NCBI GenBank assembly: GCA_002189035.1
Contig: NEEC01000013.1
Location: 868,001-932,000 of the forward strand
Direction of reading: 5' to 3'
Source: Utricularia gibba
Taxonomy: Eukaryota > Plantae > Magnoliophyta
DNA length: 64,000 nt
This document shows, one piece after another, positions 1-64,000 of this stretch. The notes under the pieces are model-generated. The model made no database searches, had not been told where the DNA came from, and saw only the letters and a program-made list of their open reading frames with translations. Every line of letters starts with the position of its first letter. Within the stretch, counting starts at the first letter, position 1. A program made the translations under genes and the position numbers.

Positions 1-1249
1 TATTCCTCACAACGTAGTTAAGGTTCCAAGAGCTATTCTTGATCTAACACAACTTCTACAGCTAAACTCCTACTTTAGTTGATCACCAGACCTTCTGCCA
101 TTCCCCTCTACACCTGGAACAAGTTAAAACATAGACTGGTCATGCTACTTAAGTTTGGTAAAATATAAACATGAATGAAGTGAAGAAAAGGTGTTTGAGC
201 ATAAAGACTCAAAGTCAAGCACATATCCAAGTAGTGAGTCCCATTGCCTATCTTTGCCCAATACCCTTGATCTTTCAGTTTAGGCATCACCTCCAGATCT
301 TAGGAAATGGGTCATGTGTTGCCTAAGTTCTTTAGTAGTGTTCAGAAGAGCCACCAACCGAACACCACCTCTAAACTTAGACCATAGCATGCATAAAACA
401 TGTTCTCTAGTCTTTCTTGATTGGCTTATCCATAGGGATGCCTCACACATGTCTGACATATTTAGCCATGAATCTCATGGTTAAAACCATGTTGCTAGAA
501 GTGTGGGTCCACACTCCTCTCCATTTCTTAACATATATTCACATAGCACATAAACAAAGAACATTGAGCACCTTATACATCTCGAAAGGGAACACTTGTT
601 TGGAAATCGACCAACAAGGCACCTAATCCTTGGAAGAAAACAATTTAGGTTTTGAAAGAAGAATTTTAGGGACTCTAAATAGAGTTGAGGCACCAAGACC
701 AAAAGGACGTGCCTTGGTGGACTTTTCACACATTGAAGAACAAGTAAGAGAAGCAAGTTCATGAAAACAGGGAAGAACACTTTCCAAAACAGAATAGTAA
801 CACATATGCAATTAACCACATATGTTCCAGAGAAGCATCAAAACATGCTTCTAAATAAAAAAGTAGCACTCATCCCACTTACCTTATTCCCTATAGAAGT
901 AATCCCTTTCTACAACTAGAACCAAGAACTTTCCCCCTTCTCACTAGCTGTATTCTCTACCCTCCTTCATCTTCAACTATGATTCTTCAGCTTTTCCAAC
1001 GTGACTCTATTCACTGAACCTAGGAGACATCATGAGTCAGCATCCCCTCTATCTTGAGGTTGCCATGTGGCCTTTCCTTTAGATAGCATCTGCTTCATCT
1101 CCATTGGTTAATAAAAACAACCTCCATACTGGTGTGGGCCACATCCTGTATTGATTTCATACATAACCATGATCATTAGAGAGGTATTATGCTAAACTCC
1201 AGCAAAGGATGTCGCAGACCATAACATAAAGTCTTTTTTCTTATACTTA

Positions 1250-2892
1250 AGGGACAACAAAAGAAGTTGGATGATCATTCTTTCCCATGTATTTTTCAGG
1301 TATATGGTAAGTTGGAGCTTGGGTGCAAATTGAAGAATCCAGGGAAGTAGAAAGTTGTAACATTGAGTGATATAAATTTTTTTCAATTTGAATGCGTATC
1401 TCTTAGTGGCAATGAAAAATCAGTTAAAGTAGAGTTTCATATTAATTTGGACTCCAATGTGTGTAATTCAAATCGTATTGAGACTTTGAATTTTGATCTA
1501 AAAGCGCTAATGATACAATAAATGATCAACAACCTAAACAATTGGCCAAAACGAGGGAAAGACAATCTTTGATATAGCAGATACCATCTACTAGATATCT
1601 AGCTTCAAACTACATTTTTTTTTTTACAGAGCATAAGGAGTAAGAAAATTTCAGTAAGACAATGAACTCAACTGACAGAGGTAAATGGATTGTTATAATG
1701 ACTAATGAGATGAACTGTTGAAATAAAATTAGACTTATGAGTTGGTTCAGTTTCCTCCTAGGAAGAAAGCTCTTGATAACCAATGGTTTTATTAACTTGA
1801 AAAATTTTGATGAGACTATTTGACATAAAGCTAGATTTGTGGTCAAGAAATATTGACAGAAAAAAGGAATAAATTATTTTGAAATCTTTGCACATGTTAA
1901 ATCTGTTATGATAAGATTGCCACTTCCCTTACCAGCTCATTTGGATTTAGAATTGAACAATATGATGTGAAAATAGTTTTCTTCCATGGTGATCTTCACG
2001 AAGAATTGTACAGGAAGCAAATATCGGGTTTTGAGGAGAAAGGAAAAGAACAATTGGTGTGCAAGCTGAATAAGAGTTTACATGACCTTAAGCAAGCGTC
2101 GAGACAATGGAATAAGAAGCTTAATTCTTTCACAATAGATTGTGGGTTTGTGAGACTGAATTCTAATCCATATACCCTTATCAAGTCATTTTATTATGGT
2201 AAATTTCTGTTTTTACTTGTTTATGTTGATGATGATACTTTACTTGCTTGTCATGACATGAAACAAATTGATCTGTTGAGACAAGATTTGAATCAAAATT
2301 TTGTGATGAAAGACTTAGATGCAGTGAACAAGATACTTGGAATAAAAATACATAGAAATAAGGTTGGGAAATCATTAACTATCTCAAGAAGGTTATGTTG
2401 AATAGATTTTAGGGAAGTTCAATATGATGGATGCTAAAATTGTAAACACTCCTCTGTTAGGACACATGAAACGATCTTCACAGATGAGTTCGTGTAATGG
2501 GATCAATCATGTAATTGAGAAAATATCATTTTCTTCTCCAATGGGATCAATCATGTAATTGATGGTCAGTACAAGGTCGTTGGGTTTGTGACTAGTTGCA
2601 TCAACGAGTTCACATCCAATCCTAGCATAGAGTAGTGGAAAGCGCTTAAGTGATTAATGAGATATCTCAAAGAGACAAAAAGCTTGGGTTTAAATTTCAA
2701 ATCTTATGAGATATTTCTAAAAGTTTTTGTTGATGCAAATTTGATTGGAGATATCGATTAGTGGTTGTTACCTTTGGAGGAGGAGCAATAGTGTGGATAT
2801 CATGACTTCAGAAATCTATTGCTCTATTTACCATAGAAGCTAAGTATGTCTTTGATTGAAGCAGGTAAAGAAGGTATATGAATTGGATCTTT
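1250..2892 (+). mobile_element. Degenerate Ty1/copia (Tork/Tnt1-like) retrotransposon, left part: integrase C-terminus, RT and start of RNase H
   Basis: ~1250-1340 translates GQQKKLDDHSFPCIFQVYGKLELG (Tnt1-like KLDDKSIPCIFIGYG). ORF 1967-2401 has RT motifs (LVCKLNKSLHDLKQASRQW, LLVYVDD, MKDLDAVNKILGIKIHR). ~2820-2880 reads ALFTIEAKY and EAGKEG (RNase H start). Many stops and frameshifts. Confidence 0.85.
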
Positions 2893-3158
2893 TGTTGGAA
2901 TAAGGTGTATTGGAGAAGGGAGGCTCTATCCCACATTGCTAGTTAAACACATATTCAACAGGTTTATAAGGGAAGACAACCCGATACCTTTGATGGGCTT
3001 GAGAGTAAGCTGGGCCTCGCGCACACGCAGGATCTTAATTCTTTAGATCGGGTTGGGCTCTCGGAGGGCCCCAAAACCTAGAAATGGCTATGCGCAGGGG
3101 GGGGTGCAAATCCACCCCAAAAGCCCCTCGCATGTGTGTGGCCTGAGCCCACGTTTTG
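2893..3158 (+). repeat. 5' LTR (shared portion) of nested copia
   Basis: Aligns to 7441-7682 with about 15 mostly transition differences in the first ~200 nt (by eye). Carries an extra ~25-nt G-rich segment missing from the 3' copy. Confidence 0.85.
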
Positions 3159-3180
3159 CTCCTAGAATACGCTCACATCC

Positions 3181-6100
3181 ATGCCACAGGTCACCTTTGG
3201 TCTTCGCGATCTGTCCCTGAGTCATCCGGTTGTGGGCCGCCAGTTTCCTGATACTGCAAAAATCAAGCCCTTTGATGGAAAGAATTTTCGGCGCAGGAAA
3301 GATCGCATCTTTGAGTTGCCTGGGCTCTTGATGTCTCCAAACAGGATGCCACAGACTCCGAGATCCTCGCTGTGGGCTAGGATTGGGCGAACCGGGTATG
3401 TCGTCACACCATTATTACCACCGTTGCTGATAGTTTCTTCGATGTGTATGTAGTCTACAAGGATGCAGCCTCCATATGGAAGTTGATGACTGCCAAGTAC
3501 ACTGCAGAGAAGGCCGTGACATCTAGATTTGCAGTCACTAATTTTCTGCAGTGGGAGATGACTGATGACAAGGAGATGATTGTTCAAATCAACGAATTCC
3601 ATCGCCTCTTGGACAACATGGCTGCTCAGAACATCAAGTTGCCTCTAGAGTTCGTTACTGATGCACTGATCCACAAGCTGCCACGAGGATGAGATGACTA
3701 CAAGACGAGGATTCGTCAATCTGATTTCAAGATGACCCTAGATCACCTAATCAATCATATTGCAACTGAAGAGAGGCAGAGGAAAATAGGGAAGAAGCCT
3801 GTGAGTCATGAGTATCAGGCGAATGTTCTCAAGAACAAACAAGGGAGGTACAAATCTCGCCCCAAGTCTTCTGATGCTGGTTCTTATATTGTGTTAGCTC
3901 CTACTAACAATGGTATCAAGAAGAAAAAGGGCCATTGTTTTGTCTGTGGTAAGCTAGGGCACTATGCAGCATAGTACAGGCACATAAAGACTGGCAAACC
4001 TGGTAGTGAGCCTCCCAAAGCCAATGTTAATATGGCTCAGAGGGATAATAATGATGACGTGATTGTCACCATGTTGGGTTACTTGAACCTAATTGAGGCC
4101 AGTGGTGACTGGATCTCGGACTCTGGAGCAAACCGTCATGTTTGCTCAAGGAAGGAGTTCTTCTCCTCCTATAGTCCACTTGAGGGTGACAATCACGTGA
4201 TCAAGTTTGCTAACAAGTCTACTACTCCAGTGCGTGGAAAGGGAGAAGTCACCCTGAAGTTCACCTCACGGAAGACTGTCCTTCTGAGAGATGTGTTGCA
4301 TGCTCCTGCCATAAAGACCAATATCATCTTAGCCATCCAGATGGATAAGTGTGGCCTAAATATCAACTTAGGCAATGGGGCTGCTGTGGTGATGAAGAAC
4401 AATGTCTTTGTTGGGAAAGGATACATCGGTAGTCAGGAGCTATATGTAATGAATGCTACTGTTATTTCTGAGAATAAAGTTGATTCTGCTTACATGATGT
4501 GTTCTTTTGATATCTCGCATGCCAAACTAGGTCATGTGAATTATGCCTACATTAAAAAGATGCAGAAATTAGATTTGATTCCTAGATTGCATGAGCTACC
4601 TGCTAAGTGCGAGACTTGTGTAGAGGCAAAGATGACTAAGAAATCATGCTTTTCTGTGACTAGAGAATTTGAATTACTTGCATTGATTCATTCAGATGTA
4701 TGTGATTATAAGATGTGTGTATCTAGAGGTGGCAATAAGTTTATGGTTACTTTTATTGATGATTGCTCTAGATATACTCGTGTGTATTTGCTAAGACATA
4801 AATCTGAAGAATTTGATAAGTTTCTGCTATTTAAAGCTGAGGTAGAAAACCAACTTGACAAGAAAATAAAGAGAGTCAGATCTGATAGAGTGGGTGAGCA
4901 TGTATTATTCAAAGACTTTTATGAGAAGCATGGAATAATACATGAGACTACTCCTCCCTACTCCCCTGAGTCAAATGGAGTTGCTGAGAGGAAGAACAGG
5001 ACATTGAAGGAAATTTAAGGTTCGGTGGTGTTTAGCAAAAGTGATGTTACCTAATCCTAAAAAAAGGAAGATTGGGTCAAAAACATTTGATTGTTTGTTT
5101 ATTGGATATGCACAAGAGAGTACTGCATATCGATTCCTTGTGATCAAGAGTGATGCCCTTGATCAGCATACAATAGTGGAAACAAAAAATGCTGAATTCT
5201 TTGAGCACATCTTTTCTCTAGCAGGAAAACAACAAGATGGTGGTGATGAGACACCTACCACTGAACCTGCTGAAACTAGTGAACCCTTGGAGGAAGTGCC
5301 TCTAAGACAAAGCAAAAGGCAGAGGATAGACTCTAGCTTCGGCGATGACTTCTATGTGTATCTCACTAAAGGAGATCCCCTGACCTACCATGATGCGATT
5401 ACTTCCCTAAATGCTCCATTGTGGATGGAAGCCATTCAGAGTGAGATGGATTCACTCCATCATAACAAGGTATGGGAAGTAGTGGACCTACCCCTGAGGC
5501 AAAGCCAATTGGTAGCAAATGGATCTTTAAAAAAAAGCTCCTTGCAAATGGTAAAGTAGACAAATACAAGGCTCGCCTTGTAGCAAAGGGTTTCACTCAG
5601 AAACTAGGTGTTGACTACTTTGAGACATTTGTCTCAATAGTTCACTTCTCTGCCATACGAGTACTCTTTGCGATGACATCTGTACACAATTGGACAATTC
5701 ACCAAATGGATGTCAAAATGACATTCTTGAATGGTGAATTGGAGGAAGAAATCTACATGTTTCAACCTGAGGGTTGCATAAAAGCTGGAGATGAACAAGT
5801 GTGTTGACTGAAGAAGTCACTGTATGGCTTGAAGCACCTAAACAGTGGCATGAGAAATTTGATGAAGTCATAACATCATCTAGCTTCATATCAAATCCAG
5901 TCGAAAGATGTGTTTATTCTAAGACTTTTAATGATTACTGTGTGATCATAACCCTCTATGTGAATGATATGCTGATCTTTGGGCCAAACCTTGACATCTT
6001 GCTTGAGGCCAAGAAATTCTTAGCCTCTAAATTTGAGATGAAGGGCATGGGTGAAGCCAGCTACATACTAGGAATCAAAATTGTGAGAAATGAAAAGGGT

Positions 6101-6849
6101 TTCTACTGACTCAAAGTCATTACACTGAGAAACTCTTAGAGAAGTTTGGTTTCCATGAGGTGAAACCAACTAGGACTCCATATGATCCAAGTATTGGCTT
6201 GAAGAAAAATAGAGAGGACCCTGTGTCCTAGAGTGAATATGCTCAGATAATGGGCAGTGTGATGTATTTGATGAATCATACCCGACCTGACATAGCATAT
6301 GCAGTGGGTAGACTGAGTAGATACACACACAACCCAAATGAGAATCATTGGGTAGCTGTGAGATGGTTATTGAGATACCTCAAAGGGACAGCTGACCATG
6401 GCATTCAGCATTAGAGAGAGCTTGCTATACTGGAAGGATATAGCGATGCTAGCTGGGTATCTGGGACAGAAGAGCCAAAGGCAACAAGTGGAATGATTTT
6501 CACATTAGGCAAAGGGGTTGTGTCCTGGAAATCCACCATACAAACCTTGATTGCTAGATCAACAATGGAAGCTGAGTTCATTGCATTAGATTTAGCAGGA
6601 ATTGAGGCTGAGTGGTTGAGAAACTATATGATGGGAATACCACTCAAGCAACATGGATCCTTCTTAGTGGTGCTGCATTGTGACTGTCAAGCAGCAATTG
6701 CCACTACCAAGAATCGATCCTATAATGGAAGAAATATCCACATGCAATTGAGGCATGGAACATTGAGAAAGCTGTTGAAAACCGGTGTGATCTCCGTTGA
6801 ATACGTCGTCAGTGAATTTGGCCGATCCACTGACCAAGCCTCTCAATAG
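3181..6849 (+). pseudogene. Disrupted copia gag-pol
   Basis: FPDTAKIKPFDGKNF (gag); CFVCGKLGHYA zinc knuckle; WISDSGANRHVC protease; HAKLGHVN; LIHSDVCD, FIDDCSRY, SNGVAERKNRTLKE (integrase); YKARLVAKGFTQ, HQMDVK, LYVNDML (RT); [21 protein letters not shown] (RNase H). Several stops and frameshifts. Confidence 0.92.
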
Positions 6850-7440
6850 AGAGAAGATCTGTGAGCTTTCAAGGGGAATGGGACTAATGTCGTTAAGCAA
6901 ACGACAATGATGGTAACCCAACCTGTGAGAGGAGAAACACCTTGATCAGGTTCATATGGGTAATAACAAGTCATTGCTAGTTCTGAGAGCACAACTCATG
7001 GCAAGTGGTCGTTCCTATGGAATATGTGTTCTACCTGCAAAGTGAAGGATGAGTACTTACTCTTAATGTCTCTGTAGCTGATGAAATTCAGTATCACATA
7101 TAAGCAGGGTGTGTTACACAGAGACACCTATATAAGTGTGGAGGATAGTCGCTCCTATGAGATATATGTGATCTCTAGAGCACTTATGAATCAACAGGAA
7201 TTGCACCGGACTTATGGGTGCACTTGAGCGTTAAACAATCGATAAATGTGAGGGTGGGCTTGATGTGATTGGCTATGCTCCTATATCATAAAATAGTATT
7301 CAGTTCATAGAAATGCAATTTCACCATCTATTTAGTGATACATGTGTAGGGAAATCAAGAGATTGGTTCATAATCGAAAGATACCATTCTTCAGACATTA
7401 GAGCCTGCAAGACTTGGGCCTTCTCCAATATGTGGGGGAT

Positions 7441-7682
7441 TGTTGGAATAAGGTGTATTGGAGAAGGGAGGCTCTATCCCACATTGCTAGTTGAACACAT
7501 GTTTAACAAGTTTATAAGGGAAGACAACCCAATACCTTTGATGGGCTTGAGAGTAAGCTGGGCCTCGCGTGCACGCAGGGTCTTAATTTATTAGATCGGG
7601 TTGGGCTCCCGAAGAGCCCCGAAACCCAGAAATGGCTACCTCAAAAGCCCCTCGCGTGTGTGCAGCACGAGCCCACGTTTTG
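7441..7682 (+). repeat. 3' LTR (shared portion) of nested copia
   Basis: Follows the PPT and matches 2893-3158. The true 3' end is not identifiable and no matching 5-bp TSD was found. Confidence 0.8.
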
Positions 7683-7759
7683 ATCTGTTTTTGTCTTGAG
7701 CCCATTAGGGTTAACATATATATTTGACTGATTTCTGAGACCGAGGATAGCAGTTCTCG

Positions 7760-7832
7760 AAGAATGATATCAAGAATGATATCAAGAATGATATCTTGAC
7801 CATTAATTTTTTGTGATATCAAGAATGATATC
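7760..7832. repeat. 12-bp tandem repeat AAGAATGATATC
   Basis: Three consecutive units at 7760-7795, plus a partial and a full unit at 7814-7832. Confidence 0.85.
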
Positions 7833-8450
7833 TTGTTGAGTAAAATCTAGTGTTTCACTCTAGAACAAAACATGTTGATTATTGTTATCATTGGATTAGG
7901 GAAATTATTGATATAGATGAGGTTCTTCTTGAGAAAGTTTATATTGGTGTGAATGTTGCAGATTTTTTTATTAAGATGTTGCATATATCTAAATATCAAC
8001 TCTATTGCAAGATATAGGGTTGATATCTTGGGAGTAATTTTTGAATGGTGATTATGATCAGCTTAGGGGAGAAATGTTGAACATGAGTTATTTCACATAT
8101 GTTAGGATGTTGTGAAATAATAACCCTAATTTTTCATTGAAGTTCAAAATGATGGTTATAGATAAATCAACCATCATTGATGGTTGGTAGCGAACGGAAA
8201 GGGGAAGAGATAATTCCTCTAGAGATTTGAGTCTTTATGATGATAAATTGAGTGTGTAATTCAAATGATGATTGAAGTTGATTGATTTGACATTTGATGC
8301 TTGGAGTGTTTGTTATTGTCGAAGTTTTTCCTTATTTTTTCTCTTGATTGAAGCTCTATTATGTTGTGAAGAATTACAAGTTTGATGTTCTATCAATTAT
8401 GATGAATATTGATGATAGTTGATTTATTCTAATGCGAATATATGTAAGCC
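7830..8450 (+). mobile_element. Right part of outer Tork-like copia: RNase H end, PPT and probable 3' LTR start
   Basis: Reads FHSRTKHVDYCYHWIREIIDIDEVLLEKVY and NVADFF (Tnt1-like RNase H end). PPT TTAGGGGGAGAAA is followed by TGTTG at 8076. The LTR end coordinate is approximate. Confidence 0.7.
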
Positions 8451-9623
8451 CTTGATTTGACCCACATTGAATGTATATGGTCTACTAATACTCTATGCCA
8501 CTTTTTTACTTGCTTTATCAAATCAATATGGCATATTATTAACAACCATAATCTATCGGTAACATGTTATGCCAACAATAGAATAGAATAAACGAAAGCA
8601 TATAAGCACCGATTCTCATCACTCTATGTGTAAAGACAAATTCAAGATCTGATCGAAGCAAGGCAAATGCCGTGTGATGATATTTTATCATTCTCACTTC
8701 ATTGTTCCGTGGCTAGTTGAACATAACTGATGCCCTATTTGCTGTGTCAAGCTTCCCCTACAAGGCAATGATGGCTATGTGTCAATGCTTGTAAATGTGC
8801 TTTAAAGAAGCAGCACCCCAAAGTGCCACTGATTGCAGTAGCCATAGCAATGCGCACAGACACAGGAGTGAACTGGCCTTTAAACTCATCAAACTTAACT
8901 AGAAGCACGGGGGAAGAAGGCTTGAATTATCGAATGCAATTTAGATTGCTCCTCACCTGGTTTTGCTTCCTACATACAATGTTCTTCGAGTATATGTTCT
9001 TTTTCTTCTTCTTAAGTAAACTTTTTTAAAATATAATTTAAATAAAAGCATCTTATTCTCCATTTTTACTTGAATCAAATTTTTATTTTATAAAAGTCTT
9101 ACCAATCAATTTAAGAAAATCACTAAGGCCTTGTTTGATATAAGTGTATAAGGTTGGTTTATGATAAATTTAATAAAATTGTATTATTTGATATATAGAT
9201 ATAATTATAATAATCATTATATTCATATAATATTCTTATATATAGATATATATATATATACCCAAGAGTAGATATGAATATTTTTATATTCACATATTTG
9301 GGTTTAGCTAAATCCAAATAATTTAAACTCACTAATACCTAAAACACATTAACCAATCAATACCTAAAGGATGGAGAATTATGAAATTATCATAATAATC
9401 CGAGGACCACGAGGCACATCGTTTTCAACGAAGGGGCAGGTGGATGAATGATTGCCATTCAAATCATTAACGTATCTTTCTTCCCACTCCCAAGAAACTG
9501 CCTCAAATAATCAAAAAAATCCCCAAATTGATTTCCCGGCGAGCCAACGAGAAAACCCTAACCACCCTTCTCTTCTCCACCTTGATTCTCCGGTATTAAA
9601 ACCTCGTTGGGCAGATCATCCTA

Positions 9624-11251
9624 ATGGGAGAAGCGTGGGAGAGAAACTCGAAGCTGGATCCGCTGGTTTCGCCTACGAGTTCCTGCTCGGTGACTCAAAC
9701 GGTAAATGGATCGCATCGCTTCGTGATCCAGGGTTACTCGCTGGCGAAAGGAATGGGAGTTAGTAAGCATATAGCAAGCGATGAGTTCAAGGTGGGGGTT
9801 ATAAATGGGCTATTTACTTCTACCCTGATGGTAAGAATCCTGAGGATAATTCTGCGTATGTTTCGGTGTTCATTGCGTTGGCGAGCGATGGTACGGATGT
9901 CAGGGCGTTGTTTGAGCTCACTCTTGTGGACCAGAGCGGGAAAGAGAATCATAAAGTGCATAGCCATTTTGATAGGTCTCTCGAGAGTGGGCCTTATACT
10001 CTCAAATATAGAGGCAGCATGTGGTTAGTGTGGAACTTTTGAATCCATTGTCCTTTTGTTTGAATTTCGTTCTGGTTATATTGAGTTTTTTTATTCGATT
10101 CAGGGGATACAAGAGATTCTTCAGGAGGTCTATTCTTGAGACATCGGATTATCTTAAAGATGATTGCTTGAAAATCAACTGTACCGTGGGAGTTGTTGTT
10201 TCTGCTATTGATTATTCAGGATTGCACTTAATTCAGGTCCCAGATTCTGATATTGGGTCGCATATAGGCTTGCTTCTGGAAAACATGCAAGGTTCTGACA
10301 TTGTTTTTAATGTCTCCGGTGAGAAATTCCATGCCCATAAATTGGTATTGGCTGCCCGATCCTCCAAGTTTCGTTCTGAACTTACTGAAAGAAGCGATGA
10401 GCAAGAGATTTTAGTATCGGATCTTGAACCTGAAGTGTTTAAGGTTTTTAAACTTTGATGTGCATTATTTTCTTTCTTTCATTCATTCTGGGTACTCATT
10501 GCTGTTCTACTGAAATTGTCTCATGGCTCGGCATGCATTTTTAATTTCAGAATATCCTGGTAAACTTTTTCTCTTTGACAGGCTATGCTGCATTTTATAT
10601 ATCGGGATACTTTGGTTGAAGATGGGTTAACAGTTGATGGTTCTTCCATGGTAACGGACTCTTTAGCAGCAAAGTTGCTGGCAGCAGCAGATCGTTATGA
10701 CTTGAAGAGACTGAGGAGGATGTGTGAGTCTCATCTCTGCAAGGATATATCTGTCAACACTGTGGCCAGAATTCTTGCCTTAGCAAATAATTGTCATGCA
10801 TCTGAACTAAGAGCTGTTTGTCTGCGATTTGCTGCTGAGAACTTAGCAGGTGTGAATGTAACGTGAAGATATTTTTTTTATTGGATAAAAGTTGTATTTG
10901 TCCGTTAGATTTTTTTATTTTTTATTTTACAAACTTTGAAAGTTGGAAAATGCAAGCAGCATCAGATTGGTTCCCCATTATACTTATCACTGCCTTGATA
11001 CAAATGTGTTCTTGAATTTCATTTTCTAATTGCCTTTATGATTTTTTATTGCAGCTGTCATGCGATCTGATGGTTTTCAGTATCTCAAGGAAAACTGCCC
11101 AGCTCTGCAGTCGGAGCTTCTGAAAACCGTAGCTGGCTGTGATGATGAATGTAGTAGTGGTGGCAAGTCCCGAAGTGTTTGGGCACAACTCTCGGATGGT
11201 GGTGACACAAATGGCAGACGCGTCAGGCAAAAACTTGATGCTCCACTCTAA
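9624..11251 (+). CDS. BPM4: BTB/POZ and MATH domain protein (BPM4/5/6 clade, CUL3 adaptor), 4 exons, with a 1-bp frameshift in exon 1 as assembled
   Basis: Exons ~9624-10023, 10104-10443, 10582-10849, 11055-11251 with GT-AG introns. MATH motifs [57 protein letters not shown]|[11 protein letters not shown] motif [13 protein letters not shown]-terminal [19 protein letters not shown]. The G run at 9794-9798 is one base short. Confidence 0.88.
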
Positions 11252-13149
11252 GGTACCAAAGCCAAAGCCTACTTTCATTCAATGAACCCAGCTGCTTGAG
11301 TGACATGATGTATCCACGGAAACATTTTTTTGTAGATGCGTCTCTTTGACTAGAGGCAGGTAAAGAAGCACAGTAGTCCTGTGGAAAGCATATTGTTACT
11401 CGTGGTTACATTTTCTGGTCGAAAATTGATTACAGAAAGGATTGCGTGTTCTGTTTCAGTGTTCAGCATATCCATTTCTGGTCAGCATCATTGCAAACTA
11501 TCTGAAATATCACTTCAGATGTGCAAGATACCTATTCCAAAGCAGCCCAGCCACCTGAGAGGAATCAAGAGATCTTTGCTGGTGCTGGCTCGGATATTGG
11601 GATGACGAAATAAGGCTGCCTGAAGCAGTGAGGCGTTTTGTAGCACCATGGAAGGCTTCTATCAGCTGCACTCACCTCTGCTGACAGATGTCCAGCCACC
11701 ATAGTAGCATGTTGCATGGACATACAGAACTGATGGATTTAGGTTCATTTAATTTGAGTTTTTGCTTGAAAAATATGTTGACAGCATTGAGTTGAGAGAC
11801 GCTCTCTTCAGTACATAAGACAGCTTTGCCATTCATCTGTCACCACTGAGCGAGAGGAAATGCAATTTGCATTGGAATTCTTTAGCTTCTGTTGGTAGAT
11901 GTTACTCAGCACCCCTAGGCGTAGCATAACAGGCACACGAATCCTGAGCCTGTGAGATTGCAGCTGCCTCCATTGTGTTGCATTCATCATCAAGTTTTCC
12001 AAACGAGCAGCCATCCTGCGGATGATTCCCATCCTGGTACCAAGCAACGATTCAATGGCTTGGAACTCATCGAAAGTGTTGCAACGAACATAGGGACTAT
12101 CACAGAAAACGGACGAGGAGAGATGCTCGTTACATTCCCATCCTGCAAGGGCAGCCCAATGCGAGGAGTGATTTAGAAATTTGGATGCATTATGTGTGTG
12201 GAAAAATTAGTTATCTTCATTGGTAATTTTTTAATTTAGTATGAGAGAGAAAAAAATAAATATGATTAAATTTGTAAATGATCTCAATACTAATATTAAA
12301 ATTAGCCACCTGCAATTTTACTAAAAATTGTACATTTAATTTGGAATAATTGATTATTACTATTTAATTTATTAAATATATTTATTTTTCAAAATTTGAT
12401 GCATAACGTATATTTAATCATCAATATTTTTTATTTTAATATTTTATATTTGTATCATTTGAATATTATGTATATTTGATTTATATTATTTAAATGTTCT
12501 ATTACCCAATTATTTGCATATCCAACAAATTGCATCTGATCATTTTCAATATGTTGACAAAATGTGCATGGAGGATATATGTTTTTCTTAGCCTTGATTC
12601 CTTTGTGCTTGTCATGAGGTCTCTCAAGTCTTTGATGGTATTGAAGCTCTAGAATCTAGATGCGAGAAAAGCAGGATGATTGTAGGCCATATGAGCATTG
12701 TAAGAGAAGGTCTATTATATCTTAAGAATTTAATAAAATAATTGTATTTAATTTTTGAATATTCTAATTTTCAATTGTTTTGTAGTAAAATTAAAATTTC
12801 ATATTTTATGATTAATTTTAGAAATTATTGAATTACTTGAATTTATATTTTATTCATTAAATAATATTAATTTAAAAAAATTATACTATTTACTTTTTAT
12901 CTATTAGTAAAAATATATTTTATATTATAATATTAAATTATATAATAATTATATTAAAAAAAATTTACAATTTTAAGTATAATACTATTCACATAATCTT
13001 AAAAATATGACTTCAAATTATATAACAGCTCCATAATTATCCCTTGCAATCTTATTTTCCAAAGGTTAGAGTGAACAATGTGGAAGTTTCAAGGATATAG
13101 AAAACTTAATCTTAGTCACTACGGATCACTAACTTAGACATTTAGTACA

Positions 13150-13480
13150 CACATTACTTTATGGTTTTTCAAGGCATCATCTTTAGGTTTCCTAGCTCTT
13201 GCTCAAGGTTGGTGATTGATTGCCATTTGAGTGCTCATCTACTTCAAATTCCACTTAACTTGAGCCCATATTTCCTTAGTCGTAGCATAGGTCATCACTT
13301 GCTTTGTTTGAGTCACAACGTAGATAGATGGTTCAAGAACTGAAGTATTATTCTCTGCAACATACTAAAGTTTTATAGCATTTAAATTTTCTTTCATGTG
13401 CAATTCTAAGACTGCATAATCTCCTCCATCAAATTTCTAGACTGCACAAGACGTTGTGGCATCCATATCAAGGTTCAAAA
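13150..13480 (-). mobile_element. Short copia gag N-terminal remnant
   Basis: Minus strand reads KFDGGDYAVLELHMKENLNAIKL and QVMTYATTKEIWAQVK, resembling copia gag starts. Highly degraded. Confidence 0.4.
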
Positions 13481-14948
13481 GCAGTAGAGTGAAAGATCGT
13501 GTTGGGTGCAAACAAGCTGTAATAGAATTGAAGGATCGAATTATGATATTTGTTAGTGTTTTCATGATGGATCCCTCCACATGAGGTTTATAGAATCAAA
13601 TGTGTGATTGATGGCCAAACAACGTTTCAGTGTTGACTTGAGTTCAATGTCTAGTTAAGGTGATAAATTGTGTTGATCCTAGTTTCGGTTCATCAACAAC
13701 AATGATAAATATACAAAAAAAGAAAATTTAAAGTTTCTTAATATAAAATAAATCTTTTCAATATGGCTCAACTACAACACCCAGCCCTTTTATTGGGATC
13801 ATAAGTGCATTGCAACATCTCAAGCAAAACCATCAATTTATTCCCCATCTTCGCATGGAGCTCAACAATGAGGCGCTCATCAGGAGACAATGCTACAGCA
13901 ACACCAACGGGGGAAAATAAAGTGATTTTTACTTGTTTTTACATTAAATATATAATATCTAACTCCTTTACACCTAACAATAATATTTAGATACCTTAAA
14001 TCGTATCACATAAATTTATTCAAGTGATGTCACATTCTTCCGTAATGTAGGCTTTCGAGCAATGTTAATATCTCATATCAATAATATGCGTTGTTGATTC
14101 AAACATGAGAATGTTCATTGTGACATCTGATGTCAAACACTTCTTAAATTCATTATCAATAAAAGAGAATAAATAAAAGCAACAGTTAAATATATTATGA
14201 TAGTTAATCATAATATTTTATCTGTGAATATTTTTAATAAATTTTTTACCAAAAATAATTTGTTTCATTAATCTAATTTTAATATGTTCCAAAAAAATAG
14301 AGATTAAGTAATAAAAAAACACAAAACAAATATGACTTTTGGGCATATCAGTCCACCACCTTGGAGCGTTCTCCTCTCCGCGCTTCTTAACATAACCAAA
14401 ATCTCATCTTCTGCAGATGTCGATGGAACTTTTCTCAATATATTGCTTTCATGAACCGATGGCGAATCAAGGCTTCCATTGAGCCCTCCCCGTCTTATTA
14501 TTTTCACACTTCTTTCTCATTTCCTGAACTTGAAAGACAAACACGAGCATTAAGCATACTACATTGCACAGTATAGAACAGTACAAATGGTACCTGTGTA
14601 ATCCACCCATATTTTGAAGAAAAGTTTGAGGTAAATTCACTTACCTTCATGCCTCAGCTACCAATCGATTTTCTGGGCCACTCAAAACCGGTGGAAGAAG
14701 AATTGAAGATCTGTGATGCTGGAATCTTTTTTGCCGAGAGCAACAGGGACGAATGCAGTGAGTTTCATGAATAAGAGATGAAAAGTGAGCAGACCCATTT
14801 AGAGAAGCAAAGCGTGATGCGTTTAAGGATAAAGAAAGTAGATTATATTATAGATGACAAAAAAAAAAATCAGTTCTTTTTATAGTTTTGAGTTTTCGCA
14901 AGTTTTTATTTTTAAGAATTGCTTAAAACCAAATCCAGGTGAAGGGAA

Positions 14949-17565
14949 ATGGTGGTGGTGATACCGTTGCTGTTGATCGGCTGCGGCGGCGTGGGCCGTC
15001 AGCTTCTCCAACATATCGTATCTTGCCGGGGCCTCCATTACAGCCATGTTAGTGAAGAATCTAGATTGCATTTGCTGTGTTTTTTTTTTTTTTTTTCTTT
15101 TGGCTCTCTTATCTTTTGACGGTACAGGGGGTTGCGCTGAGGGTGATCGGGGTTTGTGATAGTAAGCACATGGTCCTTGATTCTGATGTTTTGTCATCGG
15201 GATTTGGCGATGAGTTTTTGCTGAAAATTTGCGAATTGAAGTCGGGCCTCGGCTCTAGTTCCTCACTGCAAGAGCTTTCTGGTTCTGGTGGGTACTTTTA
15301 TCACCCCATTTCTGTTCGCTGAAATGCCTCAAAACCGGAAAGTTGCGCATTTAACTCTAGTAACTGGTGTTATTCGTTTGCTGAAATTTAGGTGAATGCC
15401 TGGTCTTTTCGGGCCAAGAAGTTGCTAAGAAAGTTTTACAATTGGCTTCTGATCTTGGCAAATCGAGTGGTAGGAGTTTGTGAGATTTATGCATCAATTT
15501 TTAGAACAATGGGTTCTTTTCTCCGAATATCTTGTTGAACTTGATAGGTTCCTCCGGGGTTGCACTTGTTGACTGCTCCGCGAGCTCTGAAACCGTGACG
15601 CTGTTGGCTAAAGCTGTAGAGTTTGGATGTTGTGTGGTTCTGGCAAACAAAAAGCCACTAACTTGTGCATTGGTACCAGACTTTTGGAATTTTTGCTTCT
15701 TGTAAATGGGGAAATGCGAAGTTAGCATTTACTTCGGTTCTCCTATGATCCTCTGCTTGATCTCTGACCCACATGGTTAAATCCTGTTCAGGAAAATTAC
15801 GTGAAGTTAGTTTCACAGCCTCGTTACATTCGACATGAGTCAACGGTAAGTGTTACTAGGACTTTCTATTTAGCTTATTAACCTTTTTCATTTGATGATG
15901 AAACCTGATCACCCAGAAACGTATATTATTCACAATGAAATGTCCAGTCGTTATAGTATTTGCACCCTATGTACACTCATTATAATTCACCCATCTGCTC
16001 TTCAATTATTCCTTCCATGGGAGATATGTTTCCTCATGTTGACTGAGCACTATACTTGAACTAATGAATAGTTAGCTATGTGAGGCAACTAGAATATATA
16101 GGAAAGAGATCTCGGGTCAGCTATAGAGACGGTAATCATTCATGGAAAGTAGTTTAGTTTTGCGTGTGCACTTTTGCAGCACTCTGTTTTGTCTGTCCCC
16201 ATTTCTACTGCTCACTGATACACAATCAACATCATACCTTAAAATTATTTTTCTTTCTTGGTGTTATTTCTTCTAGGTTGGTGCTGGTCTTCCCATAATA
16301 TCCAGTGTGAATCGGCTTCTCTCATCAGGAGACACAATCTTTCGTATTATTGGAAGTTTGAGTGGTCAATTTACACTACAGAAATCTCTTAATCGAACCT
16401 TATATTGCCGGTCTTCATTACAAACAATATCATAAAGTGAGTAAGCTTCCCCCACGTCTGGTTATTGTAGGTACTTTGGGTTATGTGATGAGTGAAGTGG
16501 AAAGGGGGCAACCCTTCAGCCAAGTTGTCATCTCTGCGAAAAGTCTTGGATACACTGAGCCCGGTATGTGCTGCAAAAAGGCTCAAAAATCTTGCTTGAA
16601 TGTTGTTACCTCTTTTGCAGTTTTCGTCTAGATATTTAACGATCTTAGTATCATACATTGTCTCAGATCCTAGAGATGATCTCAGTGGGATGGATGTGGC
16701 TAGAAAGGTACAAAGCATATCCCCTCCATATGATCCACCCTCCCCTATCTCACAGGGTTAACAAGTTGTAGTGCAGGCACTAATTCTTGCTCGGTTACTT
16801 GGTTATCGTATCGACTTAGAAAGCATCAAGGTGACCTCCCTTATTTGATTTCATACTCACATCTTTCATTGAACACGACTGCAACAAGTTTCAGACTAAT
16901 GGTAGTCCTCTGGAAGATCGAGAGCTTGTATCCTGATGAAATGGGACTTGGTGTAATGCCCCTGGAAGACTTTCTACTGCGGGGTCTTCCAGAGCTTGAT
17001 ACCCAGATTAAAAAACGGATCGATAAAGCTGCCTCCAACAGCAACGTTCTGCGATATGCATGTTTGATCGAGGATTCTAGGTACATAAGTTCCTTCTCGG
17101 ATTCTCAAAAATGCCAGAGTTTCGATCCCATTGCATGATGAAATGAAGCTTTATGGTGCAATGGTGTGCCTCAGGTGCGAGGTTGGCATCAAGGAAGTTC
17201 CAAGGGACTCCGCTCTGGGAAGATTGAAGGGAAGCGACAACGTTGTAAGCACTTCTCCACGAGCTCAATCTTATTTATGACTGCACATCATGTCGTGAAT
17301 GCATCCAGCCATGAACTTCTAGGCTCAATGATCCCTGTGTTTATTGCTTTCAATCAAACTCGTGTATAAGTCTTCTCATGCTCTGCAGTTGGAGATTTAT
17401 AGCCGGTGCTACAGAAAGCAGCCGTTGGTCATTCAAGGTGCTGGTGCCGGCAACGACACCACCGCCGCCGGAGTTCTCGCCGATATCCTTGATCTGCAAG
17501 ACCTATTCAGGCCGTCGACGCAGACAACTCCGGCATATTTTCCGGCCCCTCCTCCAGGTTTATGA
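14949..17565 (+). CDS. Monofunctional homoserine dehydrogenase (no aspartate kinase domain), 12 coding exons traced, reading frame intact
   Basis: Exon 1 [26 protein letters not shown] (Rossmann GxGxxG). Later exons give [33 protein letters not shown]|[12 protein letters not shown]|GTLGY, GYTEP|[14 protein letters not shown]|[23 protein letters not shown]|LEIYSRCY and [21 protein letters not shown]. All introns GT-AG and in phase. Confidence 0.92.
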
Positions 17566-18429
17566 GGACGGTTGTTTCTTGCTGTTTATCTGGAGTTCAT
17601 GCGTGTTAAGCATTGACCAATGCATTCTACACATTCCATCCCAATGAGCGTTATCAACTTCAATTTGATCTGATTGTTGATTTTTTTTTTTCTAATCAGC
17701 AAATATTTTTTTAATATTTTTTACAATAAAAAGAGTTTAAAATATTTAATTTTAAATATAAATGTTAAATGAGCAAATTGTTCACTCCAAACAAATTTAA
17801 ATCATAAAATATATTGGTATTTCTTGTGAATAACAATTAGTAGCTTATATATTATATTTTTTTCAGTGACTTACATGATCAACATTTAATTTATTTGAAC
17901 TACTAAACATTTTTTTAATTAAAAAATCTAACAACACCATATAAAAACGACTTTAATAGTGTTGTTTGGTAATGTTTATTATGAAAAAAACTATGATCAT
18001 ATTCATATCTTATATTGATTCCAATGTAGATGTAATCTATTACTACATTATCATTCCAAATGATTTTAAAAATCACTCACATCCTCATATTTAATTAAAG
18101 TATGGAAAATTAATTCCTTTTACATTTTATATTCTTCACACATAATAGGATTTATTAATTATCATTTATTCAAATTCTTTAAGAATGATAGAACATTATT
18201 AACTCCTCCTCATATATGAAAATTCAATATTTCTAGATACTCATCTCTTCCAATTCGTACTCTATATTTGACATGTCTCATTTTATTCTCGCTGTTATTG
18301 GTAATATAAAACACAAGATTTTACCACTAAAACTTTTTTTACTTTGTGTCAACATTCATACTGATTTATGTTCTTATTAATTCAGCACAATGTAGGAGGT
18401 CACCCAATCCATGTTGATCGATCAAATAT

Positions 18430-20753
18430 TGTTAAGTGTTATTTTCTAGTTTATTATTAAGTATTATTATGTGTTAATCTAGTATTAAGTTATCCAATTT
18501 AAGATTTATATTGATAAATATTCTATTTCCTTAAAAAAAATCTTATTTTCTATTTTATATATATTTTCTTTATCTTTTTCGTGCACTTTGACCAAAATAT
18601 ATCAGGAGGCGGTCATGGAGTATTGCAGGATGCTTATAGGAGACCAGAATCTGACTTTTCGTGTCTTGCACGCTACTTGAAACAATTGTGAGTGAAAGAC
18701 TGACACTAGTCAAGGCCCTTAACTTACGGCATGTCAGAGTTTGCAGCAATGATTGGTCGTTAACTTGCACGTAAGGAAAAATTGGTGGCGCACACAAGAC
18801 AGAAGGAATGATGGGAAAAGAACTAGAAGGAGTTAATGCACGTGGAAAGTGATATAAAATCAACTTGAAACACTTATTTTTGGACTTTTGACATGTTGAC
18901 ACTTTACTTTGAGACTTAGAACTTTCGGGTTCTTTCTTGAAAGAGGAAGAACGCTTTAGTTTTAATTTTCGTTTCTGTTTTCATGGCCCTTTGTGGCTAA
19001 ACCTCTTTAGTTTCTGGGAGTAAATGAAGTTTCCTTCCAAGTCTTGAGCACTAAACTTGGTTCTTCGCTGAATTCACTTCGCATTTTGCATACTTCCACG
19101 CGTCATGTCGCAGTCTTTCTATAACGACTCCTAGTCACGGTCCATAAGTAACAGGCCACTCCTTGCGGATCTTGATGAAGAGCAAGGTGAAGAGCACCAA
19201 CTCCAACCCTATCAATTTGAGGGAAGTAGTGAATTGTTCATGACTGAGGTACCACGACAGTGGACGAGTACTGACCACGTGCTTGCCACTAGTCATTGGC
19301 AACAGTTGGGAACACGCATACAATTCGGTTTTGACGGCATTGACGGCAATCCTCTTGTCTTTTCAATTGTCTAAGGAAGAATCACATGAGGTTATTCCCA
19401 TGCTTCCTTGTTGATCAGAGTGTAAGATAGAGTAGGTGATGACACACGTTTTCTTTGAATTTTATCATGCAAAATGGTCATGTTTTATTGTGGTTTAGAT
19501 TAGGTATATGTGGTTTTTCATGTTTTATGTGTTGTTTATGTTAATTTTGTGTTTATGCTGAAAAGTGAACTAAATCCTTTGATTTAGTCCACACCCTTGT
19601 TACTAATGTTTAATTAAGTGCAGCAGGAGGATTCACATCAAATCAGACTCACAAATGTGTGGAACAAGTAGAAAAGGACACAATATCCGAAGAAAGACAA
19701 AGATCACTGTTCTGCCGCCCATAGTCTGCAAGTTCAGGCCGAAAACAGTGCTGATGTCAAAAACAGTGCATTGGAGTAAAGGAGGGGAGATATTTTTCGA
19801 AAAAGAGAAGGGGCGAGAGAGGGAGCGAACAGAGAGCACACGAGGGGGCTTCTCCTCTTCCCCAAGATGAAGAACACTGACGAGAAGAGAAGATGAGCTT
19901 CATCCTCAAGAACAGCACCAGAGCCCAGTCCAGCGCTATTGTTCCAGGTCATGAATAGTAGCAACGAGACAACATAACAATCTTTATTTCCTTTCCGTTT
20001 ACTGAACGTTTTGAGTTTTTGTATCTGACTTACTTCCAATGTTTCTGTTATTTTCGCCACATTATCTAAATGAAATCATGTCTTATTTTCCATGTATGAG
20101 TAGCTAAAACTTTAAGGATACCTTAAGGAAAAGCATGGTAGTGTGGATCCAGGTTAATAATGAAATTTATGATTGTTTCTTAGTTCTTATTTCTATCATT
20201 CTATGGGTAGACCTAAGGAGGGAAATAAGTAACTTCGCAACTAAGATGCTTGATTTAGAGGTAGACCAACAAATCAAGGCGGGAGTAGTAGTTATTAGTC
20301 CAAGATAGAACTAGTAGAACGAGGTAGACCTAGTTCTATATACTTTATATGCGGGTAGACCTAATTGCAATGTTGGTAATGATATTTGGGACTAGCTTAT
20401 CTGAAAATATAATGAATGACCTGGGTAGACTTAGGTTGTTTGAAGTTGTGAGTATATGAACATGGTATATTGAATTAGGCATCTTAGCACCACACTATCT
20501 TCATCGTTGAGACTTGATCTTGTTTGTTAAACTTGTTTATTACTGTTAGTTTGAGCTTAGACTAAGATCCACCCGTATTCCGAATTCTGCATTTGCTGAA
20601 ACACTTAGCAAGCACAAGTTCCTCGTAATCGACCCCGAAATCCACTATACAAGTTTTCTAAATTTTTATTTTGTGTAAATTAGAGCTTATAAATTTATTT
20701 GATACGAAAATTTGGTTTTATTGCAACAACATTGCTAAAATTTCCATTTATCA
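18430..20753 (+). repeat. 5' LTR (~2.3 kb) of Athila-type Ty3/gypsy element
   Basis: Starts TGTTAAGTG (18430) and ends TCA (20753), directly followed by a tRNA-Asp-type PBS and gag. Its 5' end is homologous to the inverted copy at 23271-23708. Confidence 0.7.
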
Positions 20754-20756
20754 AAT

Positions 20757-20774
20757 TGGCGCCATTGCCGGAGA
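20757..20774 (+). promoter_or_regulatory. Primer binding site (tRNA-Asp type) of Athila element
   Basis: TGGCGCCATTGCCGGAGA versus the typical Athila PBS TGGCGCCGTTGCCGGGGA. Confidence 0.8.
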
Positions 20775-20801
20775 GCGGTGTTTAATTGTTTTGTGTTTTA
20801 G

Positions 20802-23270
20802 TTGATGCATTTACGTTCTTCTGGTGCAGGTAATCTCGTTTTCTTCCCAGAAATTGAGAGAGCTATCAACAAGAACAGGGTAAGAGTGAAGGAGGCAAGC
20901 AAAGCAAAGCTACTCCCACCGACAACCAACAGTGATTTCAGAATGGCTGAACCTAAGAAGACCTGGAACAAATTAGATGTCGCTGATCACACTTACAGGG
21001 GTCTATGCATCAGATTTTTAGAGGATGGAGCAAATGAGCTGAAACCAGCGATGATCAATTTCTTGCCCAAATTCTATGGAAAAATTGAAGAGAACTCCCA
21101 TGAGCATGTAGACAACGTGACAGCGGTATGCCTATCATTCAAGGGAGTTGGAATGACTAAAGATTCAATTTGTTTAAGAGCCTTCCAATTTACTTTGGAA
21201 GGAGGAGCCAAAACGTGGTTCAACTCACTAAGGCTTTGAAGCGTAACTGATTGGGCTGGAATGAAGAAGGTGTTTTTGAGTAAATATTTTCCAGCTTCCA
21301 AGGTTAAAGGGATAAGAAAAGAAATTAGTGATGTTAAACAAATGAGTGGAGAATCATTGCACGAATATTTCTAAGATGGATTGCTGCTATGTTTGAAATG
21401 ATGAAGGAGCTATTCTTATTCAAGGCTAAGAACATGTCGTGCGGAAATTGTAATAGAACAGGGCATGTTGCGGACAAGAGCCTAGATTTATTTGAAGAAG
21501 AGCACGTCAAAGCTATGGGATATTTGGAGCCCCAGTAGAGGAAGAAATATGATCCATATTCTAACACATACAATTCAGGCTGGAGGGATCATCCAAATTT
21601 TCGTTGGAGCAACAATGAAAATTCTTACAAAGGGGAGAGCTCAACAATGGGGCAGCAAAATTTTCAAGAGCAAAGATCTTATTAGGCGCCTCCATTTCGA
21701 AGGAAAAATCAACAAAACCAGCAGCCATTTCAAGTCTCAAATCAAGGCAATGCAGGAGGGAATTCTGGAAATTTGTTGGAAAAAATGTTGAAGACATTCA
21801 TGGCGCAATCAGTTAATGATCAAGCTGAAAATCAACAAGCAATCTGGAATTTAGAGGTTTAAGTGAGTCAGCTAGCAGCAGAACTTGGAGACCTGAAACA
21901 AAAAGGGAGCTTGCCATCTCAACCCAAGTCAAACTCAAATTCCAATGGAGGGCCAAACATCAGTGCCATGACATTGAGAAGTGGAAAAGAGAAGCCTGGA
22001 CGACAACTAGTCCAGCCTGAGATTATGGAGAATGAGACAGAGGAGTATGAAATTGTTGTGCAAAGTGAAGACGAAATTGAAGTACTACCAGAACCTGTCA
22101 CGGTGAAGGTGACCCAGCCTCCTTTTCCAGGAAGGCTGAAGCTGAAAGATGAGCAAACGAAGAAGGAAAAAATGTTGAAAACATTGGGAAACACTCAATT
22201 GAATTTAACCCTCTTGAAGTATATTGATCTTGTGTCAAAGAGTGTCAAATATTTGAAGCAGGTGTGTATGTCTAAACCCAAACTGAAAGGGAAGGGCAAG
22301 GTGACATTAAGTGAAAACTGCTCAGCATTTTTAACATGGAAAGTACCCAAGAAACGTAAGGATCCAGGTACGTTTTTTATCCCATGCAAAATAGGAGATT
22401 TGTGTATCAAGAGAGCCATGGCAGACCTAGGAGCTTGATGGCATTGAAGGGATTTGCCCATCTATATTCATGCACAGAATTTTTCTAGAGGATGGTGCAA
22501 AACCAATTCGTCAACCTCAAAGACGCCTCAACCCAAACATGATGGAGGTGGTAAGAAAAAAAATTGTTAAACTTCATGATGCAGGGATTATTTACTCAAT
22601 CACAGATGGTGAATGAATGAGCCCTATTCACGTGGTGTCAAAGAAGACAGAGATGACTGTGATAGAGAATGAGAAAGGCGAGCTTGTTCCACAAAGGGTG
22701 CAAAATGGATGGCGCGTTCACATAGATTATCGAAAATTAAATGAAGTGACAAAGAAAAACCATTATCCTTTGCCTTTTATTAATCATATGTTGGAAAAAT
22801 TGGCAAGAAAATCATTTTATTCTTTTTTGGATAGATATTCTGAATATAATCAAGTTCTTATTTAAGGGTAGGACCAAGACAACCTTAATATGTCCATTTA
22901 GAACTTATGCTTATAGGAGGATGCCTTTTGGATTGTGTAACACTCCAGCCACATTTCAGAGGTTTATGACAAGTATTTTCTCTAATTTTTGTGATGATTT
23001 TATTGAAATATTTATAGATGATTTTACGGTATATGGAGAAAATTTTGAATCATGCTTAGACCATTTGGATCAGGTTTTAAAGAAATGTGTGGAAAAGAAT
23101 TTGGTTTTAAATTCTGAAAAATGTCATTTTATGGTGAATCATGAAATTGTTTTGGGACATGTGATTTCTAAAAAATGAATTGAGGTAAATAAAACAAAAA
23201 TTAAGATTATGTCTGAGCTTTCTTATCCTATTGATATGAAAGGTATTAGATCATTTTTAGGCCCATTTAG
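20802..23270 (+). pseudogene. Athila gag, protease region and RT (degenerate, truncated at IRSFLG)
   Basis: LRSSGAGNLVFFPEIER, ELKPAMINFLPKFYG, LRAFQFTLEGGAKTWF (gag); PKKRKDPGTFFIPCKIG and AMADLGA (protease); GWRVHIDYRKLNEVTKKNHYPLPFI, MPFGLCNTPATFQR, EIFIDDFTVYG (RT). Confidence 0.9.
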
Positions 23271-23708
23271 TGATTGCTTGTAGTTGCTCCCTACAAAATA
23301 AATCACTTGCAAGTATTGACACAATTCTAAATACCAACAAAAAAAAAATATGCAGCACACGTATACGCCACGGGATAACCATAAGTCAATCATTGCTGCA
23401 GACTCTGACATGCCATAAGTCAAGGGCCTTGACCAGTATCAGTCTTCCGCCCACAATTGTTCCAAGTCGTGTACAAGACACGAAAAGTCAGAGTCTGACC
23501 TCCTGCAATACTCCTACAACACTCAATCTCTTGACATGTTTTGGTCAAAAAGCACGAAAAAAAGAAAGAAAATATATAAAAAAATAAGAAAATAGGATTT
23601 TTTTTAAGGAAATACAATATTTATTAATACACATCCTAAATTAGGCAACTTAGCACTAAATTAATACATAATAATACATAATAATAAGCTAGAAAATGAC
23701 ACTTAACA
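23271..23708 (-). mobile_element. Inverted, internally deleted Athila-type LTR inserted in the RT region
   Basis: Minus strand starts TGTTAAGTGTCATTTTCTAG and ends GCAATCA. About 330 nt align in reverse complement with 18430-18760. No TSD found. Confidence 0.7.
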
Positions 23709-23739
23709 ACAACAATAATTTCAATACATATAATCAATA

Positions 23740-24180
23740 AGAGTATTGAATAAAAATATTCAATAAGACTAAACTTGATAAATATATAATCAATAAGAAT
23801 AGATTAAAAAATATTCAATAAGAATATATTTAATAAGAATAAACTAAAAAAAGTATTCAATAAAAATAGATTGAATAAAAGATTTAAAAAATATATCCTT
23901 CAAAAATATTGAATAATAACAGATTAAAAAAATTCAACAAACAAATTCAATTAGATTAGATTGAATAAAAGTATATTTCAAAAAATATTCAATAAAAACT
24001 AACTTTGATAAAATTAAATTCAATAAAAATATTCAATAGAACTATTTAATAAAATAGATTTAATAAGATTAGAATAAAAAAAACACTCAATCATGATACA
24101 CTCAATAAAAACATTCAATATAAATATTCAATAAAAATATTCACATAAAAATATTCAATAAAATATTGAAAATTTTTATT
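23740..24180. repeat. AT-rich degenerate minisatellite (AATAAAAATATTCAATAA / AATAGATTGAATAAAA-like units)
   Basis: Many imperfect copies of TATTCAATAA and ATTGAATAAAA visible in the sequence. Confidence 0.7.
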
Positions 24181-24353
24181 TATATTTCTTCTAGCAATAC
24201 AATGAAAGATTTACCTTTCGCCTTGCTTGCTTCGCTCGAATGAGGATGCATTTGAGGAAATTTGGTTTTCGTTGGAGTATGTATCGAAACAAAACTTATC
24301 AACCATTCTTCAAATCCTCTTCTCACATCCTTCATTAGCACCAAACCTTTTTT

Positions 24354-24702
24354 TCACTTTAGGGTGTAGTGGTTCTTGTTTGGAATTCTAGAGCATACAC
24401 TCACAGCAAATAAATAACAAAGCTCCACCTCAAGAAATAACTCCTCACAAAAACTAACAAAGACCAATACATATGAGATAGATCTTGGAGTCAAATGAGA
24501 TAAAGTAAACTCTAAACATTCTAATATTTCTTCTAAAAATGGCAATAATGGTAAGCGCAAACCACAACGAAAATGCTCTTTGTCCCATTGGACTCACACG
24601 GTTTGGAATTTCACTCTCAATCAACTCATCTGGTTCTTTATCCCAAATCTCATATTCATCTCTTATCAAGAATCTAATTCTCAATTTTTTAGAACTGTGC
24701 AT
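24354..24702 (-). mobile_element. Fragment of a 'putative gypsy-type transposon' (Transposase_28-like) ORF
   Basis: LPLLPFLEEILECLEFTLSHLTPRSISYVLVFVSFCEEL resembles the LPLHPF..L....L..SQLTPNS motif of Tat/Retand accessory ORFs. Frameshifted. Confidence 0.5.
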
Positions 24703-25429
24703 CTACAAACACCCATAGATATTGTATAAAAAATCAGATTATAATAATTCGACAAGAAATTTCAATTTGGAACATAGATCAGCAACTCATGGTGGAAAAT
24801 AAATCACTTTTTTTTTATAATTTAAATAAGGCTCCAAGTGGTGGGACTGTGGGGGCGTCCGGTCGCTTTCGGCTGGGGGGAGGGGGGAAGCAATAAGAAA
24901 ATTTTCTTACCGAATGGGTGGGGATAATTGACAATGTGGGGAGTGAGTAAATTGAGGACCGAGGAGGTGATGTGTAGCGTTGTGTATGGGTGCACGGAGA
25001 TTTGGTTTAATTAATCAAATCATAAGTTAATCATTATATGCAATGATGTCTCTACTTTCTTAGGTTGTCGGTAATAGCTTTTGTTATTTTGAGGTGGTAG
25101 TTGTCACTCGTTTTTTAAGTACAACCATTTTGAAATAATTCTTTTTGAACCCATGGTGTAATTCTTTTTGAAGTACTATTTCAATACTCCAATTTTGAGG
25201 CACCCAAAATCGCTAATGTGGGCGACTGGCACCCATACCCAAAATTTGGGAATTGAGCAATTTTAAAATATTCTTAATTTTCAGAAATATAGAAATTTTA
25301 TTCGTGCATTAATTGGAATATAAAAATTGAAAATAAAATTATTTAATATATCCTAAATATTACAAAAAAATAAATCACATGTTAAGTAAACATTGAAATA
25401 AAATTTCAGTAAATAAAGAATATTCATCT

Positions 25430-28400
25430 GTCACTTAGATCATTTTTCAAACTCTCACATTGCCTCGTGTGAGTGCCTAGAAAGAGAGTCAGATACACTT
25501 TTCTAGGCACCCACAATGCATTGTGTGAATGTTTCCAAATTAGGAGTCTTCAACTTCATCTTCACTCGAACTCGAAAATAATACTTGATTTATTTTCATT
25601 TCCTCCAGCCAATCCTTTAGAAAAATGCATGCGTCAAGGGTCTTTACGTTCAATTTGGAGCGCTTGTGATTAAGAACTCGTCCCCCTACAATAAATGCAC
25701 TTTCGGATGCTACTATGGATGATGAACGTGTTAGAATAAGAGTATTATTGTCAAAGTTGTCATCATCAACACCCTCAACAATAAGAGTATTATTGTAAAA
25801 TGTAATTTGATCAACAGAATTTAATAAAGATGATGAAGAAAATGACATAAATGAGCTATGTTTCCTACGAATAATATCCATCGTATTACAACTGCCAAAC
25901 ATCTAATTATTACATGTTTTAGGAATAGGAACACTAAGATCACTATATTTAGAAGCATAAAGGGAATGCATGGCATGTAGAACATTGTTAACATCAACAT
26001 CTATTTCTTCACAATATTTAATGGAAAAAGCAACATCATCTACACTAAATGATTCTGAAATACATTTAAGTAATCTTTTCACACCTGTAGACTTAACCTC
26101 GAGATCTAAAATAGGTGCAATAAGAAACAAATGTGGAATTTCATCAAAATATTTCAAAAACTTATTTTTCATATTTCGCACTACATCTCCCAAAAAATCA
26201 CAATCACTTTGATGATCATAAAAAGTAAACGAAATTTTACAAATACATAAAAGCACAAGTTGAGAAGTTGGATAATAAATACCACTCAAAATCTTAGTAC
26301 AAGAATAACATGTTTTTAATAAATTTACTGAATATCTTATTTTTTCAAAAATAGAATAAGTCAAGAAATTGTAACCCGCAAAAGATTCACAAAATTCAAT
26401 AAGAACATTTTCATAAGGAATCAAAAATTATAACATTTTATAAGTAGAACTCCATCTAGTTGGACAATCACTTTTAAATTTACTATAAGAAATATTCTTT
26501 TCTTGACAAATCTTTTTAAAATCATTTCTTTTATTAGGTGTAGTTTTAATCATACTAACTAAATCGCGAACAGGAGTTAAAAAAATTTCACATTCTTTCA
26601 AATCATTTTGAACACACAAATTTAACATATGACAAGTGCACCTAGTGTGGATAAAAATGCTATTCAACATTGAATTCATGTTACTTTTCAAAATATCAAT
26701 AACATTTGTATTTGCACATGCATTATCCAAAGAAATAGAAAAAATCTTAATAGATATTCCATAAAATGTTGTGACCTTTTCAATGATTTTAGCAATAGAA
26801 AAATCATTATATGGTGATGGTCATTCTTGAAAAGCTAAAATTCATTTTTGCATACACAAAGAATTATCTACCCAAGAATATGTAATAACAATATAACTCT
26901 CATTGTTACAACCTTTCCAACCATCACAAGTCAAACAAAAATTACATTGTAGAGATTTAAAATTAGAAATTAAAGAGTCACGCATGTTTTTAAAATCATC
27001 AAGTGACATATGATGCGTGATTTTTCTAGTAAAATTTTTGTATCTCGATTGAGCTTGTTTCAACATATCATTAAAAAAAAGTTTTTCAACTAATGAAAAA
27101 AGAAGTTCATTAAATATCAAATAATGCACCACTCTTACTTGAAAAAGTTTATAATTAAAAACAAAATTATATAATCTCACACTATTATCACCCCTAAATA
27201 TATTTTAGTTTGACGAAATTGAGGTAATTTATCATTATACTTCTCCCTAACATGCCTTTTATATGTATTGGTTCCCCAACCCTTTTTGAAAGTGTACTCT
27301 TTACCACAATGTTTGCAAGAAATTTTTTCGGGATTAGAAACAACAAAATGCTCTTGAATATCCAAAGAATCATCACTAGTATTTTTTGATCTTTTACGAC
27401 AAAGGAGACTGGATGAGATAGAAGAACCCACTTATTGAGGACTAGAAAAATTATTATGTTTGGGTAAGGGACAACATTGAAGCTCTTGTAAAAATTGAAG
27501 GCCTTCCCCAAAAGAAAATTCTCTATCATTTTCAAAAACACAAGATATAGTAGAATCAGCTTAAGAAGCTTGAGAAGAATTTTGCAAACCATACCCCTCC
27601 ATTTTGTAAAAAATAAAAAAACTTGTTACTGTGCACGGTTCACCAATGTCGTCCAAGTGGAAATTTGAAAATTGAGACTTGAAAGTACCTCCAACCACGA
27701 ATTGTATGTAGAAGTTGAAATAGAATTATTTCTGATAATAAGTGATGGGACAATCAGAGAAAATAGTGAAAAACTATAAGATAACCATATCATTTATATA
27801 GACAATTTTTTTTATTAAATTAATAGAAACGATTACTTTCACATTTAATGAATATTTAGTATTGTTACATTTCATTGGATATATTATGTGATATACTATA
27901 TTAATTTAAAAAATGCCTTAATTTAGAGTATTTTGTAAAATATCTTAATAAACTATAATTAATATCATCATAATTTATGACTTAAATAAATAAATTAAAT
28001 TATTAAAATGATAAAATTATCAATAATTGAAAATATATAAAATAAAATTACATTTTTGGAAATAAACAGAACAACATTACAAATCATATAAAATCAATAA
28101 ATTTATTTTTTATACTAATTTTACATTTTAATAGCAACCTTTTATCTAATTTTTTGTAAATATTGTGCATTTTTCAAATTAAAATCAAAATATCACTTAT
28201 TTTTATAGATAGCGGGAATATTTTTTCAAACAGCCACATTAGCTTGTGAGTATCTAGGAAGATTGTCTAAAACCATTCCTCGACCACTCGCATTTGCTCA
28301 TGTAAGTGTGTCGTGAGGGTGTATGAGACCATTTTCTAGGTATCCACATCTATCGTGAGTGTGTCTGGGATGGGGTGTTTGAGAAGATTTTTCAAGCACT

Positions 28401-28664
28401 CACTTCCGTTATATGGATATCTTAGAAGTGTTTGAAATAATATATATTTATTTAATTTTTTATTTTTTTATTTTTTTAATTCGAATCATATGTTTCATGG
28501 TTCGGAACCATGAACAATACGATTCACACACGGGTCGGAACCATCAGTTCCACAGTTCCAATTATGCCGAACCAAACCTAAATCGTATGGACATCCATAT
28601 CTTGGAACTGAACCGGAACCGGAACCAGAACCGACATTTTCGGTTCAAACCGAACCCACCTCTA
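25430..28664 (-). mobile_element. Degenerate hAT DNA transposon (RICESLEEPER-like transposase)
   Basis: BED finger ISCKHCGKEY..GWGTNTYKRH (27177-27431); LTCDGWK; DNACAN; HTRCTCHMLNL; DCPTRWSSTYKML; YYPTS; dimerisation motif SIVASESAFIVGGRVL..RSKL. The right end has AACCGG/CCGAAC subterminal repeats and the terminus CCACCTCTA (TAGAGGTGG on minus) at 28664. The left terminus was not found. Confidence 0.85.
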
Positions 28665-30470
28665 GCTGTCACTACTGCACCTATGATGCAACCACCTGAT
28701 TAGAGGTATGATTTTGGGATCATGTGTGATGCAAGTAATCATGGTGTGGGTGCTATTTTGGGACAAATCTCTTATGCTTTGAAAACCTTGGATGAGGCTC
28801 AGAAAAATTATACCATCACTGAAAAGGAATTTCTTGCTGTTTTTTTTACCTTGAAAAAATTTCATTCTTATCTTTTAGGTAGCAAAGTGGTGGTATACAC
28901 TGATCATTCGGTGGTGAAGCACTTGATGGAGAAGAAAGATTCCAAACCAAGACTTATCAAATGAGTCTTTCTCATTCAAGAGTTTGATGTTGAGATAAAG
29001 GACAGACCTGGAAGGGAGAACCTTGTGGATGATCATCACTGAGATTGAAGGAAGTGAAGGAGATGGAATCATCACTGAGACTTTTCCAGATGAACAGCTA
29101 TTCTCAGTTCGGACTACTATACGTGAACGATGGTTTGCTGATCTTGCAAACTTTGTTTCCAAGGGGGTGGTGCCACCTGGAATGGGCTATCATGCGAGGA
29201 ACAAGATGAAGAGTGATGCCAAATACTACATATGGGACGATCCATATTTATGGAAGTGATGCAATGATGGTATCATTCGAAGGTGTGTTCATAAAAATGA
29301 AATTCCAAAAATCATTGATTCTTGTCATACAGGATCTTTTGGTGGCTATCATGGATCATTTCGAACAACTAGGAAAATTCTAGATTGTGCATTCTATTGG
29401 CCTCACATTTTTAGAGATTGTTACGCTTATTACAAAGGTTGGGAACCATGCCAAAGGGTATGAAATTTATCAAACAAAAATGAAATGGCTCAGCAAGGAA
29501 TCCTGGTATATGAATTTTTTGATGTATGGGGTATACATTTTGTTGGGCTATTTTCTACTTCAGAAGGTTACAATTACATTTTGGTTGCAGTTGAATATGT
29601 GTCCAAATAGATTGAGGCAATCCCCACATGTACTGATGATGCAAAGACTGTGATTAATTTCTTGCGTAACATCTTCACGAGATATGGAACTCCTAAGGCT
29701 CTAATCAGTGATAGGGGAACATATTTTTACAATCATGCCTTAAGGAGTGTTTTGAAGCATTTTAATGTTTGGTACAAGCCTTCTACAGCGTACCATCCCC
29801 AAACCAATGGACAAACTGAAGTCTCCAACAGGGAAATCAAACGAATCCTAGAGAAAGTTGTGAACCCAAGTAGGAAGGATTGGAGCATGAGGTTAAAAGA
29901 TGCACTTTGGGCCATACGAACAGCATACAAGACTCCCATTGGGACTTCACCATTTCGGTTGGTCTATGGGAAGCATGAATTATTTGTTATGTGGTACATC
30001 ATGAACAAACGCTCTCTGAACTTAGGTGCTATGCTTGTTGAAAAAATGAATAGGGATTATAGACACACAAAAATTCAACACTTGAGTTTTGGAAATATTG
30101 TCACGCATCTTGCTCACACTTTATGTCCTGAAAAACTATCTGAATTAGAGTTTTTCCACATTGAAACTAAGACAGTCCCTTTAGATGCATATTTCTTGAA
30201 AGTTGCTGGACAAATCAAAGCCCAAGGGAGTGGGTTTTTTTTAGATCCTTGGCAGGTTTGTGCGGAAATTCTACCCCTGGAGAAGGCAACTCAAATGCCC
30301 CTGCTCCTGCAACATCCAAGCACAACAGCAAGGGATGTTGCTGCCCGGAAATGATCAAGGATTTCAGTGAAAAAGTGTCTGATTTAATTCGTGAGATGCA
30401 AGAGGTGAAATAGGGAGTGATTCACTTCTTCCTGAATAAGTAACCTGCTGCTGAACTTATCTTCGCATTA
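28665..30470 (+). pseudogene. Athila RNase H, integrase and env-like/ORF2 remnant (continuation of the element at 18430)
   Basis: [41 protein letters not shown] (RNase H); YIWDDPYLWK; RYGTPKALISDRGT, AYHPQTNGQTEVSNREIKRILEK (integrase). After LVYGK the frame continues with ELFVMWYIMNKRSLNLGAMLVEKM..LSFGNIVTHL. Confidence 0.85.
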
Positions 30471-30580
30471 GTCTGTGTTAAAACTATTATCTGTTAAAAC
30501 ACGCGAAAATAATAGTCAATAAAGGTGACAAATCATCTAAATTTATTCATTGAAATAATTGTACATGGTACCCAAACATC

Positions 30581-33500
30581 GGCCTCATTTGGTAGATCTG
30601 TTATTCTTAATAGTTGTTAAAATTATTATTGTTATCGTAAACAATAATTCAACTATTTAGAAATTAGTTGTGTTAGGTAATATTGTTATGATTATCATTG
30701 TTTAGGATTAAATAGTGTTTGGTAGCATATTTTTAAGATAAATATATTATATACTTTTCTAATTTTACCCTTTATTTAAGAATAATATTATATTAAATCC
30801 CTTTTTTTTTCCTTTTAAACGTGTTTCTTGTTTGAAATCCAAAATAAGAGTTAGGGTTTATGCACCCATTTCATGAGTAGAAGAGGACACTATGTGGAAA
30901 TACACAAATTCAATAATATATATCACTACATTCTGTTTAGATTGTAGAGTACGTTCTCTAACATTTGAAGCCAAGTATTATATCTCTTTTCTATATTGAT
31001 GAGTTTTTTGTTTGGTTTTGTTTCATAAATCGTATTTATTGTTCCTCCTGATTATTTTGATTTCAACATGTGAATTTGTTTAGTTGTGTGTCGATGTGAT
31101 GAGTATTTGTATGGTTATGTTGTATTTTTTATTTGCTATGATTCTCCTTATTTGAGGTTTTTGAGTCATTATTTCATTTGGTTTTGATTTCTTTTTTCAA
31201 TATATTATCCACTTATTTTTCTGACCATTTTTTGTATTGTAGCTATGACCGGAAAACAGCCAACGAGGGGTGGGAAATGTAGAGAATGAACTCTACATAA
31301 ACTTCATGGGTTTGTTGCAATTGGAATACCGTTGAAGAAAAACATTTAATTACTACTTTGAAATAAAATAGTTGTCAAAGGATGGAGATCGGAAAATGGA
31401 TGGAAGCCATCATACTTGAATGCACTTGAAGAAACTTTCAAGTAGCTATGCCTTGGAACAACAAAAAGAGCACAACCACATATACATTCCAAATTGGTAA
31501 CTTTCAAAAGCGACAACAATATGTTGGTGGATTTCTTAAGCAAATCAAGTATCAATTTCAACAATATAACAAAGACTATTGATGTCACTCTCAAATTATG
31601 GGTTGAATTGAAGGAGGTATGATGATTTTAATTATGGTTCATTTCTATTGGTGTTTCACATCAATACTTTGTAAATTGACTTACATAACTCTTTGACATC
31701 ATGATGAACCACTGTACAACATCTTAAGGAATAAATCATGGCCCTACTATGAGGATTGTATAGAAATATTTGGTAAAGATCGAACCATTGAAGACTTTCA
31801 AGAGGTTGGTGATGTTTCTAGTTTCAAGAAACAACAATCAGAAGAGGATATTGAACTCTGAAAATTTATTACTGCCATTTCTTACATCACCATTTGATAC
31901 TGAGGATAAGTTTTCAGCTTATAATGAATATTCTGCCTATGAAGATGATACTAGTACAATAGGTCTAGGGAAAAAACGAAATAATGGTCAAGCCACTTCA
32001 AATAGCCCAGGAGAATGTCTAGAAAGTAGTGTTGGAAAAAACGCAAAAAACAACATTTGATATGGGATACTTAATTGGTGAACTACGAGCCCTTACCAAG
32101 GAATCTAATGATGCAATTCGTGAGCTTGGTGATAAGCTACTTGAACTAGAACAAGAGTTGAAAGCAAAGAAAAAACAAGCTTCAAACATAATCCGTAAAT
32201 CTCCAATGACATTGATTACCATGTAGCCACTTATGGTGGTGCAGGCTATTACTAGAGATTTTGCGATGTTTAATTGCTTTCTTGATAGTTCTATAGTTGA
32301 ACAGGAACTTATGATTGATGGTATTGCAAAAGGAATCATGTAGGGGCTGGTTTTGCTATTTTATAAACCATTGGTTTGAAATCAATGGTTCTAGTATCTT
32401 TTTCTTGTCATTATTGAATGATGTTTTATGTGTATGCAAACTATTATAATATTGGAAACCATTTGTTATGAAAATACAGTTTTTCAATTCTGTAGTTGAT
32501 GCATACAGCTTGTTGCAACTTGAATGAATAAAAAACAACTAGCTTCCTCTTCTTAAATTATTCCAAACTTCATAAATATCGTTTGCAAGCTCATCCATCC
32601 ATACATTCCATTTCGGTGTACCTTTAGTAACATATATGTCATCAGAATTGCAAACGATATTTATGAAATTCAACTAGCTTTCATAATTTTATTTGCAAGG
32701 AGATGAGATATATGTCATCAGCATTTGTGTTTTGAAATTCTTCAGGCACCTACATCTCCCATGGATCATATCTCATCTCCTTGCAAATAAAATTATGCAA
32801 CAATGCACATGCTATAATAATGCGCATTGTTGTCCTAATAGGGTAGAAACTAGCACCTCAAAGGATTCCCCATCGCATTTTCATCAATCCTCAAACTCGT
32901 TCAATGATGTTTCTTGTTGATGAGTGTCTCATATTGAAATATTCTTTAACGTTCTGAAGTGCTTTTTGTCTCACACCCCACTCCTTCAAATAGTATCTAA
33001 CAGACCTATAAGGAGCTAAAAATCCTTCGCAATTCGCGTAACCATTGTCACACAAATAATAACCTACATGAAACAAACATCAACCTAGCATGTACACATC
33101 ATGAGTTATATGCCCAAAGTTAACATTGCAGCATTTTAGCAATAACCAAAACTAAGAAATTGTACATTGAGAACTGTGAGTGGATTTTGTTGGCAAGTAA
33201 TAGTTGATTACAACACCCTATTGTTGGATGTTGAACCTTCCCAATCGGAAAAAACATAGATGAAGTTCATGTTTTCATCACAAACCCCAAGTACATTAGT
33301 TGATATCTGCCCTTTTTTATTCCTAAAGCAAGCCTTCCACTCTTTCTTTACTTTGATTTGGATGTGTGATCCATCAAGAGCACCAATACAATTCTATACC
33401 AAAAACACAAAACAACTATCATAAAACAATTTATATCAACAGAAACAACTTCTTGGATGGAAACTATCATGATTTAGAATTAAAGTGTAACTCAAAAAAA

Positions 33501-34456
33501 TGAAATCTGGAAGATGTATCCCTGTTATCTATGGGTCGTGCTTTAACTAGCAAGTCATCCCGCAAAGATAATACAACAATTAGAGCATTATTGAAGTGCT
33601 TCCATACCGTCCAAGTTAATCTCTTAAAAGCATGCTTTTGAATTCTAGTTTTCTTGTCATGTACTGGAATTCTTAAAAATATGGCGACCATCTCTGGCAT
33701 ATTTACATCCTTGAAAGGTTTAAGATTTGCCTTCACCTGTAGTAGATGACACAATTTCATAAAGACACATTTATTCAATCACAACTCCTCAAAGCAAGCT
33801 GAATTTTCATCGCTAATCAAACTTCTCATATATTCAACTTGCATCGGTATATTTGTTTTATATGAGTATTGCAATTTTTTCTTTCCTTGATGATGGATCC
33901 ACATAAAAATCAGGCAACCATCCACACTAGTGTAGTTTTCCTTGAAGCATATGCTTATGCCAAAGCCGCAACTCAAATTTTTTCATGTATCATCTCAACC
34001 GAATAATGCCTTTAACATGATCATACAATCAATATGAAAATTAGGGATAAGGAATTCCACAGAAATTTTTTTCTCTCTAGAAAAAAAAATTGTAGCAAGT
34101 TTCAAAAGAAATCAAAAATTGATAAACCTCTAAGAACCCTAATTAACAAAACTAAACCTGATCTGAAACCTAGACACTTCGATGCAAAAGAATGATTTCC
34201 ATTAGCATAACTACCTGCAGAACCAACCACAAAATGCACTTGACACCTTTGTTGAACAATAAATGTGGGATGGGGGAGATTGTAAATGAGTCATTTAAGG
34301 CCACGTAATTATTATTCACGGGCTAAAATGGAAAGTTATGAGATTGTAAATACTAACCTATCTCTAAGGTACGTTAGTGTTAACAATTATTTGGTTGTTA
34401 AAGTGTTGTGAAGCTAAACAATATTGTTTAACTTCACAACACTACCAAACAGTGAA
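30581..34456. mobile_element. Degenerate PIF/Harbinger element with convergent Myb/SANT ORF (+) and DDE transposase (-)
   Basis: Myb/SANT-like ORF remnants ~31245-32226 (+). Transposase pieces on minus: MNKCVFMKLCHLL, MVAIFL, LGALDGSHI, YYLCDNGYANCEGFLAPYR, EYFNMRHSSTRNIIER. TIR-like ends GGCCTCATTTGGTAG (30581) and CTACCAAACAGTG (~34442), TTA on the right. Boundaries approximate. Confidence 0.8.
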
Positions 34457-34459
34457 TTA

Positions 34460-36200
34460 TATTTTATTTGAGTTGTTAAGTTGGCTTAACAAATCTACCA
34501 AACAAGACCTTAATGTATAAGCTAAAAAATTTCGTAGTTAAATTCCCAACAAGGGGATAGGTACTCCTTATACACTTACTAAGTTTGTCTGTCTCGCAAA
34601 ATAACCTACTTTGATCAACACCTTTCATTATGTCTCGATACAATATGATTATGTTGTTAAAAGATGAGTGTTCAATCCTATAATGTTGCACTACAAGATT
34701 TTCAAAAGTAGTAGTAGCCAATGTAATAACTTTTAAGTCCATCCCAGCTCCAAGTCTTTTTCCCATACTTTTTTCCTGGAAATAACACTCGCCTCAATTA
34801 AAAACTGCAATGCAATTCAGTTCATTTAATATATGATTATTTGATAGCAAATTGATTGGAAATGAAGAAACATAGAACACATAAGATAATTCAAGGTTAG
34901 GACTGCATTGCACTACACCAATCCCACTAATGGGTTGAGATGTTTCATTCACTATGTGAACGATTGTCAATTACATAGAAGAGAAATAAGATTTAAATAT
35001 AGTTTGGTCACTAGTCACATGTCAAGAAGCACTTAAATCTATTATCCATTCATTGGAAGATTGATTTAGGATAAGAGCTTATTCTTGAGTACCTATATCA
35101 GCATGTGTATTCAACAAAACTTCAATTGACATTATGATTTCCAAAAGTTTGCCAAATATTTTTTCCTTTCTCATTTTGTTTTTTTTTTACTTGTCGAAAT
35201 TCTTCTATTTCATATTGCAAGTTTGTTTGTAGATAGCCAATGGTAGAGTCTTCAATGACTAGGTGGACTCGATCATCATATGTTCCTCATCCATGGTCAT
35301 GCCTTCCTCCATGGCTTCTCTTTCAAATAAAGTTTGAACTTCTTGAATATGGGCAATCATAACTTAAGTGCCTTTTTCTCTTGCAATTGCATCATTCTCA
35401 TTCCTCAATCTTTGGAACCTCTGGAACTACCAAGGCAGATCTCACAGAAGTAACCACTTCATTCACCATGACTTTCTGTCTAATTTCTTCCTACTCCATA
35501 GTAGCTATAACTTCATCTAATAAGGGTAGTTTCTTAAGATGACATATCAAAGCTTTTCGATTCTCAAATTAGAAATTTAGTCCCTTGAGAAATTTAATCA
35601 CCCTCCTACATTTCATATATTGTTTTTCTTAAATAATGTCTTCATTGCATTTGAGCTTTAGGGGGTCATAATAATCGAGACCAACCCACATCCCTCTTAA
35701 CTCAATCCATATTCTATACTAAATCGATCACCTTGTTGCAACTATTGATTTTCTCTTCCACTTCAACTATCATCATAATACTACTAGACCCAGAGTACAT
35801 CTTAGGCAGTGATTGTCAAACCTCTCTAGCTTTCGAAATCAACTAAATCATATTTGCAATAGAGAATGAAATAGATACTAGCAACCATGACACCACTAGT
35901 GAGTTAGTAGCACTCCAAACCTTCTTTTCTAATTCCTTTATTGGTTTACCTCCATATGTTTCATTGATGAATTATTCTAGTGTTTCATTTTCAACCCCAA
36001 ATTTACACATCTAGACAATCTAAGATAATTTTTCATACCTTCAAACTTGAACTCTAGGGTTGGTAGCCCAATTGGAGTTGGGTTTATCTCACTTTGGATA
36101 GAAATACACTTGGTCGATGCACCACATTTTCTAACCATATTTGGAACAATTTAGCATCCATCTTTTATTTAGCTTCATGCTAATCCACCCAAACACCTTT
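34460..36200 (-). mobile_element. Degenerate copia (Ale/Retrofit-like) gag-protease remnant
   Basis: Minus strand: UBN2_3-like VIKFLKGLN.FENRKALICHLKKLPLLDEVIATM; EWIIDLSAS*HVTS (protease); SQPISGIGVVQCSPNLELSYVFYVSSFPINLLS; HYRIEHSSF (GAG-pre-integrase). Confidence 0.75.
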
Positions 36201-36479
36201 CAAATCTATTGGAATTTGCACTTTGAGTAATGAATTTTGAAGCTCTCCATCATTAGTATACAGTAAAATTGTATGTAAATAGAAAAGATGAAAAAGATAG
36301 AATCATATTTAGAACAATCTAGTTTTGATGTCAACAAGAAATTGAAAAAAAAAATTACATTAATGAAATTAAAAAAAAAAAGATGAAAGTCTAGAGATCT
36401 CAAACAAATTTAAAGCGGGAGATTGAATAACTATTTTTTTTCTCCTATTATAATTAATTATTACATCATTATTTATAAT

Positions 36480-37664
36480 ACAATTAATGGTAATTCTGCA
36501 AGTGCACATAAACCGTCGAAGTAATAAAATAAGATCGTATCTACAGAGAATTGTTATTGAAATTTTCTTTTCAAAACAAAAACTTAAAAAGACTGAAAAT
36601 AAAAGAAAGATTTGGTTTTGAAAACAATAAGAAAATTAGCCTTGGATCTAAAATCCACCTTACTTGAAACTCACACTCGCGTGTGTGCAAACTTTGAGAA
36701 TTGACCTGCTTGCACAAGCTTTGGGGGTGTTATGCTAAAATAGTGCTACTCGGTGACCATTATAGTACTGTCCCTTGTTTTGTGGGATTGTAGAATCAGC
36801 TATGTCACTAGAGCCATTTCAACTTTTATGATAACCCATGTTTTCCTCATACCCAAATCTAATCCCTACACCTCTCACCTAGCAGACAAATTAGACAGAA
36901 TGTGTCTTACCAACGATGTCCGATTGAGCCCTTCTTCTTAAGTGCTTGAGGCCAACCTTTGATTCTTCCACACTCCTTTAGGGCTATATGGTACTAAAGA
37001 TCACGTTGGTAAAGAAAACGTTGTGAAAAATAGAATCAAATCTCAAAATAAATGCTAAAAAACTTAGTAAGACAGTCACACGTGCAGGACTTGCGCAAAC
37101 AAGGCTTTACAGTAGATCTTTAGCTGCAAGCGCTCGCACGCGCATGCTTGACTCTAAACAACAAAAGTTGATGATAAACGAAAGGAAAAGAATCCAAAAC
37201 ATGCTAAACTCGACTCTAAACCCTAAATTGACTCTCTGATCGTCCATCCCCCGATCTTCGGGTTTGGATCTTTATCTAATGGTGATGACTTATCGGGCTT
37301 TCTTGATAGGCTCACATCAAATATTCCATCTGAATCTTCTAAGATTTGATACAGATCTTCTAGGATAAGACTAAATTTTCCAAGATAAGATGCGAATATT
37401 ATCTTATCCGAAAATCTTTGACCACGTATTCATCTAGATAGACCAAATCTTTAATTCTATCAAGGTCAATTCAAAAATCCTCTAAATTATTTCAAAATTG
37501 TTCTGAAAAATCACAAAATATACTTTCCCTTCAAAAAAATAAAAGTAGTATAAAAGATATAAAATTCTTTTAAAAATATAAGAAAAGCGAGATAAATAGA
37601 ATGCAAAACTCATTGAATTGAGTCCTAAAAAATATAAATATAAATGACACAAAATCAATTATCA
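36480..37664 (-). repeat. Athila-like LTR fragment or solo LTR
   Basis: Minus strand starts TGATAATTGATTTTGTGTCATTTATATTT. The plus-strand left end has GCAAGTGCAC..AAGTAATAAA..GATCGTATCTACAGAGAATT, typical of Athila LTR 3' ends. No TSD confirmed. Confidence 0.5.
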
Positions 37665-38285
37665 ACAAATAATATATTAAACCAAACAAACTTTAATAAA
37701 AATCTTTGGCTAACAATTGAAAATCGCCTCGCGATTTCACTCATTGACCTCGATTCATTTGGATAATTTGAAGCTCTAAAAAGGGAGGCACGATCTGGTG
37801 GGTTTTCCCATGGGCGAGATCATCCAAAAAGGCGCACCTAATTTTAGGACAACGATTTTGAGCCGTAGGATCAAGATCCACGGTAGAAATTGGCGCGTCC
37901 ACCCAGGTCATTCTGTATAGTCGCGACACCTACTCACTTTCTTTTCTCCGCCGTCTGCGCTGCCGTCGGTGTGGCCTGGAACGCCGTCGTTAATTGCATC
38001 CCCGGATTCCGGTCGCAATTAACTGAAACCCTTGGAATACCTGGTCCATTTAATTTTGTTATCATCCTTGGGGAAAACATCTTTCACAGGTATCATCTGA
38101 AAATATTCAGTGTTCATCGTTGATGTTTTAACTCATTGTATCTGCTTTTTTTGTGCGCTTTTTAACCTATGTGATTTCAGCTGAGGAATGTGTGTATCTT
38201 GAATCAGTGTAATTTCTACGTCTTTTGTGTGACATTTATTGATGGAAATTCATGCAGTGAATCGTGTTGTGGCCGGACAAAAAAA

Positions 38286-41200
38286 ATGCAGAAACGCGGT
38301 AGAATTACTGATGATTTTAGTGATGATTATAACAACGGAGAAATCAATCCTCGTGAACAGTCATTGACTGAGGATGTGGGTGTGGATGGGACTTTTCATG
38401 AGCCACATATTGGAATGGAATTTGATTCCGAGGATACAGCAAGGATGTTTTATGAACACTACGCTAGGAACACAGGGTTTCGTATTCGCGAAAATGTCAA
38501 ACCTGCAAGATCTGATTCGACGTCAATCTTCCGGGAACTCGTATGCACAAGGAGTGGATCATCGAAAAGGGGGCCTCATGTGAAGCTGCAGTTGTGATTG
38601 AGTTGGTTAGTCAAAACAAATGGGTAGTAACAAAGTTTGTGAAGGATCATACCCACGCCATCAGTCATTGTAAGACTCCAAAGTTGAAGCATAGGAAACG
38701 CTCTGCTACAACGACGAAGTCTGTGGTTGAGGCTATCCCATCCATGGACTTGGTACCTAGTGGTATGATGTGTGTGTCTTTGGTTGGTAACAGTCTTCCA
38801 GAAGAAATGACGCATGTGGGAAGCAATTTTTCATCTTCAGGGTATACCTTTAAGAAGATGGGTTCTTCAGGTTATCTTCCAGGGTATTGCACCCCAGAAA
38901 GAACTTTCGGCAAGGATGCCCAAAATCTATTAGAATATTTCAAAAAGATGCAGGCTGAAAACCCTGGGTTCTACTATGCAATACAACTTGATGAAGAAAA
39001 CCGCATGGCTAATGCATTTTGGTCGGATTCTAGATCAAGGACAGCTTACCGTCATTTTGGGGACGCTGTTACTATGGATACATTGTACAGAGTCAATCAG
39101 TATAGAGTACCATTTGCTCCATTCATGGGGGTGAATAATCATGGCCATTTAATTTTATTTGGTTGTGCTCTACTTCTAGATGAATCTCAGTCTACATTTG
39201 TGTGGTTGTTTAAGACTTTTCTAGCTGCAATGAATGGCAAAGCCCCTGTCTCCATAACCACTGATCAGGACCGAGTAATAAAGGCTGCAGTTGCACATGT
39301 GTTTCCTAATGCCCGGCATTGTATAAACAAGTGGCACGTACTCAGAGAAGGTCAAGAAAGACTGTCTCAGCTCTGTCGAGCGCATCCTAATTTTCAGGCG
39401 GACCTTGATAATTGTGTTAACAAGGCTGAGACTGTTGAGGAGTTTGAATCTTCATGGGGCTCACTTGTTGTCAAATACGCACTGCAAAGAAATGAATGGC
39501 TTCAGTCGATATATGATGCCCGGCAACAATGGGTGCCTGTTTACTTTCGGGACTCCTTTTTTGCTGCCATTTTCTCTAGCTATGGACGCGGGAGCTCATT
39601 TTTTGATGGCTATGTTAATCAGCAAACTACATTACCAATGTTCTTTAGACAGTATGAAAGAGCTTTAGATAATTCTTTTCATAGGGAAGTCAAGGCCGAT
39701 TTAGATACGCTGTGCACAGCACCGGTGCTGAGGACGCCTTCCCCAATGGAGAAACAGGCTGCTACTGTGTATACGAAGAGTGTATTTTCTAAATTCCAAG
39801 AAGAGTTGGTTGAGACCTTTGCATATACTGCAAATAGAGTGCATGGGAATGAGCATAACAGCACTTACAGGGTTGCTAAGTTTGAGGATGATCGAAAATC
39901 ATATTGTGTATCAGTAAATGTTGATGGGATGAAAGCAAATTGCAGCTGTAAGATGTTCGAGTATTGTGGTATTCTATGTAGACATGTCTTGACGGTGTTT
40001 ATGGTTACCAACATACTTACTTTGCCATCCCACTATTTTTTGAAACGGTGGACCAGAAATGCGAAAGGCATAGCTGAGGATCCTGATGGAAATGAGGTGG
40101 GAGGACAGGCAACTTTTACAACGAGATACAATAGTTTGTGCAAGGAGGCCATCATGTTTGCCGAGGAAGCGGCTACCTCATCAGAAACATACTGTGCTGC
40201 ACTCTCAGTTCTTAGAGAAGGAAGAAAGAAGGTTGATGGTGTTAAAAAAAGTCTAAAAGTTGCAACTTCTCCCTCGCTGGTTACTGGAGTTGCCTTCGAT
40301 GATCAGAGAACAAATGCTGGGCTTCCGGATTTGGCACCATCATTGTGGCCAAGGCAAGATGAAATTTTGCAGCGTTTTAATCTTAATCATGCTGGTGTAC
40401 CTTGCCAACCCATTTCAAATCCTAACGCTCTGCATATCTCACCAGTTTCTCTTAGCCAAGTTCGTGCTCCATCGAATGAAATGGTACTGGAACCCTCCAT
40501 TAAATATCTATGAAGATGGATCTCCAGTCCCAGAAAGAAAACTACTCACATTGTCTTTTGTGGTTTTATCTTCAATGCAAGATGGTTCTTCCCTGTCTCA
40601 AGTCGATGACGTGGATGATGGAGAATAAGAACTCGAACACAGCCACAACTCTAGCTTTAATCAGCCTGAAGGTACGTCCAAGTTTTAAAATAAACTTGGT
40701 AGTTTACGGTATGAACATGGCATTTTGGGTTTTATCAAAAATTGAAAAGCAGGCGTAAGCATGATAGATTTTGCCACATTTTTCTCAGATACTCTCCGAC
40801 TGAAAAGAGAGCCTTTTAATGTTATTCTCGTCCATTTCGAAGAACGTATAGTGTGTCCCTTGATCTTCTATAAACACATCAGTTTTCTGGATCATTCCCA
40901 GTAGCCCTGATTTCTCCACAAGCGCTGAAACCTACATTTATCTGCTGCTCATAGTGCTTCTCATTTGATGCCTTTTCAGTTACAAGATTCTGGCAGGACT
41001 CCAGTGGCCGAATCATGTGTAAAATTTTCAGTGTCAAGAGTTACTTTAGAGCCCATGTTGAAGTCCATGGCACACATTATTGACCAACTCTCTACATCTA
41101 CTAATAAGGTGGCTGTCATCAATCTGAAGGTTTGCCTTCCACAATACAATGATCCATTCATTCGTCACTTTTTCCCTTGTTTATTGTTATCCGTTGCTTG

Positions 41201-41655
41201 ATTAATGGCCTCCATCATTTTCAAATTCCTATTTTGCCTTGTCATGGTAGATTGCTCATTATGATGCAGGGTCTCGTAGTCGTTCACTAAATGTTGTCTT
41301 CATTATCGTGACATAGTGTCTGGATGATATTCAGCTTCAGGATACAGAGACCGCGATAGGTGAATCTCAGCTTAAGTTTCAGGTGTCAAGAGACGCTCTG
41401 GGCGCCATGTTGAGATCAATGGCATACATTCATCAGCAGCTGGCGAACACTGTAAGAAATCATCTCTCAACGAATAAAATCCTTCTAAAGCATCCATCTG
41501 GATCGTCTTCTGGACTTGTTTTCAGGGATGGTATCAGTTTTCAACTGTTTTGTCAGAGAAACCATTGCTCATTAAGTCGCATTTTGTTTATCAACACTTC
41601 CTCTTCTGTATCTCGGCCTCTTTCCGTGCAGATGCAGTCTAAAGAAGACCAGTAA
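38286..41655 (+). CDS. FRS3: FAR1-related sequence 3-like protein (domesticated Mutator transposase TF), 1-bp frameshift near 38565 as assembled
   Basis: [23 protein letters not shown] (FAR1 DBD); MULE domain [42 protein letters not shown]; [20 protein letters not shown]. Downstream exons [32 protein letters not shown] and [16 protein letters not shown] are characteristic of FRS3. GT-AG introns. Confidence 0.88.
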
Positions 41656-42397
41656 TCTTGCAAACAACAACGAAAAAAGGTAATGCATCCCTGCATCAGG
41701 ATGACCGAGTCGAGTCGGTTTGATCATGCCCTTCTTACAGACCCGATCTCGGCTTCTTGATCTTCAAGAGGGCAATCACTCAGCTTCAGGCTGGCTGTGA
41801 ATATATGTAGTTTGCTCTGTAGGAAACAGTGATGCTTCTAAGGTACAGAATGCAAATAGAGTGTTCCTGTCAAAATTCATGAGCAAGCTTTTCTTTGCTA
41901 GCTTATTTTTAAACTGATGAGACCATACAGCCGCCATCCTCCCTCTCAAACAGGTACCATGACATCAGTTTAACTTGTAAAACATGCCAAAAATTAAGCT
42001 AAATACTATTGCTGACACTTACAATGGGGTCTCATTTCAAAACATTTTTCTCATACTCCGCAGGAGAGACCACAGTCCTGCGTGTGCTTCAACTCTTGCG
42101 TCTACTAGTTCAGAGACAAAATCAAGAAATTCCATCAGATTACACAATGGGATCTCCATCCAGACGATTGTGCCCCAAGTTTTGCCATGAAATCCATGTT
42201 TTACGAGATCCAAGAGAGGCTAATTAGGAAAGCTTTTAGATGATTATTAGTTGATACAGCTGAAGGAATGATGTTTAGCAGACCCCACCGGACTAAGAAA
42301 TACGTCCCGGATACAACTCGCAAACTATCCGGATGGGATGGTCCCTTCTCCCCCTCAGTATATACCTTCTTCCAAGAGCCATTCTACAAACTTCATT

Positions 42398-45300
42398 CTA
42401 CAAGCTTCTGTAATCAATGACTGACTTCATCATCTGGTGCATCCAGGTCGTTGTAGCTGCGATTGGATAGGATTCCTCGTTAAGTTTTCAGTAAGAGCCG
42501 TGTTCCCTCAAGAAGAGGTTAGAATGAAAAGATTTGAGGACCGTTTTCAGATAAGCTTAAGCATTAAGCACAGAGCTCTGACCTCCGCAAACGGCGAGGA
42601 TCTTGTCTGAGTGCAGGGGGCATGGCAATTATGGGAGCAGGCCTACCTATCTGTGGACCTGATCTCCCCTTTCTGCCTCCTTCGAAAGGGGAAGGCCCGC
42701 CTTGTTCTCTCAACATTTGCATAGCAATTTCAGGAGGGGCTGGGACGAAAGGGCCTAATGGACTGAAACACATGGCCGGCAATAAAACAAAATCAAGTCA
42801 CATCTTGGACGACAGGGGAGAAGCCAAAGTCAAGAAAAGAGATATTCACATACCCAGCACCCGGGACAGGCATTAGCACAGGGGGCGGCATATCTAATGA
42901 GAAAGCAGCTACAGGCATACTCTGTCCACCAAAGGAGTCGTATAATGCCTCATCTGGATTATTCTCTGCAGATACATCGCCAGGCAGGTTGTTGTCAGAC
43001 CTATGAAACCGTTCACTACCATTGATGCGGTTGTCATATTCTTGGCGATTTCCCCTGTCATCCTTGATTCTCCCTTCTAAGCCAGGCCTGCGTCTTTGCA
43101 GCCTATCTCTCTGTGGGGGGCACGCATGCAGAATTACATGGAAATGTGATGTGCCTTCGAGAATAACAATACGCAAGTGAAAGTCCTTACCGAAGGAGGG
43201 AGCGTAGCAGGCTTCCCTCCAGGTGCATTCTCATCACTGCAAATGTGAGATAGTTACCAAATGCTCCTGAAACTGGCAAAAGGAATGAACATATATCACT
43301 CACTTCATGTAGCTTTCGAAATACAACTCTTCACGCACTTTAGATATCAATTCCATGACAAGTTCAGGATGTTTCAACTTTAAGTGCTTATGAACAAATT
43401 CAGCAGCATGAAAGAGCTTAGTACAGCCTTTTGCTCCACACCCGTACTTCCATCTATATTTTTCATCCCTAATTTTGCGAACATAGGGATCCAGTGCTTC
43501 CGTAGTTGTGTCTATCTTTTCTTTTGCTGTCATTACTTCAAGGGGGTTCAGGCGATTTAGCCTCTCATGCCAACAGAAATCTAGTTTCTTCTCCATTCCA
43601 TCACCATCAACATTTGTTTCAGCAGTTTTCTCATCTCCCCGAACATCGTAAACCTCTGGCTTCACTTGACTCAGAGAGACCGTAATAATCAATTCCATGT
43701 ATACGCCAGAGATAAGTCAGCAACGCAAAAGCTCAACTCCTTCAAGACCTTTGATGCCTTGGACAATTATCACCGGACCACTTGAGTTTCTGTGTAACTT
43801 ATCTCTGCTCAATCTACTATTGTCACCTTGCAGCAGAATATTATCCTCAATTCCTTTTTCTGAATCAAGCTTCCTAACGAGAGACAAGGCCCGTCCAACA
43901 TCAATCTGGATTCTTCTGGACTCGGAAAAAATTTGATGGGCCTTTGGGGCAGAGAAATGGTCAGAATTTTTTGCACCATAACGACCAGGCCGCCTTCGTT
44001 TGCCACCAACATCAGCTTCATCATCAGAATTAGGCTCAGATTGCCGCCCAGTTTTACTTGATGGCGTATACGCTGGACCACTAATTAATCAAGGGAACTT
44101 CGCTAATCAACAACCATGAGTCATTGTAATAGAAAAACACACTGAAGCCCTATGTACTTGGGGCGTAGGCATAGCGCTTACGTGTCCAAGGTTCCATTCT
44201 GCAGTTCAACTTGAAAATCTTTCGCCAACTTCTTTGAAAGTTCATTCCTCCTGCAAATTTCTGGTCAAATACGTACTTAGGAGAAGATGAAGGAATAATA
44301 AGCATGAAGTGTGATATAATCATACCGTTCTATAACAGCTAGCAGGTTTGTCGGATGATATTTGTCTTTTAGCCTGGAAGACGACAGCTAATATTAGACA
44401 AGAAAGTGTCATTAAAGCGGGCAGTAAGAAGATTGAGAAACAGCCAAATATACCATTCCTCATCTTTATGTGCACTAAAATAATGTCTTTTCTGAGTAGA
44501 TATATACGAACTCCTGTACTCTTGATATCTGCTCTAAAAAATAAATCAGAAACTGAAGAAAGAAGCATCTAAGACCTTTTGAACACAAGGTACTCCAGGT
44601 GTACCTTTTTTCCGCTTCTGAAGGTAAAATATCATCTTCTAACTCTTGAATGAACTGCTTATAAGACATCATTCCTTCACTGGGAAAAAACAAACCCACA
44701 AATTGCATCAGCAATGAAACTTCAGAGAAAATACAGTCTGAAGCTCACGTAAAACCCACCCCATGGAAAAACAGCATATTAAAAAGAAATACGCGGAACA
44801 CATCTCTCAACAAAACAAAGGCACAACGCCGAAAATCAAATCTTAATCAGGAATAGCAAGGACATCCAGATGCACTAACAACAGCCGGCTAAAGAGACTA
44901 CCGTTGAGCTCCTCTGACATTGAAAACATCATTAAATCCACCTTGATCAGAATCCCAATCTGCAGAAGTAGACAAGATTTTCTAATTAAAGGACAAGATC
45001 AAGAATATAACTTGCACAACTATTACTTACATGGGAAAAATACCGTGAACGTTGAAAGATAAGTAATTCAGCACACAGAACAAACACTAAAGTTCAAAGG
45101 CCGACCGCCAAGTTGTACGAAAGGGCCAATGCTTAATAATATGAGAATGAAGATTCTACCAGATGATAAACCAGGATATCCACGGCCTAACCGACCATGT
45201 AACCTGTTATCAGGGTAGCCAATTGTGGGGTTAATTTGAGAAATGTCCATCTATCTCCACTGAAATTTTATATATGGACATCTCTTAAAAACTCTTTGTA

Positions 45301-47533
45301 AATTGGCCATCTCGAAAATGACCTATTAAAAGAAAATCATTTTTCATTCAAATAGTCAGTGTATATACATGGTATATTGAATTTTGTTTAATTATCTATT
45401 TTCAAAAAAAACCTAATTTTGTTGATTAATATATGTAATTATATAGTATTGTATATAATAGTATAAAATATGCAACAATAACAAATGAATTATTAAATAA
45501 TTTACAAATACAAAAAATAATAACACTCTATTACAATTAATTATATATAAACATTTGTATAATTAAATTATTAGTGTAAATAATCGCGTAATTAAATTAT
45601 ACAATATATATACATAATTTACCCATCAAAGATGAAATCCATTTTTTATATAAAATAAATGGTCCATAAAAAAATCGAGGCATTTTTCACCAATTTTGGT
45701 TTTCGAATTAACTGTATCCCACATATTTCCGGAAATGCAGTAATCCGAAAGAGTTATGCAATATCTTCATTCCGCACTCTTGAAGAATCACTATAATTCG
45801 GAAGAGTTTTACAGTTTCAATATAGTAAGGAAAATATCACCAATCAAGCATTCCTTCGATTAAGACCATAGTTAATACAAGAAAACCATGTAAATATTTG
45901 CTTCAAACAAAATCATGAGGCTAGACATATAGGTTTACACACAAGGAAAAAGAAGAGCAGATCTTTACATACAAGACAACACTTCAAGAGTTGAATGTGC
46001 CCCTGAAATAATTCAGATTCCAATTCAAGTAGTTTATCCTGAAGCACAAGGATCACATTCTAGGAGTTGAGGAAGTAGAAATGGAAAAGAAAAAAAGTGG
46101 TAGAATGATGGTTGATATGTGGTTTTCATGTTGCACTTTTGCGTGTATCAAGTATTAGAAGTGACTAATGTTTGTGATATTTGCACTCGATGATTTTGTT
46201 TGAAGCAAACATTTACGTGGTTTTCTTGTATTAACTATGGTCTTAATCGAAGGAATGCTTGATTGGTGATATTTTCCTTACTATATTGAAACTGTAAAAC
46301 TCTTCCGAATTATAGTGATTCCTCAAGAGTGCGGAATGGAGATACTGCATAACTCTTTCGGATTACTGCATTTCCGGAAATGTGTGAGATACAGTTAATT
46401 CGAAAACCAAAATTGGTGAAAAATGCCTCGATTTTTTTCTGGACCATTTATTTTATATAAAAAATGGATTTCATCTTTGATGTGTAAATTATGTATATAT
46501 ATTATATAATTTAATTACGTGATTATTTATACTAATAATTTAATTATACAAATATTTATATATAATTAACTGTAATAGAGTGTTATTATTTTTTGTATTT
46601 GTAAATTATTTAATAATTCATTTGTTATTGTTGCATATTTTATACTATTATATACAATACTATATAATTACATATATTAATCAACGAAATTAGGTTTTTT
46701 TGAAAATATACAATTAAACAAAATTCAATATACCATGTATATACACTGACTATTTGAATGAAAAATGATTTTCTTTTAATAGGTCATTTTCGAGATGGCC
46801 AATTTTGCAAAGAGTTTTTGAGAGATAGCCATGTCTCAAATTTCAGTGGAGATATATGGACATTTATCAAATTGACCTGCCAATTGTGCCCCCCATTTCA
46901 CGCTCATAACCCGCAGAATAATCAAACGGAATCCTGAACCCATGAAATGAGCAAGAAGCTTGATTAATTGTTTACTATGTAAAAAACGATTATCACATTG
47001 ACTGCATAACATAATCTTAACATGGCTATGCTAAAAAACAGACAAACCACCAATTACATGGAAAATAAGCGAAACAAGGAGTTCACCTTAGCTCCCCCAG
47101 GGCCATATCCTCCTCTAGGGCTCCCTCTCCTTCCATTATAAGCGTCGTCCTTCCTACGCTTATAGCCAGGAAGTGGTGGAGATCTTCTAGCTGGAGAATG
47201 GGGGCGTCGATCCCGATAAGGTGGCGGAGGCGGACTCGGACTCATCCTACTCCGCTTATGACAATTCCTCTCCCGCGGCGGTGGGGGTGGAGATGATCGA
47301 TTCCGTTCATATTGTTCTCTCCGCAGTGGCCGTTCATCACGTCGGTCTCGAGAATCCCGAATTCCTCTTCGCGGAGGCAGAGGTGGAGGTGGCGGCGAAG
47401 ATGCAGTATCGTGCCCAGCCTCACTAGCTGTAGTTTCCGGCTGCTTCTCTTCGTTAATGGGATCCGCCTCGTTCCCAGCATCGCGGTTTACGCTGGAATT
47501 TTCTTCAGCACGGTCCAAAACTTCCGCCATCAA
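42398..47533 (-). pseudogene. SE: SERRATE (SE/ARS2) homolog disrupted by a MULE in exon 2 and several small indels
   Basis: All exons traceable with GT-AG introns: MAEVLD..RGSPRGGYGP; FDYSAGYEREMGG|TIGYPDNRLHGR; DWDSDQGG; MMSYKQFIQELEDDILPSEAEKR; YQEY..TQKR..HKDEEW; LKDKYHPTNL; KLDSEKGIEDN; KIRDEKYRWKYGCGAKGCTKLFHAAEFVHKHLKLKH (zinc finger); PVPGAG|PLGPFVPAPPE; RQDPRRLRS|YNDLDAP..VIDYRSL*. Confidence 0.9.
45228..46878. mobile_element. Non-autonomous Mutator-like foldback element (1,651 bp) with ~690-bp TIRs and 10-bp TSD
   Basis: Arms 45228-~45919 and ~46186-46878 are reverse complements (~95% by eye, with a ~90-nt perfect stretch) around a 266-bp spacer. GCCAATTGTG is duplicated exactly at 45218-45227 and 46879-46888. 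A 9-11 bp TSD with long TIRs is diagnostic of MULEs. Confidence 0.95.
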
Positions 47534-47564
47534 CGAGTCAGAATTTCGTCAGTTTCCAAAATCC

Positions 47565-48100
47565 AAACCCTAATCTACTTCTCCAACTGCGAGCAGAGAC
47601 TTCAAAGTTGGGGTGGTCTTCAGCAAACTACGTAGCAAATGACATAAACACTCCTACTGGAATTCCTTTTTTTTCTGAAGAAGAAGAGAGATCCCCTGAA
47701 TTGCACAGAGCAGCTGCGAACAAATCGAACCCTGCTGCCGGATTCCGATCAGCACTCCCGCAAGAGAAGTTCCCATGCCGGGAGTAGGATTCGATTTTCT
47801 TTCAGTTAATTTATAGGAGGAAAAAAAATAAGCGTGCCACGACATACAAATTGAGAATAAATTCTCACACGATGCCAAGGTTTTACGTGTGAGCCCAATC
47901 CCAATATTTGAGCCCCGCCCACCCGAATTATTGGTCCGTTGGGCTGGGTCTGGGACACGGACCTTAAGAGAAGCTCCACCACAAGCCCATTTGATATCTA
48001 TTATTTTGTATAAATAGTTTATAAAAATGAATATAATATTTTGCGTTGTTTTGGGTTCCAGTAACCGGTAGGCCATAGCCGGTGACATGTGGGCCCAGCC
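47565..48100. promoter_or_regulatory. SE upstream region: telo-box (AAACCCTAA, 47565-47573) and cluster of site II (TGGGCY/RGCCCA) motifs at ~47890-48100
   Basis: Motifs are directly visible. The telo-box plus site II combination is typical of plant RNA-processing and translation housekeeping promoters. Confidence 0.55.
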
Positions 48101-49133
48101 TCTCCCCACTCTCAATATTTGAATATTAAGAATAAAAAACAATTTAATATTATTATGTTTCAGGACACGTAAGCGTGACATACATTTTTTTTTCCATGTA
48201 ATGGTGACTCGTAAGTCCAAGTCACGTGCAATAAAGATTGCTGTCCGCTGTCTTTCGATTTTATTTATTTTGACGTGCAAGAACCCTATTGGCTGATCTA
48301 CCTTTTTTGTTGTATAATAAATGTTATAGTGCATAGTGTCACCTTTTCCTGCTAGGTGTTAGATCTGTCGGATCTTGTCGTTCTCCACGTGTCATAAGCA
48401 TGATATCGACGGCTAAGAAATTTCCACCCAATTTCAATTTATCAACTTAAAAAGTGTAAATAAAACACGTATTGTAAACATAAACACTCATCTGTGTCTT
48501 AACCCACGTCGACACACACGAATAACCAAACCATGGCAAAAGCATAGTCGTGTCTAGAAAAGTGACTATTGCTAAATTCTCTCACTTATATTTAAACAAA
48601 AAAAAATACAAATAAGATGATTATTTTTTCACACTATGTGATACATAACCAAAATTTTAATTCATCCATTCATAACCGGGTAGGGGACAGTGATGAGAGC
48701 ATGGAAAAGTCCAAGGAAACAAACAAACTTGAAGTCAAACTCCAAACACAACAAAACATTAGACTCCAAAGTCACCTGCACATGTTCTGGTCTCCAGGTT
48801 TCATTTGGATAGCAAATTTAATGGGTGCATCCGCGAGGTTGAGTTGGAAAGTATATTATCAGTTTGTGAGATACAATATTATTTGTGATGATGATGTAGA
48901 AGTAACAAAAAGGAGACGTTTGATTCCAAGGGTGAACTAGAACTTCTCTTGAATCAACACTAATGGCTGAGGTGAAGGAAACATATGGTAAAACATCACA
49001 AGGGAGGAAGCCATGATGTGTCCTCCATTACCTTATTACAAACCGTGACAATCAAGATGCCAAACTGGACAAAGGTTGTTGGATGGTGATCACCGTTGAG
49101 AGCTGGCACTGGCTTGATGGTGGAGACTTCAGC

Positions 49134-50846
49134 TTAGTACCAGATCGATGATATGTCTTGTTGCTTTGATGAGTTCTCGCTTGCTGCTCCTGAGAAGTTG
49201 TCGGGGTAATCTATGGAGAAGATGTTCGATGGGGAATCGAACATTAGCCAGACACTGTCTGAAGCCGGGCTCGAGTTGAAGGGTTGAGGAATGGCCCTGA
49301 ATTCTGCAAAAATGTTGGCATCCAGCATCAATGGCTGGCTTCCGAGGTATTCTTGAGGCCTGTATGAAGGGTTGCCACCATTTGAACCATGGGATTTTTG
49401 AACTTCTCTGTCATAGAGAGCCATAAGATTGCTGATCATCCTCTGTTCATCTTCCGGAACTCCGAGGCCGGAGAGATCGAAGGAAGCCGGAGGTGGATTC
49501 GAAGGCATGGACTGAGGAAAAACTACTGGCTTCACATCCGCAATGTCAAAACCTGATGCATCAAAGTCAGATATACGCTTGAGTGGACAAGAGAGCTGAT
49601 GCTTGTCTCTTGAAGTTTTATCTTGAAATCTGAGGTGAGCTTCGCTATGGGGACGCCGGGAATACTGGCATGTGGAGATCTCCTTCTCCACCATCTCATT
49701 GTTTCTGACTTTCCTTTTCCGGGAGAAGTCCAAGTTGGTGATCACTTCCTCCTTGATGACATGCGCCTGCTGTGTCACTTGAAAGTTATCCATCCCAAGA
49801 TTCATTAAACCCATCGAAGTTGGTTTTTGCTCGTGCACCTCGAAGTTAGAATCAATGTGCGCCCCATCAATATCGTACTCGCTGCAATCGTTCATTGGAA
49901 ATGCACTGCCACAAGGTGAAGAAGACAGCGGGGGCTGGCAGTGATCAGGGAAGAGATCGCGGGCCATAGCTTCCTCCTGGCTGATGATATTCAGCCAAGT
50001 TGCGCTTTCCTTTGCTGTCATCTTGTCCTGTAAACACTTCGACTGCCTCACGAGCTTCCGGATCTTCGAAATGTTGGGCGACATGTGCTTGATAACTGCT
50101 GTCAAAACACCAACCTTCCACGCCTTCTTAAGATCATGAGGCTTCTTGTAAGGAGGGCGTTGATCCCTCTGTAACCCCAACTGAGGCCACCAGTCTTCGT
50201 TTCCAGTCGGCCACCACGGAGGGGGAACCCCTTTCTCTAAGGGAAACCTTCGCTGAGGTGGATCACAATGCTGCATCAGAGCTGACAACAGCGAGCCAAG
50301 AGTCGTATCCTGGAGCTCCTGCAACGTATGTGGTGTAGGACCAGCAACCTTGGAGCCATGGCTCTTCCCTGGAACTGCGTTATCTGCTTGGTATTTGGCT
50401 ATCGCCGCCGGACCATTCCGATCGAATCTCACCTTCTCCTTCCACCACTCCCTCAGATTATCAGATGCCCCACTCACCGGCTTCCCGTTCTCAGGAATGA
50501 TCCCATAAACAAAGCCTTGAGCCTTGCAAACTTCCATCATCTTCAACATGTACTTCAGGATCCCATCTTGTGCCCTCGACATCTTCTTCCTCCTCGACTG
50601 CTCTTCTGATTGCCGTTGCATCGGAGTATCCAAACCTTGCTTCCCCTTGCTCATTTCCTTCAACCTTTTTAGCCTCATTTTGTCCCTCCACACCCTCCTC
50701 TCAAGCTCGTCAACATCAATCTCCTCATCTGTAAAGTCATCCTCCGGCTCCGTATATCCAGGGGGGGAAGCATCCACCTCCTTCACTGGAACAGAAGCAA
50801 GGAAATCAAAATCTCCACAAAGCCCCATGTTGTCAAACATCAGCAT
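49134..50846 (-). CDS. EIL1: Ethylene-insensitive 3-like transcription factor, single-exon CDS, 570 aa, intact
   Basis: [123 protein letters not shown]-terminal SSIWY. A 5'UTR intron acceptor TTCTTACAG|G lies at ~50905. EIN3 versus EIL1 cannot be fixed from sequence alone; the symbol was chosen from recalled synteny. Confidence 0.93.
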
Positions 50847-50899
50847 CCCGCACCAGCAACACAGATAGTGTCACTATGAAGAATCACCCAGCATGTCAT
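50840..50899 (-). other. 19-codon uORF overlapping the EIL start, plus a nested 6-codon uORF (50874-50894)
   Basis: Minus strand ATG ACA TGC TGG...GGA TGC TGA. Its TGA shares the A of the second in-frame EIL ATG (ATG CTG ATG). Confidence 0.6.
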
Positions 50900-51675
50900 C
50901 CACACCTGTAAGAAAAACAAATGTAGAACACACTCATCATCTTGATTTGATCAAAAGTGAACTTACTGGCAATAAAAGTTCCTGGGCATGAACTTTAGAG
51001 GAAAGGTGAACAGAAAAGGTAGCAAATGGTTGAAACTTGACAAGGAAAGTACTCAGTGTCTGTAACTGCCAGCAGGATAAAAAGGAATCAAATCTAAGTA
51101 GATCACATGTAGAGAGCTCATTCAACCACAAACAGACGGCAAAATGACTAATAAAAAGATACCCCGGGAGCACATCTATGACCATATCCTCTTCCAACTT
51201 TGGAGATGATTCGAAATTTTGAACTCCCAGAAATCAGCTTTTTCTAAGAAACCTAATCATGACACGATATATGTTGCTTTTTCAGCCCTTTAGAGAAGGA
51301 AAACGAGATAAAAACCCTGAAATCGAGCAGAAAGGGAGAGAAAGGGAAACGAGATTTCTAAAACAAGACACGATCTTCAAAACCATAAAAAAAAAAGACA
51401 CACGACCTCAAGCCCGCATCTCGACCCAGGTCCTCACAAAACCAACCACGCGTTAAAGCCAGCGGAAGGTCAATCAAGATGACAACAGTATGAAATCAAT
51501 GAAAGTAACGAACACCCAGGAGAAACGCACACAACAACGAACAAGAAAGGAAGAGACTTTTCCATCCAACCATCATTAATTTTCACCTCAGCAGTCGCCG
51601 TCTGGACTCCGCTTGCCCAAAGCAATTTAGACCTCTCCCACGACAGTAACGAAGGCTATCCAGTCCACACACAGT

Positions 51676-51730
51676 GAGAGAGAGAGGGAGAGAGAAGGGG
51701 GAGAGAGAGAGGGTAGGAGTACGAGAGCAC
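51676..51730. repeat. GA/CT-rich microsatellite in the EIL leader/promoter
   Basis: GAGAGAGAGAGGGAGAGAGAAGGGGGAGAGAGAGAGGG on plus, pyrimidine-rich on the transcribed strand. Confidence 0.7.
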
Positions 51731-54599
51731 AGAAAACGAAGCAGAGAATCAGATAAGCCGCAAAAGAACAGTATTTATCATATGAAATGGTTTTCTGGGT
51801 TCTCCCCTCAAAGGTGAAGGCTTTATGAAGGGAAAACCATTGGGGATGCGGGGGGAGGTGAAAAGTGTTGGCTCATGGCGATGCACCGCCACAGAGGGGA
51901 AAAAAAAAGGTGGACGCACAAACACAACACAGGCTGAAGCGTGTGCAAGTAAATGTGGGGTGCGTGTGAAAGCATTGAAACAAACCTGGGGAGAGGGAAA
52001 ACACAGTAACTAGGAAGTAAATGAAGAGGACAATCAGCCCCGATTCAGGTAACAAAGATGACCCGCCTTTATTCTGGGAGACTCGTCTGTCACCGCGTTT
52101 TTCCGTGAAACCCCAATTTCCCATACGATAGTTTTCTGAGTGCAGGTGCATTTAAGATCCAGTTAACCCTTCCAAAACTTCGATGGATGATGCCCTTGCC
52201 ATTGCGTAGGATGGGCCGGCGTTGTTGGCCCGAGCCCAACCAGGAAAACAACACACCCGCAATGCTTCTTCTATATTATTCTAAAACGAGTCGCGGTGGA
52301 AGTCACGTTTTATGCCTCTACACAGGTGACATGCTCCTCTTCTTTCAAGGCCTACCTCGTCCATAAAAAACACACACCCCCACTCATTCAATGCAGGAAT
52401 GCTTTCTTTGGGTAAACATTACTTTATAATAACATTCCTATAGTTTGTGTAAATAAGTTAATTATTAAGTTACCCACACATATATACGAGTTTTAAAATA
52501 TTGAATCCTTATTTCTATTGTTTTCTTTAGTTTTTTTTGTTTATTTTCAATCGTTTTAGAAAATTAAAAAATAATTAATTTCCTATAAATACAATCTTAT
52601 TTATTATTTCGATAATTTCTGTACAATTATAGTATTACTATCAAAATTTTAGTAATGTTACCGATAAATAGTATTTCTTTGGATTTTTTTTGATTTAGTT
52701 TCTTTTTATGTTATTTTCATAGTTTTTAGTTGTTTGTACACTTGATAGTTGTTTGGTGCACTTGATTTAGTTGTTATTTTCATTACTATACTAGAGAAAG
52801 GTTTGATAACAAATCTTATGATCATAATGATGTTGGTAAGGAAAAAATGCAAGACAAAAAATCACCAATACACCAAGTATCAATCTTATTCATTGCTAGA
52901 TTCCAAGTACAATAAAAGTTAAAACAATTTTGAAGATAAAGAGTTAGAGGAAAAATTTATGAGGTATCACAATAGACATGCACAAGGGGTTCATGAGCTT
53001 GTACAAGGAAAAAGTCACATGAATCGGGTTGACAACAAACATAACTCAAATAAGAGTTGAAATCAATCTCAATTCCCATCTTTTAAAGTTATGATAAATC
53101 AATTCATTGAGACACAAGTGCAGATTATATGTCAAACAAAATATTGACTGATTTATATAATAAATATTTACTTTTTCAATATTGTTGGAATTTATTTTTT
53201 CAATATTTTTTAGAGAGGATAAAATACAAAAAAAATTAATGAAGTTAATAAAGTATAGCTTATTTACATAATAAATATGCATTTTTTCATGCACCATCTG
53301 AATCCACCCAGGTAGAAACTTTTCTACCAAGATTAGATAATGTCAAATGAAAAATCAAATTATATGTAAAAAAAATATAATTGGTATGTTGAAATTTGAT
53401 TTCTTTATTAAAAGTCAGTATTTTTTTTTGGAAAAGTTCGATTTGGAAGTCTAGTTATTAGATGATACTATTTCTTGTTATCTTAATGATGCTAATGTTG
53501 CATTAAAATTTGATATTTTGAATTGGTATAAAATAAATAGTGTAAAATATACTACTTCAACCAATATTGTAAGACATATTTTGACTTTTTGTATAACGTG
53601 TGTGACATCAAAAATAACCTTTACCATTGATTGTTGAATTATTGAATATTTCAATCAAATTTATTAATTGAAATTTTTTGAAATGTTACTTTATGCTAAT
53701 GGTTGCTTAAAATGAATTCATCGAATAAATAAAAATTAAATATGTGAATAATATTACTTTATATATTTACTTGAACTTATATAATTATTTAACTTAATAA
53801 TAATTATATTTTTGAGACTCAGGTCATACTTCGATGAAAATAAAAGACATGGTAATTGTATAAGTGTTGGAGCAACAAAATACAAGAAGAAAAAGAAGAA
53901 TTATATATATATTAATTTCAAAATAAATATTAATTTATTTTATTATAAACATGAATAATAATAAAATTTATATTTAAAATCGAATTATATAAATACATTA
54001 TCATTTTAAATTAATTTCTAACATTAAAAATATAATATATAAATATAGATATATTCGTAAACATTCATAAATATTTATTAACTTATTAAATAAATAAATA
54101 TAAATAAATATAAAAATTTTATTTAATTAATTTAAATAAAAAAACACAAACATCATTATTAGTCTTCATTTGTTCATTATAAATACTTAGGTGGGATCCA
54201 TAGAATATGTACTTTATCACAAATAAATTGCTTTTGTTGAAAAATATTTTAAAAATGATATGATGTAATTATAGATTATTAAATGCCAAATTTAGAAATT
54301 ATATTAACATTTTAAAACAAAACAACTTAAAAATTCATATTTATCTTCATATAATACCAATTTAATTTGAAATATATATTAAATTAAATATAATATAAAC
54401 ATGTTCACTACCGGTTGAACTTGTACCTTAAATCGGGCGTAAATCCGATTTGATATCAGATCTGGTTTTGACAACATTGGTTTAAACATAATATTGTCAA
54501 TAAAATGAATAATTAAAAAAACATGTTCTCTACCAACATTTTAAGGAAAAGAAGACAATATAACTTAATATTTCATTTAATGATCTCCTACTTTTTTAT

Positions 54600-55950
54600 T
54601 CTTCTATGATCGATGTACACCCATACAACTTGTAAATGGGGTTGTCTTCTCACGATTTGCTCTTGTTTTGTCAAACGTTTTTTTGGATTATGCATCAAAT
54701 GAAATGATTTGCTTTGTCCACAACTTTGCAATTGTTCTAATTTCATAGTAATATGAAATACAAGTACTTGCATCCATTTAAAATGCTTTGAAAGTCGGAG
54801 AGAGGAAAAAAGAAGTTATACTCATAATTTTTAGAAAAAAAATGATTATAAAAACCTAAATAGTATGTGAACAAAGTGTATAAAGTTACTTCCACTTTTC
54901 ACATGAATACTTGCTCTCTTTCAAAGACGTGATGTAATATATGGTGTTCCTTTGAAGATGACGTCTTGGATTCACTATGGTTATTTCCTTGACATTGTCA
55001 TATTCAATAAACTTGAACTTATTGGATTTTTCATCCTTTTTCCGTAGGTTAAAATGGCATGTTTGGACCAATATTCACCCTTTTCCATAAACACACATAC
55101 TTTCTTGTGACTTAAAAAAAAATCTTTGCATATTGTTCAAATATAGCTTCAATCATTGCTCCTCTCAGTAAACTATTTATTGATTATGAAATACTTGTAC
55201 TAATAATCCCCAACTGCAATTTGATTAAAATTGCTAATTAAAAGCTACAAGATTCAATATAATAAAAGTAAATCATAAATTATCTATAATTATCATTATA
55301 TACAAAGTTCTATCGTTTTCTAGAATACATAGCAAGATAATCATAAGTATCATTTTTTTCTCTTTTATCTTATTTATGAAAATCTTTGTTTTTTTAGATG
55401 TCATTACAGAATTCCAGAATAAATTATGAAGAGTCTATAATTTAAACTTAGCTCTGATGTTTCCATACAAATGTTTTAGGCAATAACGATTAGCTCATTG
55501 TGGCTCTTGATAATTGTTCACACATTCGCATGACAAGTGGAATAGGAACTATTAGTGAAACATATATGAGGTCCATCATATTGTGAAACTACCCAAATCT
55601 TTTTAACTTTACTGAAGATAACTCTAACATGTCACATGTAGTTCATAATAGTTTTCCTATGCAAATAATGAATTTCATATTGAAAATTTTTGGATTTGTA
55701 GACCTTGAAAGAGTGCTTCAACCTTTCAATTGCATAGAAGAATAAAACTGTTTTCAATTGTTCCATATCTTTAAAGTATTTTCCTTTAAGAGTCTCTCTA
55801 CATATGTTATTATAGTAAGTAAATCAAATAGATTCTACTTGAAGTATTTGCAAGCATTGGCTCTACATTAACATCAGCATTGTAGTCAATCTCATCACTC
55901 TCATAATCAAATGTCTCATTAGTATCATATATTATATTACTTTAATCAAT
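54600..55950 (-). mobile_element. Degenerate MuDR transposase remnant
   Basis: Minus strand FKDMEQLKTVLFFYAIERLKHSFKVYKS..IWVVSQYDGPHIC (MuDR DBD-like) and TSLKESKYSCEKWK (SWIM-like). Many stops. Confidence 0.55.
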
Positions 55951-56008
55951 AGACTTCTCACTACTAGTTTTTTCTCAAAATTTTTATATGGATTTGAAGA
56001 ATATTTAT

Positions 56009-57330
56009 TGATGCGTGTCATTTCCACAACAAATTTTAATACTTTTAAAACTCGTAAAACACAAAAGCGTAGTACGGGTGTCGAATACAGGGAGTTGTTT
56101 TTGAGTGAAAGGTGAGGCACCCCGAATACAACTGTCACGATTTGTAAATGGTTTTGAAGGTAAAAGGTGCGAGAAACGTTGATGATGAAGCTTGAGTAAG
56201 GGAATGAGAGAGGTTTTGAGCAAATAACTAAAATGAACGTAACCGATGAACCTTAAATAAAGTAAATATTCCTGGGTTTGGAATTCTGTTCAGTTATGTT
56301 CGTTGCATCTTCACTCTTCTTTGGTCCTCTCGAGTACTCGGTTATAGGAGTAAGGAATTGCCTACTCTCCCTTACACTCTCTTGCAAGAAGGCACGAGAA
56401 TAGCCCGATGTTGCTCCTCCTTGGACAAACGCGAGAATAAGAGGTCCTGCCAGCGTAGCCTCACGGCCGAATTGCGCGCGTGTGCCCGAGTGTTGCCAAT
56501 GACCCAATGAGTCCAGATACGAGGTCACTACCTGTCCATTGATCCTGAAGTACGGCCACAGACAAAACGTTGTCTTCCTCCTGCCAAAAGGGCTCGAGTT
56601 GGTGCTTTCTACCTTACTCTTCTCCAAAATCCGCGGGTAGTGATCAACTAACCATGAACCTTGAACAAGGGGACTGTTACAGAAAGACTGCAACATAGTC
56701 GCGCGAAGACATACGAAACCCGTTCGGATTCAGAGAAAATGTGAAGATAAGCTAACGATACACAGATCTGGGGGTGTTCCAACCTAGAAACGGAAGCTTC
56801 TAGCCGCGAACGGCCATACAAACTAAAGAAAACGAAACAAGGTTCTAGAGAGAGAAACAAAAGGAAAAACTAAACTAAAAGTAAAACTAAACTTGTCTGA
56901 ACTGAACTGAACTTCATTGAGATTCTGAGCTTTCGTGTCCCTATGATTCTGCTGAACTTGGGATGACTTGCAAGCAACGTTTGACACTGGTACGCTAATG
57001 ATGCCGCCTGTAAGAAACTCCCGTGTTCCGCACGTCAAGGCTCATGATTAGGCGTCTACAGTCTTCCAGAAATCAAGGGAATGTCAGCTCGGGAAGATTC
57101 AATTTGTCGTCATCTGATGCCCTCTTTCTCTCACTTCCTGCCACATGTGCGCCTATAGAAAAACTCAATTAAAACTAGTAAAATTAATAGATAAAATACA
57201 AGATTTAGGATAATTACCCTAAACTAGATAAAAACCTAAATCTCATATTATAGACCTCCTAATTAAACACTTTTAATCACAATTAGATATAAAAACAACC
57301 TAAGAAATAGTAAGAAAATGACACTTAACA
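56009..57330 (-). repeat. Solo LTR (Athila-like, ~1.3 kb)
   Basis: Minus strand starts TGTTAAGTGTCATTTTC (same start as the LTRs at 18430 and 23708) and ends GCATCA. Flanks TTTAT and TATAT match at 4/5 as a TSD. Confidence 0.65.
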
Positions 57331-60300
57331 TATATGATGTTTCGATTGCACACTATAATCTTCATTTTCTGATTCATTATCAATATTAGATTCAACAAAA
57401 TTATCCCTATATTTTATTCCTATCTCCTTTGGAGATTCTAACTTTGTATTTCCATTGATTCCTGTCAAAATAACAATTCAAGGTATAGTAATAGAACATA
57501 TTTTCAAAAAAACAAGTAATAATGAATTCATCATAATTTAAATCAGAATGTACCCATTCCTTCACTATGAAAATATGTTAATAAATTAATAAATGATGTT
57601 CAATAATAACGTACATAGCAATACTTGAAATATTACAACTTTCATGAAACAAAAATGCTAAAGATCTCCTATCAAACTCCAAATGATGAAAAAAAAAATT
57701 TCCATTCCCTATTTTCATCATACACAACATAATTACTAAACACATTTAAAGTTAAATATAAAATAAATCGAAGTTAAAAGATTTCCACTTATAATATCAC
57801 ATGACAAATTTGCATAACATCGTGTGTATGATTGTAATATATACAACTATTTCTTGTGCAAATGTTTTCACCCCAAAATATCCTTGTTATCACCATTCTA
57901 GAAAAAAATTAAGTATGTAAATCAACAATCATTAAAAATTTCTTCCTTTGAAAAAAAATTTGAACAAAATAAGATTGGTTTTTCTAAATCCTTTGAACCC
58001 TACAATTAAATTTATACCTATACCATCGTATATATTAGTTTTAGTTCTTGGGAATTTCTTTTGGTTGCAATCTCTGAGAGTAAAATGAAGAAACCTCAAA
58101 GATTTCAAGCGGGCAAGTGAGATGATGAAGAAGAAAGAATTATTATGATCAACTTCTCTAAATATAATTTACATTTCCAAGAAGTTTATTTAGGGTTTAG
58201 GATAAAGAAGAAAGAATTCAAGTGGGCAAATGAGTGGGAGGAGGGAGGAGTGGAAGGAGTGTTTTAAAGTAAAGCATGTAGATGAGAGAAATTAATTATT
58301 ATTATTTTATTTATATATAAATAATAAATTCTAAATATATTATTTTATTAATTAAAATGAATGATTTGTAGAAAATGAAAAATATGATTAGGGTGATAGG
58401 GAATGAATTTTGAAAAGATAGCTATTTATGTATAATTCCTTCCATACCATGCATGACAAGGCACACCTTGAAAGTTTATGCACAAAGTCATTTTGGGGCT
58501 GTTTCTTTCCTTAAAAGAGCAAGAAAGCTTGTTCGTGCTCTGTGTGTATCCATGTCTTCCCTCAATTTCCTTATTCAAGAAGACAACCATGAAACAATAA
58601 ACGAACCTATTGTACCTTTTTCTTTTTGTTGTTTTTTTTCGACTTACCTAAAGAAAATTGGATACACAAAAATGCAGGGAGGATTTGATCACACACTTTA
58701 AAGGACAAGCTGTCACAAACGAACACAACCAATGGGCTAATTGGCATACCGCTAGTTGTCTGTTATGTACACTTGCTCGATCCTCCTTGAGACCCATGAG
58801 CTAGCTAGCAATAAAGGGACTACAAGTAAAATCTAAACCCAAGTGAGGGAATCTTGATCATCGGCAACTTGAGTGGTCCGCACTTTGGTTGGTGTATGTG
58901 GTTTGTTGGCATTGAGGTCCTGATACAGTCAATGCTAGGACCTAGGAGATGAGTCCTTGATTCATCAAATGGAGGAAAACATTTACGCAGGCATTTTGAC
59001 AAGCACATAGCCTGCAGAACAAATCTAAGTAAACCAAGGAAGATACTTGCATCCACGTGTCTACAATGTGCCAGTTAGGAGAGGTTGTTTCCAAACATGA
59101 TAAGGCAGGCAACATAGAATGAATAAGTTTGGGTACAACAAATGAGTCTCTACTCAAAATGAGGATAGCACTTCTATAGTTAGCGGTGATAATTTTTGTA
59201 GTGGGAGAGTTCAAGCTGCTCAGCTCGACAAATGAAAAGAAGCTTAGGAAGTTCACGAGCACATGCATTCCATAGTAATTTGCGGCAAAAAAAAGGTTTA
59301 CCAAATGCCCGTGATAAATGCTGTTGTAGCACTCCATGACACAGTTTGGCTGCCATAAAGAAAAATGAACGAAGATCATAGAAATGAAGTGATTCAAATA
59401 AGTGGAACCTATAAAATGGGCATTTCCCTATTGAATATGTATCATCATGAAGCCTAGGTGCATTATCTCAATTCATTGCAAAACACATCTTCTTGACATG
59501 CATGCATATCTCTACTCTATCCTTTTTCTCAACCTCACATTGAGTGTGTATGTATTGTGCTCACGCAGTAAGCAACAAAGCAATATGAAAGGGTATCAAA
59601 GATAAAAGAAACCATGAAAAAAAAACACCGACAACAAAGGTTACTAAACCAGGCCCTCTTGCATTTGGCCAAAGACAAATGCCAACAAAATCTCATAAGT
59701 GGTTTAGTAATGTAATTGAACCACTAACTAACCACAACAAATCCATTAGAATAACTGATTTTGCTTCCATTTTTATAGGGCATTGAATGCTCTCAATCTA
59801 TTCTATATGATTTATTGATCTCCCTATGCCACCATACATGCAAATGATCTTTTTCTCGATCAAAGCAGCAAGGGGAAGTCAATTAAAAAAGTGATTCATC
59901 CGATGCCCAACCTAGATCTCATCACTTGCCCTCGGCCTAGGGAACATAGCAGATTTCTCATGTTTAGATCATTGTACCAAAGAAAAATGCTTGACAGTTG
60001 CTAGTTTACCATGCACTCATTGCACTTGATTCGGAAGCCAAAAAGTGCATTAATCTCCGCAGCTTCATGATTCTTAGGTATTAAGTGCACTTGGTGAGGA
60101 TGCTCCACCTGAAAAAATGAGACTTATCATCTTGTAACAACTACAAAAATCTCATGAAAGAGAAAATTGCCACAAGAACAAAACTTTCAATGCCAAGATA
60201 AGAGTGTTAGAATGTGATGATCCAAGTCAGGACTGATCTGACTCACCCAAGGTATTTCAAAAAGATAGGAAAACTCACAGTAATGGTGGTCACCATGAGA

Positions 60301-60793
60301 AGAAGAAAAACTTCAAAACACTCAAGTACTTGAGTTTGATTGTTTTGGGTTCAAATTAGATTCTGAACTATCAAACTCAAAGGTCATGTCAAACCCAGTA
60401 ATACTAGCCCAAGAGTTGATGATAGTCAATTTAATGAGGACAAAGTAATGACTTTTTTTTCTATGGCAATGATTATATCCTCCATGTATAAATAGATATT
60501 GTAATCATTGTATAAATAAAATTTTCAAGATAGTTCCAAAAGTGCTTCTAATACAAGTCATACCTCTCAAGTTCTTTGATGGTGAACCCAACATGAAGCT
60601 CAACCCACACACAAAAGCCTTTTCAATTATTATTCCCACATTATTCATGGAAAAAACATTCTCATAACTTTCTCCCGCAAATGATGGATGCTCTACAAAA
60701 TACACCGATTGGTCAAATAAAATGACCAACTGTTTTCGAGCATGCAAACTTTAGGATGACTTCGATCCGACCAACAAGGCTCTTCCACTACTG

Positions 60794-63700
60794 ATGAAGA
60801 AAAAGAAGCTTGGAACCACAAACTCCACAAAAGCACAGTCTCTATTAGATCAGGTGGTGGTGGATGACACCTTTGACCTAATCAAAATCTGTTTTTCACC
60901 TCTGAAAGCTTGGAAAAATCTAGCACATGCTTATGGAAAAAATCAGCAAATGCTTCTCTTGGAAAAAGCCATGAAATGGCAATTGTTTGAGAACATCAAA
61001 ATGGTATCTGACCAAAGCATTGCTAATTTCTCGAACTATCTTACCAAAATAGTCAATGACTTGAAGCAACTAGTAGAGACTCTCGATGATGACCAGATCC
61101 GCATGAATATCATCAATATTATCCCTCCTCTATATGCATTCATCAATAACGTCTTCATTTTTTATGGTAGGATCCATACCATGACCCACAAACAAGTGCT
61201 TGAGGTCTCAAATGTGTAGAAATGCGATACAAGAACTATGAGTAGTGATATTCACTTGACTCTACATTCAAAGCCCAAGAAGTTTCAAACTTTCATATAA
61301 CAAGAAAGGCTGATCAACCACCAGCCAAGCTCACACCCATAAAGAGGACCAACAATCAGAATCCATGCCCTTTGTGCAAACAGAAAAATCACCTGCCTAC
61401 TCCATGCGATGGCATCCCAAAGCACTCTACCCATGCAAATTGACTAGACACCTAGAGAAAGTATGAGGAAATATTGTCCTTTAGACAACAAATCTACAAA
61501 GAGCCTTGAGAAAGTCACTAGGAAATTAAATGATGTAACCCTCTCTAAAGAATCTACTAAAAGAATGTGAAATTTTACTCATTATTCAAAACAAATTATT
61601 TACAACTTTTATAGAGTTGCGGAAGCAAGTTGTCTAGTTGGTGGATAGCAGATGCAACCATCACCTAAAAAATGATCTTATGTTCTAAATGTCTCACATA
61701 ACTTGTTGAGTATAGGTTAGCTCATGGAAAAATAATTTAACATACACTTGGAGGACAACAAATGCATCATTCGAGATGCCAACAACAACATTATACTTAC
61801 CTTTTCTATGATTGATTGCATATTTCTTCTAAACCTATAAAATCCACCTCTACACTCTCAGGTCTAATTGATGTCTCTAAAGAATCTATACTATGGCACA
61901 AGAGATTAGGGCACCACCACTATGGTTTCATCGAAACAAAGGACTAGCTGAAGGCATTCCTCACCTTACACATTAGGATAAGTTATGTAGTGTTTGTCTT
62001 TAATGCAAACAAACCCGAAAGCCATTCTTGAAAATTGGTTCAAATGATCTTCACAAGCTTGATACAGTGGTTACAGACATGTGTGGCCCGATGAATATCT
62101 TTAGAAATGAAGTAAATAGATACTATGCCTTGTTTGAGGAATTCTCCAAATATACATGGCTTTATCTCCTCAAAAAGAAATCAAATGTGTTGCACTACTT
62201 CATGATATTTAAAGCCATGGTTGAAGCACAGAGTGGTAGGAAAATACTTACATTGACATCCGAACACAAAGGTCAATACATCTCTACCAAACTCAAAAAT
62301 ATATGTGAAAATGACAAGAATAGTGCACTAATTTATAGCTCCATACATAGTACAACAAAATAGGACCTATGAAAGGAAAAACCACACCATGATGAATATG
62401 ACGAGATGCATTTTATATGAGAAGAAAGTACCTTTGCAATTCTAGGGAAAATTAGTACACACAAAAGGCATAAAGGAGAGAAAGTCACCATACAATTTTT
62501 GGTTCAAAAAAAACCAGACTTATATCATCTAAGAATTTTTGGATTTTTCTGCTACATACTCAGGCCAAGGAACTAAGGGCCAAACTAGACACCAAATTTA
62601 CAATGAGAATATTTCTAAGTTATTCCAATACTAACTAAGCATACCATGTGTTAAATCTTACCTGCCACAAAATAGGGCTCATTTAAGATGTTATAGTAGA
62701 TGAGTCAAAATGCTTTGACTAAGGAAATCTTTCATCTTCCTCTCAAATGGAAGCCTCTACAGTCAACGTGTTAAATTTGTTCTCTTAAAATCAAGAAGTG
62801 AATAATACTCTTTATGATATGCATGTTCACCCAAACTCTTCGAAATTTTCAACTGCCACAAGTGTCAACTCAGACTTGTCTACTTTCAATATTCTGAACA
62901 ATTACAATGATCTCAACTCACAATCAAGTGATGGTTAGAAAGATCCTGACTCTGTCAATGAATAGAATAGAGTCAGTGAAGATCATGACAATTCATGAAA
63001 TATTGAGGACACACCAGGAGACAATCTTGATTGCTCAACAACTCTCATCAAAATTTCACACTTGAAATAAATGAGGGATCTCCTCAACTCCTCTCTACGA
63101 ATGAAGTGCATGAGGGATCTCCTCAACTCCTTCTGATAGACCCTATGAATGCATCATCAATTAACACTAGATCAAAAGAACTTGCATCACACTACCCATA
63201 TGCTAGATGTGATGGAAATTTGAGTAATCATAATTGATTCAAATCCCGTAGAGTGGCCAAAGGTTACCTTCAACAGGCGGGTATCGACTACTACAAGACA
63301 TTCACTCTAGTAGCCTGACTCAATACAATCAAACTAATTATAGACATGACAATTGTAACTACTAGAAGTTTCATCACTTAGGCATCAAATGTGCTTTTTT
63401 AAATGGAAAGCTACATGAGAAATAAAGGATGGGAAGAACAAGGTACTAAAGGTTAAGAAAACACTATATGGATTGAAGTAAGTACCTAAAGAGTCGTACT
63501 CTACCATCGATTCCTATTTCATCGAATTGGGATATAATAGAAGCAACAACGACACTACACTTTATGTTATGAACACCTAAGCAGGCAAGGTTATCATATC
63601 ACTACTTGTAGATGATATCCTAATTACAAGAAGTAATCCTGACCTCATTGAAGAATAAAAAGCTAGGTTGGAAAATGGCTTCAAATTGGTGGGTCTCGAT

Positions 63701-64000
63701 CTTACCAAATACTTTCTTGGCTTAGAAGTTTTGTAAGACCAAGAATACATACTTGTGAGCCAAAAAAATATATTGAGGATTTAATGGTCAGATATGGACT
63801 TCAAGATGCCAAGGGTAGCAAAGTACTATTTCCTCCCGAAGTTAAACTAAAATTTGCAAATGGTGAGATTGAGCATGCCAATGTGCAAGAATACCAATGC
63901 CTCAATGGCGTCCTCTTATGCCCAACCGCAAAAAGACTTAACATTACATTTGCAATGTCTTATCTATCTAGATTCATGCACAAACCTTACACTATACACA
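60794..64000 (+). mobile_element. Degenerate Ty1/copia (Ivana/Oryco-like) gag-pol running off the window end
   Basis: UBN2-like QVVVDDTFDLIK..AWKNL..FENIKMVSDQSIANF; WHKRLGH; TDMCGPM and FEEFSKYTWLYLLKKKS (integrase); VAKGYLQQAGIDY, LKKTLYGL, LVDDILIT, YFLGLEV (RT). Confidence 0.85.

Follow-up and report, generated by a model that had tools for sequence, protein, structure and literature searches.

The window that we analysed is a 64,000-nucleotide stretch of the Utricularia gibba genome (positions 868,001 to 932,000 of contig NEEC01000013.1). Its minus strand contains a homologue of SERRATE/ARS2, a gene of microRNA processing, and exon 2 of this gene is interrupted by a foldback DNA transposon that is flanked by a 10-bp target-site duplication (Table 1). 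Because tblastn with two SERRATE representatives overlooked small exons and fused frames, we used instead a gene model that was built by hand with GT..AG introns and checked against RNA joints. The conceptual translation (with X at each break in the frame) is colinear over its full length with eight Lamiales SERRATE proteins, from MAEV... to ...DLDAPDDEV; its last 7 residues are lost by frameshift. The architecture that we compared comprises an N-terminal RS/Pro-rich region, a DUF3546 region (placed by alignment rather than by a domain scan), ARS2, and a C-terminal ...VIDYRSL. The ARS2 domain with its C2H2 zinc finger was recognized by Pfam (PF04959, E = 8.1e-25), and the protein matched the core structure of Arabidopsis SERRATE (PDB 3AX1, E = 4.6e-46). 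The ARS2/zinc-finger region is 68–75% identical to Arabidopsis and Lamiales SERRATE, and the best identity for the window's protein among the database matches listed is ~70% (Sesamum indicum). Unlike the Lamiales proteins, the window's copy has five frame breaks, a 3-amino-acid deletion, and many substitutions at conserved positions.

Table 1. Features of the interrupted SERRATE gene and of the foldback element, in coordinates of the window.
Feature	Position	Strand	Details
SERRATE exon 1	47087..47530	-	ATG at 47530
Exon 2, upstream of the insertion	46879..46933	-	...IPFDYSAGYEREMGGTIG
Exon 2, downstream of the insertion	45160..45217	-	YPDNRLHGRLGRGYPGLSS; donor at 45159
Exons 3-7	44182..44959 (44959-44902, 44679-44605, 44528-44454, 44373-44326, 44250-44182)	-	GT..AG introns throughout
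Exon 8, middle and ARS2/zinc-finger region	43304..44080	-	contains two frameshifting deletions
Exons 9-12	42395..43236 (43236-43191, 43110-42854, 42762-42583, 42456-about 42395)	-	C-terminus included
Target-site duplication, copy nearer the gene's 5' end	46879..46888	.	GCCAATTGTG repeated
Target-site duplication, copy nearer the gene's 3' end	45218..45227	.	GCCAATTGTG; single copy in the X1 empty-site contig
Non-autonomous foldback (long-TIR) DNA transposon	45228..46878	.	1651 bp, 27% GC
Left inverted arm	45228..45916	+	~690 bp
Loop separating the arms	45917..46189	.	~273 bp
Right inverted arm	46190..46878	-	~690 bp

Some choices in this model concern splice sites. A stop after exon 7 (LDTEVPLIN*) was considered as a sixth lesion and dropped; it comes from an alternative acceptor at 44102, which is used in a contig from X1, an RNA sample that is different from the window's and carries the same species label. 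The acceptor at 44080 yields the conserved GTLDTGPAY, and a contig from another RNA run (X2) ends there. Lengthening exon 1 to a donor at 47054, which would save the frame, was also dropped, because exon 1 is spliced at the AAG|GT donor in the X1 transcript. X1 also uses an alternative donor for exon 2, at 45030.

On the minus strand, the reading frame of exon 2 runs through ...FDYSAGYEREMGG TIG and continues into the element as AGG TCA ATT TGA, so that read-through is terminated after three codons of the element. If the element and one copy of the duplication are taken out, the frame becomes ...EMGGTIGYPDNRLHGRLGR, which aligns to EMGGRPGYPDERPHGR of Lamiales SERRATE proteins. The two copies of the duplication match at 10/10 positions. 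A first-pass annotation of this DNA had described a foldback element with a coding-sequence duplication in exon 2 of SERRATE, along with the restored frame and the early stop, and our analysis bears out all of this.

The insertion site exists in both empty and filled forms, as comparison of assembled reads revealed. An RNA contig from X1 (record 7) connects 45217 to 46879 and skips 1661 nt, which corresponds to the element plus one copy of the duplication. At this joint, 10 letters are compatible with either side, and GT..AG is unavailable there. Intron 1 has already been spliced from the same contig. This spliced contig thus crosses the site with one copy of the duplication and no element. 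It follows that the flanks are exonic and that the insertion is a derived, variable state. The filled site is present in contigs built from short reads of two DNA runs, which are independent and belong to different studies: record 22 of X8 spans 46846–47317, across the right junction, and record 27 of X9 spans 44649–45337, across the left junction.

The element has no open reading frame of more than 47 amino acids. Within the 64-kb window, its terminal 36 nt are present at its two ends only (chance expectation 0), and a search of the window for further copies of its termini found none. A MULE-domain open reading frame lies nearby (38543–40513), and termini matching it are absent from the window. 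Elsewhere in the genome, part of the loop (~45946–46168) recurs with different flanks, as seen in loose ends of the X8 and X9 contigs. In the X9 DNA, depth reaches 140 over the element versus ~40 in its flanks, and the contigs over the element include variants, joints with internal deletions, and loose ends, with no second insertion site readable from them.

The arms of classical foldback (FB) transposons are built from tandem sub-repeats, whereas the arms of this element lack such arrays (TRF gives just one short AT-rich 2-copy array). In its long inverted arms and short loop, the element does resemble the FB transposons of Drosophila and Mutator/foldback families such as Tm1 of nematodes (PMC3169594). 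A duplication of 9–11 bp sets MULEs apart (PMC3310237), and our element resembles the non-autonomous MULEs of plants in having a 10-bp duplication, long TIRs, no coding capacity, and a location within a gene. It differs from them in its foldback form: the arms make up 84% of its length, while the TIRs of MULEs are usually 100–500 bp. Also, although the two arms are ~96% identical overall, the outermost ~80 bp are their least conserved part, at 84% identity only. The first-pass annotation called the element Mutator-like. The lengths of the duplication and of the TIRs fit this label, and they weakly suggest that the element belongs to the Mutator superfamily.

The SERRATE frame in the window is broken not only by the transposon but also by a +1 frameshift in exon 1 and by three deletions: exon 8 lacks ~4 nt at one site and 2 nt at another, and 2 nt are missing near the C-terminus. 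At the end of exon 1, the G-run at 47094–47098 has one more G than X1 (GGGGG vs. GGGG), so that exons 1 and 2 no longer share a frame. In exon 8, ~4 nt are missing at 43724–43725 (ELL[DT]LLTYLW) and 2 nt are missing at 43646/43647 (GLR[H]VRG). The frame that enters from upstream (...GVELL) reaches a TGA three codons past the first of these deletions, and the conserved LLTYLW...GLR between them sits in a different frame. Finally, the 2-nt deletion near 42422 leads to ...DDEVSH*, while homologues end in ...DDEVTVIDYRSL*; the conserved C-terminus is gone.

These lesions recur in other samples. The DNA contigs from X8 and X9 align without gaps at the window's lesion sites. The RNA contigs from X2, which cover 42300–44080 only (the G-run of exon 1 lies outside), are 100% identical to the window over the exon 8 and C-terminal lesions. 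X1 carries an additional GC behind 43646, and its ...EVTVIDYRSL is intact; its contig ends at the site of the ~4-nt deletion. (Differences in X1 were taken from Logan contig tables, not from raw reads.) The other haplotypes have frame-breaking changes of their own. The private indels of X9 fall away from the window's lesions and include a 7-nt deletion at 44477, within exon 5. In X1, 8 nt are missing at 47413, there is an additional T behind 43378 (in the zinc finger), and 43 nt are replaced by 10 nt, with loss of the last acceptor. As no lesion is common to all three haplotypes, the locus may have worked until recently and may still work in some accessions.

Between the window and X1 we counted 15 non-synonymous and 9 synonymous differences, and it is mostly X1 that keeps the conserved residue. 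In a comparison with Lamiales SERRATE proteins, the terminal branch of the window's protein is 0.45 versus a median of 0.087, or five times longer. Both observations point to relaxed constraint on this copy. Core Lamiales have two SERRATE clades. A second SERRATE transcript is present in X1 (record 2, one RNA contig from one run); it is 10% diverged, has a depth of 115, and is properly spliced with an intact C-terminus. A second SERRATE protein from this species is absent among the 240 database proteins listed. As for the window's copy, the RNA from X2 indicates that the 3' half of the gene is transcribed. X2 is the only RNA run that matches the window's haplotype, and its depth is zero across 44110–47700. 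Searching RNA runs with 44400–47600 returned almost nothing, and a search with the whole gene returned runs with only the 3' part.

The first-pass annotation had taken the insertion to be a natural allele of a core microprocessor gene, in other words a single event that knocks out, or renders hypomorphic, an otherwise functional SERRATE. The insertion is indeed real, exonic, and stop-creating, and colinearity with SERRATE extends from end to end of the conceptual protein. But there are at least four more frame-breaking lesions (X8 and X9 DNA support them, and X2 RNA supports those in exon 8 and at the C-terminus), two other haplotypes have private frameshifts, the branch is five-fold longer than the median, and another SERRATE transcript is expressed. 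We consider this explanation very unlikely. It is harder still to believe that the insertion or the frameshifts are artefacts of assembly or polishing. One lesion does lie within a G5 homopolymer, and foldbacks are difficult to assemble, but wherever the contigs of two DNA runs and of one RNA run cover the junctions and lesions, they agree with the window and show no gaps, and neither the exon 8 deletions nor the C-terminal one falls in a homopolymer.

We also considered that the empty-site transcript of X1 might represent another locus of one genome (a homeologue or a recent paralogue) rather than an allele, in which case the insertion would be fixed instead of polymorphic. X1 is 1–3% off the window and has several indels, which is high for alleles. 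However, the X8 and X9 DNA contains neither the X1 indels (depth_with 0) nor the empty joint, their depth over the exons is that of a single contig, all of the X2 RNA contigs are identical to the window, and X9 carries a subset of the X1 SNPs, as expected of an intermediate haplotype. So we view a homeologous origin as unlikely. The insertions of Mu and Ds in maize genes provide a precedent for intronisation: there, transposons are spliced from host exons as new introns. Similarly, a GT in the first bases of our element (GGCAG|GTCAAT, 46878/46877) and a nearby downstream AG at ~45204 (AACAG|G), 15 nt past the second copy of the duplication, might permit in-frame removal with the loss of only YPDN. 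Both sites exist, but no such joint is found in the RNA runs examined (X2, the sole haplotype match, has no depth there), and the remaining frameshifts would block a full-length protein even after splicing; intronisation thus seems quite improbable. There is a somewhat slimmer chance that the near-perfect hairpin of ~670 bp in a Pol II transcript is diced to siRNAs (a young hairpin-RNA/proto-miRNA locus that arose within a copy of a miRNA-machinery gene) or that the element is removed as a new in-frame intron.

Instead, we propose, with a probability of roughly 0.78, that a non-autonomous long-TIR transposon, most likely of the Mutator superfamily, sits in coding exon 2 of a decaying SERRATE paralogue, one of two in this core-Lamiales plant. 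Other lesions accompany the element, so that the insertion counts as one of several in a duplicate that is degenerating. Constraint on this copy would have been relaxed either before the insertion or afterwards. The insertion itself made the 10-bp duplication and introduced the early stop, and any read-through transcript would contain a hairpin of ~670 bp. The same haplotype also has the +1 frameshift in exon 1, the two deletions in exon 8, and the 2-nt deletion at the C-terminus, and this copy cannot encode a full-length SERRATE whether the element is present or absent. The insertion would then mark a stage in the decay of a duplicate that is redundant yet still transcribed. We infer that this copy is redundant with the second paralogue and that the insertion has no phenotype; SERRATE function would presumably come from the other paralogue.

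In Arabidopsis, null alleles of SERRATE are embryo-lethal. A natural knock-out of SERRATE, as first read, would be surprising given this lethality, and our search of the literature on natural transposon insertions in SERRATE, or on SERRATE pseudogenes, found nothing specific. The evidence favours a more ordinary case: SERRATE was duplicated in core Lamiales, one copy is decaying here, and the insertion is among several haplotype-specific lesions. For annotation, the locus is a warning, as gene callers may invent introns that conceal both the transposon and the frameshifts, and may list a second SERRATE gene. The insertion is useful as a clean presence/absence marker. It also provides a dated case of a long-TIR, probably Mutator-type element whose activity was recent enough for samples to differ.

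The gene that hosts the foldback transposon lies on the minus strand and is a copy of SERRATE. An ORF at 43303-43698 matches ARS2 in Pfam (E = 8e-25) and the solved core of Arabidopsis SERRATE, 3AX1 (E = 5e-46), and both HMMER and word-based searches matched plant SERRATE proteins. Among the matches listed, the closest was from Sesamum indicum (~70% over the whole length). Our gene model has 12 exons, with GT..AG at every intron, and RNA joints confirm eight of the introns. On the minus strand, the sequence at the insertion reads ...EMGG TIG and then AGG TCA ATT TGA. With the element and one copy of the direct duplication (GCCAATTGTG) removed, exon 2 reads EMGGTIGYPDNRLHGRLGR, which aligns with EMGGRPGYPDERPHGR in its relatives. 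Directly upstream of the SERRATE copy is an EIN3-like gene (49134-50846, minus strand), an intact ORF of 570 amino acids with an EIN3 DNA-binding domain (E = 4e-130).

Coordinates of the interrupted exon and of the parts of the insertion
Feature	Coordinates	Strand	Remark
exon 2	46933 to 45160	minus	element in between
duplication, first copy	45218-45227		
left inverted arm	45228-45916		
right inverted arm	46190-46878		
duplication, second copy	46879-46888		

We compared Logan contigs from two RNA runs (X1 and X2) and two DNA runs (X8 and X9) with the window over 42300-47700. The X1 contigs diverge from the window by 1–3%. One of them (844 nt) lacks intron 1 and fuses 46879 straight to 45217, which omits 1661 nt: the element and one copy of the duplication. 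Ten letters at this joint fit both sides, and GT..AG is impossible in that range. This contig is a spliced transcript of the empty site, not a transcript from which the element was spliced out. The first-pass annotation had placed the insertion in a coding exon; the empty-site transcript contradicts an ancestral intron here, and the exon reading holds. (In X1, intron 2 has alternative donors at 45159 or 45030, and the longer exon hits a stop, region 44960-45159; besides the conserved acceptor at 44080, exon 8 uses another one, at 44102, which lies 23 nt upstream and yields TAG.)

An X8 contig that barely differs from the window spans the right junction of the element, and an X9 contig (~1–3% diverged) spans the left one, so the insertion occurs in two DNA samples and is no artefact of assembly. 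Neither the empty joint nor the X1 indels appear in X8 or X9, whose depth over the exons is that of a single contig, and X9 has some SNPs in common with X1. The most plausible reading is thus that X1 represents an allele from a different accession, not an additional copy within the same genome; that it is a homeologue seems improbable. The presence of the insertion varies between samples. Where the element is present, it might be removed in frame by splicing (GGCAG|GT ... AACAG|G), with loss of YPDN. The arithmetic is sound, but no RNA supports this, and the sole RNA run of the window's haplotype (X2) has a depth of 0 upstream of 44110, perhaps simply an effect of 3' bias in a run of low depth.

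The element, a non-autonomous cut-and-paste transposon, has two arms separated by a loop of ~273 bp. The arms are ~96% identical, but unevenly so: 97–98% in the inner parts and only 84% in the outermost ~80 bp. The element has a GC content of 27%, no ORF above 47 amino acids, and no tandem sub-repeat arrays. Its gene-sense transcript is predicted to form a hairpin with 672 base pairs between the arms (MFE -1032 kcal/mol). Mutator-like elements typically have long TIRs and are set apart from the remaining DNA transposons by a duplication of 9–11 bp (PMC3310237). This candidate Mutator-like element has both features, with a 10-bp duplication, although its arms exceed the usual TIR length. Its terminal 36 nt do not recur in the 64-kb window (chance expectation 0). 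In the X9 and X8 DNA, raised depth over the element, internal-deletion joints, and loose ends suggest additional copies of the family, or deletion derivatives of it. X9 contigs join 45439-46506, 46003-46070, and 46802-46859, with a few letters replaced at the joints; these are probably deletion derivatives or diverged foldback copies elsewhere in the X9 genome. In the region 45943-46185, X8 and X9 contigs match ~45946-46168 of the loop with unrelated sequence on both sides, so part of the loop is a repeat that also occurs at other places in the genome, with different surroundings. An intact single-exon ORF at 38543-40513 (plus strand, 656 amino acids), with MULE transposase, ZSWIM RNaseH-like, and SWIM domains, may be either a domesticated transposase of the FAR1/FRS type or a Mutator transposase; no foldback termini lie near it.

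Besides the element, the window's copy has four frame breaks. (a) Exon 1 ends in phase 0 with GGC CCT GGG GGA GCT AAG|gt, so exon 2 reads GAT TCC GTT TGA; the window's G-run has 5 G where X1 has 4, and X1 reads in frame as GYGPGELRIPFDYSAGYEREMGG. In exon 8, the frame shifts after GVELL and returns before VRGDEK: (b) ~4 nt are absent at 43724-43725, where relatives carry DT, and (c) 2 nt are absent at 43646/43647, where relatives carry H. The upstream frame reaches TGA at most three codons past the first of these deletions, and a different frame carries the conserved stretch between the two. X1 has GC inserted precisely at the second site. (d) Another 2 nt are absent near 42422, giving DDEVSH* in place of DDEVTVIDYRSL*; both X1 contigs have EVTVIDYRSL* there. 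X8 and X9 contigs span all four sites without gaps, and exon 8 and the 3' end are also represented in X2, whose contigs match the window at 100% identity. The lesions are thus real, and the X2 RNA shows transcription of this broken copy, at minimum between 44080 and the 3' end.

Decay extends beyond the window's haplotype. Exon 5 of X9 carries a private deletion of 7 nt (44477). In X1, 8 nt of exon 1 are missing at 47413, the zinc-finger HLKLKH contains an additional T behind 43378, and 10 nt replace 43 nt across the last acceptor. Among the coding differences listed between X1 and the window, 15 of 24 are non-synonymous and 9 are synonymous; where the residue differs, it is mostly X1 that retains the one conserved in relatives. 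(Two length variants are in-frame or in the UTR: +CGGACT in X9 at 47230, within the Pro/Ser-rich stretch of exon 1, and +(GAA)5 in X1 at 47676, in the 5' leader.) A tree of 37 SERRATE proteins places the conceptual protein of the window inside the core Lamiales, with its exact neighbour uncertain, on a terminal branch of 0.45 (median 0.087).

The same tree has two SERRATE clades in the core Lamiales. Most plant lineages are reported to have one SERRATE copy, and some to have more (PMC7154892). A third kind of contig in X1 (record 2), 1049 nt of RNA with a depth of 115, differs from the window by ~10% in exon 11 (42423-42755), is correctly spliced, and has an intact C-terminus, ending ...DDEVTVIDYRSL*. 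These features are evidence for a second expressed paralogue, and judged by its sequence this is probably the species' other, functional SERRATE.

We found no paper that describes a natural transposon insertion in SERRATE or a SERRATE pseudogene. The first-pass annotation viewed the insertion as a natural insertional allele of a core microprocessor gene. The insertion itself is confirmed, and this interpretation of it is partly supported: the element does interrupt exon 2, but the gene is a decaying duplicate with several other lesions. The insertion truncates the reading frame in exon 2, and with the other lesions present, it adds no further loss of coding capacity. The transposon insertion is one of several lesions in a decaying SERRATE duplicate, which is an ordinary case.
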